Shown one piece after another: positions 1 through 47,172 of a DNA stretch of 47,172 bases. Position numbers and translations under genes: made by a program. Within the stretch, counting starts at the first letter, position 1, and each line of letters begins with the position of its first letter. Location: IMG/VR virus record IMGVR_UViG_3300020464_000007, positions 1-47,172 of that record. One strand, given 5' to 3'. Below the pieces are notes generated by a model. It worked only from the letters and a program-made list of their open reading frames with translations. It ran no database searches and had not been told where the DNA came from. The stretch is from a virus (lineage: Duplodnaviria; Caudoviricetes).

Positions 1-77
1 GAGAACCGGCAGGCATATTTAGATGCCCTCCGTCGTGATAACGAGATTCAAATTAAAAACGATAAGATTAGAGCAGC
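1..77 (+). repeat. Exact 77-nt direct repeat with 45169-45245 (circularity / assembly overlap)
   Basis: Identical through ...gattagagcagc; first mismatch at nt 78 (a) vs 45246 (g). Confidence 0.95.
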
Positions 78-2487
78 ACAAAGTGCAGAAACTTACAAGC
101 AACTCAGTGCTTTCTCTAAATCTGCTTTTGAGCTGTATGGTCAGCTTTCAGAAATAGATCTCAAGCGGAACCAACAGGAAAACGCTAAACTAGCTTACGC
201 TGCTGGTGCTGGTTACAAAACACTTATAGGCATCCAAGCTTTGGGTGATAACCTTACTAGGTCTGAGTTTGCTCAAACAGAGTTTATCCGTCAAAAGCTT
301 GCAGAGGGTGGTAACATAGATGCCCTTTTTAAATTGTACGAACGCCGTGCAAGTAAAGGTTTCATCAATAACATCGCTGTCGCTCAGAATACTGCCCATA
401 ACGCTGGCATTGGAATTCAGCTAGATCAGGAAAAGTTTCGTGATGAGATTCGTGAAAGCGAGGGTCGTGATCCTACAGTTGAAGAACGGCTTACACGCTT
501 AAAGACATATACAAGTGAATTGTCTGCAAGTTTTGTTGGTGAAGATGGTAGGGGTCTGAATGCAAACCTACTTGCCACGTATGTTTTCCCTACTATCCAG
601 CGTTCTGAAACAAGTATTCGTGGTGTTCTTGAAAAAGAAGGGAGAAAAGAGAAAGAATCTATTGTCAAGCAAAATTTCATGAGGCAGCTGGATCACGCCT
701 GGAATACAGGTAAAGCCGCTAAGGTGTATGAATACTTGACAGAAAAAGGCATTGCTAATGCAGCAAATTTTGAGATGTATGCTGAATGGCGTACAAATAA
801 ATCTCTTGATTTTGGACCTACCGGTCTGGACAGTAAAGACATGGAAGCTTTAGATACTTTTGTGTTTAAAGATGCTAACGGTAAAGACACTACATACTTA
901 AAATCTCGCGGTATGTTGTCTGATGGCGCTAAGTCTATGCAGGCTCGTAATGTAAGAGATAGGGCAGAAAAGCAGTTGGCTAGAGAGGCAGATGTAGAGC
1001 GGGAACGTAAGGCAAACGCTGACAGTATTGATTTTGCCAATGAAGCAATTGTTGATAATGAAGCATCACTTGAGGAATTGGAGCAAAGTCGTAGAAACGA
1101 TGCTGCTACAGGAATCCCTGGTTTTGAGTCTGAAGGTACTAAATTTTTAGCAAAAAACTTAAATACTGTACGGTTTGAAGCCCTTTTTAGACCAGACTTT
1201 ACTAAAAAATTAAATAACGGTACTCTTACTTTTGAAGACCTTAATCAAGCTGGTGTTAGTTACAAGCTTAGGCAAGAATTCTTACCTGCTCTTGAAAAGC
1301 AAAATCTTATAACACAATCGCAAGAATATAAGGATGGCGTTGAGGCTATTAAAGGTGTTATAACAACAGGAAATCCTCTTGTCGTGCGAGGGCGAGGTTC
1401 TGGTAATCGAGACCATTGGACTACCACCCAATTGGTAAATCAAGAGATTCAAGAATTTAAAAAACAAGCAATTCTACTTGACGATCCTTCACAGCTTTCT
1501 ACGCTAGCAAGCGGTAGAGTGCAGGTAATCCAAGCCAAACAAGAGTCACCTGGTTATATTGATAAGAATGGTCATTACACTTCACTTATAGCAGAAACTA
1601 AAGAGCAAGCTGAAGACTATAGAGCCATGCAATTTGAGGATGGTAAATTTATTAAAGGTAGGCTGGAGTCTAATTTTAGTGATCCTGCTGTGGCTGTAAA
1701 TGTCTATGGTCAAAATAATTTTTATGAGGATTACTACCCTATGCAAAGAGGTCAAATAACATCAAGGCTTAGGAGACGGGCTGCTCAAATGGGTATGTCA
1801 CCTTTGGCTGCTATTAACTTTCTTGCTGGTGGTGTAGGTCAACCTGCAATTGCTGAAGATGCAGCAGTACAGGCTCTTATGGAAAAAGTAGCGCCTTTGA
1901 ATAGATTAATTAACGTTTATCGTACCCCAGAACGATACAACCGGGCTGTGTCTCAAATAAACGGTGAAATTTATCCTACTCGTTTTGATAAACCTTTGCC
2001 ACCTGGTGTGCAGGGGTTAGCAGCTTTGGTTAGCTCTGGAGAAGGCAGCCCTACATCAATGTTCCCTGGTGAAAACTACCCAGAAATGCTTGACATGTCA
2101 ATTTCAGAGGTTGTCAAGTTTCAAAAAGAAAAACTAAAAGATGGACGGGCTTCTGCTGCAGTAGGTTCTTACCAAATCCTATATCCTGAAGTAGCTGCTA
2201 AACGTGTTGGTATTTCATTGGATGAAAAATTTACCCCTGAAAACCAACTTAAGATGTTTATGGGTACTTTGTTTAATAAACCTGGTAGAGAAAACCTTGC
2301 AGCGTATTTGCAAGGAAAGAGTGATGACATTGAGCTAGCCATGGATGAACTGTCACAAGAATACGCTTCGATTGAATATAGAAACGGTCGTAGTTATTAT
2401 GATGATGGTGTAAACAAAGCAAGTATTAGCCGAGAAAAGCTTCGCTCTGCTATGATTTCTGCACGAGAAGAACTTACTAATCAGTAA
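1..2487 (+). CDS. Internal virion protein (T7 gp15-like) with C-terminal lysozyme/lytic transglycosylase-like domain; 5'-truncated at window edge
   Basis: Frame is open from nt 1 (ENRQAYLDALRR...). Joining 44944-45168 to it gives ~903 aa. It lies between gp14-like and gp16-like genes. The C-terminus has SSGEG...SAAVGSYQI...FTPENQ, resembling lambda-type muramidase motifs. Confidence 0.8.
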   Translation, partial: ENRQAYLDALRRDNEIQIKNDKIRAAQSAETYKQLSAFSKSAFELYGQLSEIDLKRNQQENAKLAYAAGAGYKTLIGIQALGDNLTRSEFAQTEFIRQKLAEGGNIDALFKLYERRASKGFINNIAVAQNTAHNAGIGIQLDQEKFRDEIRESEGRDPTVEERLTRLKTYTSELSASFVGEDGRGLNANLLATYVFPTIQRSETSIRGVLEKEGRKEKESIVKQNFMRQLDHAWNTGKAAKVYEYLTEKGIANAANFEMYAEWRTNKSLDFGPTGLDSKDMEALDTFVFKDANGKDTTYLKSRGMLSDGAKSMQARNVRDRAEKQLAREADVERERKANADSIDFANEAIVDNEASLEELEQSRRNDAATGIPGFESEGTKFLAKNLNTVRFEALFRPDFTKKLNNGTLTFEDLNQAGVSYKLRQEFLPALEKQNLITQSQEYKDGVEAIKGVITTGNPLVVRGRGSGNRDHWTTTQLVNQEIQEFKKQAILLDDPSQLSTLASGRVQVIQAKQESPGYIDKNGHYTSLIAETKEQAEDYRAMQFEDGKFIKGRLESNFSDPAVAVNVYGQNNFYEDYYPMQRGQITSRLRRRAAQMGMSPLAAINFLAGGVGQPAIAEDAAVQALMEKVAPLNRLINVYRTPERYNRAVSQINGEIYPTRFDKPLPPGVQGLAALVSSGEGSPTSMFPGENYPEMLDMSISEVVKFQKEKLKDGRASAAVGSYQILYPEVAAKRVGISLDEKFTPENQLKMFMGTLFNKPGRENLAAYLQGKSDDIELAMDELSQEYASIEYRNGRSYYDDGVNKASISREKLRSAMISAREELTNQ

Positions 2488-2489
2488 TT

Positions 2490-5400
2490 ATGAATGATTA
2501 TGAAGAACAACTTTCAGGGGGTACGCTCCCAGAGTTAAGTCTAGAGGAAAGAGCTGAGCTTGAAGCTGAGCAACAAAGAATCCAAAGTGAACTAGAGTTA
2601 ACTCAACCGGAAGTTGGACAACCTGAGGTGTCCCAGGCTGCAGCTACGGCTGCTCCTGTAGAGGCACCTCCGCAACAAACAGAAGAACCATTAATTAATG
2701 GTCGTCCACTAAGTTATTACGCGGATCCGACTGGTGCTGAGGCAATGGTAGCGGGTGTAGAGGATTTTGTTCTCGATGCTCTAAATCTCATCCCCAATGT
2801 AGATATTCCTAAAGCTCCTAAATTTGAAAACGACATCAATCAAAGTGTTCGGGAGATCTCTTCTATTGTTATCCCTACCGTAGCACTTGGTGGAGCTGGT
2901 TCTGCTGGTCTTGCAGCTCGTGCTGGTCAAGTAGGTAAAGTAACTAAACTCGGTAAGTTTCTTAACGATCCACTTACCAGGCATATAGGTAACATGGCAT
3001 TCCAGGCTGGTACTGGTGCTGCTGTGGACTACACAGTGGAGATCAACCAACAGGACGATAACCTGGCTGGTACACTTCGTAAGACATGGCCCCGGTGGTG
3101 GGGCTGGGTACCTGAAGACCTTGCTACACTTGATAGTGACAGCCCCGAAACTAAGCGTGCTAAGAACGTAACAGAAGGTGCATACCTTGGTGTTGGTACT
3201 GACATGCTGCTTGGTCTTAACAAGCTGTTCCGCAGTGTACGTGGTCTGCAACAGGGTGCACCAGTCCCTAAAACTGAAAAGGCTGCTGCTGCTCTTAAGC
3301 GTATGCGTGTACAAGAGGGTGACGTAGAAGATGTTATCGAAGCATCTGCTGCAAAACGTTCTGATTCTTTGGATGAACTTGGTAGCTACAATGCAACTAA
3401 CGCAACTGATCCTAACAACCCTATCTTTGGTTACCATGATCTTTATGGTTACCAAGAGGTCGGTACACGTTCTGTAGACGACCTGGGTATTGTCGGTGCT
3501 TCTATCGACGCTGCACGTATTGCTGGTGACATTGATACTGTATATGGTCGTATTGGTAACTCAGTATCTGAGGGTGCTCTTAAGTTTAGCCTTGAGGGTG
3601 TTGAAAACCAACAGGCAGTACAGAAGGGTCTTGCTGATGTTTTGACTGAAGCAGATGAATACGGTTACCGTACTGCAACAGGTAAGGAGATTGGCAGTGA
3701 ACAGATTAAAGATGCTGGTGAACGCCTGGCTGCTACATTCTACGAGAAAAACGTAGATGAACTGCGTGATAGCCTTGCTCAATATCAACGCCTCAACCAA
3801 ACTACTAATGCCACTGTGCTGTCTGAAACAGCTTACAAAGGTGTTGTAGGTGCGCTAAATAAGTACATGGATGATTTTGTCAACATGGATTACATGCGTG
3901 CACAAGCGTACGTAGGTACTTCCTTTGCTGGACAGATCTCTGACATGGCACAAGGTATGCGCCTTACTGAAGGTACACCTGCTATTGAACGTGCACAGGA
4001 ACAGATCCTTGATCGTATGGAGTTCCTGATGGTACAGAAGAACATCACTGCTTACTCCGACAAACGGTTTAAGGGGATGTTTGGTTTGTTTAATAAATTG
4101 TCTAAGTCTGATGCAGACTCTATGACTATTGCAGAAGCAAACCGTATTCAAGCAGCTATTAAAGGTGCAGAGGATGAGACTGCTGCAGCTGTAGCTAAGA
4201 TTAAAGAGGAAGCTAAATTTACAGTTGACAACTTGCGTGAGATCGCAGCTGAACAACCTGAAATGCTAAAGCCTTTGATGCTTGCTTATGAGATGACTGA
4301 CGGTAACGTCGATACCATCACTAAGATGAACCGGTATCTAAAAGAATCTACTGGTATCCTTAGGAAAGCGTTTATTGACCTTAACCCTGAGATCCCTTCT
4401 GTTGTTCTCAAAGGTTTCTTCTCAAACGTGTACAACGGTACACTGAGTGCTTTCGGTACACCAATCAAAGCAGGTTTGTCTGCTGGTGCTCAGATCATTG
4501 AAAAACCGTTGCGTGGCATGGTAGGCGGTATGCTTAACGGCGATATGTCTACTGTACGTAGGAGCTGGTATCAATACAGTGCGTTTGGTGATGCACTGCA
4601 AGGTTCATTTGCTTACATGAAGCAGGTGTTCAAACGGTCTGGTATGGATCCTGAAGTGGTTGCACTTCGTGAAGACTACGGTATGCCTTCTAGGCAGCTT
4701 GAACTTATTAACTCATTTGCTGATGCTAAGGCTGCTCAAGGTGACTATGGTCCGCAAGTGTTTGCTGAAATGGTAAACAACATGCAAGACCTTGCTAATC
4801 ATCCCTGGCTCCGGTTTGGACAACGTTCTATGCAAGCTTTGGATGGTTTCACCCAATCAATGGTTGGTTTCGCTGAAGCCCGTGGTCGTGCATACGATAA
4901 CATTACCAAAGGTGGTTTGCTGGAGTTTGATGCAGAGAAGGCTGGTGAACTGTCACAAAAGGTTTACAGCAAGATGTTTGATGACACTGGTCTGATTACA
5001 GACGAAGCTGTCAGTAAATCTGCTGGTGAAATTGCACTTAACCTTGACAACGCAGCTACAGATGCTGTGTCTCAGCTTATCAGGCGTGCTCCTATTCTCC
5101 GTCCATTCCTGCTGTTTACCAAAACACCTCTGAACGAACTGGCATTGTCAGCTTCTTATAACCCAGTAGGTGTGTTTGTTAAGGACATGAATGCGTTCAA
5201 AGAACCATTTGAAAACATGCCTTACAATGAGGTTGAGCAGCTACTGGCAGCCCGTGGTATCGAAGTAACTCCTAACACTGTACGTGCTAAGTACGAAGAA
5301 ATCCGAGCTGACCTAAAGGGTCGTAAAGCTCTGGGTGCTTTGATGGTTAGCGGTGCTACCTACATGGCTCTTAACGATAACATCACTGGTAACGGTCTTT

Positions 5401-6377
5401 ATGACAAACAAAAGCAAGCTGCACGTAGGAATCAAGATTGGAAACCCCGTTCTATTCGACTGCCTGGCGGTCAATGGGTGAGCTACGATAACCTTGGTCC
5501 TATTACAACTTGGTTGTCTTTGACAGTTGATGTTATTGACAACTTTGATAGCCTTGCATCTAATGAAATCGGTGAGCAATTCCGTAAGTTAGGTTTTGTC
5601 CTTAGCTCTGCTATTACTGACAAAACAGCCTTGTCTGGTCTTGAACCTCTTATGGACATCATTAGCGGCAACCCCGGTGCTCTTACCAAATGGAGTTCTA
5701 GTTTCCTTACCAGTGCTACCGTACCCGGTTCTAGCCAGCTTGCAGAAATCTCACGTCTGATGGACCCAGGTCTTAAAGAAGTTGAGATGGAACTGTTTGA
5801 CATGATGCGTAACCGAAACCCACTTACCAAAGGCCAGCTTCCTGCTAAGTATGACTACATTGATGGTGGTGAGGTTGGTGTCCCTGACAACATTATGTCT
5901 AGGGTTTGGAATACGTACATGCCTTGGAAGGTCAACGGTAAGATTAGTAAGCGTAAGCAATTCTTGATTGATATTGAGTACGATGCACGTCCTACCTTGA
6001 ACACTTACAGGAAGGTCAAGCTGACCAACGAAGAACGTTCTGACATCCTTCAGATTATGGGACGTGATGAATTGTTTGCAGAAGGCATTGACCGTGTTAT
6101 GAAGCGTGTACCTGGTGGTGTCGAAGGTTTCCGTAAGCGTTACATGGAAGCCGTCAATGCTGGTCTTAATCCTGATCTAAGCACGTTTGAAGGTATTCAT
6201 AATGCTATTGACCAGGAACTTAGGTATGCAATGGATCTAGCAATTGCTGCTTCACCGACCCATTCCGACATGACTCGTAGACGTTATATCCAAGAAGTTA
6301 GTACAGATCTACTTAGCAACGGGAAGCAAGACGAAGCTCAGCGTTTCCTTGACTACATGGAACAGTTTTCTAGGTAA
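2490..6377 (+). CDS. Internal virion protein (T7 gp16-like), 1295 aa
   Basis: Size and position between gp15-like and tail fibre genes; helical, Ala/Gly-rich sequence. Confidence 0.8.
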   Translation: MNDYEEQLSGGTLPELSLEERAELEAEQQRIQSELELTQPEVGQPEVSQAAATAAPVEAPPQQTEEPLINGRPLSYYADPTGAEAMVAGVEDFVLDALNLIPNVDIPKAPKFENDINQSVREISSIVIPTVALGGAGSAGLAARAGQVGKVTKLGKFLNDPLTRHIGNMAFQAGTGAAVDYTVEINQQDDNLAGTLRKTWPRWWGWVPEDLATLDSDSPETKRAKNVTEGAYLGVGTDMLLGLNKLFRSVRGLQQGAPVPKTEKAAAALKRMRVQEGDVEDVIEASAAKRSDSLDELGSYNATNATDPNNPIFGYHDLYGYQEVGTRSVDDLGIVGASIDAARIAGDIDTVYGRIGNSVSEGALKFSLEGVENQQAVQKGLADVLTEADEYGYRTATGKEIGSEQIKDAGERLAATFYEKNVDELRDSLAQYQRLNQTTNATVLSETAYKGVVGALNKYMDDFVNMDYMRAQAYVGTSFAGQISDMAQGMRLTEGTPAIERAQEQILDRMEFLMVQKNITAYSDKRFKGMFGLFNKLSKSDADSMTIAEANRIQAAIKGAEDETAAAVAKIKEEAKFTVDNLREIAAEQPEMLKPLMLAYEMTDGNVDTITKMNRYLKESTGILRKAFIDLNPEIPSVVLKGFFSNVYNGTLSAFGTPIKAGLSAGAQIIEKPLRGMVGGMLNGDMSTVRRSWYQYSAFGDALQGSFAYMKQVFKRSGMDPEVVALREDYGMPSRQLELINSFADAKAAQGDYGPQVFAEMVNNMQDLANHPWLRFGQRSMQALDGFTQSMVGFAEARGRAYDNITKGGLLEFDAEKAGELSQKVYSKMFDDTGLITDEAVSKSAGEIALNLDNAATDAVSQLIRRAPILRPFLLFTKTPLNELALSASYNPVGVFVKDMNAFKEPFENMPYNEVEQLLAARGIEVTPNTVRAKYEEIRADLKGRKALGALMVSGATYMALNDNITGNGLYDKQKQAARRNQDWKPRSIRLPGGQWVSYDNLGPITTWLSLTVDVIDNFDSLASNEIGEQFRKLGFVLSSAITDKTALSGLEPLMDIISGNPGALTKWSSSFLTSATVPGSSQLAEISRLMDPGLKEVEMELFDMMRNRNPLTKGQLPAKYDYIDGGEVGVPDNIMSRVWNTYMPWKVNGKISKRKQFLIDIEYDARPTLNTYRKVKLTNEERSDILQIMGRDELFAEGIDRVMKRVPGGVEGFRKRYMEAVNAGLNPDLSTFEGIHNAIDQELRYAMDLAIAASPTHSDMTRRRYIQEVSTDLLSNGKQDEAQRFLDYMEQFSR

Positions 6378-6392
6378 TTTACTTAAAGCGTA

Positions 6393-7700
6393 ATGGCAAT
6401 TACACAAAATACATATACAGGGGATGGCAGTACAACTGCCTATTCTTTTACATTTCCATATCTTGAAACTACAGACATTAAGGTAAGCCTTGATGCTGTA
6501 GACACAACTGCATACACACTGTCAAACGCAACAACCATTTCATTTACCACTGCTCCTGCTAGTGGTGTAGCTATTCGTATTTATCGTAATACAAATAGTG
6601 ACAACCTGAAAGCCACCTTCTTTCCTGGTTCTGCTATCAAAGCGGAAGACCTTAATACCAACTTCACCCAAAACCTCTACGTCACACAGGAAACTGATAT
6701 TGATGTAGACACTGCAAACACTACTGCTAATACAGCGAAAACTACAGCTGATACTGCAATTGCAACTGCAAACTCGGCAACTACCACTGCTAATGCCGCT
6801 TCTGCGCTAGCAACTACTGCTGATACCAATGCTAGTGCTGCAGTTACTACGGCTAACACTGCAAGTACAAACGCAACCACAGCTCTCAACAACTCGCGTG
6901 AGTCTGATGGTTCTGGCGGTTTTACAAGTGCTATTGACAAAGCTACGACTGCTACTACAACCGCTAATACTGCTCTGACAAACTCTCGTGAGTCAGATGG
7001 TAGCGGCGGCTTTACTAGCGCAATTGACAAAGCAAACACTGCTTTGACGACAGCTAACAGTGCAAATACCAGTGCAACGTCTGCAGTTTCCACTGCTAAT
7101 ACTGCAAGTTCCGACGCTTCGACAGCACTTAGCACCGCTAATGCAGCTAGTGCTGCTGTGTCGAATGCTGTGCTGTTTACGCTTGTTACTAACGTAGCAT
7201 CTATTCCTGGAAGCCCTTCTAACAACGATTACATCGAGATTGGTAACAGTACAGGCATTGAGTCCTTTACACCTCTCTCAGGGCTTCCTAGTGGGTTTGT
7301 AGGAGCTTCTGGTCTTACCGTCCGTCTGCGGTACGACAGCTCAGCTACCAGCTGGGTGTTCATGAGCTACTTTGCTAATGACAGTGAAACACGTTATTTG
7401 ACTAAGAACGTACCAGTGGTTACTGGTGACTCAACAAATGGTTCTGGTCAGATCACTTTAAACTGTGAGGTGAATACTCACGGTGTAACTATTAAAGGTC
7501 CAGCACATAGTGCAGCAGCAACTTATACGTTAACCCTTCCTGTTAACACAGGTAGTGCAGATCAAGCCTTGACTACTGATGGGTCTGGTGTGCTCTCTTG
7601 GGCTGACGCTGGTGCGCCAACTATTGATGCTGGAAACTTTAATACTGGCGGTTCACTTGTTACAACTACTAAAACTTTTGACGGAGGATCTTTCGACTAA
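6393..7700 (+). CDS. Tail fibre protein (T7 gp17-like N-terminal adaptor, Ala/Thr-rich shaft)
   Basis: N-terminus TYTGDGSTTAYSFTFPYL...IRIYRNT...F..GS.IKAEDLN is typical of the gp17 N-domain; TANTA-type heptad repeats follow. Confidence 0.9.
   Translation: MAITQNTYTGDGSTTAYSFTFPYLETTDIKVSLDAVDTTAYTLSNATTISFTTAPASGVAIRIYRNTNSDNLKATFFPGSAIKAEDLNTNFTQNLYVTQETDIDVDTANTTANTAKTTADTAIATANSATTTANAASALATTADTNASAAVTTANTASTNATTALNNSRESDGSGGFTSAIDKATTATTTANTALTNSRESDGSGGFTSAIDKANTALTTANSANTSATSAVSTANTASSDASTALSTANAASAAVSNAVLFTLVTNVASIPGSPSNNDYIEIGNSTGIESFTPLSGLPSGFVGASGLTVRLRYDSSATSWVFMSYFANDSETRYLTKNVPVVTGDSTNGSGQITLNCEVNTHGVTIKGPAHSAAATYTLTLPVNTGSADQALTTDGSGVLSWADAGAPTIDAGNFNTGGSLVTTTKTFDGGSFD
6891..7034 (+). 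repeat. Internal 18-aa duplication NSRESDGSGGFTSAIDKA (6891-6944, 6981-7034)
   Basis: Identical peptide, synonymously diverged DNA, 90-nt spacing. Confidence 0.9.
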
Positions 7701-8410
7701 TGCCTACACCTACTAACAGAACTCCCGTGCGTGTTGCACGCGGTACTTACTCTAACCTCAACTCCTCTGTCTCTGACATCCAGGAAGGGGAGATTTGCTA
7801 CGCAACTGACCAAGATAAACTATATGTAAAAGAGGGTAGCAGCCTTGTAGATGCCTCTACCACTGACATCTCTGGTAAGGCAAATATTGCATCTCCTACC
7901 TTTACTGGCACTCCTGCAGCGCCTACTGCTACTGCTGGAACTAACACTACTCAGATTGCTACTACTGCTTTTGTAACGACTGCAGTACCTGACATCAGCG
8001 GTAAAGCTAATACTTCTGACATCGGTACAACCATCCAGGCGTATGACGCCGACACTGCAAAGACTGACACTGCTCAGACCTTTACTGCAGCACAACGGGG
8101 CACTATCTCTACCCTGACTGACGGAGCAACAATTACTCCTGACTTTGCAACAGCTAATAACTTTACTGTCACCCTTGGTGGTAACAGGACTATTGCTAAC
8201 CCAACCAACCTAACTGCTGGACAGTCTGGTTCCATCTTCATTGTGCAAGATGGCACGGGCAGCCGTACAGGTGCCTGGGGTTCTTACTGGGACTTTGCTG
8301 CGGGGGCAGCACCCACGCTTACGACCGATGCTAACGCTATTGATCGCGTGGACTATGTCGTTCGCAGTTCTACTTCTATCCACACCGTATTTACAGGTAA
8401 CTACTCATGA
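7700..8410 (+). CDS. Tail fibre-associated protein
   Basis: Contains SPTFTGTPAAPTATAGTNTTQIATTAFV fibre repeat and an N-terminal EGEICYATDQDKLYV motif; TAATG-coupled to the upstream gene. Confidence 0.75.
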   Translation: MPTPTNRTPVRVARGTYSNLNSSVSDIQEGEICYATDQDKLYVKEGSSLVDASTTDISGKANIASPTFTGTPAAPTATAGTNTTQIATTAFVTTAVPDISGKANTSDIGTTIQAYDADTAKTDTAQTFTAAQRGTISTLTDGATITPDFATANNFTVTLGGNRTIANPTNLTAGQSGSIFIVQDGTGSRTGAWGSYWDFAAGAAPTLTTDANAIDRVDYVVRSSTSIHTVFTGNYS

Positions 8411-11304
8411 GTGTGATTGGAAGTAACGCCTTGGCCGGTGCTTCCGGTCAGGGTGGTGGTGGCTATGTAATTGAAAAGAGCCTTAGGTTTAATAACGACG
8501 ACACGCCTTATCTGAATCGTACCCCGTCATCCGCTGGCAACCGTACAACATGGACCTGGAGTTCTTGGGTAAAACTATCGTCAATTCCTACCAGCAACCA
8601 GAATCTTTTTTCCAGTCTAGGCACAACTGGTAATCAGTTTTATGTTTATTTTAATACATCCTCTAAACTAATTATATCTGACTATGAGGCGTATGTTTAC
8701 ACAAGAGCTGAGCTTACGTCAAGTAGAGTTTTTCGGGATTTTAGTGGTTGGTATCATTTAGTAATTGTAATGGATTCTAGTCAGGCAACAGCAGCCGACA
8801 GGGTCAAACTTTATGTAAATGGTGTTCAAGAGACTTTAACCGGAACGCAGCCAAATCAAAATACCGAAGCTTTTTGGAATAACGCAAATGCACATTATAT
8901 TGGCAGGCCACCCAACAATACGACTGATATATTTGATGGTTACCTAACCGACGTACATTTTGTCGACGGTCAAGCATTAGACCCCACATCATTCGGAGCC
9001 TATGACGACAACAACGTCTGGCAAGCAAAGGAGTACACCGGATCACACGGTACTAACGGGTTCCACCTTGACTTTGCTGATGGAAATGATATTGGCAATG
9101 ATGCTGCAGGGTCTAATAACTGGACTGTCAACAATCTTACTGCAACCGGTGGCACTGTTAATTACGCTGAAGCTATAAGCGGTAGTCCTTATATCCCATT
9201 TAACGCTTTTTCAACTTCTTATATTAGCAACTATGTTAATACAAGTACCTGGGCTATAACAAATGCTGCGTGGGACGGTGCTTGGGATTCTTCTGGCAAT
9301 ACTAATGTTTTTACACCATCAGGTGGTATTGCTGTCTCTTCTTCTTTAATCGTTTATTACGGTAACTATAACAACGCTGCATCAACTACAACGTTAACTA
9401 TTACCTATACGGATTCCAGTACGGAAACCGATACCTTTACCTCTGGTAGTAGTAACTGGATGGGTTCTTTTACCGCTAGTAATGCAGCAGGTAAAACAAT
9501 TCAATCAATTCAAGTTGTTGGACCTAGTAGTGCTGCTTACCAGTCATTTGGTGGTTTTGTTATTGATGGTCAAATCTTGACATCGGCAAATCCCAATGCT
9601 GACATCTTACGTGACTCCCCAACCAACGGCGATGCAACTGCTGACATTGTCAGTGGTAACTATTGTACGTTTAATCCACTTGCTAACTATGGAACTCTTT
9701 CTGATGGTAACTTAAATGTTGCTCAAACCTCCGTAGCACATACCACTACATATGGAACGCTAGGCGTATCTTCTGGTAAATGGTACTGGGAGATTTACAA
9801 AGACGATGGTAATAATTATTCCGGTACTTCTGGTGGCATAGGTGTTGCAGCTACGGAATACACTGCTAATGGCAGCGGTTATTTAGGTTCTAACTACACT
9901 AACGTTGCTTATTTCCAAAGTGGTGTTCAGCTTTACGATGGCAGTGATGGCTATGAAAGCCTGACTACAGTTTTAGGCTCAGGAGAAGAGCATAAGAAAG
10001 GCACATGGATGCTTGCTTTTGATTTTGATTCAGGCAAAGGTTGGGTTGGCAAAAACGGCGTTTGGCTTAGCGATACCACTGCAGGCAACGAAGGAAACCC
10101 AGCAACTGGCGCAAATCCATGTTTTAACGCTTTCGTTTCTGGGGCTAATTATGTGCCTATGGTCGGAATGTACGCTAGCCAATCTTTTACTGCAAACTTT
10201 GGTGCTAGACCCTTCGCCTACACCGCCCCAAGCGGCTTTAAAGCACTTTGCACAACGAACCTTCCGACCCCGACGATTGCCGATGGTTCGACGGCATTTG
10301 ATGCAGTTCTATACTCTGGTACTGGCAATGCTCAATCAATTACAGGGCTTGGATTTAGCCCGGATTTAGTTTGGACTAAAAATAGAGGTGCATCTGCATC
10401 ACATGCTGTGTATGACAGTGTGCGCGGTGCCGGTGAACTTATTAGGACTAACGAAACTTCAGCGGAAGTAACTGTATCTTCTAGGTTTACATCATTCGAT
10501 AGTAATGGTTTTTCAATCGGTAGTACTTCTACTGAAAACAATGCAAGTTCTAATACTTATGTAAGTTGGGCTTGGGACGCCGGATCATCAACGGTCAGCA
10601 ACACTGACGGCGACATCACTTCTAGTGTTAGAGCAAACCAAACTGCTGGATTTTCAATCGTTAAGTGGACCTCACCAACATGGAGCGGCAGCCCTCAATC
10701 AGTAGGCCATGGTTTGAACGCTGCTCCAGCGTTTATTATTACTAAAGGACTGGAGAATGCAGGATCTTGGTATTGTTATCACAAAGATCTTGACGCCTCT
10801 AATCCTCAAACTAAATATATTTTATTAAATGATACTGGTGCCGCTGGCACTCTTGCCAATTCTTGGGGCACATCTGCTCCTGATAGTAATGTTTTCGGTG
10901 ATCGTTTACTGGGTTGGTCTGAAGGGCAGGATGTAATCGCCTACTGTTTTTCACCTGTCAAAAATTATAGTGCGTTTGGTTCGTACATCGGCAACGGCAG
11001 TAACGATGGTCAACTTGTATACACCAACTTTAAGGTGAGGTATTTGCTAACCAAACCAGCATTTGCCGGTGGTGACTGGATGATTTGGGATGCTAAAAGA
11101 GAACCATTTAACGTAAACCCTAATACAATTCAAGCAAATGCTAGTGCAGCTGAGGCAGGTACTGGCGGTTACTCAGTAGATTTTCTGTCTAACGGATTCA
11201 AATTTAGGATGTACGGTAGCTCTTCTAATGCTTCTGGAGTTACATACATTTACGCCGCATTCGCTGAACACCCCTTCCAAGCCAATGGTGGACTTGCACG
11301 CTAA
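8407..11304 (+). CDS. Large putative receptor-binding protein with concanavalin A/LamG- and SPRY-like beta-sandwich domains, 965 aa
   Basis: Motifs SLRFN..., WTWSSWVK, WYHLVIV, SSGKWYWE, NFGARPFAYTAPSGFKAL, FSPDLVWTKNR; located in the tail fibre cluster. Confidence 0.7.
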   Translation: MSVIGSNALAGASGQGGGGYVIEKSLRFNNDDTPYLNRTPSSAGNRTTWTWSSWVKLSSIPTSNQNLFSSLGTTGNQFYVYFNTSSKLIISDYEAYVYTRAELTSSRVFRDFSGWYHLVIVMDSSQATAADRVKLYVNGVQETLTGTQPNQNTEAFWNNANAHYIGRPPNNTTDIFDGYLTDVHFVDGQALDPTSFGAYDDNNVWQAKEYTGSHGTNGFHLDFADGNDIGNDAAGSNNWTVNNLTATGGTVNYAEAISGSPYIPFNAFSTSYISNYVNTSTWAITNAAWDGAWDSSGNTNVFTPSGGIAVSSSLIVYYGNYNNAASTTTLTITYTDSSTETDTFTSGSSNWMGSFTASNAAGKTIQSIQVVGPSSAAYQSFGGFVIDGQILTSANPNADILRDSPTNGDATADIVSGNYCTFNPLANYGTLSDGNLNVAQTSVAHTTTYGTLGVSSGKWYWEIYKDDGNNYSGTSGGIGVAATEYTANGSGYLGSNYTNVAYFQSGVQLYDGSDGYESLTTVLGSGEEHKKGTWMLAFDFDSGKGWVGKNGVWLSDTTAGNEGNPATGANPCFNAFVSGANYVPMVGMYASQSFTANFGARPFAYTAPSGFKALCTTNLPTPTIADGSTAFDAVLYSGTGNAQSITGLGFSPDLVWTKNRGASASHAVYDSVRGAGELIRTNETSAEVTVSSRFTSFDSNGFSIGSTSTENNASSNTYVSWAWDAGSSTVSNTDGDITSSVRANQTAGFSIVKWTSPTWSGSPQSVGHGLNAAPAFIITKGLENAGSWYCYHKDLDASNPQTKYILLNDTGAAGTLANSWGTSAPDSNVFGDRLLGWSEGQDVIAYCFSPVKNYSAFGSYIGNGSNDGQLVYTNFKVRYLLTKPAFAGGDWMIWDAKREPFNVNPNTIQANASAAEAGTGGYSVDFLSNGFKFRMYGSSSNASGVTYIYAAFAEHPFQANGGLAR

Positions 11305-11317
11305 TTAATTATTTATT

Positions 11318-11878
11318 ATGCTTCAACTTAATGGACAAACCCTGCAATACGACAGGGCATTTACTCACGAAGGTATTTCTTATCCCTCTAATTGGCTGCG
11401 CTTGACCACTTTGGAAGAGAAGCAAGCCATTGGAATTGTAGAAGTAGCTAACAATACCCAATCTTGGGATCAACGTTTCTATTGGAGTGTTGATAACCCT
11501 AAGCAGTTGGAAGATGTTACTGATGACGATGGTAACACCACCACTGGTCTTAAGACTCTGTGGAAACAAAAGCAAAACGAAATTGCAGCATCACTACTTG
11601 CTCCGTCTGATTGGCGTGTAGTTAAAGCTGCAGAAGTCACTGCATACAGCGTTGAGTCTGAATGGCTCACATACCGCGCTGCAGTCCGCACTGCTTGCAA
11701 CACACGTCAAACCGAAATTGACAACTGTGCAGACGTACCTGCTCTCAAAGAGTTGCTGTACGGCAGTGCACAGGTCCAACAAACTGATGATGATGGCAAC
11801 ACTGTCGTTGATGACGACGGCAACCCCGTCATGATCGCTAACCCTAATCGTGCCACTGAGTGGCCTACACCACTATGA
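11318..11878 (+). CDS. Putative tail fibre assembly chaperone
   Basis: LLAPSDWRV...WLTYRAAVR...WP motif pattern; directly follows the fibre genes. Confidence 0.6.
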   Translation: MLQLNGQTLQYDRAFTHEGISYPSNWLRLTTLEEKQAIGIVEVANNTQSWDQRFYWSVDNPKQLEDVTDDDGNTTTGLKTLWKQKQNEIAASLLAPSDWRVVKAAEVTAYSVESEWLTYRAAVRTACNTRQTEIDNCADVPALKELLYGSAQVQQTDDDGNTVVDDDGNPVMIANPNRATEWPTPL

Positions 11879-12042
11879 TTACTCTTATCCGTCCAATCCT
11901 TTTTTCGTTTATTAATTCTGAGAAGGTCAAGCGTCTTGTCGTTGATCTTCTTAAGAAACTCGCAGAACAAACAGACAACACTGTTGATGATGAGGCAGTA
12001 AAGTTTATCGAACGCGGTTTGTTCGGTGGACCCCTGGACTAA
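11875..12042 (+). CDS. Small hypothetical protein (MITLIRPILFSF...TDNTVDD)
   Basis: ATGA overlap with the upstream stop; amphipathic 55 aa. Confidence 0.65.
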   Translation: MITLIRPILFSFINSEKVKRLVVDLLKKLAEQTDNTVDDEAVKFIERGLFGGPLD

Positions 12043-12475
12043 TCCCCCATCATTTCCCTCTCTAACGCTTCCAGAAGCGCCTGTAATGCCTAAAGCGGTG
12101 TTAGAGGTACCAAGGGCTCAGCTACCTAGTTACAAGCCCCTTGTAGCCCCTCCTAACACCCTCAGGCCACCACCAGGTATTAAGGGAATAAATACAGAAG
12201 AGGAGCCTCCACAAGACGAAGAGGCTAACCCAGCAAAGTCTACCAAGCCTGCCTTGCCTAAAGAGGCACAGATAGTGGAGATTCCGTTTACGGATATTGA
12301 GGTACCTATGCCTACAACTACTATCATGACAACTGCAGCTACAACAGCGTTTATTTCTGTTGCCGCCACCCTAACTGCTACGTCTTTGTTCAAATACATT
12401 GTGATGCTACTTAAACCAGTATTCAAGCAAACATGGAGCAAGTTGACAAAAAAGAAGGAACCAAAGGTTTCTTAG
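12026..12475 (+). CDS. Pro-rich protein with C-terminal transmembrane helix
   Basis: ORF track; hydrophobic AATTAFISVAATLTATSLF followed by a basic tail. Confidence 0.65.
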   Translation: MDPWTNPPSFPSLTLPEAPVMPKAVLEVPRAQLPSYKPLVAPPNTLRPPPGIKGINTEEEPPQDEEANPAKSTKPALPKEAQIVEIPFTDIEVPMPTTTIMTTAATTAFISVAATLTATSLFKYIVMLLKPVFKQTWSKLTKKKEPKVS

Positions 12476-12729
12476 AAAAAGTTAAGGAAAATACTGAGGA
12501 TGAATTGCAAATCCTTGGTACCTTTGTTCGTTTAGGTGTCGTCGTATGGAGTGGTTTTATTATCACTCTTAACTATGTTGACCTACCTATGATTAAAAAG
12601 GGACAAAGTGGTGGTGATATAACCTTCGTTGCTAGTGTCTTTACAGGGGCGCTCGCTACGTTCGGATTGACTACATCTAATAACAAAACAAATCCCAAAT
12701 CTCCTGAACCTAAAAAGAAAGAAGAATGA
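12433..12729 (+). CDS. Two-TM membrane protein (holin candidate)
   Basis: Two hydrophobic segments with charged termini; late-gene position. Holin role is inference. Confidence 0.55.
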   Translation: MEQVDKKEGTKGFLEKVKENTEDELQILGTFVRLGVVVWSGFIITLNYVDLPMIKKGQSGGDITFVASVFTGALATFGLTTSNNKTNPKSPEPKKKEE

Positions 12730-13076
12730 AACGTCTTATTTTGCTATTGATGTTAGCTAGCCCTGCTGCAGCTCAACAGGTTACACCTAACTTTACCCAG
12801 GGTAGTATGCAATCCACCACGACTACCACTGTGGACATTGATCGTACTATTACGACAAACATCTATGGTGGTAATTACAAGTCATGGTCTGGAACAAATG
12901 TAACCCCCAGCGGGGATATTCTCGATTCTGCAACAACCTATTCAGTGACAACCGCAGGCGAACAGTTTCAATTGGAAACGGTGGACAGAACAGCGGGGGT
13001 TGTAGAAAACATCGTAATCGACGAAGTTATCCAACAGCAATCTACCACTACCTCGCTGTCTGTCTTCTCTCAGTAA
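12726..13076 (+). CDS. Secreted/virion protein with signal peptide
   Basis: MKRLILLLMLASPAAA|QQ signal peptide; ATGA coupling. Confidence 0.7.
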   Translation: MKRLILLLMLASPAAAQQVTPNFTQGSMQSTTTTTVDIDRTITTNIYGGNYKSWSGTNVTPSGDILDSATTYSVTTAGEQFQLETVDRTAGVVENIVIDEVIQQQSTTTSLSVFSQ

Positions 13077-13534
13077 ACCCAGCGTTTGCTAATAACGATC
13101 CTAGAGTTCAGAATACATCTAACCCAGTAGCTGCCGCTACGGGTAATGTAACAAATCAAGCCGTACAATTCCAAAACAATGGAGCACCATCTCGGCAATA
13201 CTTCGCATCTAACAGCAGCTGTAACGGCGCTACGATGCAATTTAGCCCGTTTTACATGGGCAACGACACCATTCCTTTTGAAAATACTGGTTACGTTAGG
13301 AGTAACAACTTTGGTGCACAGCTCAATTTTAGTGTACCTTTGGATGGTGGGATGATTGAGCTATGTAAAAGCATAGCCAAAAAACACGAAGAAAAAATGC
13401 GTCTTGATTACGAACTTGTAAGGGCACTTAAGTGTACCGAAATCATGAAAGCTGGGTTTATGTTTAGACCTGGTTCTCGTGTAGAAGTTTTATGTCATGA
13501 CATTGTACCCATAGTGGCAGTAGAAAATGAGTGA
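12884..13534 (+). CDS. Hypothetical exported protein (true start uncertain, probably near 13040)
   Basis: Internal signal-like segment IYHYLAVCLLSVNPAFA; Cys-containing C-terminal part. Confidence 0.6.
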   Translation: MVWNKCNPQRGYSRFCNNLFSDNRRRTVSIGNGGQNSGGCRKHRNRRSYPTAIYHYLAVCLLSVNPAFANNDPRVQNTSNPVAAATGNVTNQAVQFQNNGAPSRQYFASNSSCNGATMQFSPFYMGNDTIPFENTGYVRSNNFGAQLNFSVPLDGGMIELCKSIAKKHEEKMRLDYELVRALKCTEIMKAGFMFRPGSRVEVLCHDIVPIVAVENE

Positions 13535-13781
13535 AGCACTTGTTAGCATAGCTGTTGCAGTCGTCGCGGGTGGCGCTGCCCTAAATAATAGATTACACAA
13601 TCGAATAAATAGCGTGCATGAGCGCATCAGCGCACTCGACCGTAGACTTGATGGCATTGAGCTGACTGTTGCTTCTGACTATGTTAAAAAGGCTGAGCTA
13701 GCTGAATTACTTAGTCGCATGGAAGATCACATGGTACGCATTGAAAACAAATTAGATCAAATAGTTCTTAAAAATACTTAA
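13527..13781 (+). CDS. Membrane-anchored coiled-coil protein
   Basis: N-terminal hydrophobic helix, then heptads ending RIENKLDQI. Confidence 0.65.
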   Translation: MSEALVSIAVAVVAGGAALNNRLHNRINSVHERISALDRRLDGIELTVASDYVKKAELAELLSRMEDHMVRIENKLDQIVLKNT

Positions 13782-13783
13782 TT

Positions 13784-13966
13784 ATGTCTTATCAACTTGT
13801 AGACACCTTTACAGGTGTTGTTCTCAGCGATTTTGCTAAAAAAGCAGAGGCTGAGAAGCAGCTCGGCAGAATGTACAATGAGCCTGGTGAAACTCGTTAC
13901 GAGATTAAATCTACCCGTACTAAAAAAGTAGTGGAAGAAGTTAATGTCGAAGAAGAAAGCGACTGA
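13784..13966 (+). CDS. Hypothetical protein
   Basis: ORF fills the gap in the operon. Confidence 0.55.
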   Translation: MSYQLVDTFTGVVLSDFAKKAEAEKQLGRMYNEPGETRYEIKSTRTKKVVEEVNVEEESD

Positions 13967-14192
13967 AGACCAGTTTAACGAGCTGCATAACTTGGTTACT
14001 AAGGAGTTCCTTTCCCGTATTAAATCAGGTGAGGCTACTACTCAAGACCTTAAAGCAGCTTGTGACTGGCTCAAAACTAATGACATCAGTGGTGTCGCCT
14101 TTGACGGTAACCCACTTGATAAGCTTGCAGCAGTAATGCCTACTGTTGATCCTGAAATTGTACAGCGCAAACTCTATGGCACGAAGCTCTAA
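13944..14192 (+). CDS. Terminase small subunit (T7 gp18-like)
   Basis: ATEDQFNELH...GEATTQDLKAACDWLKTNDI pattern; upstream of TerL. Confidence 0.8.
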   Translation: MSKKKATEDQFNELHNLVTKEFLSRIKSGEATTQDLKAACDWLKTNDISGVAFDGNPLDKLAAVMPTVDPEIVQRKLYGTKL

Positions 14193-14412
14193 GCACAGCG
14201 GCGCTAAGTACGCTAACGGTAACTACAAGTCGTACCAAAAAAAGTACGACGCTAGCAAAATGCAGATCAAAAAAAGAACTGCATTAAACAAAGAAAACAG
14301 AAAACGGGGAACTTATGGTAATGGTGACGGTAAAGATGTTTCACACAAAAAGAATGGTAAAACATTCCTTGAAAAAGCATCTAAAAACCGAGCACGTAAA
14401 GGCCGAGCATGA
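14176..14412 (+). CDS. Small basic protein, degenerate HNH-like (GDGKDVSH...SKNRAR)
   Basis: Motif resembles short phage HNH-like proteins; start reassigned to ATG 14176. Confidence 0.55.
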   Translation: MARSSKHSGAKYANGNYKSYQKKYDASKMQIKKRTALNKENRKRGTYGNGDGKDVSHKKNGKTFLEKASKNRARKGRA

Positions 14413-14738
14413 CCCCGTTACTTCCAACTCCTGACGATTACCTCTACAACTTAATAGTTATGACCTCTCCAGAAGCCAAGCGCCTGTGGAGGCGCTCTAT
14501 TAAGGAACATTTTGACCATACATGTATTTATTGCGGAAAAACTTATGACCTTAGTCAGTTATCTATCGATCATGTTCATCCTAGGGCTCGTGGTGGGCAG
14601 GATGTCGCAACGAATGTCGTATGTGCCTGCACCCGTTGTAATCAGGAGAAAGGAAGTGCCCCCGTCCTGGATTGGATGAGGGACAAATTTGGAGTCAATA
14701 GGCTCCGTGAAAAAATTCTTATGGAGCATATTACTTAA
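14409..14738 (+). CDS. HNH endonuclease
   Basis: CIYCG...IDHVHPRARGG...NVVCACTRCNQEKG. Confidence 0.9.
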   Translation: MTPLLPTPDDYLYNLIVMTSPEAKRLWRRSIKEHFDHTCIYCGKTYDLSQLSIDHVHPRARGGQDVATNVVCACTRCNQEKGSAPVLDWMRDKFGVNRLREKILMEHIT

Positions 14739-15997
14739 TGGATAAAGAGCTTTACGATTTAAAAAATTGGGCTATTGAAACACTAAAAGAATACAAAGCA
14801 GAACTTTTAGTTAGAAAACAAGTTACTGGAAAACCTCCAAGCGCACTGAAAAAAGTAGACCGTTTTTTAAATGCACTGGCTGTCGATACGTCTGGTACTT
14901 ATGCAGACATGATTGACGATGCCCGTCGTAAGGGTCTCAGTCAAAAAGAATTTGCTAATATGGGCAGGAATCTGGAAGAACGTATTATGAACTCATTTAG
15001 GGTTCTTCCTGATGACCCTGCTCATCACATGTATTCATTACGTACTGCTGGCGACCTTGTTCAAAATGTAGAACCAGGTGTCAGAGAAATGGGTCTACAA
15101 ATTTTAAGGGATGAAGGCTATGTTCTTGGCAATGTTCGAGAAAATTTAACCAGTCTTGCTGAAGCTACTCACCAAGGTAGAGCTGGTAAAGGTGCAGAAT
15201 TGAAAGCATTAGGTCAAATTAGTGTAGACAAAACTAAGATGGCTATTGCTCACCCTAGAGGTACTAGTGATCCTCTAATTAGCCGCACTATTGATTTTAA
15301 AAATATCAAAACACCTGAAGACTTTGCTAATGCATATAGGCCGCTACTAGAGCAACAAAAGAAAGATCTTGCAGACGTTTTAAAACCAGGTGGTCCGGAG
15401 GCTTCACGTCGTCAAATTGTTACTTCTTATGTTGCAGAACAAGGTGGTCCTGAAGATATTTTTGGTCTTGGGCGATCACAAGCTGAAGTAAAAACTGGTA
15501 AAGATATTATTAGAAAAGCACCTGGTGTAATGCAACGTTCTTACCAGGCAATTAAAGACAAAGGTAGCTTCCGTTTGTCTTTTCTACCTCTTGGTGGTGA
15601 AGAAGCTGTTAAAGCTGTTGTAAAAAATCCAGCAGGCGCTTTTATGGGCGCTGCTACTGCAATCCAACCAGAAGCAGTTACAGCTGCAATTCAAGGTAAT
15701 TACGAAGAAGCAGCTAAAACTACCGTGGCTGGTGCAGGTTTCGGTGCAGCAGTGCAACAAACTCTTACTAAAGCTCCGGTTCTTGATAAAGCAAGGGTTG
15801 TATCAGCTTTAGGACGTGCACCAGGACTGCTTAAATTTGGCGGTGCGGCTGCTAGATTTTTAGCTGGACCTGTTGGTATCGGTTATACAGGACTAGAGCT
15901 GATTGATGCAGCAACCAAAGGTATTACTGGTAAAGGTATCTTTGAACCATCAGATAAGCCTGTAACCGACGAAGACCTTGAATTCAGTACAATGTAA
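14738..15997 (+). CDS. Hypothetical protein, 419 aa, Gly/Ala-rich hydrophobic C-terminus
   Basis: Long ORF, TAATG-coupled; no family recognised. Confidence 0.75.
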   Translation: MDKELYDLKNWAIETLKEYKAELLVRKQVTGKPPSALKKVDRFLNALAVDTSGTYADMIDDARRKGLSQKEFANMGRNLEERIMNSFRVLPDDPAHHMYSLRTAGDLVQNVEPGVREMGLQILRDEGYVLGNVRENLTSLAEATHQGRAGKGAELKALGQISVDKTKMAIAHPRGTSDPLISRTIDFKNIKTPEDFANAYRPLLEQQKKDLADVLKPGGPEASRRQIVTSYVAEQGGPEDIFGLGRSQAEVKTGKDIIRKAPGVMQRSYQAIKDKGSFRLSFLPLGGEEAVKAVVKNPAGAFMGAATAIQPEAVTAAIQGNYEEAAKTTVAGAGFGAAVQQTLTKAPVLDKARVVSALGRAPGLLKFGGAAARFLAGPVGIGYTGLELIDAATKGITGKGIFEPSDKPVTDEDLEFSTM

Positions 15998-16000
15998 CCT

Positions 16001-16507
16001 ATGACCCACCCAATTTTTGTTACAGGACCACAGCGGTCAGGCACCCGCCTGGCTGCTCAGATTATAGCTAGACAAACAGGAAGAACGTTTGTTGATGAGC
16101 TTGATTATAACCCTGACATACCTATGAACAGTGTTATTCAAGCTCCTTTCCTGTTAAAGGCTGTTATCGAACTATCATTTATGTTTCCTACAGCTGAATT
16201 TGCTTTTATGTACCGCAATGTCGATGATATTGTAAAAAGCATGGAGCATATTGAATGGTATAAAGATTACATAAATGATTCTAATTTTTACCTTGAGTAT
16301 GTCGAGCATTCCTACAGATACATCGATTTTTTAAAGAAAGAACTAGATGCTAGTCGGTGGTTTGACATACGCTATGAATTTCTTGCACAAGACCCATTGT
16401 TTGTCAAAGATCGGTCTAATTTTACAGTAAAACAATATCTACCCGATAAACCTGATGGACCCGAAACCTGGAGAAACGATGAATACGCTAGAACTGTTAA
16501 AAAATGA
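16001..16507 (+). CDS. Sulfotransferase-fold protein
   Basis: PIFVTGPQRSGTR (5'-PSB loop), FMYRNVDDIVKS (3'-PB-like) and IRYEFL. Confidence 0.7.
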   Translation: MTHPIFVTGPQRSGTRLAAQIIARQTGRTFVDELDYNPDIPMNSVIQAPFLLKAVIELSFMFPTAEFAFMYRNVDDIVKSMEHIEWYKDYINDSNFYLEYVEHSYRYIDFLKKELDASRWFDIRYEFLAQDPLFVKDRSNFTVKQYLPDKPDGPETWRNDEYARTVKK

Positions 16508-18203
16508 CTTTAAGCTCTTCCTACAAGCTTTGTGGGCGGAGCTAGATCTACCCAATCCTACACGTGCGCAATATGCTATCGCAGACTATCTTCAACATGG
16601 ACCTAAGCGTCTTCAGATACAGGCTTTCCGTGGAGTTGGTAAGTCGTGGATCACAGGCGCATTTGTTCTCTGGACTCTCTTTAACGATTCAGAGCGAAAG
16701 ATTATGATTATCTCCGCGTCTAAAGAACGTGCAGATAACATGTCCATCTTCCTACAAAAACTTATTATTGAAACGCCATGGCTTTCTCATTTACGACCGA
16801 CTGGAGACGATGCAAGGTGGAGCAGGGTAAGCTTCGATGTGAAGTGCTCACCCCACCAAGCGCCAAGCGTAAAGTCGGTGGGCATCACTGGACAGCTGAC
16901 CGGAAGCCGCGCAGATTTAATGATTCTAGACGACATTGAAGTTCCTGGCAACTCAATGACGGAGTTAATGAGAGAGAAGCTCCTACAACTTTGTACAGAA
17001 GCTGAGTCTATCCTTACACCAAAAGATGACTCACGTATTATGTACTTAGGTACTCCTCAGACTACATTTACCGTCTACAAACGTCTCGCTGAGCGGTCAT
17101 ACAAGCCCTTTGTATGGCCTGCTAGGTATCCACGTAAGACAAGCAATTACGAAGGTCTCCTAGCGCCTCAGCTGGTCGAAGACATCGAAAGCGGTGCTGA
17201 TAAATGGGACGTAACAGATGACCGCTTTAATAATGAAGACCTGATTGAACGTGAAGCGTCAATGGGTCGTAGCAACTTTATGTTGCAGTTCATGCTCGAC
17301 ACCTCACTTAGTGATGCTGACAAATTTCCTCTCAAATGTGCGGACCTTATCGTTACCTCTGTTAACCCTAAGTCTGCTCCTGAGTCCGTCATCTGGTGCT
17401 CAGACCCAAAAAACGTTATCAAGGAACTCCCCACTGTCGGACTACCTGGAGATTATTTCTACAGTCCAATGCAGCTCCAAGGAGAATGGGGTGATTACGC
17501 TGAGACAATCTGCTCTATTGACCCGTCGGGTCGTGGATCGGATGAAACGACAGCAGCTTATCTCTCCCAACGTAACGGTATCCTGTACTTGCACGAAATG
17601 CGTGCTTACCGAGACGGATACTCAGACAAAACATTACTGGACATTTTAAAAGGTTGTAAAAAGTATGAAGCGACTAAGCTTGTTATTGAAACTAACTTTG
17701 GCGACGGTATTGTTAGCGAGTTGTTCCGCAAACATCTTCAACAAACAAATCAAAGATGCGATGTTGAAGAAGTCCGAGCAACTGTTAGAAAAGAAGATCG
17801 AATCATCGATTCCCTTGAACCCGTCCTCAATCAACACCGACTCGTTATCGACAAGTCCGTTATCGAGTGGGACTTCCGGTCTAACCCCGACGAAGCTCCT
17901 GAACGTCGATTGATGTACATGTTGTTCTACCAAATGAGTAGAATGTGTCGTGAGAAAGGTGCAGTTAAACATGACGACAGAATTGACTGCCTTGCTCAAG
18001 GTGTTAAGTACTTTACAGATGCTATGGGTATCTCAGCCCAGGAAGCTATCAAAGAACGTAAACGTGTTGAGTGGAATGCTATGCTGCAAGAGTTTTTTGA
18101 CGACCCTCAATCCTCTGCAAATCACATGGTTTTGGGTATGAATTACGACCAAAGACAGCAATCTAAAGGGGGTGGTAAGAACTCAGTTCCTAACTGGGTT
18201 TAA
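16479..18203 (+). CDS. Terminase large subunit (T7 gp19-like)
   Basis: Walker A AFRGVGKS, Walker B ILDDIE, nuclease IDPSGRGSDE and HDDRID; GGAG precedes ATG 16479. Confidence 0.97.
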   Translation: MNTLELLKNDFKLFLQALWAELDLPNPTRAQYAIADYLQHGPKRLQIQAFRGVGKSWITGAFVLWTLFNDSERKIMIISASKERADNMSIFLQKLIIETPWLSHLRPTGDDARWSRVSFDVKCSPHQAPSVKSVGITGQLTGSRADLMILDDIEVPGNSMTELMREKLLQLCTEAESILTPKDDSRIMYLGTPQTTFTVYKRLAERSYKPFVWPARYPRKTSNYEGLLAPQLVEDIESGADKWDVTDDRFNNEDLIEREASMGRSNFMLQFMLDTSLSDADKFPLKCADLIVTSVNPKSAPESVIWCSDPKNVIKELPTVGLPGDYFYSPMQLQGEWGDYAETICSIDPSGRGSDETTAAYLSQRNGILYLHEMRAYRDGYSDKTLLDILKGCKKYEATKLVIETNFGDGIVSELFRKHLQQTNQRCDVEEVRATVRKEDRIIDSLEPVLNQHRLVIDKSVIEWDFRSNPDEAPERRLMYMLFYQMSRMCREKGAVKHDDRIDCLAQGVKYFTDAMGISAQEAIKERKRVEWNAMLQEFFDDPQSSANHMVLGMNYDQRQQSKGGGKNSVPNWV

Positions 18204-18209
18204 GTAGAG

Positions 18210-18225
18210 CCGACCCTTATACAGG
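18210..18225 (+). promoter_or_regulatory. Candidate phage RNAP promoter CCGACCCTTATACAGG (copy 1)
   Basis: Exact 16-nt repeat with 23244-23259; resembles T7 CGACTCACTATAGGGAGA; intergenic. Confidence 0.5.
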
Positions 18226-18253
18226 AGAAGGGAAGGGTGGACCCGACTTCTGC

Positions 18254-18295
18254 GAAGGAAGGAACTCGTGTCTAACGACACTCCTTCCTTCTTTT
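18254..18295 (+). terminator. Stem-loop with T tract after TerL
   Basis: GAAGGAAGGA...GTGTC-TAAC-GACAC-TCCTTCCTTC followed by TTTT. Confidence 0.55.
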
Positions 18296-18361
18296 ATCTG
18301 ATGATTCGTTTCCGTACTCATCTTATAAATACTACCACCAACTACGTTAACCACCTCTTAC

Positions 18362-18991
18362 ATGTATCATACAGTATCATTAGTACACACCACCCCGGAT
18401 GCTGAACAACTTATAGCCTATATGGCTCGTGTATCTAACCCTGATAACCAGGATAACCCCAAGTCAGAACGTTTGATTAGGTACTTAATTAAACATAAAC
18501 ATTGGTCACCGTTTGAGATGGTGAATATGTGCGTACAGATAGAGACAACCCGAAGTGTTGCTGCTCAAATCTTACGTCACCGTAGCTTTAGCTTCCAAGA
18601 GTTTTCCCAACGGTACGCTCAAGTGACGGAACCTGCGCTTATCCCTAAGCTTAGACGGCAAGATACTAAGAATAGACAGAATAGTATTGATAACTTAGAT
18701 CCTGTTACTGTTGATGAGTTTAATATCAAGATGAATAGCTTGTTTGAGCTTAGTGAGAGCCTGTATAACGAAATGTTAGCAGCTGGTGTAGCTAAAGAGT
18801 GTGCAAGAGACATCTTACCCCTCTCAACACCCACTAAACTCTATATGAACGGTACCCTGCGGTCTTGGTTGCACTATTGTGACCTCAGATGCGCTAATGG
18901 TACCCAATATGAGCATAAACTTATTGCAGATCAGGTTAAAGGCTTGATTGATCAGGAGTTTCCCACCATTTATGCAGCTATGTTCTGCTAA
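18362..18991 (+). CDS. thyX: FAD-dependent thymidylate synthase
   Basis: ThyX motif RHRSFSFQEFSQRY; HWSPFE; KECARDILP. Confidence 0.97.
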   Translation: MYHTVSLVHTTPDAEQLIAYMARVSNPDNQDNPKSERLIRYLIKHKHWSPFEMVNMCVQIETTRSVAAQILRHRSFSFQEFSQRYAQVTEPALIPKLRRQDTKNRQNSIDNLDPVTVDEFNIKMNSLFELSESLYNEMLAAGVAKECARDILPLSTPTKLYMNGTLRSWLHYCDLRCANGTQYEHKLIADQVKGLIDQEFPTIYAAMFC

Positions 18992-18995
18992 ACAC

Positions 18996-19124
18996 ATGTT
19001 TTTACTTAATATGCTGATTGTCGGACTGGTTGAAACCGGTCCAGACACTTTTTTACTGCAGTTACAGGCGGAAACCGGAGAGGTTATAGAGTATACCCTG
19101 TCGAAAAATGACAGAAATTTGTGA
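18996..19124 (+). CDS. Small hypothetical protein, 42 aa (MFLLNMLIVGLVETGPD...)
   Basis: Manual translation; starts 4 nt after the thyX stop. Confidence 0.45.
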   Translation: MFLLNMLIVGLVETGPDTFLLQLQAETGEVIEYTLSKNDRNL

Positions 19125-19137
19125 ACCCTCTTTTTAT

Positions 19138-19152
19138 TGAGAATGATTCTCA
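19138..19152. promoter_or_regulatory. Fur-box-like 7-1-7 palindrome TGAGAAT-G-ATTCTCA
   Basis: Perfect inverted repeat; two mismatches to the 7-1-7 Fur consensus TGATAATnATTATCA. Confidence 0.55.
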
Positions 19153-19193
19153 TTTACCCCCAATGGGGTGCCGTTGTGCCACTTTTTTTTCTG

Positions 19194-19286
19194 CCGCTCG
19201 CTGCGCTCGCTTCCTCTGCGCTGTGATATACTGCGCTCCGCCGCGCCAACCGGTGGGTGTGGGGAGCGAGCGCGTAGCGCGAGCGG
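19194..19286. repeat. GC-rich imperfect inverted repeat (large hairpin)
   Basis: CCGCTCGC(19194-201)/GCGAGCGG(19279-286) and TGCGCTCGCTTCC(19202-214)/GGGAGCGAGCGCG(19262-274). Confidence 0.7.
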
Positions 19287-19307
19287 GATGCTGCGTGTTG
19301 CAGTTAT

Positions 19308-19322
19308 TGAGAACGATTCTCA
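19308..19322. promoter_or_regulatory. Second Fur-box-like palindrome TGAGAAC-G-ATTCTCA
   Basis: One mismatch to the 19138 copy; same TTAT 5' flank. Confidence 0.5.
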
Positions 19323-19388
19323 AAACATCTGTCTGCGCATATTAGCGTATCTTATCAACAATGATAAGCAGTGCTAATCGTAGAACGC

Positions 19389-19417
19389 TTGACATGTGCG
19401 GTGATGCATGCCATACT
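19389..19417 (+). promoter_or_regulatory. Host sigma70 early promoter P1
   Basis: TTGACA-17 nt-CATACT with extended -10 TG. Confidence 0.8.
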
Positions 19418-19614
19418 ATATGCATACCAACGGAGGAACACTGACTAAACTAAAAGACACAACATTTGTACTTGGTAGTAAACCAATGCGTGCGTTGCTA
19501 TGGTGTAACACAGTGCCAAAAGGTAAGCGTAACAAACCAGCTAAGATCAATGGCATTCAGCATCATGAAATCAGCAACAGCGTAGAACACACGTACTACC
19601 AACCTGTTCAATGA
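19408..19614 (+). CDS. Early hypothetical protein (start uncertain, possibly CTG 19441)
   Basis: The ORF-track start lies inside P1; GGAGG at 19432-36 precedes an in-frame CTG. Confidence 0.45.
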   Translation: MPYYMHTNGGTLTKLKDTTFVLGSKPMRALLWCNTVPKGKRNKPAKINGIQHHEISNSVEHTYYQPVQ

Positions 19615-19641
19615 ACCAATGTTACAAGTGTCCACCATTGC

Positions 19642-19670
19642 TTGACTTCCACGCCAATCCGTGCCATACT
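19642..19670 (+). promoter_or_regulatory. Host sigma70 early promoter P2
   Basis: TTGACT-17 nt-CATACT, extended TG; upstream TGTCCAC motif. Confidence 0.8.
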
Positions 19671-19676
19671 AACAGT

Positions 19677-19847
19677 ATGAAAAACAAACAACCAATCCGC
19701 TTCAACTCACAAGGTGTGTACGCTTCTGATTCTCGCCTTGCTAGCATTGCTGCTGAGTGCATCGCTGCCGAGCGTGCTGCTACTGCTGCTCGTCGTGCTG
19801 CTCTTGCTGCCGGTGCGCAGGAATCCACCTGGTTAGTCAACTGGTGA
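19677..19847 (+). CDS. Early Ala-rich small protein (MKNKQPIRF...), probably leaderless
   Basis: ATG begins 7 nt after the P2 -10 box. Confidence 0.6.
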   Translation: MKNKQPIRFNSQGVYASDSRLASIAAECIAAERAATAARRAALAAGAQESTWLVNW

Positions 19848-19862
19848 ACTGTCCACTAGCTC

Positions 19863-19891
19863 TTGACTTCTCACTCATTCTCTGCCATACT
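19863..19891 (+). promoter_or_regulatory. Host sigma70 early promoter P3
   Basis: TTGACT-17 nt-CATACT, extended TG; upstream TGTCCAC motif. Confidence 0.8.
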
Positions 19892-19897
19892 TAACGC

Positions 19898-20101
19898 ATG
19901 ACTTACACACGCACTCAACTCATCTCAGCATTACAGCATGAGTATGAGTATCTTATCCACGATGACTTCGATCCTGACACTGACATGTCAGCTGAGCAGC
20001 ATCTAGAGTACCTCGGTTGTCTGTCTGATTCTGAGCTTATTGCTGAGACTTGCACTGACGACACCTATACTCTCGACGAGTTCATGCACAACCACGGTTG
20101 A
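19898..20101 (+). CDS. Early acidic small protein, probably leaderless
   Basis: ATG begins 7 nt after the P3 -10 box; very D/E-rich. Confidence 0.7.
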   Translation: MTYTRTQLISALQHEYEYLIHDDFDPDTDMSAEQHLEYLGCLSDSELIAETCTDDTYTLDEFMHNHG

Positions 20102-20173
20102 TCGTTACACAGAGTGCATACGTGCATTCTCTGTAGCTATCATTGCTACTTCATTCACTCTACACATTCACAT

Positions 20174-20422
20174 ATGTCTGCTTTCATTGTTCGTAACTCC
20201 AGCTGTGCTGATGGTGTCGCTGTTGATCTTCTGACTGGCACTGCATCAGTTTTGTTTGCAAATGGTGCTGTGTACAACTACACCAACGTATCACGTCGTG
20301 CTATCACTAACCTGTTGCTCAATCGTAACATCTCTCTTGGTTTCTGGATCAATGAGAATCTGGTTGACAGCAAGCGTGTAGAGTTCACACAAACCTACGA
20401 CGCATTGCCTGCTGGTTGCTGA
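20174..20422 (+). CDS. KTSC-like domain protein 1
   Basis: SS...VLFANGAVYNYTNV...SLGFWINEN matches the KTSC pattern (SS..., F..G..Y.Y..V, S.G.F.N). Confidence 0.55.
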   Translation: MSAFIVRNSSCADGVAVDLLTGTASVLFANGAVYNYTNVSRRAITNLLLNRNISLGFWINENLVDSKRVEFTQTYDALPAGC

Positions 20423-20497
20423 TGTTTACCTTGAGGGCATTCGTGCCTTCAATGTAGACTTCATGTCTACTATTATCCACCTTATTTTACATTCACA

Positions 20498-20737
20498 ATG
20501 TTCTTTATTCCTGCTGCACGTAACACCATCAAGTCTTCTTCTATCGAGCAACTTGAGATCTCTCCCAATACAAACCAAGCACTGGTAACATTCAAGGGAG
20601 GTAACCAGTACCTCTACAGCAACATCGACGAGGATGCAATGTTCGACGTTATCTTCCACAATGTCAAGTCTTTTGGCAAGTGGGTTAACGACAACTGCAA
20701 GACTGCTGGTGTAGCTTGCTTCCCGATTGCTGCCTAA
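20498..20737 (+). CDS. KTSC-like domain protein 2
   Basis: KSSSIEQL...LVTFKGGNQYLYSNI...SFGKWVNDN. Confidence 0.6.
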   Translation: MFFIPAARNTIKSSSIEQLEISPNTNQALVTFKGGNQYLYSNIDEDAMFDVIFHNVKSFGKWVNDNCKTAGVACFPIAA

Positions 20738-20773
20738 TTCGTGTCACTCATCAAACAACACATTCACAACATC

Positions 20774-21109
20774 ATGACTCAAACTACGTTGTCACCTTTA
20801 CAGGAAATTGTATCCAACATTATTGAGACTGATGCAGAGCATCTTATTGACATGTTTATCAATGAGCTGCGCGGTTATGGGTTGGATGATGTAGAAGATT
20901 TACAGAATGCTTACTCTGGTTGTTTCCCAAGTGTGGAGGCATTCAGTGAGAATCTAGTTGAAGATTGTTACGGACACGAACTCGACAAGTTGCCAATCTT
21001 TTTGCAGTCAGCTATTGATTACGAGATGGTATGGCATCAGAGTTTGCAATATGATTACTTTGAAATTTATTTTAATTATGAATACTATTTCTTCAATCGT
21101 AATGTGTAA
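20774..21109 (+). CDS. ArdA-like antirestriction (DNA-mimic) protein
   Basis: Highly acidic; AYSGCFPSVEAFSENLVEDCY...LPIFLQSAIDYEMVW resembles the ArdA C-terminal motif; early position like T7 ocr. Confidence 0.65.
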   Translation: MTQTTLSPLQEIVSNIIETDAEHLIDMFINELRGYGLDDVEDLQNAYSGCFPSVEAFSENLVEDCYGHELDKLPIFLQSAIDYEMVWHQSLQYDYFEIYFNYEYYFFNRNV

Positions 21110-21137
21110 CTAATTCTAATTACATTGCAATCACAAT

Positions 21138-21172
21138 CCGTCGCTATTACTAATACATAGCGGCGGTTTTTT
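21138..21172 (+). terminator. Rho-independent early terminator
   Basis: CCGTCGCTAT/ATAGCGGCGG stem followed by T6. Confidence 0.8.
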
Positions 21173-21190
21173 ACATCTCCACATTCATAA

Positions 21191-21210
21191 CACATTCACC
21201 AAGGACGCAG
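21191..21210 (+). repeat. 20-nt leader motif CACATTCACC(A/A)(A/C)GGACGCAG, copy 1 (copy 2 at 22399-22418)
   Basis: 19/20 identity; both copies lie immediately 5' of start codons. Confidence 0.75.
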
Positions 21211-21212
21211 CT

Positions 21213-21446
21213 ATGGCTAACGTTTACGTTCTCCGCTATTCTTTGCCGTACGAATCTACTGAAATGGTATCAGTGTACTCTACGCTACGTGGTGCAATGA
21301 ACCGTCTTGAAATAATGGATCTACATGACTCTTTCGATGAGGATGAGTCTGTTACCATTGAGTGCATGGAAATCATCACTGAAGAGGTGTCACTCGAACG
21401 TCTCAACAGCATCCGCAAACACTACGCAGAAAAAAACAGCAAATGA
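21213..21446 (+). CDS. Early hypothetical protein
   Basis: ORF track; preceded by AAGGA. Confidence 0.65.
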   Translation: MANVYVLRYSLPYESTEMVSVYSTLRGAMNRLEIMDLHDSFDEDESVTIECMEIITEEVSLERLNSIRKHYAEKNSK

Positions 21447-21619
21447 TGCAAACCAAACCAATCACGCGTTACACACGTGCCGGTAAACACGGCAAAGAGA
21501 TCATGTGTACATGTGGCGCGGTGCATCGTGTTTATCACTTTGCATGGTGCGCTTTAGGTTGCCAAACATGTGGTAACATGGTTGACAAATACGATTATCA
21601 AGTTGTTATTAGCAAATGA
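21443..21619 (+). CDS. Small Zn-ribbon-like protein, 58 aa (CTC...VYHFAW...CQTC)
   Basis: Manual translation; ATGA-coupled at both ends. Confidence 0.65.
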   Translation: MMQTKPITRYTRAGKHGKEIMCTCGAVHRVYHFAWCALGCQTCGNMVDKYDYQVVISK

Positions 21620-21735
21620 ACTGGAACGAATCAACCATCATCCTCGCCTGCATCGGTATGGTAGGATTGTTCAGCACTGCTATCATCTGGCAGCGCTCAA
21701 ACCGAATTACTTCTAAATACTATGGCAAACGCTAA
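21616..21735 (+). CDS. Single-TM micro-protein, 39 aa (MNWNESTIILACIGMVGLFSTAIIWQR...)
   Basis: Manual translation; ATGA overlap; basic C-tail. Confidence 0.6.
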   Translation: MNWNESTIILACIGMVGLFSTAIIWQRSNRITSKYYGKR

Positions 21736-21925
21736 ATCATTGGATGATGACTATTTCATCAAGAATGCTGTGTTATGTTGGCTGCATCATTACGGCGACA
21801 AAGGGCACAGGTGGGATGACATTTACAAAGAGTTAGCATCCCGCGATACGTACACCACCAAACCAACTCCACGCCGTGCTACAAAAACAACAACTAAAAG
21901 AGTACGAGTACAAAACAACAACTGA
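21722..21925 (+). CDS. Early hypothetical protein
   Basis: ORF track; operon continuity. Confidence 0.6.
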   Translation: MANAKSLDDDYFIKNAVLCWLHHYGDKGHRWDDIYKELASRDTYTTKPTPRRATKTTTKRVRVQNNN

Positions 21926-22040
21926 CAGTCAGGTGCGCTATCTTTTAGCACCCGATTCAGAGCACGCTGCATGGGCTGCTGCTGAATTGTCCGGTGGCAG
22001 TCAATATGTCCTAGATGTGAGGTTATGTGATGAGTGGTAA
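21876..22040 (+). CDS. Small hypothetical protein, 54 aa (...YLLAPDSEHAAWAAAELS...)
   Basis: Manual translation from GTG; fills the gap before 22030. Confidence 0.5.
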   Translation: MLQKQQLKEYEYKTTTDSQVRYLLAPDSEHAAWAAAELSGGSQYVLDVRLCDEW

Positions 22041-22338
22041 GTATTACCCCAACAACTGGGAAGCATGGTATGAAATGCCAGAGGACTTCCTAGCAACTCC
22101 CACATGGGAGGAATTTGAAGACTGGAAACTGCGCGGCTGGGAGCTACCTAGCTCTGTTTGTTGTATCATCCGCGCTAACACCAACAAAGGCAAAATCAAA
22201 GAATTTGTCTACCAAAAACAACATGCAGCAGAAGAACGTATCCGCACTCTTATGGCAGAGGGTGTTGAGTTCACTGTTGTAACTGAAGATCAAATCCGTT
22301 TCGTTACACCCGTCACCGATGAGCATTATCTCGATTGA
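22030..22338 (+). CDS. Conserved cyanopodovirus-type hypothetical protein (KYYPNNW...WELPSSVCCIIR)
   Basis: ORF track; position upstream of RNAP. Confidence 0.7.
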   Translation: MSGKYYPNNWEAWYEMPEDFLATPTWEEFEDWKLRGWELPSSVCCIIRANTNKGKIKEFVYQKQHAAEERIRTLMAEGVEFTVVTEDQIRFVTPVTDEHYLD

Positions 22339-22450
22339 ACAATTTGAAGAACTGAGTGAGATTTACCCTGAGCTGGCTCAGTGCTACGATCTCGATTCCA
22401 CATTCACCACGGACGCAGGAGAGCCTATTGCCAACACCAGCCGAGATTGA
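22319..22450 (+). CDS. Small acidic hypothetical protein, 43 aa
   Basis: Manual translation MSIISIEQFEELSEIYPELAQCYDL...; bridges to RNAP. Confidence 0.4.
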   Translation: MSIISIEQFEELSEIYPELAQCYDLDSTFTTDAGEPIANTSRD

Positions 22451-24785
22451 ACGCCAGATACAACTGGAACGAGAAGCCATCGCATGTGGTCTCAAAAAAC
22501 TACACAAAACCACCCTTGATGTAGAAAAGAAAGACTATGCATCGGCTAGTATTTATGGGGTGGTGTGCATTGACCGTCTGCTTCCTGATGTGGTTGCATA
22601 TTGCGAGTCAACTAAACATAGGATAATCAAAGGGCATACTGGAGCAGCATTTGCTGAAGTCCATAAATACTTAGATGAACTAGAATCTCTTGCCATTGCT
22701 GCAATTGCGTTAAAAATTACTTTTGATAAAGTATTTTCACTCAAAGATAAAAGCAATCAATGTCAAAATGTTCTAACAAGCATCGGGCAAGCTCTAGAAC
22801 AAGAGTGTCAGATGAGACACTATCAACGTGAAGCTCCTGGTCTACTTCATGTTATCAAAAAGAACACCCTACACAGCTCCTCAGGGACGCAGCAACGCCT
22901 TTCATCTACTCGTCATGAGATGAACAAAAAGGGCGTCAAGCCGTGGTCACGCTGGTCGTCTGATGTTCGTCTGAGACTTGGCGCGTGGATTCTTGACGCT
23001 ATCTGCGAAAAATCAGGTTGGTTTGAGCGTTTGAAAGTACGCAAAGGCAGGAAAACCTTTGAGTATCTTGTACCAACTGCTGCTTTTTCTGATGTCAAGG
23101 ACGAGATCATGACGAGTGCTGAGTTGTTCTCTCCTCTCGCATGGCCGATGTTAGTCCCACCAAAGGACTGGAAACATGATGAACCTGGCGGCTATTTGCT
23201 GAACGAGGTTATGAACGGTCATGATTTGGTACGTCGTGGAGACCCGACCCTTATACAGGGGGAAATCCCTCTCGACTTTTTGAACAAAATTCAGAAGGTA
23301 GCCTACCGAGTAAACCCCTTTATTGTAGAGGTTGCTAGGTGGTGTGAAGAGAAGGGGATAGCAATCGGTAAGTTCAAACCGATTGAGGATTTTGAAGATC
23401 CTCCCAAACCTGTAAACATCGATGAAGATGAAGAGGCAAGGAGAAGGTACAAAAGAGACGCCAGGGACGTTCACAACAAACGTAGTCAAGAGACTAAGAA
23501 GTCATGCCGGACACGGATGACAATGAATGCTGTTGCTAGGTTTGAAGATGAAGAGAAGTTCTACATTCCGTGGTCGTTTGATTACCGAGGACGAGCGTAC
23601 CCAATCCCTGCATTCCTCACACCACAAGATACAGACTTTGGAAAAAGTTTATTGAAGTTTGCTTCTGGGTCGTTTATGACACCTGAAGCTGAGGAATGGT
23701 TAGCGTTTCAAGTTGCTACAACATATGGTCTTGATAAAGAACCTATTGGCAAACGTTTAGAATGGGTTGAAAAGAATACCCACCTAATCACCTGTGTCGC
23801 TTCTAATCCCATCGACCACATTCACGAATGGGAAGAAGCTGATGAGCCTTGGCAGTTCCTTGCAGCGTGTGAGGAGTATTACCATTGTGTTCTAAGATGT
23901 GATCGTCAAGAAACATCCTTACCTGTAGCTACAGATGCTACCTGCAGTGGTCTACAAATCCTTGCTGGTTTAGCGAGAGATCGGAGCACAGCTAAGTTAG
24001 TAAATGTACTGCCCTCTGATCGTCCACAGGATGCTTACAAGGTCGTAGCTAACACTGCTACACCATATGTTCCTAAGTCCATCAAACCTTACATGGACAG
24101 GAAAACGGTGAAGCGTGTAGTGATGACCGTCCCCTATAATGCTAAACCCTTTAGCAACAGAGGCTATATCAAGGACGCACTGAAAGAGAAAGGTGTTGAG
24201 ATCGACAAAGACGACTTGACAAAGACAGTCATTGCTGTTAGAAATGCTATGGATGAGGTCGTACCTGGTCCCATGGCTGTCATGTCTTGGATTGAGTCTG
24301 AGGTTGCTAATGCAATTGAACGTGGGTCTGGAGAACTTGAGTGGGTAACACCATCTGGGTTCGTAGTCCGTCAACGTTTAATGAAGAAAGATGTCAAACG
24401 CATCGAACTTCAGTTACTTGGTTCTTGTAAACTTGGTGTCGTTGTTGGTGAAGACACGGACGACGATGGCAAGCCTAAAGTTGACAAGCAACACCACAAG
24501 AACGCAACAGCACCGAATCTAATCCACTCACTCGATGCCTCGCTCCTCCACATTAGTGCACTTCGTTTTGAAGCACCGATCGCTCTCATTCATGACTCTG
24601 TATTGTGTCGTGCTACTGACATGTCTACTCTCAGTAACATTGTCCGAGAGACATATATGCACCTCTTCGCAGAGCACGATTACTTGCGAGACTTCGCTCA
24701 CCAAATAGGAGCGGAGACTGAACCACCGATCATCGGAGACCTTGAACCGGAATCCGTGATTGAATCCACTTATTTTTTCTGTTAA
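22428..24785 (+). CDS. Single-subunit DNA-directed RNA polymerase (T7 gp1-like)
   Basis: FDYRGRAY, DATCSGLQ, RKTVKRVVMTVPYN, PNLIHSLDAS and IHDS motifs; probable TTG start after AGGAG. Confidence 0.98.
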   Translation: MPTPAEIERQIQLEREAIACGLKKLHKTTLDVEKKDYASASIYGVVCIDRLLPDVVAYCESTKHRIIKGHTGAAFAEVHKYLDELESLAIAAIALKITFDKVFSLKDKSNQCQNVLTSIGQALEQECQMRHYQREAPGLLHVIKKNTLHSSSGTQQRLSSTRHEMNKKGVKPWSRWSSDVRLRLGAWILDAICEKSGWFERLKVRKGRKTFEYLVPTAAFSDVKDEIMTSAELFSPLAWPMLVPPKDWKHDEPGGYLLNEVMNGHDLVRRGDPTLIQGEIPLDFLNKIQKVAYRVNPFIVEVARWCEEKGIAIGKFKPIEDFEDPPKPVNIDEDEEARRRYKRDARDVHNKRSQETKKSCRTRMTMNAVARFEDEEKFYIPWSFDYRGRAYPIPAFLTPQDTDFGKSLLKFASGSFMTPEAEEWLAFQVATTYGLDKEPIGKRLEWVEKNTHLITCVASNPIDHIHEWEEADEPWQFLAACEEYYHCVLRCDRQETSLPVATDATCSGLQILAGLARDRSTAKLVNVLPSDRPQDAYKVVANTATPYVPKSIKPYMDRKTVKRVVMTVPYNAKPFSNRGYIKDALKEKGVEIDKDDLTKTVIAVRNAMDEVVPGPMAVMSWIESEVANAIERGSGELEWVTPSGFVVRQRLMKKDVKRIELQLLGSCKLGVVVGEDTDDDGKPKVDKQHHKNATAPNLIHSLDASLLHISALRFEAPIALIHDSVLCRATDMSTLSNIVRETYMHLFAEHDYLRDFAHQIGAETEPPIIGDLEPESVIESTYFFC
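23244..23259 (+). promoter_or_regulatory. Candidate phage RNAP promoter (copy 2) inside the RNAP gene
   Basis: Exact match to 18210-18225. Confidence 0.45.
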
Positions 24786-25351
24786 TGCCACGCACTATCC
24801 ATAAAACTGAACAGCCTGTGATCCTCGAAGGTTATCAAGCTGTACTGAAGCCAAGCAAGTTTGGCTATTCCCTGTCTGCAATTGTCGATACCGACATGGT
24901 TGCAAACCTGGAAGAAGATCGTACTGAGTCTCTCGAATGGGCACAGTCTAAGCTGAAGAACCCGAAGCGTTCTACCCTGAAGCCTGAGCCATGGGAAGAG
25001 GTTGCTGAAGGTCAATTCAAAGTTAAGTTCAGCTGGAATGAAGAGAACCGACCGCCTGTCGTCGATACCGAAGGTACACCTGTCACAGACGAAAATACGC
25101 CCATGTATTCTGGTAGCCGAGTTAAGTTGGCGTTCTATCAGAAACCGTACATCCTCAAGGATGGTGTTACTTATGGAACAAGCCTTAAATTGGTTGGTGT
25201 ACAACTGGTGTCTCTGCAGTCAGGAGCTGGTGTAGATACTGGTGATATGGCTGCTGAAGATGTAGCCGCTCTGTTTGGTAAGACTGAAGGTTTCAAAGCT
25301 AACGATCCTGCTGTCACTGTTATCCCTGGTTCCGACGAAGATGACTTCTGA
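24785..25351 (+). CDS. Single-stranded DNA-binding protein (gp2.5-like)
   Basis: Position; GS.VKL, SLKLVGVQLV; acidic tail ending in F (DEDDF). Confidence 0.88.
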   Translation: MPRTIHKTEQPVILEGYQAVLKPSKFGYSLSAIVDTDMVANLEEDRTESLEWAQSKLKNPKRSTLKPEPWEEVAEGQFKVKFSWNEENRPPVVDTEGTPVTDENTPMYSGSRVKLAFYQKPYILKDGVTYGTSLKLVGVQLVSLQSGAGVDTGDMAAEDVAALFGKTEGFKANDPAVTVIPGSDEDDF

Positions 25352-25532
25352 TTTTCAATTCACTGTTGCAAAGGATGAGGTTACGGGTATCTACAAAGGT
25401 ACCCTTGACATCCAACTCCCTCCCATTTGTGTCACCCGTTACAAGGCTGACAAGAATGACTTTAAGTACGAGATGTCTCGTGCTGTAACTGAAGTTGTTG
25501 AGGCTATCATCGAAAAGAACATGGACGACTAA
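25341..25532 (+). CDS. Hypothetical protein (MTSDFQFTVAKD...)
   Basis: ATG 25341; TAATG-coupled to the endonuclease. Confidence 0.6.
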   Translation: MTSDFQFTVAKDEVTGIYKGTLDIQLPPICVTRYKADKNDFKYEMSRAVTEVVEAIIEKNMDD

Positions 25533-25885
25533 TGGCATTCAGATCCAAGCTCGAAGAGAAGGTTGCTGATCTGCTTGTCGATCTTGGTGTCAAGTACGAG
25601 TACGAAACAACTAAAGTCCGTTACATTATCCAGCATGTTTACACCCCTGACTTCGTGTTACCCAATGGTGTCGTGCTGGAATGTAAGGGCTACTGGGAAC
25701 CTGCTGACCGTCGTAAGATCAGGGCTGTAAAGGAGTTGAATCCTAACCTTGATTTGCGTATGGTCTTCCAGGCTCCGTTCAATAAGATCAGTAAGAAATC
25801 TAAAACTACATACGCTAAGTGGTGCGATAAGCATGACATCCCTTGGACATCATTCCAAAACATCCCCCTCGACTGGCTCCTCTGA
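25532..25885 (+). CDS. Endonuclease I / Holliday junction resolvase (gp3-like)
   Basis: FRSKLEE...YTPDFVLPNG..LECKG. Confidence 0.95.
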   Translation: MAFRSKLEEKVADLLVDLGVKYEYETTKVRYIIQHVYTPDFVLPNGVVLECKGYWEPADRRKIRAVKELNPNLDLRMVFQAPFNKISKKSKTTYAKWCDKHDIPWTSFQNIPLDWLL

Positions 25886-27449
25886 GTTTTTATTTCACGA
25901 GCCGTGTGAGGAGTGTGGGTCGTCAGATGCCAAGAGTGTCTATGACGACGGGCACACATATTGCTTCGTTTGCCATCACTACACGCACGGTGATGGCGAA
26001 CCTTCTTTACACATTCATCAAACCAAAAGTGTGCAAATAACAGGCTCAGCCCAAAGGCTGCAGAAGCGTAACCTCTCACAGAAAGTATGTGAGAAGTATA
26101 AAATCTACCGTGATGGTGATAAGCTCCGCTTTTACTATCATGACGAATCAGGCATCGTCAAAGGTGCCAAGGTAAAGACAAAGGGTAAATCATTCTCGTA
26201 TGAGGGTGAAGTGCCTGGTACATTCTTCGGACAGCATCTCTACCCTACTACTGGTAAACGTATCGTCATCTTTGAAGGCGAGATGGATGCAGCTAGTGGG
26301 TCTGAGTGTATGCCAGGGTGGCCGATGGTTTCTGTACCATCAGGTGCTGCTGGTGCAAAGAAGGCTGTACAGAAACAACTCCCACTGCTGCAAGGCTATG
26401 ACGAGATTGTGTTGTTTTATGACAATGATCAACCAGGTCGCCAAGCCGCTGAAGAGTGTGCTAGTGTACTACCACCTGGTAAGGTCAAGATTGCCCACCT
26501 CCAAGGCGACTACAAGGACGCATCAGACGCCCTCCAAGCCAATGACTCAGACGCTGTATGCCGAGCTATCTGGGACGCCAAGCCGTTCCGTCCTGATGGC
26601 ATTGTCGATGGCAAAACTCTTTTAGATCTTGTAACTACACCATCACCCGCTGCAGATCATGACTACCCATTTCAAGGATTACAATCAAAGCTACACGGGA
26701 TCAGATATGGAGAGCTTGTCACAATCACTGCAGGATCTGGTATCGGAAAATCCAGCTTCTGTCGTGAGCTTGCAACTCACCTTCTTGACAAGGGGGAGCG
26801 GGTCGGCTATCTGGCACTTGAAGAATCTAACCGTCGTACAGCCCTAGGCTTGATGAGCGCCCATGTTGGTAAGTCATTGCATTTAGGAGAACATACACAT
26901 GAGGATCTTGTTCAGGCGTTCGACGCTACGATGGCTAATTGGAACCTTTATTTGTTTGACGGTTTCGGCTCCTACGATCCTGATATTATCTATAATCGGA
27001 TTGAGTACCTGGCATCAGGTCTCGACTGTAGAATCATTTTCTTGGATCACCTCTCCATCCTCCTTTCTGGGCTTGACGGAGACGAACGACGGATGATTGA
27101 CACCACAATGACTAAGCTTAGGTCGCTCGTGGAGCGTACTGGCATAGCGTTGTTCTTGGTGTCTCACCTCAAACGTACATCATCGGATCAAAATCATGAA
27201 GAAGGAGCACGAGTTACGCTCGGACAATTGCGCGGATCTGCTGCAATCGCTCAACTCAGCGATGCGTGTATTGGATTGGAAAGAGATCAACAATCCAACA
27301 AAGCTGGAGGTTCTACGACTGTTAGAATCCTTAAAAATCGTTATTCGGGCGAAACTGGAGTAGCCTGTGAGCTGAGCTACGATCTACCTACCTGTAAATT
27401 CTATGAAACTCAACCAGAACCAGAGTTCAACGCAGCAACAGACTTCTGA
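25833..27449 (+). CDS. DNA primase-helicase (gp4-like); start uncertain
   Basis: Zn finger CEECGSSD...YCFVC, TOPRIM FEGEMD/YDND, Walker A AGSGIGKS, LDHL, LRGS. Confidence 0.96.
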   Translation: MTSLGHHSKTSPSTGSSEFLFHEPCEECGSSDAKSVYDDGHTYCFVCHHYTHGDGEPSLHIHQTKSVQITGSAQRLQKRNLSQKVCEKYKIYRDGDKLRFYYHDESGIVKGAKVKTKGKSFSYEGEVPGTFFGQHLYPTTGKRIVIFEGEMDAASGSECMPGWPMVSVPSGAAGAKKAVQKQLPLLQGYDEIVLFYDNDQPGRQAAEECASVLPPGKVKIAHLQGDYKDASDALQANDSDAVCRAIWDAKPFRPDGIVDGKTLLDLVTTPSPAADHDYPFQGLQSKLHGIRYGELVTITAGSGIGKSSFCRELATHLLDKGERVGYLALEESNRRTALGLMSAHVGKSLHLGEHTHEDLVQAFDATMANWNLYLFDGFGSYDPDIIYNRIEYLASGLDCRIIFLDHLSILLSGLDGDERRMIDTTMTKLRSLVERTGIALFLVSHLKRTSSDQNHEEGARVTLGQLRGSAAIAQLSDACIGLERDQQSNKAGGSTTVRILKNRYSGETGVACELSYDLPTCKFYETQPEPEFNAATDF

Positions 27450-27534
27450 ACTCAAACGACCCAATCCTCCTACCACCCAAGCTATTGAACGTGCACAATT
27501 CAAAGACAAAACGTTCAGATGGAATGGGAAGTGA
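27403..27534 (+). CDS. Small hypothetical protein, 43 aa (...LKRPNPPT...AQFKDKTFRW)
   Basis: Manual translation; GTGA-coupled to the polymerase exonuclease ORF. Confidence 0.45.
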   Translation: MKLNQNQSSTQQQTSELKRPNPPTTQAIERAQFKDKTFRWNGK

Positions 27535-28049
27535 GTCTAATCTTTGACATAGAAACAAACGGTCTATTGCATGATGTTAGTACCATCCACTGCCTTGCTA
27601 TCCACGATCTCTCGACTGATCAGACGCTTGCGTACAATGACACGGGGTCCAGTGAGCCGATATCAAGAGGCTTGCAAAGACTACAGGACGCGGACAGGAT
27701 TATTGGTCACAACATTATTGGTTACGACATACCTGTTATTCGCAAACTTTACCCTTGGTTTGGTAAGCCTGCTTATATGGTTGATACTCTACTGCTTAGC
27801 AGACTCTACCACCCCGACATGATCAACCTGGACAAGAACCGTACCTGGGATGGCATGCCTCTCAAGTTGTACGGTAAACACTCACTTGAATCCTACGGCT
27901 ACAGATTAGATGAACGGAAAGGTGACTACGGTTCCACTTCTGATTGGACGGAATGGTCCCAAGAAATGGAAGATTATTGCATACAAGACGTTCACGTTAC
28001 CACCAAACTATGGAAACATTTCCAGCCCTACCTGAATGGGTCGCGCTAG
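27531..28049 (+). CDS. DNA polymerase A, 3'-5' exonuclease part
   Basis: ExoI FDIETNG, ExoII GHNIIGYD, ExoIII YCIQDV. Confidence 0.93.
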   Translation: MSLIFDIETNGLLHDVSTIHCLAIHDLSTDQTLAYNDTGSSEPISRGLQRLQDADRIIGHNIIGYDIPVIRKLYPWFGKPAYMVDTLLLSRLYHPDMINLDKNRTWDGMPLKLYGKHSLESYGYRLDERKGDYGSTSDWTEWSQEMEDYCIQDVHVTTKLWKHFQPYLNGSR

Positions 28050-29281
28050 AACACGAAGTACAACAAATCCTAACCGAACAAGAAATTCATGGATGGGCTT
28101 TTGACGAGAACGCTGCATGGGAACTTGCATCTTCTCTCACCAGAGAACTTAGAGAAACTGAAGAGCTACTACGAAACAGGCATCCTTTCGTCCGAGGATC
28201 GGAATTCACTCCTAAACGAGATAACCGCACGCAAGGATATGTCAAGGGTGCACCCTTTACTCGACTGAAAGAACTCAATACATCCTCTCGCGACCATATA
28301 TCATGGATCTTGCAACAATTCTATGGCTGGATTCCAAGCCAGAAGACGACTACTGGGAAACCTGTTATCGACGAGGTGATCTTGAAGGAGATGAACTCGG
28401 AAGTAGCGACGATGTTCCTGCGGATTTTGACGATAACGAAGATGCTTGGAATGATCAGCGAAGGCGCGAACGCCTGGCTGAAGTTGAGTACGATTGCTAA
28501 GCGTATTCACCATCATTGCAGTGTAGCAACTAACACTCATCGTTGCGCCCACCGTAACCCCAACCTCGGACAAGTTCCATCAGATGAAAGATTTAGAAAG
28601 CTCTTCATACCAAGTCCGGGTCTACATATGGTCGGCGCTGATCTTAGCGGCATCGAGCTTCGTATGCTCGCTCATTATCTTGCGAGGTATGACGGAGGAA
28701 GATACGCGAAACTTCTACTTGAGGATGACATCCACCAGATCAACGCTGACAAAATCGGCATCTCAAGGCGACAAGTAAAAACCGTCACGTACGCATTTTT
28801 GTACGGTGCCGGTGACGAAAAAATCGGACACTCTTATGACCAACAGCTATCAACCAATGCTGCAAAAAAGAAAGGCAAAGAGATTCGTGCCGCGTATGTT
28901 GACGCGGTTGATGGATTGGATGACCTACTCAAAGCTATTAAACAAGCTGCAGAAAGAGGGTTCATCAAGTCTATCGATGGCAGAAAAATTAAAGTTGACT
29001 CGCCTCACAAAGCCCTGAACTACTGCTTGCAGTCAGGTGCCGGTGTCATCGCGAAGCGGTGGATGGTGATCAACCAGGAAACAATGAGAGAAGCAAAGAT
29101 CTGCGCCTCTCAATTAGGATTTATTCATGACGAGCTACAGTTCGAGTGTGCCCCTGAGCACATCGGAGACCTATCTACATCCCTGGTATATAGCGCTACA
29201 GCGGCTGGGGAATACTACAACATGCGCATCCGCATCGACGCGGAAGCAACACACGGAAACAACTGGAGTGAAACCCATTAA
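28010..29281 (+). CDS. DNA polymerase A, polymerase part (-1 frame relative to the exonuclease part)
   Basis: Motif A ADLSGIELR, motif B KTVTYAFLYG, motif C IHDE; in-frame ATG at 28010. Confidence 0.93.
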   Translation: METFPALPEWVALEHEVQQILTEQEIHGWAFDENAAWELASSLTRELRETEELLRNRHPFVRGSEFTPKRDNRTQGYVKGAPFTRLKELNTSSRDHISWILQQFYGWIPSQKTTTGKPVIDEVILKEMNSEVATMFLRILTITKMLGMISEGANAWLKLSTIAKRIHHHCSVATNTHRCAHRNPNLGQVPSDERFRKLFIPSPGLHMVGADLSGIELRMLAHYLARYDGGRYAKLLLEDDIHQINADKIGISRRQVKTVTYAFLYGAGDEKIGHSYDQQLSTNAAKKKGKEIRAAYVDAVDGLDDLLKAIKQAAERGFIKSIDGRKIKVDSPHKALNYCLQSGAGVIAKRWMVINQETMREAKICASQLGFIHDELQFECAPEHIGDLSTSLVYSATAAGEYYNMRIRIDAEATHGNNWSETH

Positions 29282-29400
29282 TGTACAGCAAGAAAAATAA
29301 GACTGAGATCAAATCAGTCGCAAAGAAAACCCGACAAGGACAAGGACGCAACTCCAAGCCCAAGGGTGATAAGAAAGCCTACCGAGGACAAGGCAGGTGA
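29281..29400 (+). CDS. Basic micro-protein, 39 aa (...KKTRQGQG...KKAYRGQGR)
   Basis: TAATG and GTGA coupling on both sides. Confidence 0.7.
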   Translation: MYSKKNKTEIKSVAKKTRQGQGRNSKPKGDKKAYRGQGR

Positions 29401-30182
29401 AGTTACTTGTAGACGCCGATTACGTGGTCTACAAATGCTGTGCTGCTGCCGAAACAGAAATTGATTGGGGTGATGATGTAATTCTAGTCACAAGTAAATT
29501 TAGTGAAGCCTATGCTGCTGTTAAGCGTGAGCTTCTCAAGATCATTAACAACTTTCTTTGGGATGTACCTGAACTAATTCTGTTTTTTAGCGATAGTGTA
29601 AACTTTCGTAAATCTATCCAGCCCGCATACAAAGGGCATCGAAATCGTAAGAAACCTTGCGGTTACAAGCGTGTAATTAACCAACTCAAGACTGAGTACA
29701 AAGTTATTATCATGCCAACACTTGAGGCAGACGATGCCTTAGGTATTTATGCTACACAAAATAAAGGTAAGTGCTGCATCTGCTCACCGGACAAGGATAT
29801 GCGCCAAATCCCAGGACGCCTCTTTGACATGTCAGAAATGATGAATGTGGAAGACGGGGAAGGAGAGAAGTGGCACCTTGTACAAACATTAGCAGGAGAC
29901 CAAACAGATGGCTACGCAGGTTGTCCCGGTATTGGTGTTAAACGTGCAATCACCCTCTTTGAAGAGAAGGGGTATTCTTGGAAGACTGTCGTTGAAGCGT
30001 TTGCTGAGAAAGATCTTTCCGAAGATGTCGCACTGGAAAATGCAAGACTCGCAAAGATCCTTACAGCATCCGACTATGACTTCAACAACAAACGACCAAT
30101 TCTTTGGTCCCCCACCGCCGATTATCGAATTGACGATGGAGCAGGATCTAAAGATGAGAAGGCTGACAGACATGCTACCTGA
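29397..30182 (+). CDS. 5'-3' exonuclease (gp6-like)
   Basis: LLVDAD, YKGHR, LEADD, SPDKD, GDQTDGYAGCPGIG. Confidence 0.95.
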   Translation: MKLLVDADYVVYKCCAAAETEIDWGDDVILVTSKFSEAYAAVKRELLKIINNFLWDVPELILFFSDSVNFRKSIQPAYKGHRNRKKPCGYKRVINQLKTEYKVIIMPTLEADDALGIYATQNKGKCCICSPDKDMRQIPGRLFDMSEMMNVEDGEGEKWHLVQTLAGDQTDGYAGCPGIGVKRAITLFEEKGYSWKTVVEAFAEKDLSEDVALENARLAKILTASDYDFNNKRPILWSPTADYRIDDGAGSKDEKADRHAT

Positions 30183-30312
30183 TGCTGATAAAGAAGACAT
30201 CATTACCGTCTTCATGGCATTACAAAAACAAAATTTTGTCCTATCCAATACCGTTAGTAATTTAGTTAAAAAATGGCCGAGTCACCTTCCCATTACACAC
30301 GAGGAGCCATAG
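30076..30312 (+). CDS. nblA: NblA-like phycobilisome degradation adaptor
   Basis: ELTMEQDLKMR...DKEDIITVFMALQKQNFVLSNTVSNLVKKW fits the NblA pattern (LS/TLEQ.F......L..Q.....N....L.K.W); overlaps the exonuclease out of frame. Confidence 0.7.
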   Translation: MTSTTNDQFFGPPPPIIELTMEQDLKMRRLTDMLPDADKEDIITVFMALQKQNFVLSNTVSNLVKKWPSHLPITHEEP

Positions 30313-30572
30313 AAGTCTGGGACTTTATTAGAGACCAGCAACTTAACTACCACCTTGGTAATGCTATTAAATATGTTTGCCGAGCCGGTTTCAAAGGTGA
30401 TAATACCAAGGCTCAGGACCTTAAAAAGGCTATCCACTACCTTGAAAATGAACTCAAACACACAACACTGCAAGAATCAAAGCCTCAGCGATCAAGCCAT
30501 ACACTTCCGAACATCCTATGGGATCCAGAACTCATCGGAGAACCGGACTATGCAACTGACTTTGATCGATGA
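30273..30572 (+). CDS. DUF3310 / T7 gp1.7-like nucleotide kinase domain protein
   Basis: PSHY..G.IE..DFI...GNAIKY..RAG.K....DLKKA..YL. Confidence 0.85.
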   Translation: MAESPSHYTRGAIEVWDFIRDQQLNYHLGNAIKYVCRAGFKGDNTKAQDLKKAIHYLENELKHTTLQESKPQRSSHTLPNILWDPELIGEPDYATDFDR

Positions 30573-30831
30573 AGAGTATAAAGAATTCCGTACTGCATTC
30601 TACAATGAACCGTACGAAAGCGAATTGAAAGAGCTTGCAGATCTTGTGTATGTTTGCTTTCAATATGCTGAGAATATGGAGTGGGATCTAGAGGAAGCCC
30701 TAGATCGTGTCCACAAAAGCAACATGTCTAAGCTAGGCTTGGACGGTACACCTATCCGTCGTGCTGATGGAAAAGTCCTAAAAGGACCAAACTACAAACC
30801 ACCTATTTTGAACGATCTAGTAAACCCATGA
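30448..30831 (+). CDS. MazG-like NTP pyrophosphohydrolase
   Basis: EEYKEF...KELADLVYV...VHKSNMSK...DGKVLKGPNY. Confidence 0.85.
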   Translation: MNSNTQHCKNQSLSDQAIHFRTSYGIQNSSENRTMQLTLIDEEYKEFRTAFYNEPYESELKELADLVYVCFQYAENMEWDLEEALDRVHKSNMSKLGLDGTPIRRADGKVLKGPNYKPPILNDLVNP

Positions 30832-32204
30832 CCGCAACTTATATCTCTCGCACGGGACGTGTCCAATCTTGGATCGATGACCCAACGTCCCGCCTACCGG
30901 TTTCGTGCACCGTGTTCGTTGTTGAAGACTCAATCACAGGAGACAATGGAATTGAAGCATCCTGGAAATTTGTATCACATGCTCTACGATATGGAGCAGG
31001 CTGCGCGGTACACCTGTCGAAACTGCGACCCAAAGGAACAGAAAATGACAAAGGGCTGGTTGCATCTGGACCGGTATCCTTTGCCAAAATCTATTCAACA
31101 CTAAATGAAATCCTCCGTCGCGGCGGGGTGTACAAAAACGGAGCTGTGGTGTGTCATCTCGACCTTAGCCACCCTGATGCTCTTGAATTTATTACTACTC
31201 CTCGATCCGAACTACCGTGGGTTAAACGATGCATCAACATCACCGATGAGTGGTGGCAGGGGTGTACGTTTAAGGAGGAACTCCTCTTCGGTATCAAATC
31301 AGGTGACATTTGGCTCAACAAAGTAAAATACGACAATGAAGGAAAGCGAATCCGCGGAAACGTCTGTCTTGAAGTTTACCTGCCCTCACGAGGTACATGC
31401 CTACTCCAACATGTCAATCTCGGTGCCTGTGAATTCGACGACATCCCTAATGCTTTCTTTGAGGGTATGTCCCAGTTGTGCGAACTCCATGGTAAGACAG
31501 GTGTTGGGGAAAGCGGAGAGTACCTCCCAAGCGAAACTGACCGACAAGTGGGGCTCGGCATCCTCGGACTCGCTAACCTACTTCGTCGCTACGGAGTAAC
31601 GTATGACCAATTTGGCCGTGCGTTGGAACAATTCAACAAAGGAGAATCAGTACGGTCTGCAGCCTATGAACTTGTCACCCAAATTAACACTGGCATTGAG
31701 CTTGCAGCCAGCGTTGCTCGCAACAATAAAATGGTTCGAGCCTTTGCTATTGCGCCCACTGCCTCCTGCAGTTATCGAAGCACAGATCTGGATGGCTATA
31801 CTTGCACACCAGAAATCGCTCCGCCTATCTCGCAGACAGTCGATCGTGACTCAGGTACTTTCGGAGTACAGACATACAACTATGGTGATGTAGAGATCGC
31901 CAGTAAAGTAGGCTGGGAAGCTTACAAACGTGTTGCAGATGGCATCATGACTCTACTTAATAAGACTGGACTTCTACATGGTTACAGCTTCAACTCGTGG
32001 TCTGATATGATTACGTATGATGAAGAGTTTATCCAGGAGTGGCTTGAATCGCCCCAGACTTCTCTTTATTATAGTCTTCAAGTTATGGGCGACGTTCAAG
32101 ATAAGTCAAGCGCGTATGCTGCTCTCGAAGAGAGTGAAGTCGATGATTATCTGAACAGCCTGCTTGAGGACACCCCTGAACCTCAATGTGATTGTGCAGA
32201 ATGA
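30828..32204 (+). CDS. nrdA: Ribonucleotide reductase class I alpha subunit (minimal, no ATP cone)
   Basis: GNVCLE (NxCxE), IAPTASCS, SLYY tyrosine pair, C-terminal CDC. Confidence 0.88.
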   Translation: MTATYISRTGRVQSWIDDPTSRLPVSCTVFVVEDSITGDNGIEASWKFVSHALRYGAGCAVHLSKLRPKGTENDKGLVASGPVSFAKIYSTLNEILRRGGVYKNGAVVCHLDLSHPDALEFITTPRSELPWVKRCINITDEWWQGCTFKEELLFGIKSGDIWLNKVKYDNEGKRIRGNVCLEVYLPSRGTCLLQHVNLGACEFDDIPNAFFEGMSQLCELHGKTGVGESGEYLPSETDRQVGLGILGLANLLRRYGVTYDQFGRALEQFNKGESVRSAAYELVTQINTGIELAASVARNNKMVRAFAIAPTASCSYRSTDLDGYTCTPEIAPPISQTVDRDSGTFGVQTYNYGDVEIASKVGWEAYKRVADGIMTLLNKTGLLHGYSFNSWSDMITYDEEFIQEWLESPQTSLYYSLQVMGDVQDKSSAYAALEESEVDDYLNSLLEDTPEPQCDCAE

Positions 32205-32917
32205 ACCCTTATCAAAAACTAATAGCGCGGAAGCGCAAGTGGACTCCAGTCCAAACAACAGCAGGCGAATGCAAAGTGGGAGCCGAAGAGGCAATCCACC
32301 GCGCACTCGCCATGCGTCATATGGAACTTCCCGTTGGAGACTTCATCAGTGATGCCCTCAATTCTGAAGTACCAAAAAATGCACGGGAACTACTCCACTC
32401 CAACGTTCTCGACGAAGAGAATCACGACATCGCACTTGGTTACATCGCCAATGCTTACGGCGTTGATGAAAAAGTTGAGAAAGAAGCCCTTAGGCTTAAA
32501 ACCGCTTGGGAGGCACATCCAGATCACACGATCACCAAAGCGTTGGTTGCCGAACGTGCAATCTTCTTCGTTCTTCTACCATTCTTTCGCTTTAATGGTG
32601 ACGCTGGCATGAGAACCGTTTCAGCCGATATCAGTCGAGATGAGCAAATTCACGTGGCTACCAATAGTCTGGTTCATACTGAGCTGGGGTATAACATCAG
32701 TCCTTCTCTTGATAAACTCAGGAAGGCAACTATCAATTGGGTAATGCAACCACTAGGTATTAATACTACCGATAAATATTTGGACAAAAAATTTTGGCTG
32801 GATTCTAGCGACCGGCTAATGTATGAGGGCAAAGCCCCAGAATTGTCCGCAACTAAATCTGCTAGAATGCCGGCGTTCTTCGAGCATAGTAATGTCAACC
32901 TCCCCCAATATGCCTGA
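32201..32917 (+). CDS. nrdB: Ribonucleotide reductase class I beta subunit (ferritin-like)
   Basis: DEENH and RDEQIH metal motifs; C-terminal Tyr; ATGA-coupled to alpha. Confidence 0.8.
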   Translation: MNPYQKLIARKRKWTPVQTTAGECKVGAEEAIHRALAMRHMELPVGDFISDALNSEVPKNARELLHSNVLDEENHDIALGYIANAYGVDEKVEKEALRLKTAWEAHPDHTITKALVAERAIFFVLLPFFRFNGDAGMRTVSADISRDEQIHVATNSLVHTELGYNISPSLDKLRKATINWVMQPLGINTTDKYLDKKFWLDSSDRLMYEGKAPELSATKSARMPAFFEHSNVNLPQYA

Positions 32918-33089
32918 CCTTAATCTTCTAGATGTCAGAGGCATGACAGCGAATGCCATGCTTGCTAAGCTAGAAGAATCATTTCCACCCATCAACCCTA
33001 CACCAGAAGATTCAATGGAAAAAATTATGTACCGATCTGGTCAACGTAGTGTCGTTGAGTGGGTCATCCAGTATATGGAGGAAAATTAA
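32892..33089 (+). CDS. Conserved small protein (T7 gp6.5-like position)
   Basis: LEESFPP...IMYRSGQRSVVEW. Confidence 0.7.
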   Translation: MSTSPNMPDLNLLDVRGMTANAMLAKLEESFPPINPTPEDSMEKIMYRSGQRSVVEWVIQYMEEN

Positions 33090-33878
33090 ATGAGCCATTT
33101 AGTGGAAAGATACCGACAGGATATGAGCATTCGGGGCATCGGCAAGAAGGATATAAGGCGGTTAGATAAAGAATACGGAGAGGGTAATTGGAACGTTACT
33201 GGAGGTAAGGGTTATGCTGCCAGTGGTACTGTTAAACAGTATGGCAGACGGTGGGACGGTTACAGAAACGCAACTGTTTACCACCAGCTGCCTGAAGTTC
33301 AAAAAGAACAAACTACTGAAGAGCCGGTGCAAGAGCCGGAAGTTGTAGAAGAAACTCCTCCTACATTTACAGCGACAGTGTTGGACACTGGTGAATCTAG
33401 TAACCCTGCTCTTTTTATTAACCGCTTTGGTGGTAACACAGAGACCATGGCGCACAGTGGTCTGAAGGCTGTGAAAGCTGCAGAAGCTGCTGGTCTAAGC
33501 ATTGGTGAAATTCAACGGATGGCGGCAGCGCAAGGTGTGCAGTTTGGTATTGGAGCGCAAGAATACTTTAAGGAGAAGCAAGGACCAAGTCCTCAAGACA
33601 TGTTTGCAACTCAAATTGCATCCATGCAAGAGATGTTCCAACAAAGTATGCAGCAGCAACAAACGCAGTACATGCAAATGCAGCAAGCTCAAGAAGAGCG
33701 GATGGCAGCGTTGCAGCAGCAGATGCAGCAAGCGATGGTTGCTCAGCAAACAAGACCTGAAGTGGCTGGTGTCAAGATGGCTCAAGGTTCCGCTGGTACC
33801 CCCATGCAAATTGCCCGGCGCGGTGTAACTGGTGCATTTGGTCGTCGTGGTATGCGTATCTCTGCTCTTAACGTGTAA
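33090..33878 (+). CDS. Gln-rich hypothetical virion protein (paralog A)
   Basis: GGAGG RBS; shares a ~55-aa domain with the next gene. Confidence 0.75.
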   Translation: MSHLVERYRQDMSIRGIGKKDIRRLDKEYGEGNWNVTGGKGYAASGTVKQYGRRWDGYRNATVYHQLPEVQKEQTTEEPVQEPEVVEETPPTFTATVLDTGESSNPALFINRFGGNTETMAHSGLKAVKAAEAAGLSIGEIQRMAAAQGVQFGIGAQEYFKEKQGPSPQDMFATQIASMQEMFQQSMQQQQTQYMQMQQAQEERMAALQQQMQQAMVAQQTRPEVAGVKMAQGSAGTPMQIARRGVTGAFGRRGMRISALNV

Positions 33879-33881
33879 GTC

Positions 33882-34328
33882 ATGGCTAATTTTATTGAAC
33901 TTTATGGTGGTAACAAAAACACCATGGCTCACAGCGGTCTAAAAGCTGTACGAGCCGCAGAAGCCGCTGGACTGAGTATTGGTCAGATCCAACAAATGGC
34001 TGCAAGTCAGGGTATTAGCTTTGGCTCTGGAGCCCAAGATTATTTCCGTCAAAAAGAAAAGCAGCAGTTTACAAATCAAATTGCAACTCTAACAAATACG
34101 TTTCAACAACAGATGCAGCAGCAGCAAGCTCAGTTTGCTGAGGCACAACGTAGGCAGCAAGAGAGGTTGCAGCAAATCCAACAGCAAGCTTTGGAAGCTC
34201 AGACTCGACAAGCTGCACCAGAAAAAACTGCTCAGGTATTAGGTGGTGGTAAGTCAATGATTATCCGTCCTGGGCAAAGGACTAGGTTTAGTCGCCCTGA
34301 GCTACAAATTAAATCAATGAACATCTAA
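33882..34328 (+). CDS. Gln-rich hypothetical virion protein (paralog B)
   Basis: GGN..TMAHSGLKAV.AAEAAGLSIG.IQ.MAA.QG domain. Confidence 0.75.
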   Translation: MANFIELYGGNKNTMAHSGLKAVRAAEAAGLSIGQIQQMAASQGISFGSGAQDYFRQKEKQQFTNQIATLTNTFQQQMQQQQAQFAEAQRRQQERLQQIQQQALEAQTRQAAPEKTAQVLGGGKSMIIRPGQRTRFSRPELQIKSMNI

Positions 34329-34332
34329 AACA

Positions 34333-35907
34333 ATGTCAGCTAAAACTCGCTATGACGTTTTATCCAGCGACCGTTCCCAGTTCTTAAACGAAGCTGAACA
34401 GGCATCTAAACTGACACTCCCTTATTTGATTCGTGGACACGAGGAACACCACTCGGGCATGAAGAACCTCCTTACCCCATACCAAAGCGTTGGCGCGAAG
34501 GGTGTAGTTACTCTGGCATCTAAGTTGATGTTAGCTCTGCTACCCGTTCAGACCAGCTTCTTTAAACTACAGCTTGATGAAAGTCAGCTGGGGCAAGAGA
34601 TGGGTCCAGAGATTAAATCAGAACTTGATTTGTCTTTTGCAAAAGTTGAACGAATCATCCTTGAATCTATTGCAGCTACTGATGACAGGGTAGCGGTGCA
34701 CCAAGCACTGCTGCATCTTGTCGTTGGTGGTAATGCTTTGGTGTTCATGGGTACTAAAGGGCTTAAGGTTTATCCTTTGAATCGCTTCGTCGTCGATCGT
34801 GATGGCAACGGCAACGTGATTGAAATCGTCACTAAAGAACGTATTAACAAAAAACTGATTGAAGATAAGCTCCCTGCAGATTATCTCAAGACCTTGCCAG
34901 TCAGTGATACCTACGGGGATCACGATGATGAATGTGATGTGTACACCCACGTACGACGAGAGAACAATCGTTTTGTGTGGCATCAAGAGGTGTATGATTA
35001 CAAGCTGAAAGGCACTGAAGGTAAGTCACCAGTAGCTACCAACCCCTGGATTGCACTTAGGTTCAACACCGTTGACGGTGAGAGCTATGGGCGTGGTAGA
35101 GTAGGTCAGTTCATCGGCGACCTAAAGTCACTTGAAGCACTGACACAAGCCCTGGTTGAAGGCAGCGCAGCGGCTGCTAAGGTAGTATTTGTGGTGAACC
35201 CCAGTTCTACCACCAAGCCTGCCACCCTTGCCAATGCTGGTAACGGTGCTATAATTCAAGGGCGACCTGATGACGTGGCTGTCATCCAGGTTGGCAAGAC
35301 CGCTGACTTTGGTACCGCTTATCAGATGACTTCTGTTCTCGAACGTCGTCTCAGTGAAGCTTTCCTTATCCTCAACGTGAGGCAGAGCGAACGCACCACT
35401 GCGGAAGAGGTCCGTATGACACAGATGGAGCTGGAGCAGCAACTTGGTGGACTATTCTCCCTGTTGACTGTTGAGTTCCTTGTCCCTTACCTCAACCGTA
35501 AGCTGGATCAGGCTCAGAAGTCTGGTGACATCCCACGTCTCCCTAAGAACATTGTGAAGCCAACGATTGTTGCAGGTATCAATGCCCTTGGTCGTGGTCA
35601 AGACCGTGATAGCCTGACACAGTTCCTCACTGTTCTGGCTCAGACCCTTGGTCCTGAAGCTATTGCTCAGTTCATCAACACAGATGAGGTGATCAAACGC
35701 TTTGCTGCTTCTCAAGGTATTGATGTACTCAACCTTGTGAAGAGTATGCAAGAATTGCAAGCCGAACAGCAACAGGCTATGGCTCAACAGCAAGCAATGA
35801 TGGAGCAACAGCAAGTACCTCAGATGGCTGCAGTCGAACAGAAGGCAGCACAAGCTGAGATGCAAGCAATGCAACAAGCACAACAACAAGAACAACCACC
35901 ACAATAA
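34333..35907 (+). CDS. Head-tail connector / portal (gp8-like)
   Basis: QSVGAKGVVTLASKLMLAL, GESYGRG, ERTTAEEVR. Confidence 0.97.
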   Translation: MSAKTRYDVLSSDRSQFLNEAEQASKLTLPYLIRGHEEHHSGMKNLLTPYQSVGAKGVVTLASKLMLALLPVQTSFFKLQLDESQLGQEMGPEIKSELDLSFAKVERIILESIAATDDRVAVHQALLHLVVGGNALVFMGTKGLKVYPLNRFVVDRDGNGNVIEIVTKERINKKLIEDKLPADYLKTLPVSDTYGDHDDECDVYTHVRRENNRFVWHQEVYDYKLKGTEGKSPVATNPWIALRFNTVDGESYGRGRVGQFIGDLKSLEALTQALVEGSAAAAKVVFVVNPSSTTKPATLANAGNGAIIQGRPDDVAVIQVGKTADFGTAYQMTSVLERRLSEAFLILNVRQSERTTAEEVRMTQMELEQQLGGLFSLLTVEFLVPYLNRKLDQAQKSGDIPRLPKNIVKPTIVAGINALGRGQDRDSLTQFLTVLAQTLGPEAIAQFINTDEVIKRFAASQGIDVLNLVKSMQELQAEQQQAMAQQQAMMEQQQVPQMAAVEQKAAQAEMQAMQQAQQQEQPPQ

Positions 35908-35909
35908 AC

Positions 35910-36653
35910 ATGGCAGAAGTAATGTCTATGATTCCAGACGAATCACCCGATGGAGAGTTGAATGCTGATGAGCAGGATTCTCTCCAAGTAGGTGAGGAGA
36001 TGGAACAGCAGCAGGAACAGCGCCTTGCTGGTAAATATAAAAACGCTGAAGAACTTGAAGCTGCTTACCTTGAACTGCAAAAAAAGCTTGGTGAGCAACC
36101 TACAGAAGAGTCATCAGAAGAGCCTGAAGAGGAGTCTTCTACTGAATCTCTGCTGGATCAACTTTGGGAGCAGTCTCAAACTGAAAAGTTTAGCGAAGAA
36201 ACTCTACAGCAAATTGCAAAGGCAGATCCGAATGAGCTAGCTCAGATGTATCTGGAGTACCGCAACAAAGCGGAGTCCAGTGACCAACCACAGATGACAG
36301 AAGAGTACGCCAACGGTCTGAAGAATGCTGTTGGTGGTGAGAAGCAGTACAATGAGATGATTGGTTGGGCAGGTCAAAACCTGTCTAGCGAAGAGATTGA
36401 ATCGTATGATGCTATCATGGAGCAGGGTAATCCTGCCGCTGCTTATTGGGCGGTGCAGGCATTGACTTACCGTTATCGTGATGCTAACGGTGTGGAAGGC
36501 GATCTTGTTCAGGGTAAATCACCTGGTGCAGGTGGCACTTTCCGCAGTCAGGCAGAGGTTGTACAAGCCATGTCTGACCCACGCTACGATAACGACCCGG
36601 CTTACCGCCAGGACGTGATGCGTAAACTTGAACGCTCTAATGTATCATTCTGA
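35910..36653 (+). CDS. Capsid scaffolding protein (gp9-like)
   Basis: LAGKYK..EELE.AY.ELQKKLG; FRSQAEVVQAMSDPRY..DPAYR. Confidence 0.93.
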   Translation: MAEVMSMIPDESPDGELNADEQDSLQVGEEMEQQQEQRLAGKYKNAEELEAAYLELQKKLGEQPTEESSEEPEEESSTESLLDQLWEQSQTEKFSEETLQQIAKADPNELAQMYLEYRNKAESSDQPQMTEEYANGLKNAVGGEKQYNEMIGWAGQNLSSEEIESYDAIMEQGNPAAAYWAVQALTYRYRDANGVEGDLVQGKSPGAGGTFRSQAEVVQAMSDPRYDNDPAYRQDVMRKLERSNVSF

Positions 36654-36844
36654 TGTCAACTGTAACTGAAGATGGAGGTCGTCTAAACCTCTACGCAAAA
36701 GAACCACCTATGGAGATTATGGACGTGTACGAAACTCACAATGAAAAGGCTGAGAAGCTTAACGGTCGTGCTGCTATGCTTGGCATCATGGCGGCTCTCG
36801 GTGCCTATGCAATCACTGGTCAAATTATCCCCGGAGTCTGGTAA
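36653..36844 (+). CDS. hli: High-light-inducible protein
   Basis: AEKLNGRAAMLG...TGQIIPG. Confidence 0.95.
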   Translation: MSTVTEDGGRLNLYAKEPPMEIMDVYETHNEKAEKLNGRAAMLGIMAALGAYAITGQIIPGVW

Positions 36845-36903
36845 TGCCACAAGGTAAAGGTACATACGGTACAAAGAAAGGTCGTCCCCCTAAGAAAAAG
36901 TAA
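36844..36903 (+). CDS. Basic micro-peptide, 19 aa MPQGKGTYGTKKGRPPKKK
   Basis: TAATG coupling to hli and to the next ORF. Confidence 0.6.
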   Translation: MPQGKGTYGTKKGRPPKKK

Positions 36904-36968
36904 TGGCACACAAAGGTAAAGGCTCTTGCGGTTCTAAGGGAGGCAAGAAAGGTGGCTACAAAAAGTAA
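36903..36968 (+). CDS. Basic micro-peptide, 21 aa MAHKGKGSCGSKGGKKGGYKK
   Basis: TAATG coupling. Confidence 0.55.
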   Translation: MAHKGKGSCGSKGGKKGGYKK

Positions 36969-37200
36969 GCCTTCTGTCAGTCTGAAGATTGGCAAACACA
37001 AATCACGTACCGGCGGCTTGACTGCCGCTGGTCGTGCTAAATATAACAGAGAAACAGGCTCTAACTTAAAAGCCCCACAACCTGGTGGCGGCAAACGAAA
37101 GAAGTCCTTCTGTGCTAGGATGTCTGGTGTCAAAGGACCGATGAAAAAGAATGGTAAGCCAACCCGTAAAGCGTTGGCACTACGTAAATGGAAGTGTTAA
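36952..37200 (+). CDS. Basic small protein, 82 aa (GGLTAAGRAKYN...RKKSFCARM...LRKWKC)
   Basis: ORF track; GGAGG upstream of GTG. Confidence 0.75.
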   Translation: MATKSKPSVSLKIGKHKSRTGGLTAAGRAKYNRETGSNLKAPQPGGGKRKKSFCARMSGVKGPMKKNGKPTRKALALRKWKC

Positions 37201-37202
37201 CT

Positions 37203-37352
37203 ATGGCTAAACGTGGTCTCTACGCAAACATCCATGCTAAAAGGATGCGGATCAAACAAGGATCTGGTGAAAAAATGAGAAAGCCTGGGTCTAAAGGAGC
37301 ACCCACGGCTGCTAACTTCAAACGCTCCGCTAAAACTGCTAAAAAAAAGTAA
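37203..37352 (+). CDS. Basic small protein, 49 aa (MAKRGLYANIHAKR...KPGSKGAPT)
   Basis: Manual translation; starts 2 nt after the previous stop. Confidence 0.7.
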   Translation: MAKRGLYANIHAKRMRIKQGSGEKMRKPGSKGAPTAANFKRSAKTAKKK

Positions 37353-37362
37353 CTTATTAATC

Positions 37363-37707
37363 ATGAAATCTATTATCGCTTCCGGTCTCCTCCTCGGCAT
37401 GGCACACGGTGCTGCTATTGCTGGTCCCTACGTGAACATTGAAGCCAACTCTGGTTGGTCTGGTACCGATTATGGTGGTACCGTTATTGACAACCATGTC
37501 GGCTTTGAAGGCGCTAACTGGTACCTCCAGGGTGGTCCTTCTATCGTCTCCCCTGACGGTGGAGACAGCACCGTTGAACTGTCTGGTAAAGCAGGTGGTT
37601 CTGTGCCCCTGGGTGAGAACCTTGGAGCCTATGGTGAAGTATCCTTTGTCACTGGTGAAGATGACAACGGCTATGGTACTAAAGTCGGTATCAAATATAA
37701 CTTCTGA
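37363..37707 (+). CDS. Small outer-membrane beta-barrel-like protein
   Basis: Signal peptide (…AAIA|G), alternating beta strands, C-terminal KVGIKYNF beta-signal. Confidence 0.7.
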   Translation: MKSIIASGLLLGMAHGAAIAGPYVNIEANSGWSGTDYGGTVIDNHVGFEGANWYLQGGPSIVSPDGGDSTVELSGKAGGSVPLGENLGAYGEVSFVTGEDDNGYGTKVGIKYNF

Positions 37708-37717
37708 TATTTAACAC

Positions 37718-37800
37718 AGCCCTCCACTGGACGTGAGCCTTGGGAGGGCTTCATTAAAGTGCTCAAATACGTACCCTTGAAAACAATTACCCCGCACTTT
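37718..37800 (+). ncRNA. Structured psbA leader (PhotoRC-II-like)
   Basis: Hairpins AGCCCTCC/GGAGGGCT (37718-50) and AAAGTGC/GCACTTT (37756-800) ending 2 nt before the ATG; family name from recall. Confidence 0.5.
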
Positions 37801-37802
37801 TA

Positions 37803-38879
37803 ATGACCGCTGTACTTCAACAACAACAGAGGTCTACCTGGGATGAGTTTTGCTCCTGGGTAACCTCTACTAATAACCGACTCTATGTTGGCTGGTTCGG
37901 GATCCTCATGATTCCTACTCTGCTAGCCGCTACTATTTGTTTTGTAACTGCATTTATTGCAGCACCCCCTGTAGACATTGATGGAATCCGAGAACCAGTC
38001 GCAGGCTCCCTCCTCTATGGAAACAACATCATATCGGGAGCCGTCGTTCCGAGCAGCAATGCCATCGGACTACACTTCTACCCAATTTGGGAAGCTGCTA
38101 CACTTGATGAATGGCTCTACAACGGGGGTCCATTCCAACTTGTCGTTTTCCACTTCCTCATTGGCATCTATTCTTACATGGGACGCGAATGGGAACTTAG
38201 CTATCGACTAGGTATGCGTCCCTGGATCTTTGTGGCATACAGTGCGCCTGTTGCCGCAGCCTCTGCTGTTTTCCTGGTTTACCCTTTTGGTCAAGGATCT
38301 TTTTCCGATGCTATGCCTCTTGGCATTTCCGGCACCTTTAACTATATGTTTGTCTTCCAGGCAGAACATAATATCCTTATGCACCCGTTCCACATGCTGG
38401 GCGTCGCAGGTGTGTTTGGCGGATCTCTGTTTAGCGCTATGCACGGGAGTCTGGTTACATCTAGTCTCATCCGTGAAACGACTGAAGAGGTAAGCCAGAA
38501 CTATGGGTACAAGTTCGGTCAAGAGGAAGAGACCTACAACATTGTTGCAGCTCATGGATACTTTGGTCGTCTTATTTTCCAGTATGCTTCTTTTAACAAC
38601 AGCCGTAGTCTCCACTTCTTCCTTGCAGCTTGGCCTGTTGTTGGCATCTGGTTTACTGCTCTTGGTGTATCTACCATGGCTTTCAACCTGAATGGTTTCA
38701 ACTTCAACCAATCTATTCAAGACCGTGATGGTCATGTAATTAACACGTGGGCGGACATCCTAAACCGAGCTGGTCTTGGTATGGAAGTCATGCATGAACG
38801 CAACGCCCACAACTTCCCACTGGACTTGGCAGCTGCTGAGACTACTCCAGTGGCGCTGACTGCTCCGGCAATCGGCTAA
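37803..38879 (+). CDS. psbA: Photosystem II D1 protein
   Basis: [39 protein letters not shown]; uninterrupted 358 aa. Confidence 0.99.
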
Positions 38880-38889
38880 CTATCTAGTA

Positions 38890-39089
38890 CGTTCATCCTA
38901 TGTTTGACATTCAAGTAGATGATGGTGGCGCTCGTATTATTCGAGATGCACTAAGACTATACAAAAAACAATGGTCCGGTGGTCATCCACAGGAACAGAT
39001 TGATATTGAGTTCTTAGAGATGCAGTTCACCAAAATGGTGCTTGAAGCAAGCATGGACGCATATTGACCACGCATGGAACGGGGCGTGG
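38890..39089 (+). ncRNA. Glutamine-II (Downstream-peptide)-like riboswitch with greatly expanded P2
   Basis: CGTTCA(38890)/TGGAACG(39075) P1; TCC/GGA then CGCA; pseudoknot CCACGC(39068)/GCGTGG(39084); precedes a YRGVxY peptide. Confidence 0.65.
38900..39067 (+). CDS. 55-aa hypothetical protein nested in the riboswitch (MFDIQVDDGGARIIRDAL...WSGGHPQEQ...)
   Basis: Manual translation; open frame with protein-like composition. Confidence 0.55.
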   Translation: MFDIQVDDGGARIIRDALRLYKKQWSGGHPQEQIDIEFLEMQFTKMVLEASMDAY

Positions 39090-39108
39090 ATTTACTAGGT
39101 ACTCAACT

Positions 39109-39216
39109 ATGTCTCTTAATCTCATTCGTTTCCTCGCATCACAGAAAAAGCGTGCAGAGCGCTATCATACTGATGCTCTCCGCTACCGTGGTGTAGTGTA
39201 TAAAGAGATCGACTGA
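39109..39216 (+). CDS. DUF4278-like peptide, 35 aa
   Basis: MSLNLIRFLASQKKRAERYHTDALRYRGVVYKEID; the LxYRGVxY motif is the hallmark of peptides downstream of this riboswitch class. Confidence 0.7.
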   Translation: MSLNLIRFLASQKKRAERYHTDALRYRGVVYKEID

Positions 39217-39385
39217 TTCCGTAAAAGCGGACTGGGGAGTGCAATGCTCCCCTTCAGTATTTGGCATTGGCCCGTACGCGGACACCCTTTGCCGAACCGG
39301 TTTGGTAAAAGACCATAAAATTTTACCACAAAATTTTTTTATCAATCGATTGGTAGTGCTTTTATATTAAGTATTAACTACTACA

Positions 39386-40510
39386 ATGGCTTTTCAATCT
39401 TCTGTAAACCCAGCACAGCTTACTCAGCTGGGTCAATCTAATCTTGCGGGTGATACTCGCGCTCTTTACCTGAAGCTATTTTCAGGTGAGATGTTCAAAG
39501 GCTTCCAGCATAACACAATCGCTCGTGATCTGATCATGAAGCGTACCATTAAGAACGGCAAGTCTTTGCAGTTCATCTATACTGGTCGCACCAAATCTGA
39601 ATTCCATACGCCTGGAAACAGCATTTTGGGTGATAGCAATAATGCACCTCCGGTGGCTGAGAAGACCATCACTATTGATGACCTTCTGATTAGCTCTGCA
39701 TTCGTGTATGAATTGGACGAAGTTCTGGCTCATTACGATCTGCGCTCGGAGATCAGCCGTAAGATCGGCTACGCTCTGGCAGAAAAGTATGACCGTCTTG
39801 CATTCCGTGCTGTTGCACGTGGTGCCCGTCAGGCTTCTCCTGTGTCTGCTACCGGCTATGTTGAGCCCGGTGGTACTCAGATTCGTGTGGGTTCTACCAC
39901 TAACGATTCTGACGCTTTCAACTCCTCTAACCTGGTTGCTGCATTCTATGATGCTGCTGCCGCTCTGGATGAGAAGGGTGTGTCTTCCGACGGTCGTGTG
40001 GCTGTCCTGAACCCCCGTCAGTACTACGAACTGATCCAAGCTGTTGGTTCCAACGGCCTGGTCAACCGCGATGCTCAGGGCTCTGCTCTGCAAAGCGGAC
40101 AAGGTATCATCGAAATCGCTGGTATCAAGATCTACAAGTCCATGAACATCCCGTTCCTGGGCAAATACGGTACCGCTTACGGCGGCACCACCGGTCAAAC
40201 CTCTCCTGGTAACACCGGTTCTTTCGTGGGTGAGTCCCTGGAAGACGCCTCTGGCGCTTCTACTGGTATCAACAACGATTACGGTACTGCTGCTGAAGTC
40301 GGTAGCAAGTCCTGTGGTCTTATCTTCCAGAAAGAAGCTGCTGGTATGGTCGAAGCAATCGGCCCTCAGGTCCAAGTGACCAGTGGAGATGTGTCCGTCA
40401 TTTACCAAGGTGACGTGATGCTCGGTCGCCTCGCCTGTGGCGCAGACTATCTGAATCCTGCTGCAGCCGTTGAGCTGTACGTCGGTGCTACTGCACCTTC
40501 TGCATTCTGA
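39386..40510 (+). CDS. Major capsid protein (gp10-like)
   Basis: ALYLKLFSGE, RTIKNGKSLQF, EKTITIDDLL, YDLRSEIS..IG.ALA. Confidence 0.97.
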   Translation: MAFQSSVNPAQLTQLGQSNLAGDTRALYLKLFSGEMFKGFQHNTIARDLIMKRTIKNGKSLQFIYTGRTKSEFHTPGNSILGDSNNAPPVAEKTITIDDLLISSAFVYELDEVLAHYDLRSEISRKIGYALAEKYDRLAFRAVARGARQASPVSATGYVEPGGTQIRVGSTTNDSDAFNSSNLVAAFYDAAAALDEKGVSSDGRVAVLNPRQYYELIQAVGSNGLVNRDAQGSALQSGQGIIEIAGIKIYKSMNIPFLGKYGTAYGGTTGQTSPGNTGSFVGESLEDASGASTGINNDYGTAAEVGSKSCGLIFQKEAAGMVEAIGPQVQVTSGDVSVIYQGDVMLGRLACGADYLNPAAAVELYVGATAPSAF

Positions 40511-40521
40511 TATTTATTTTG

Positions 40522-40549
40522 GGAGCCTCTTCGGGGGCTCCTTTTTTTT
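40522..40549 (+). terminator. T-phi-like intrinsic terminator after capsid
   Basis: GGAGCCTC-TTCG-GGGGCTCC followed by T8. Confidence 0.93.
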
Positions 40550-40555
40550 AATTCC

Positions 40556-40574
40556 TTATTGAGAATGAGAATCA
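40556..40574 (+). promoter_or_regulatory. Third TTATTGAGAATGA motif (Fur-box-like) abutting the tail tube A start
   Basis: TTATTGAGAATGAGAATCA; 13 nt identical to 19134-19146. Confidence 0.45.
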
Positions 40575-41189
40575 ATGTCATTTCCTACCACTAATGCAAC
40601 ACAGGAGCTTCCTGCAGTAAATCAAATTTTGCAGTCATGTGGTCAAGCGCCTGTTACTACCCTAGATCAAACCAACCCGGACGTTGCGATTGCCTATCAG
40701 ACTTTGCTCGAAGTCTCTAGGGAAGTACAGGCTGAGGGATGGTCATTTAATAAGGAGTTTCATTATGATATGACTCCTGACACTAATAACGAAATCCTTA
40801 TCCCTAATAATGTTTTGCAGATTGATCTAACCACCAATGCTGCTAACATGGATAAAGATGTAATCAGACGTAGTGGTAAGCTTTACGACAGAGCTAACCA
40901 TACCTATACGTTTACTGAGAAGGTAGAGTGTGACATCACCTGGTTGTTTGACTGGGTTGATCTCCCTGTACCTATTGCTGACTTCATTACAGCCCGTGCT
41001 GCTACTGTCGTTTCTAGCCGCATTGTTGGTGACGGTAACCAATACCAGATCCTACAACAAAAAGAAGCTTTTGCTAGAGCATCAGCAATGGAGTATGAGT
41101 GTAATCAGGGTGACTATACATACTTTGGTCATTCAGGTAATACTAATAGATATACAAGTTACAAACCGTACACAGCACTTTATCGATAA
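40575..41189 (+). CDS. Tail tubular protein A (gp11-like)
   Basis: ELPAVNQIL..CGQAPV..L, VQAEGWSFN.E. Confidence 0.93.
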   Translation: MSFPTTNATQELPAVNQILQSCGQAPVTTLDQTNPDVAIAYQTLLEVSREVQAEGWSFNKEFHYDMTPDTNNEILIPNNVLQIDLTTNAANMDKDVIRRSGKLYDRANHTYTFTEKVECDITWLFDWVDLPVPIADFITARAATVVSSRIVGDGNQYQILQQKEAFARASAMEYECNQGDYTYFGHSGNTNRYTSYKPYTALYR

Positions 41190-43805
41190 ATGGTTGCAGT
41201 TACTCAACGGATCAACAGCTACCTTGGTGGCGTATCAAAACAATCAGATGACAAAATGTTGCCAGGTCAAGTCCGTGAGTGCTACAACGGATTCCCTGAT
41301 GCAACGTATGGTCTAACTAAACGACCAGGTTTTAAACATATCGTTAACCTGGGTACAGGTACCACTTATGATGATGGTAAGTGGTTCTATATTAAACGTG
41401 ATGATGACGAAGAATACGTAGGTGTTATCAAAGGTTCCAATATCAATATCTGGAACGCAGTTAGCGGCAACGCTTGTACTGTCACGTATGGTACTGGTGC
41501 TCAGGCATACTTGAGTGGTGCTAAGACAAACTACAAGATCATCACCGTACAGGATACTTCTATTGTTATTAATAGCAGTGTCACTGTAACTGCACAAGCA
41601 GCCCCTACGTTTAATGCTCACCGTGTTGCAAGTATTGAGGTTCAGTATGTAACCTCTTCGACAACCTACACAGTTGAGATTACAATTAACGGATCAACCC
41701 AAACTGCTAGCTATACAACCCCCAGTTCAGCTGACGTTAATACAATTCTAACTCAATTAGAATCTGGTATTAATGGCATGTCAGGTGATCATGCTCAGAT
41801 AACTGTCACCAAACTAGCTAACTCTTTGGAACTTAGCAGTAGCATTGCAATGGACATCCATGCTGAGGGTGGTCTTGATAACAAAGGCTTGACTGCAGTT
41901 GAGGATGAAGTAGCTAGTGTTGGAGAGTTGCCTGTTAAATCAGTACATGGTCGTACCGTTAAAATTGTCAACACTAACTCTAGTGCTGATACATACTGGG
42001 CAGCATTTAAGGCGCATGACACTACATACAATGCAGATGGTACTGTTAATGTAGCAGGATCTGGTGAAGGTTATTGGGAAGAGACTAGAGATCCTGGTGT
42101 ATCACCTGGTCTCGATAACTCTACCCTGCCCCACGAACTTATCAACACTGCAGTCGATACGTTTACTTTCCAAAAGATTACGTATGAAGACCGTCTAGTT
42201 GGTGATGATGAGACTAACTCACATCCTAGCTTTATTGACGAAAAGATTACTGCTGGATTCTTCCATAACAACAGGCTTGGTTTCTTGTCTAAGGACAACG
42301 TAATCATGAGTCAGTCTGGTGACTTCTATAATTTCTACTTTAAGTCAGCTCAGACTACTATTGATTCTGATCCTGTTGATATTAGCTGTTCTTCTATTAA
42401 ACCTACTGCTCTGCACGCTGCACTGCCTACGGCTCAGGGTGTGGTGCTGTTCTCTGAAAACCAACAGTTCTTGATGTTTGCTGACGCTGGTGTACTTACA
42501 CCTGCTTTGGCTACTATCCGGGCACTCTCTAACTATGAGATGGATCGGAACATTGAACCAGTTGATTCAGGAACAAACCTCAACTTTATCACTAAGACAC
42601 CTGGTTACTCTCGTGTATTTAGTATGGTTACCAGGGGTCAGCAAGATAACCCCCAGGTGCTGGACTTGTCTAGGGTTGTGAAGGAATGGGTTTCACCTGA
42701 TGTTGATCAGATGATCTCTAGTCCTCAGAACTCAATGATTGCAATGGCTGGTCAGTCGTTAAATGAGGTGTTTATCTTCCGTTATTATAGTGACGGCAAA
42801 GAAAACCTTATGGAAGCTTGGACTAGCTGGCTGATGCCTGGTACTGTACAGTTCATCGCTACCCATTCAGATGACATGTATGCTGTTACCAAACAAGGTA
42901 ATCAGTTTACGTTGTCTAAGGCTGCGCTCAGTCAAAGCCCTGAGCAAGCAATTATCGTCAACAACCAAGGTCAAAAGGTTAACCCTAGTGTAGACCTGTA
43001 TGCAACTGCTTCTAGTGTTGTCTATGATTCAGCTACTAAAACTTCTAAGTGCTACCTGCCTTATAACGACGTGTCTACTTTGACACCTGTCATTGTTATT
43101 AAAGGTAATACTAGCTCTGGTACGTTTGTTGAATCAGGCTTTACTGTTACACCTGAACGTGGTAGTGATGGCACTGGTCCTTTCTTTAGCATCGCTAATA
43201 AAGATCTGAGTGGTGTTGCATCTGACGTTATTGTAGGCTTTAAATACAACTTTGATGTTGAACTGCCTAGAACTTACTACAGACCTGATCCTAAGGTTAC
43301 AGACTTTACTGCTAACCTTACTATTGCACGTATGAAATTCTCAGTCGGTTTGTCTGGTATGATGAGCTTTAAGCTACAGCAAACTGGTAGACTGCCTTAT
43401 GAACTTGAGTTTACTGGTGACGGTTCTACGACTACCTATAGGTTCAATAAACGTGATCTAGATTATGTAGATAGGTCTGATGTTATTGTAACTATTAATG
43501 GTGTTAATGAGACAGGGTTCAGCTTTACTGACGATACAACTGTTGTCTTTACTACAGCCCCTGCTAACAACGCAAAGATTAAGTTCTTTATTAAGGACTG
43601 GTTTAGTGTCCAACCTACAGCTGAGGCTAACACGTATCTAGCTAATGATGTACCGCTTGATAATGAAAACGTGTTTACTATCCCCATCCATCAACGTACA
43701 GAAAACTTTAGATTAAAAATGTTCAACAATTCACCGTTTCCTGTTGCAGTCAATGCAATGATGTGGGAAGGTAAGTATACACCACGTTTCTATAGGAGGG
43801 CTTAA
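41190..43805 (+). CDS. Tail tubular protein B / nozzle (gp12-like)
   Basis: GGVSKQSD, GLTKRPG, RLVGDDETNSHPSF, FFHNNRLGFLS, WEGKY. Confidence 0.93.
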   Translation: MVAVTQRINSYLGGVSKQSDDKMLPGQVRECYNGFPDATYGLTKRPGFKHIVNLGTGTTYDDGKWFYIKRDDDEEYVGVIKGSNINIWNAVSGNACTVTYGTGAQAYLSGAKTNYKIITVQDTSIVINSSVTVTAQAAPTFNAHRVASIEVQYVTSSTTYTVEITINGSTQTASYTTPSSADVNTILTQLESGINGMSGDHAQITVTKLANSLELSSSIAMDIHAEGGLDNKGLTAVEDEVASVGELPVKSVHGRTVKIVNTNSSADTYWAAFKAHDTTYNADGTVNVAGSGEGYWEETRDPGVSPGLDNSTLPHELINTAVDTFTFQKITYEDRLVGDDETNSHPSFIDEKITAGFFHNNRLGFLSKDNVIMSQSGDFYNFYFKSAQTTIDSDPVDISCSSIKPTALHAALPTAQGVVLFSENQQFLMFADAGVLTPALATIRALSNYEMDRNIEPVDSGTNLNFITKTPGYSRVFSMVTRGQQDNPQVLDLSRVVKEWVSPDVDQMISSPQNSMIAMAGQSLNEVFIFRYYSDGKENLMEAWTSWLMPGTVQFIATHSDDMYAVTKQGNQFTLSKAALSQSPEQAIIVNNQGQKVNPSVDLYATASSVVYDSATKTSKCYLPYNDVSTLTPVIVIKGNTSSGTFVESGFTVTPERGSDGTGPFFSIANKDLSGVASDVIVGFKYNFDVELPRTYYRPDPKVTDFTANLTIARMKFSVGLSGMMSFKLQQTGRLPYELEFTGDGSTTTYRFNKRDLDYVDRSDVIVTINGVNETGFSFTDDTTVVFTTAPANNAKIKFFIKDWFSVQPTAEANTYLANDVPLDNENVFTIPIHQRTENFRLKMFNNSPFPVAVNAMMWEGKYTPRFYRRA

Positions 43806-43807
43806 TT

Positions 43808-44935
43808 ATGGCAGCAGCATGGGCCATTGGTGGCGCAGTGCTTGGAGGGCTTGGCGGTTTTTTTGGTGCTAGCGATAGCAACAGGCAAGCCAAGGCAGCC
43901 GCCGAACGCCAAAATAAGTACAACAGGGCAGTCTATGAGTTCCAATATGGAGACGTAGATGATGAAGAGATCGGTGGTGAGGCTCTACGGCAGTATGATT
44001 TTGCGGTAGAAGGTCTTGAAATTACAAAGAAGAATAACGAAATTAATCTTCAGTTTCAAGAGTACCAGTCGGTTCAGCGTTATAACTATGACATGGGCAT
44101 TCGTGCTTACGAATTTGCCCAAGCTAACCGTGTATATGATCAGTCAGTTTCTCGTGCACTGCAGCAGCAGACTTTTAATGAGCTTGCGACACGGGCTGCA
44201 AATATCGATCAAGACAGGCTATATCATGAGCAACTGATTGACCTGTCATTAGATGAAACGGAAACACTTCTGAACTACGGTGCAGCCGCTGCTGGAGTTG
44301 GTCTAAAGAAACGAGCAGCTAAAGTTGCAGCAATTGGAACAGCACAGCAACAAAGGGTTGCAGCTTTAAAAGCTACTGGAGCTACAACAGCTCGTGGTGT
44401 AGCTGGTCGCAGTGCCGCTAGAAATGTCCAAGGTATCTTGGCAGAAAGTGGCGCACGTCAAGCTGCTATTGTTGACAAACTTATGTTTGACACGGAAGCA
44501 TCTGATCAAGAACTGTTTAAGATGAACCAACAATTGGTCATAGATCAGGTTGGTTTTGAATTTAGTAGAGACAGCGCTCGGTTGAGCGATATGGCAGCAC
44601 GTAGTAAGATCAAGGCACAGGCACTGCAAGCTGCTATTAATGCTGAGGCAAGTATTGCACTTAAGCCTGAGATTCAACCTCCTATGCCTAAACCGATCGC
44701 ACTCCCACGTCCTGAGTATCAAGATGTGTACAAGCCTGAGAAACCTCCTAAGCCGATGAAGCAGGTTGCTATGACACAGAACCCATTCTTGGCTGGTCTT
44801 AGCGGTGCTCTTAGCGGTGCACAATCTGGTTTGAGCATTGGAAGCGGCATCGAAAATTTTAATACGCCCCCAAGCTCGGGGGGCTTACAATCACGAGCCC
44901 AGCAAGCAGGATGGCCTGGTAATCGGAATTACTAA
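43808..44935 (+). CDS. Internal virion protein (gp14-like)
   Basis: Gly-rich hydrophobic N-terminus, A.GVAGRS motif, position before gp15. Confidence 0.7.
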   Translation: MAAAWAIGGAVLGGLGGFFGASDSNRQAKAAAERQNKYNRAVYEFQYGDVDDEEIGGEALRQYDFAVEGLEITKKNNEINLQFQEYQSVQRYNYDMGIRAYEFAQANRVYDQSVSRALQQQTFNELATRAANIDQDRLYHEQLIDLSLDETETLLNYGAAAAGVGLKKRAAKVAAIGTAQQQRVAALKATGATTARGVAGRSAARNVQGILAESGARQAAIVDKLMFDTEASDQELFKMNQQLVIDQVGFEFSRDSARLSDMAARSKIKAQALQAAINAEASIALKPEIQPPMPKPIALPRPEYQDVYKPEKPPKPMKQVAMTQNPFLAGLSGALSGAQSGLSIGSGIENFNTPPSSGGLQSRAQQAGWPGNRNY

Positions 44936-44943
44936 ACTAACCT

Positions 44944-47172
44944 ATGTCTAAATTTAAAAGCTTTGCACAGCAGGGGAGCTTTAGGGATTACCAGATCCAA
45001 GCCCCTGATCAAACTGGTAAAATTAAAGAAGAAACAGCCCGCACCATTCGTGGTAAAGAGCGGGCTCAGTCGTCTTTAGAAAGACAAAACAATCTATATC
45101 TGCAAGCACAGAAGCTTGCACAGGGTGTAGAAGAGAATCAACGTGAACAGAACTTCAAACTTGAAACTGAGAACCGGCAGGCATATTTAGATGCCCTCCG
45201 TCGTGATAACGAGATTCAAATTAAAAACGATAAGATTAGAGCAGCGCAAAGTGCAGAAACATTCAAGCAACTTAGTGCTTTCTCTAAATCTGCTTTTGAG
45301 TTGTATGGTCAATATCAAGAAATAGATCTCAAGCGGAACCAGCAGGAGAACGCTAGATTAGCTTACGCTGCTGGTGCTGACTACAAAACAGTTATAGGTA
45401 TCCAAGCTCTTGGAGACAACCTCACTAAATCTGAGTTTGCTCAAACAGAGTTTATGCGTCAAAAGCTTGCAGAGGGTGGCAATGTAGACGCCCTTTTTGC
45501 ATTGTACGAACGCCGTGCAAGTAAAGCTTTCATTAATAACATTGCTGTCGCTCAGAATACTGCCCATGGTTATGGGATTGCAGCGCAGCAAGAGATGCTT
45601 GACTTTAAAAATAGGTATGCTGCTGAAAACGATGGTAGGATGCCTACAATTGAAGAGCAAAAACGGAACATTAAAGCCTTTGAAGCCGAGTACTTTGCAA
45701 ACATTACAGGTGAAGATGGTCGTGGTCTGAATGCAAACATGCTTACTACGTATGTTGCACCAACCATGCGTCGTATTCAGACAGGGTTTGATAGTCAGTT
45801 TGAAAAGCAGCAACGTGTAGAACAAGAATCCAAGGTCAAGCAAAATTTCATGAAATCGTTGGATCATGCTTGGAATACAGGCGGATCCTCTGGCGTGTAC
45901 GCTATGCTGACAGAAAAAGGCGTTGCTTCTCAAGCAAATTTTGAGATGTATGCTGAATGGGTTACAAATAAATCTCTTGATTTTGGACCTACTGGTCTGA
46001 GTTCTAAAGATATGGAAGCCCTAAAAGGTTTTGTATTTAAAGGTGTTAACGGTCAAGATACAACCTACGGTGCATCTCGCGGTAGCTTGTCTGATGGAGC
46101 CAAGTTTAACCAGGCTTATAATTCAAGAATTAGGGCAGAGAAGCAGCTGTATAGAGATGCTGCCGAAGACAGAAAACGTCAGTTTCAATCAAATGCTACT
46201 GAGATATACAATGAGGTTGCAGCTGACGGAAGTATGAGTGACCTGGACCTGGTTAGATTAGAAGAATCTGATAGAGCTAGTGGTATCCCTGGGTTTGAGT
46301 CTGAAGCTACAAAACTTGCAAGAAAAGAGCTGGATGGCGTACGGTATGAAGCTGGTTATACAAAATTGTTTGACGATAAGTTGAACAAAGGTACTCTTAC
46401 CATGCAGGATCTTGATCAAAAAGGTGTTAGCTTTAAACTTAAGCAAAAGTATGCACCATTGATTGAGAAGCAGAATCTATTGATGAACGACCAAACCTAT
46501 AAGGACGGTGTAACTGCTATTGGTAATGCAATTACAGAGCACCCTACAGTTGCTAGAGGTCGTGTTGGTAACAAAGATCATTACTCCACAATCCTGTTTA
46601 AGGCAGAACAGCTTCAACAATTTAAGCAAGATGTCCTGGATGGAGTACCTATTTCAGAAGCTGTCTCAGGCAGGTTAGGTATTATCGCTGGTATTCAAGG
46701 TACTCCTGGTGCTATCAGTACAACCGGTCAGTATACCAAAACTGTTCAAAGTCAGGCTCAAGGTGCTGTAAACTACCAGGAAGCTTTGCAAAAAGATAGG
46801 GATTTTATTGAAAGTTCTCAAACACCTAACTTTAGAAAAGACCCTACAGCTGCTGTAAATGCGTATGGTGAGAATGATTTTTATAAAGATTACTATCCTA
46901 TGCAGAGAGGTGAAGTGACATCACAACTTAGAAGGCGTGCAGCTATTATGGGTGTATCACCCTTGGCTGCTATTAACTTCCTTGCTGGAGGTCTTGGTCA
47001 ACCTGCTGTTGCTATGGACGCACAAGTGCAGGCTATTGCTGATAAGATTACTCCTATTACTGGTAGGTTGATTAATACTTACCGCGACTCTGGTAGCCAC
47101 CTGAGCCGTATGAATAGGTTTGATAACATTATGGATAGAACTGTAGCTGTCGCCCGTGTTAGAGGCGAAGAT
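44944..47172 (+). CDS. Internal virion protein gp15-like, second divergent copy, 3'-truncated at window edge
   Basis: ATG 44944 (MSKFKSFAQQGSF...), frame open for 743 codons to the end; colinear with 1-~1950. Confidence 0.85.
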   Translation, partial: MSKFKSFAQQGSFRDYQIQAPDQTGKIKEETARTIRGKERAQSSLERQNNLYLQAQKLAQGVEENQREQNFKLETENRQAYLDALRRDNEIQIKNDKIRAAQSAETFKQLSAFSKSAFELYGQYQEIDLKRNQQENARLAYAAGADYKTVIGIQALGDNLTKSEFAQTEFMRQKLAEGGNVDALFALYERRASKAFINNIAVAQNTAHGYGIAAQQEMLDFKNRYAAENDGRMPTIEEQKRNIKAFEAEYFANITGEDGRGLNANMLTTYVAPTMRRIQTGFDSQFEKQQRVEQESKVKQNFMKSLDHAWNTGGSSGVYAMLTEKGVASQANFEMYAEWVTNKSLDFGPTGLSSKDMEALKGFVFKGVNGQDTTYGASRGSLSDGAKFNQAYNSRIRAEKQLYRDAAEDRKRQFQSNATEIYNEVAADGSMSDLDLVRLEESDRASGIPGFESEATKLARKELDGVRYEAGYTKLFDDKLNKGTLTMQDLDQKGVSFKLKQKYAPLIEKQNLLMNDQTYKDGVTAIGNAITEHPTVARGRVGNKDHYSTILFKAEQLQQFKQDVLDGVPISEAVSGRLGIIAGIQGTPGAISTTGQYTKTVQSQAQGAVNYQEALQKDRDFIESSQTPNFRKDPTAAVNAYGENDFYKDYYPMQRGEVTSQLRRRAAIMGVSPLAAINFLAGGLGQPAVAMDAQVQAIADKITPITGRLINTYRDSGSHLSRMNRFDNIMDRTVAVARVRGED

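Follow-up and report, generated by a model that had tools for sequence, protein, structure and literature searches.

The window analysed here is the whole 47,172-nt record IMGVR_UViG_3300020464_000007, and gene order identifies its source virus as a T7-like cyanopodovirus. The genes are arranged in the order hli, psbA, a 55-codon ORF, a 35-aa peptide, the major capsid gene (39386) and tail tube genes. Between psbA and capsid, an earlier sequence-only reading had recognized a glutamine-II-like riboswitch that carries the entire 55-codon ORF within one of its stems, and every coordinate it gave was verified in the sequence (CGTTCA, ATG, GGA-CGCA at 39055-61, TGA, CCACGC/GCGTGG, TGGAACG at 39075-81 and the peptide). 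Two of its names had to be changed according to the nomenclature of the crystal structure (PMC6698751): the hairpin that holds the ORF is P1 rather than P2, and the pairing CCACGC/GCGTGG does exist but represents P2, whereas the pseudoknot is formed by CGUUC and GAACG. An outer helix, designated P0 (38881-89/39093-101), had been overlooked. The features are compiled in Table 1. Upstream of psbA there is also a GC-rich hairpin-like stretch (37719-37760), which has no Rfam match at the gathering threshold.

Table 1. Positions of genes and RNA elements in the psbA-capsid interval of the window.
Feature	Position	Strand	Remarks
psbA	37803..38879	+	context; stop codon ends 10 nt upstream of aptamer C1
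P0 5' strand, predicted outer helix	38881..38889	+	MFE and centroid folds; likely glutamine-free state
Pseudoknot 5' strand C1-G2-U3-U4-C5, plus A6 (CGTTCA)	38890..38895	+	
P1 5' strand, includes AUG of nested ORF	38896..38906	+	TCC(T)ATGTTTG
Nested 55-codon ORF	38900..39067	+	ATG 38900; TGA 39065-67
Internal AGTTCA, decoy in sub-threshold Rfam alignment	39024..39029	+	without C1; not conserved
P1 3' strand, last ORF codons	39048..39057	+	CAAGCATGGA
Linking strand C17-G18-C19-A20, ligand-contacting	39058..39061	+	read as end of Asp codon and Ala codon
P2 hairpin CCACGC/GCGTGG	39068-73 / 39084-89	+	loop A33-G42 at 39074-83
Pseudoknot 3' strand in P2 loop	39077-81	+	pairs with 38890-94
P0 3' strand	39093..39101	+	16 to 8 nt upstream of peptide start
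35-aa YRG peptide (LRYRGVVY)	39109..39216	+	DUF4278/IF17-like by motif and context

In the glutamine-II crystal structure, C1 binds glutamine and forms a pair with G40, and ligand binding depends on the N4 of C1 (PMC6698751). The pseudoknot CGUUC/GAACG comprising C1:G40 and G2:C39 is invariant in 37/37 aligned relatives as well as in 129/129 distinct nested elements. Likewise, the linking strand C17-G18-C19 (39058-60) is present together with the partners of the long-range contacts C19:G41 and A33:G42 (39082, 39074 and 39083), and in this contact test C-G is kept in 37/37 aligned relatives. The P2 hairpin around the AUGGAACGGG loop has 6 bp in the window and at least 6 bp in 126/129 nested elements; among the 37 close relatives it shows two-sided changes at 6/7 pairs and is recovered by RNAalifold. 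The words CGTTCA, CGCA and ATGGAACGGG are kept in all 129 nested elements and thus every crystal contact could be mapped. Since the classifier of nested elements tolerated only small variants in the core words, the less circular count is that 0 of 175 classified ORFs possess the 3' half of the aptamer without the 5' half. The word CGTTCA by itself is common, with 27 occurrences in the window versus 21.9 expected, but its placement 3-11 nt before the nested start in 129 distinct relatives exceeds chance. The second 5' core expected of an interlocked twin aptamer (CGTT[CT] within 80 nt upstream) is absent in 129/129 nested elements. Four elements (L027, L216, L218, L221) carry a second CGTTCA within codons 3-5 of the nested ORF, a possible alternative pseudoknot strand.

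At the gathering threshold, no Rfam family matched anywhere in the window. Glutamine-I (RF01739) was not matched in 38300-39800. A loose threshold returned a single match, Glutamine-II (RF01704) at 39021-39089 with 20.5 bits versus a cut-off of 33, in an alignment that takes the internal AGTTCA as the 5' strand. Compact relatives reached 47.6-56.3 bits in 7/7 loci tested. In contrast, only one of ten nested loci exceeded the cut-off (L076, 33.6 bits, 50-nt window), nine stayed below and none was matched as a whole. The founding drawing of the class has a P1 loop of 6-24 nt (PMC2864571 and supplement), while the element in the window has a whole ORF in this loop. The oversized loop and the low score constitute the variant feature, and the element was therefore treated as a variant instead of an ordinary member. 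Judged from its sequence, it is a real and conserved variant of the known glutamine-II riboswitch class.

The Rfam match raises the question of whether the true aptamer is compact and located at the 3' end of the ORF (39021-39089), with the upstream CGTTCA being incidental. This is the sole match in the window, and the score of the nested relative L076 exceeds the cut-off owing to a comparable short window. However, AGTTCA lacks C1 with the N4 needed for binding (PMC6698751), and the internal word is absent in 104/129 nested elements and complete (CGTTYA) in just 2/129. The letters of the internal word differ at synonymous positions, in contrast to the upstream CGTTCA, which was found in each of 49 distinct sequences (65/69 loci of the protein search plus the window, after de-duplication). 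The internal AGTTCA was thus rejected as 5' strand, and a compact aptamer at this position is extremely improbable. Almost as improbable is that the element no longer binds glutamine and is a relic, responds to another ligand or serves as a protein-binding site. Its low score and an insert of ~150 nt, far beyond the published 6-24 nt (PMC2864571 supplement), would fit this idea; but all ligand-contacting nucleotides have been retained despite divergence at synonymous sites nearby (dS 0.8-1.0), P1 and P2 covary, and the YRG peptide is kept in 128/129 elements.

P1 must close across inserts of 152-187 nt in the 129 nested elements. Its first pair is U-A and its second C-G or U-G in 129/129, and the third is paired in 128/129 (U-A 64, C-G 55, U-G 7, G-C 2, mismatch 1). 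Among 18 representatives sharing <70% aa identity, cognate P1 arms form 6.2 contiguous pairs as compared to 3.5 with shuffled partners (0/5000), corresponding to -9.0 versus -4.6 kcal/mol. Together with the two-sided changes in P2, the covariation check suggested by the sequence-only reading thus turned out positive for both stems. On a tree of the ORF interiors, the 5' letter of pair 3 changes 13 times and the 3' letter 11 times, the state of the pair only 16 times; an independent-contrast test on this pair yielded only 4 pairs and was therefore unable to reach significance. In the 37 close relatives, the named structure is paired in 89.9% of cells versus 82.8% upon shuffling (P1 alone 80%), while RNAalifold did not recover P1 in this set. 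A MAFFT alignment of 25 diverse elements misaligned P1 and was excluded from the pair counts. Native codon choice favours P1 closure: in single-sequence folds of 19 elements, the mean closure probability was 0.65 with native codons and 0.14 upon random synonymous recoding. Low values were obtained for L511 (0.0), L567 (0.01), L600 (0.15) and L001 (0.30), which is identical to the window. The fold of the whole element is modestly stable (z -1.8; 10/200 shuffles equally good).

The sequence-only reading had also proposed that the stem sequesters the start codon of the ORF. In the window, TCC(T)ATGTTTG indeed pairs with the P1 3' strand through 10 bp with one bulge. Conservation covers the outer 3-4 bp and does not extend to the full 10-bp stem: U and G of the AUG are unpaired in 16/37 relatives when one fixed register is applied. 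Constrained mini-folds, which were run without a control, paired all three AUG bases in 79/129 elements. From the conservation of pairs, the broken AUG pairs in relatives and the exceptions among the folds it follows that outer P1 is well supported, whereas its longer extension is lineage-specific.

The nested ORF is conserved: in three clades comprising 56, 23 and 16 sequences, dN/dS amounts to 0.098, 0.122 and 0.103, respectively. Neither of the alternative frames is open in any of these sequences. The ORF starts 3-6 nt after A6 in 98/129 elements and 9-11 nt after it in the remaining 31, and none of the 129 has a Shine-Dalgarno-like word before the nested AUG. Its stop lies inside the aptamer, as had been noted for the window, being located within the linker in 103/129 elements and within the P1 3' strand in 26/129. 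Accordingly, in the 103 linker-stop elements the last codons coincide with the ligand-contacting strand C17-G18-C19, whereas in the other 26 the ORF ends before the linking strand. Of these 103, 94 end with GAC-GCA-stop, and the TGA of this sequence is already common in compact aptamers. Core nucleotides, selection on the ORF and covariation of P1 and P2 all agree with a glutamine-II aptamer that is split by a real, conserved ORF, and we regard this split as almost certainly real.

The encoded protein belongs to a cyanophage helical-hairpin family with the motif W[PSA]GGxPxEQ, which weakly matches phrog_628, includes proteins down to ~30% identity and has a homolog in gp32 of phage S-SBP1. Its predicted structure is a two-helix hairpin (pLDDT 93), and the best structural matches are uncharacterised cyanophage proteins. 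Searches of Pfam, PDB sequences, PDB by Foldseek, VIA-wide (best Z 7.6, generic) and the ESM Atlas returned nothing informative. NblA was considered as an identity and found unsupported: 79 members gave 0 Pfam hits, there was no PDB sequence hit, and the listed fold matches are generic and do not include NblA.

To which extent do glutamine-II elements wrap a gene? We scanned viral contigs with the 3' half alone (5/64 parts; ~1900 stretches estimated). The 120 matches comprised 95 compact elements, 3 with inserts of 41-42 nt, 15 with inserts of 159-185 nt, one cut by the contig end and 6 chance-like matches. Hence, 15 of 113 complete viral elements are nested, and all 15 inserts carry an ORF of one and the same family. 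The corresponding metagenome scan detected 87 compact, 14 long and 3 incomplete elements besides 9 chance matches; again, the same ORF family was present in all 14 nested elements (14/101). In these counts, which were not de-duplicated, a protein gene is enclosed in ~13% of the glutamine-II elements sampled from viral and metagenome contigs. A scan with the 5' half added only two further elements of the family (L470 and L488) and no other nested ORF family. A scan of genome contigs gave 120 loci, which were dominated by chance and included 0 from cyanobacteria and 0 with a compact aptamer, and 120 viral matches to the glutamine-I 3' half contained 0 nested ORFs. When the protein-guided scans were pooled with the others, 194 distinct ORFs of the family were obtained. 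Of these, 129 have both aptamer halves, 40 neither, 4 are cut at the 3' end, 2 have the 5' half only and 0 the 3' half only; 19 lack the start and remained unclassified. Both forms occur in cultured phages: S-SBP1 has the nested form with gp32 as enclosed gene, and S-RIP1 the compact one, in which ACC-UUCG-GGU takes the place of the gene in an otherwise same cassette within the same psbA-capsid island.

Several loci depart from these two forms. In L098, L081 and L102, P1 is expanded without an ORF by inserts of 41-42 nt that share a CAGGACAAG-TACCA internal motif, and L726 is a glutamine-I element with a 68-nt, 12-bp expansion. Deletions, either natural or assembly artefacts, fuse the ORF start out of frame to the peptide region (L069:1826-2100) or remove parts of the nested ORF in frame (L067:2001-2130 and L066). 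L531 carries a group I intron (1707-1918, 80.2 bits) 3' of the nested element in the capsid region.

Outside of aptamers, the family is found free-standing in large cyanophage genomes, e.g. between UvsY and UvsW in S-SKS1, and in ~200 cultured phage records, of which the listed ones are of T4-like size. The gene, free-standing in T4-like cyanomyoviruses, would have been captured into the P1 loop, possibly once, and its ends would then have adapted to the stem. A single-clade test of the nested elements gave p-AU 0.43, based on 59 columns, including incomplete nested rows and two apparent secondary losses and leaving out three long branches; a single capture followed by losses is thus not rejected on these sequences. 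In L513 (897-1200) the ORF is kept but the 3' aptamer half and the peptide are deleted, in L517 the ORF is kept while the aptamer has decayed, and in L518 the ORF is kept and the aptamer is absent. The ORF thus persists independently of the switch, as it outlives the aptamer in these three loci and stands alone in myoviruses. At L587:1091-1143, a compact glutamine-I riboswitch (50.5 bits) resides directly 3' of a free homolog of the nested ORF, possibly reflecting the neighbourhood prior to capture.

Downstream of the aptamer, a Y[RK]G peptide starts at most 45 nt from P2 in 128/129 nested and 103/105 compact elements. By motif and context the peptide is DUF4278-like, as named in the sequence-only reading, but the peptide of the window itself does not hit Pfam DUF4278 (PF14105). 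Of 27 peptides tested, 18 gave weak matches (E 6e-4 to 0.06), none above 25.3 bits and all below the cut-off. Given its motif, a function similar to that of the glutamine synthetase inactivator IF17 is possible for the peptide. In S-SBP1, the YRG peptide 3' of gp32 (L070:2723-2829) is unannotated; during S-SBP1 infection, a DUF4278 gene of the host is up by 2.6 log2 at 15 min (PMC7885011 Table 3).

The leader 5' of C1 pairs with the stretch preceding the peptide, and this predicted outer helix P0, which shows covariation, likely provides the expression platform for the peptide. In nested elements, the duplex has -6.3 kcal/mol as compared to -4.6 kcal/mol for shuffled partners, and in compact elements -3.8 versus -3.0 kcal/mol (0/3000 in both cases, with shuffles that ignore relatedness). 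A duplex below -3 kcal/mol reaches to within 13 nt of the peptide start in 82/97 nested cases. P0 agrees with a model from the literature in which the pseudoknot is in competition with a fold that masks the ribosome site (PMC6698751). The stop codon of the upstream gene lies on the P0 5' strand. This gene ends 8-10 nt before C1 in 84/111 nested elements, and its end is psbA-like in 50/104. The same gap occurs in 48/94 compact elements and therefore does not reflect adaptation to nesting.

The sequence-only reading had further placed the capsid gene under control of the switch, which is not supported. Capsid is the next gene in 83/124 elements, the others having another or unknown gene (27/124) or too little contig (14/124), and in most cases peptide and capsid are separated by another conserved structured RNA. 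This second RNA, at 39216-39345 in the window and in most relatives, shows apparent compensatory changes by eye. It contains a T-arm-like hairpin at ~39234-39252 with loops such as GGTTCGATTCC or GGTGCAATTCC, followed by a TTGGC..CCGTACGCGG..GCCG stem-loop, with GACGGTGGGATAGACCAC present in many relatives. It has no Rfam match of note, is no tRNA and folds with z -2.2; possibly, it represents a processing site or a capsid leader. Scans for promoters and terminators detected nothing above chance between psbA and capsid, and a clear terminator is located 3' of capsid (40521-42). Metatranscriptome contigs span the element (e.g. 38804-39207), and these indicate neither strand, nor level, nor RNA origin.

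How could the enclosed gene and the peptide be governed by one aptamer? Glutamine is known to lock the pseudoknot of this riboswitch family and to activate the gene that follows (PMC6698751, PMC6212724). We consider it somewhat more probable than a coin toss that the element is a reciprocal translational switch, in which glutamine induces the peptide and represses the nested gene, a reading that builds on sequence and position. Without glutamine, P0 would cover the initiation region of the peptide, which would stay silent, while P1 would be marginal and ribosomes would start at the nested ORF. The missing Shine-Dalgarno word indicates that these ribosomes are probably handed on from the upstream gene. 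Each of them would unfold P1, the linking strand and the 5' side of P2. With glutamine, the pseudoknot would occupy positions -10 to -6 of the nested AUG and stack on P1 over the AUG. The locked pseudoknot and P1 would then block the nested start, and displacement of P0 would release the peptide. That folding and translation exclude each other, as had been proposed, holds true insofar as a ribosome completing the nested ORF must unfold the aptamer wherever the last codons are the linking strand (103/129). Two points complicate this scheme. The cover of the AUG is uneven across elements, the start lying 9-11 nt into the loop in 31/129, and initiation at the nested ORF would also melt the P0 5' strand, so that the two outputs could be less clearly opposed. 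The fuller claim that one aptamer enclosing a whole gene yields two opposite outputs per binding event, with ribosome traffic making the behaviour switch-like, has in our view slightly less than an even chance.

The main rival to the reciprocal switch is that the nested gene is a tolerated passenger: the aptamer would switch the peptide, the gene would be translated through upstream coupling with hardly any dependence on glutamine, and P1 would be kept for the sake of the aptamer. In the crystal construct P1 was swapped for a UUCG hairpin, and a two-piece aptamer still binds glutamine (PMC6698751); that P1 is replaceable agrees with a passenger, as do the persistence of the ORF without the aptamer in L513, L517 and L518, the variable positions of ORF start and stop relative to the stem, and the free-standing phage homologs. 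However, the nested start lies 3-11 nt from the pseudoknot strand in 129/129 elements despite protein identities as low as ~30%, so that the ligand-locked helix always falls within the initiation footprint, and absence of a Shine-Dalgarno sequence leaves no independent ribosome entry. On balance, we judge a mere passenger to be rather unlikely.

Alternatively, the nested ORF could mainly serve as an input, such that ribosome traffic sets the frequency of aptamer folding; the glutamine threshold would be raised, or the peptide tied to translation of the psbA operon, and both genes may move together. The overlap of the last codons and the stop with the linking strand in 103/129 elements and the upstream stop on the P0 5' strand are in line with such a role, and initiation at the nested AUG would, as deduced from positions, open P0. 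But strong purifying selection on the protein argues that the product matters and not transit alone, and in the 26 elements with the earlier stop the ORF ends before the linking strand is reached. This role as principal function appears improbable.

Aptamers of riboswitches are regarded as compact domains that do not code for protein, and riboswitches are considered rare in phages. Glutamine riboswitches in phages have been reported (PMC9004378, PMC9964418, PMC5473149), with two glutamine aptamers in cyanophages in a census from 2017 (PMC5473149); PMC12379486 covers cellular genomes. We found no published description of a gene inside an aptamer in the literature covered, outside of which most subscription journals fall, and the available part of the S-SBP1 transcriptome paper (PMC7885011) makes no mention of a riboswitch. 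With 9/10 tested nested elements below the Rfam cut-off, censuses undercount such elements, and if the switch is real, a hidden class of gene-spanning riboswitches would escape covariance-model scans. The nested layout makes folding and translation compete on one mRNA and thus provides a natural test of competition between ribosome and aptamer. It points to nitrogen sensing by lytic marine phages: if true, the nitrogen status of the host would decide whether T7-like cyanophages make a glutamine-synthetase-inactivator-like peptide or a conserved viral protein. Direct testing is possible with a cultured pair, the nested S-SBP1, which infects Synechococcus WH7803, and the compact S-RIP1.

The closest known system is the published glutamine-II riboswitch RF01704 (6QN3), with which the element shares the core C1, G2, U3, A6, C17, G18, C19, A33, G35, A38, C39, G40, G41 and G42 (PMC6698751) as well as the order P1-pseudoknot-P2, the short downstream YRG peptide and a probable translational ON logic (PMC2864571, PMC6212724). 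In a Prochlorococcus type-2 aptamer, reporter output rose after addition of ammonium (PMC6212724). Unlike the published aptamer, P1 of the nested elements spans a whole conserved gene, the ORF starting in or beside P1 and stopping in P1 or the linker, and most phage copies follow 8-10 nt after the stop of an upstream gene rather than residing in a clear 5' UTR. Compact glutamine-II elements of phages, such as that of S-RIP1, have the same cassette with a closely related peptide and an outer helix, but there a short loop (UUCG in S-RIP1) is found where the gene is present here. The glutamine-I riboswitch (glnA, RF01739) of gifB/IF17 has nearly the same binding pocket (PMC6698751), and its activation by freeing the ribosome site (PMC6212724) is a further likeness. 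Glutamine-I is built as a three-way junction with an E-loop, whereas the element described here is a pseudoknot. Long-range pairing is reportedly also used by the fungal TPP riboswitch, which shares the long-distance contact with our element but acts on splicing. Coding sequence is tied to structured RNA in ORFs within loops of group I introns and in leader peptides such as mgtL. However, intron-loop ORFs are mobile nucleases and mgtL-type leaders short sensor peptides, whereas here the gene for a folded protein of 54-62 aa resides inside a ligand-binding aptamer.
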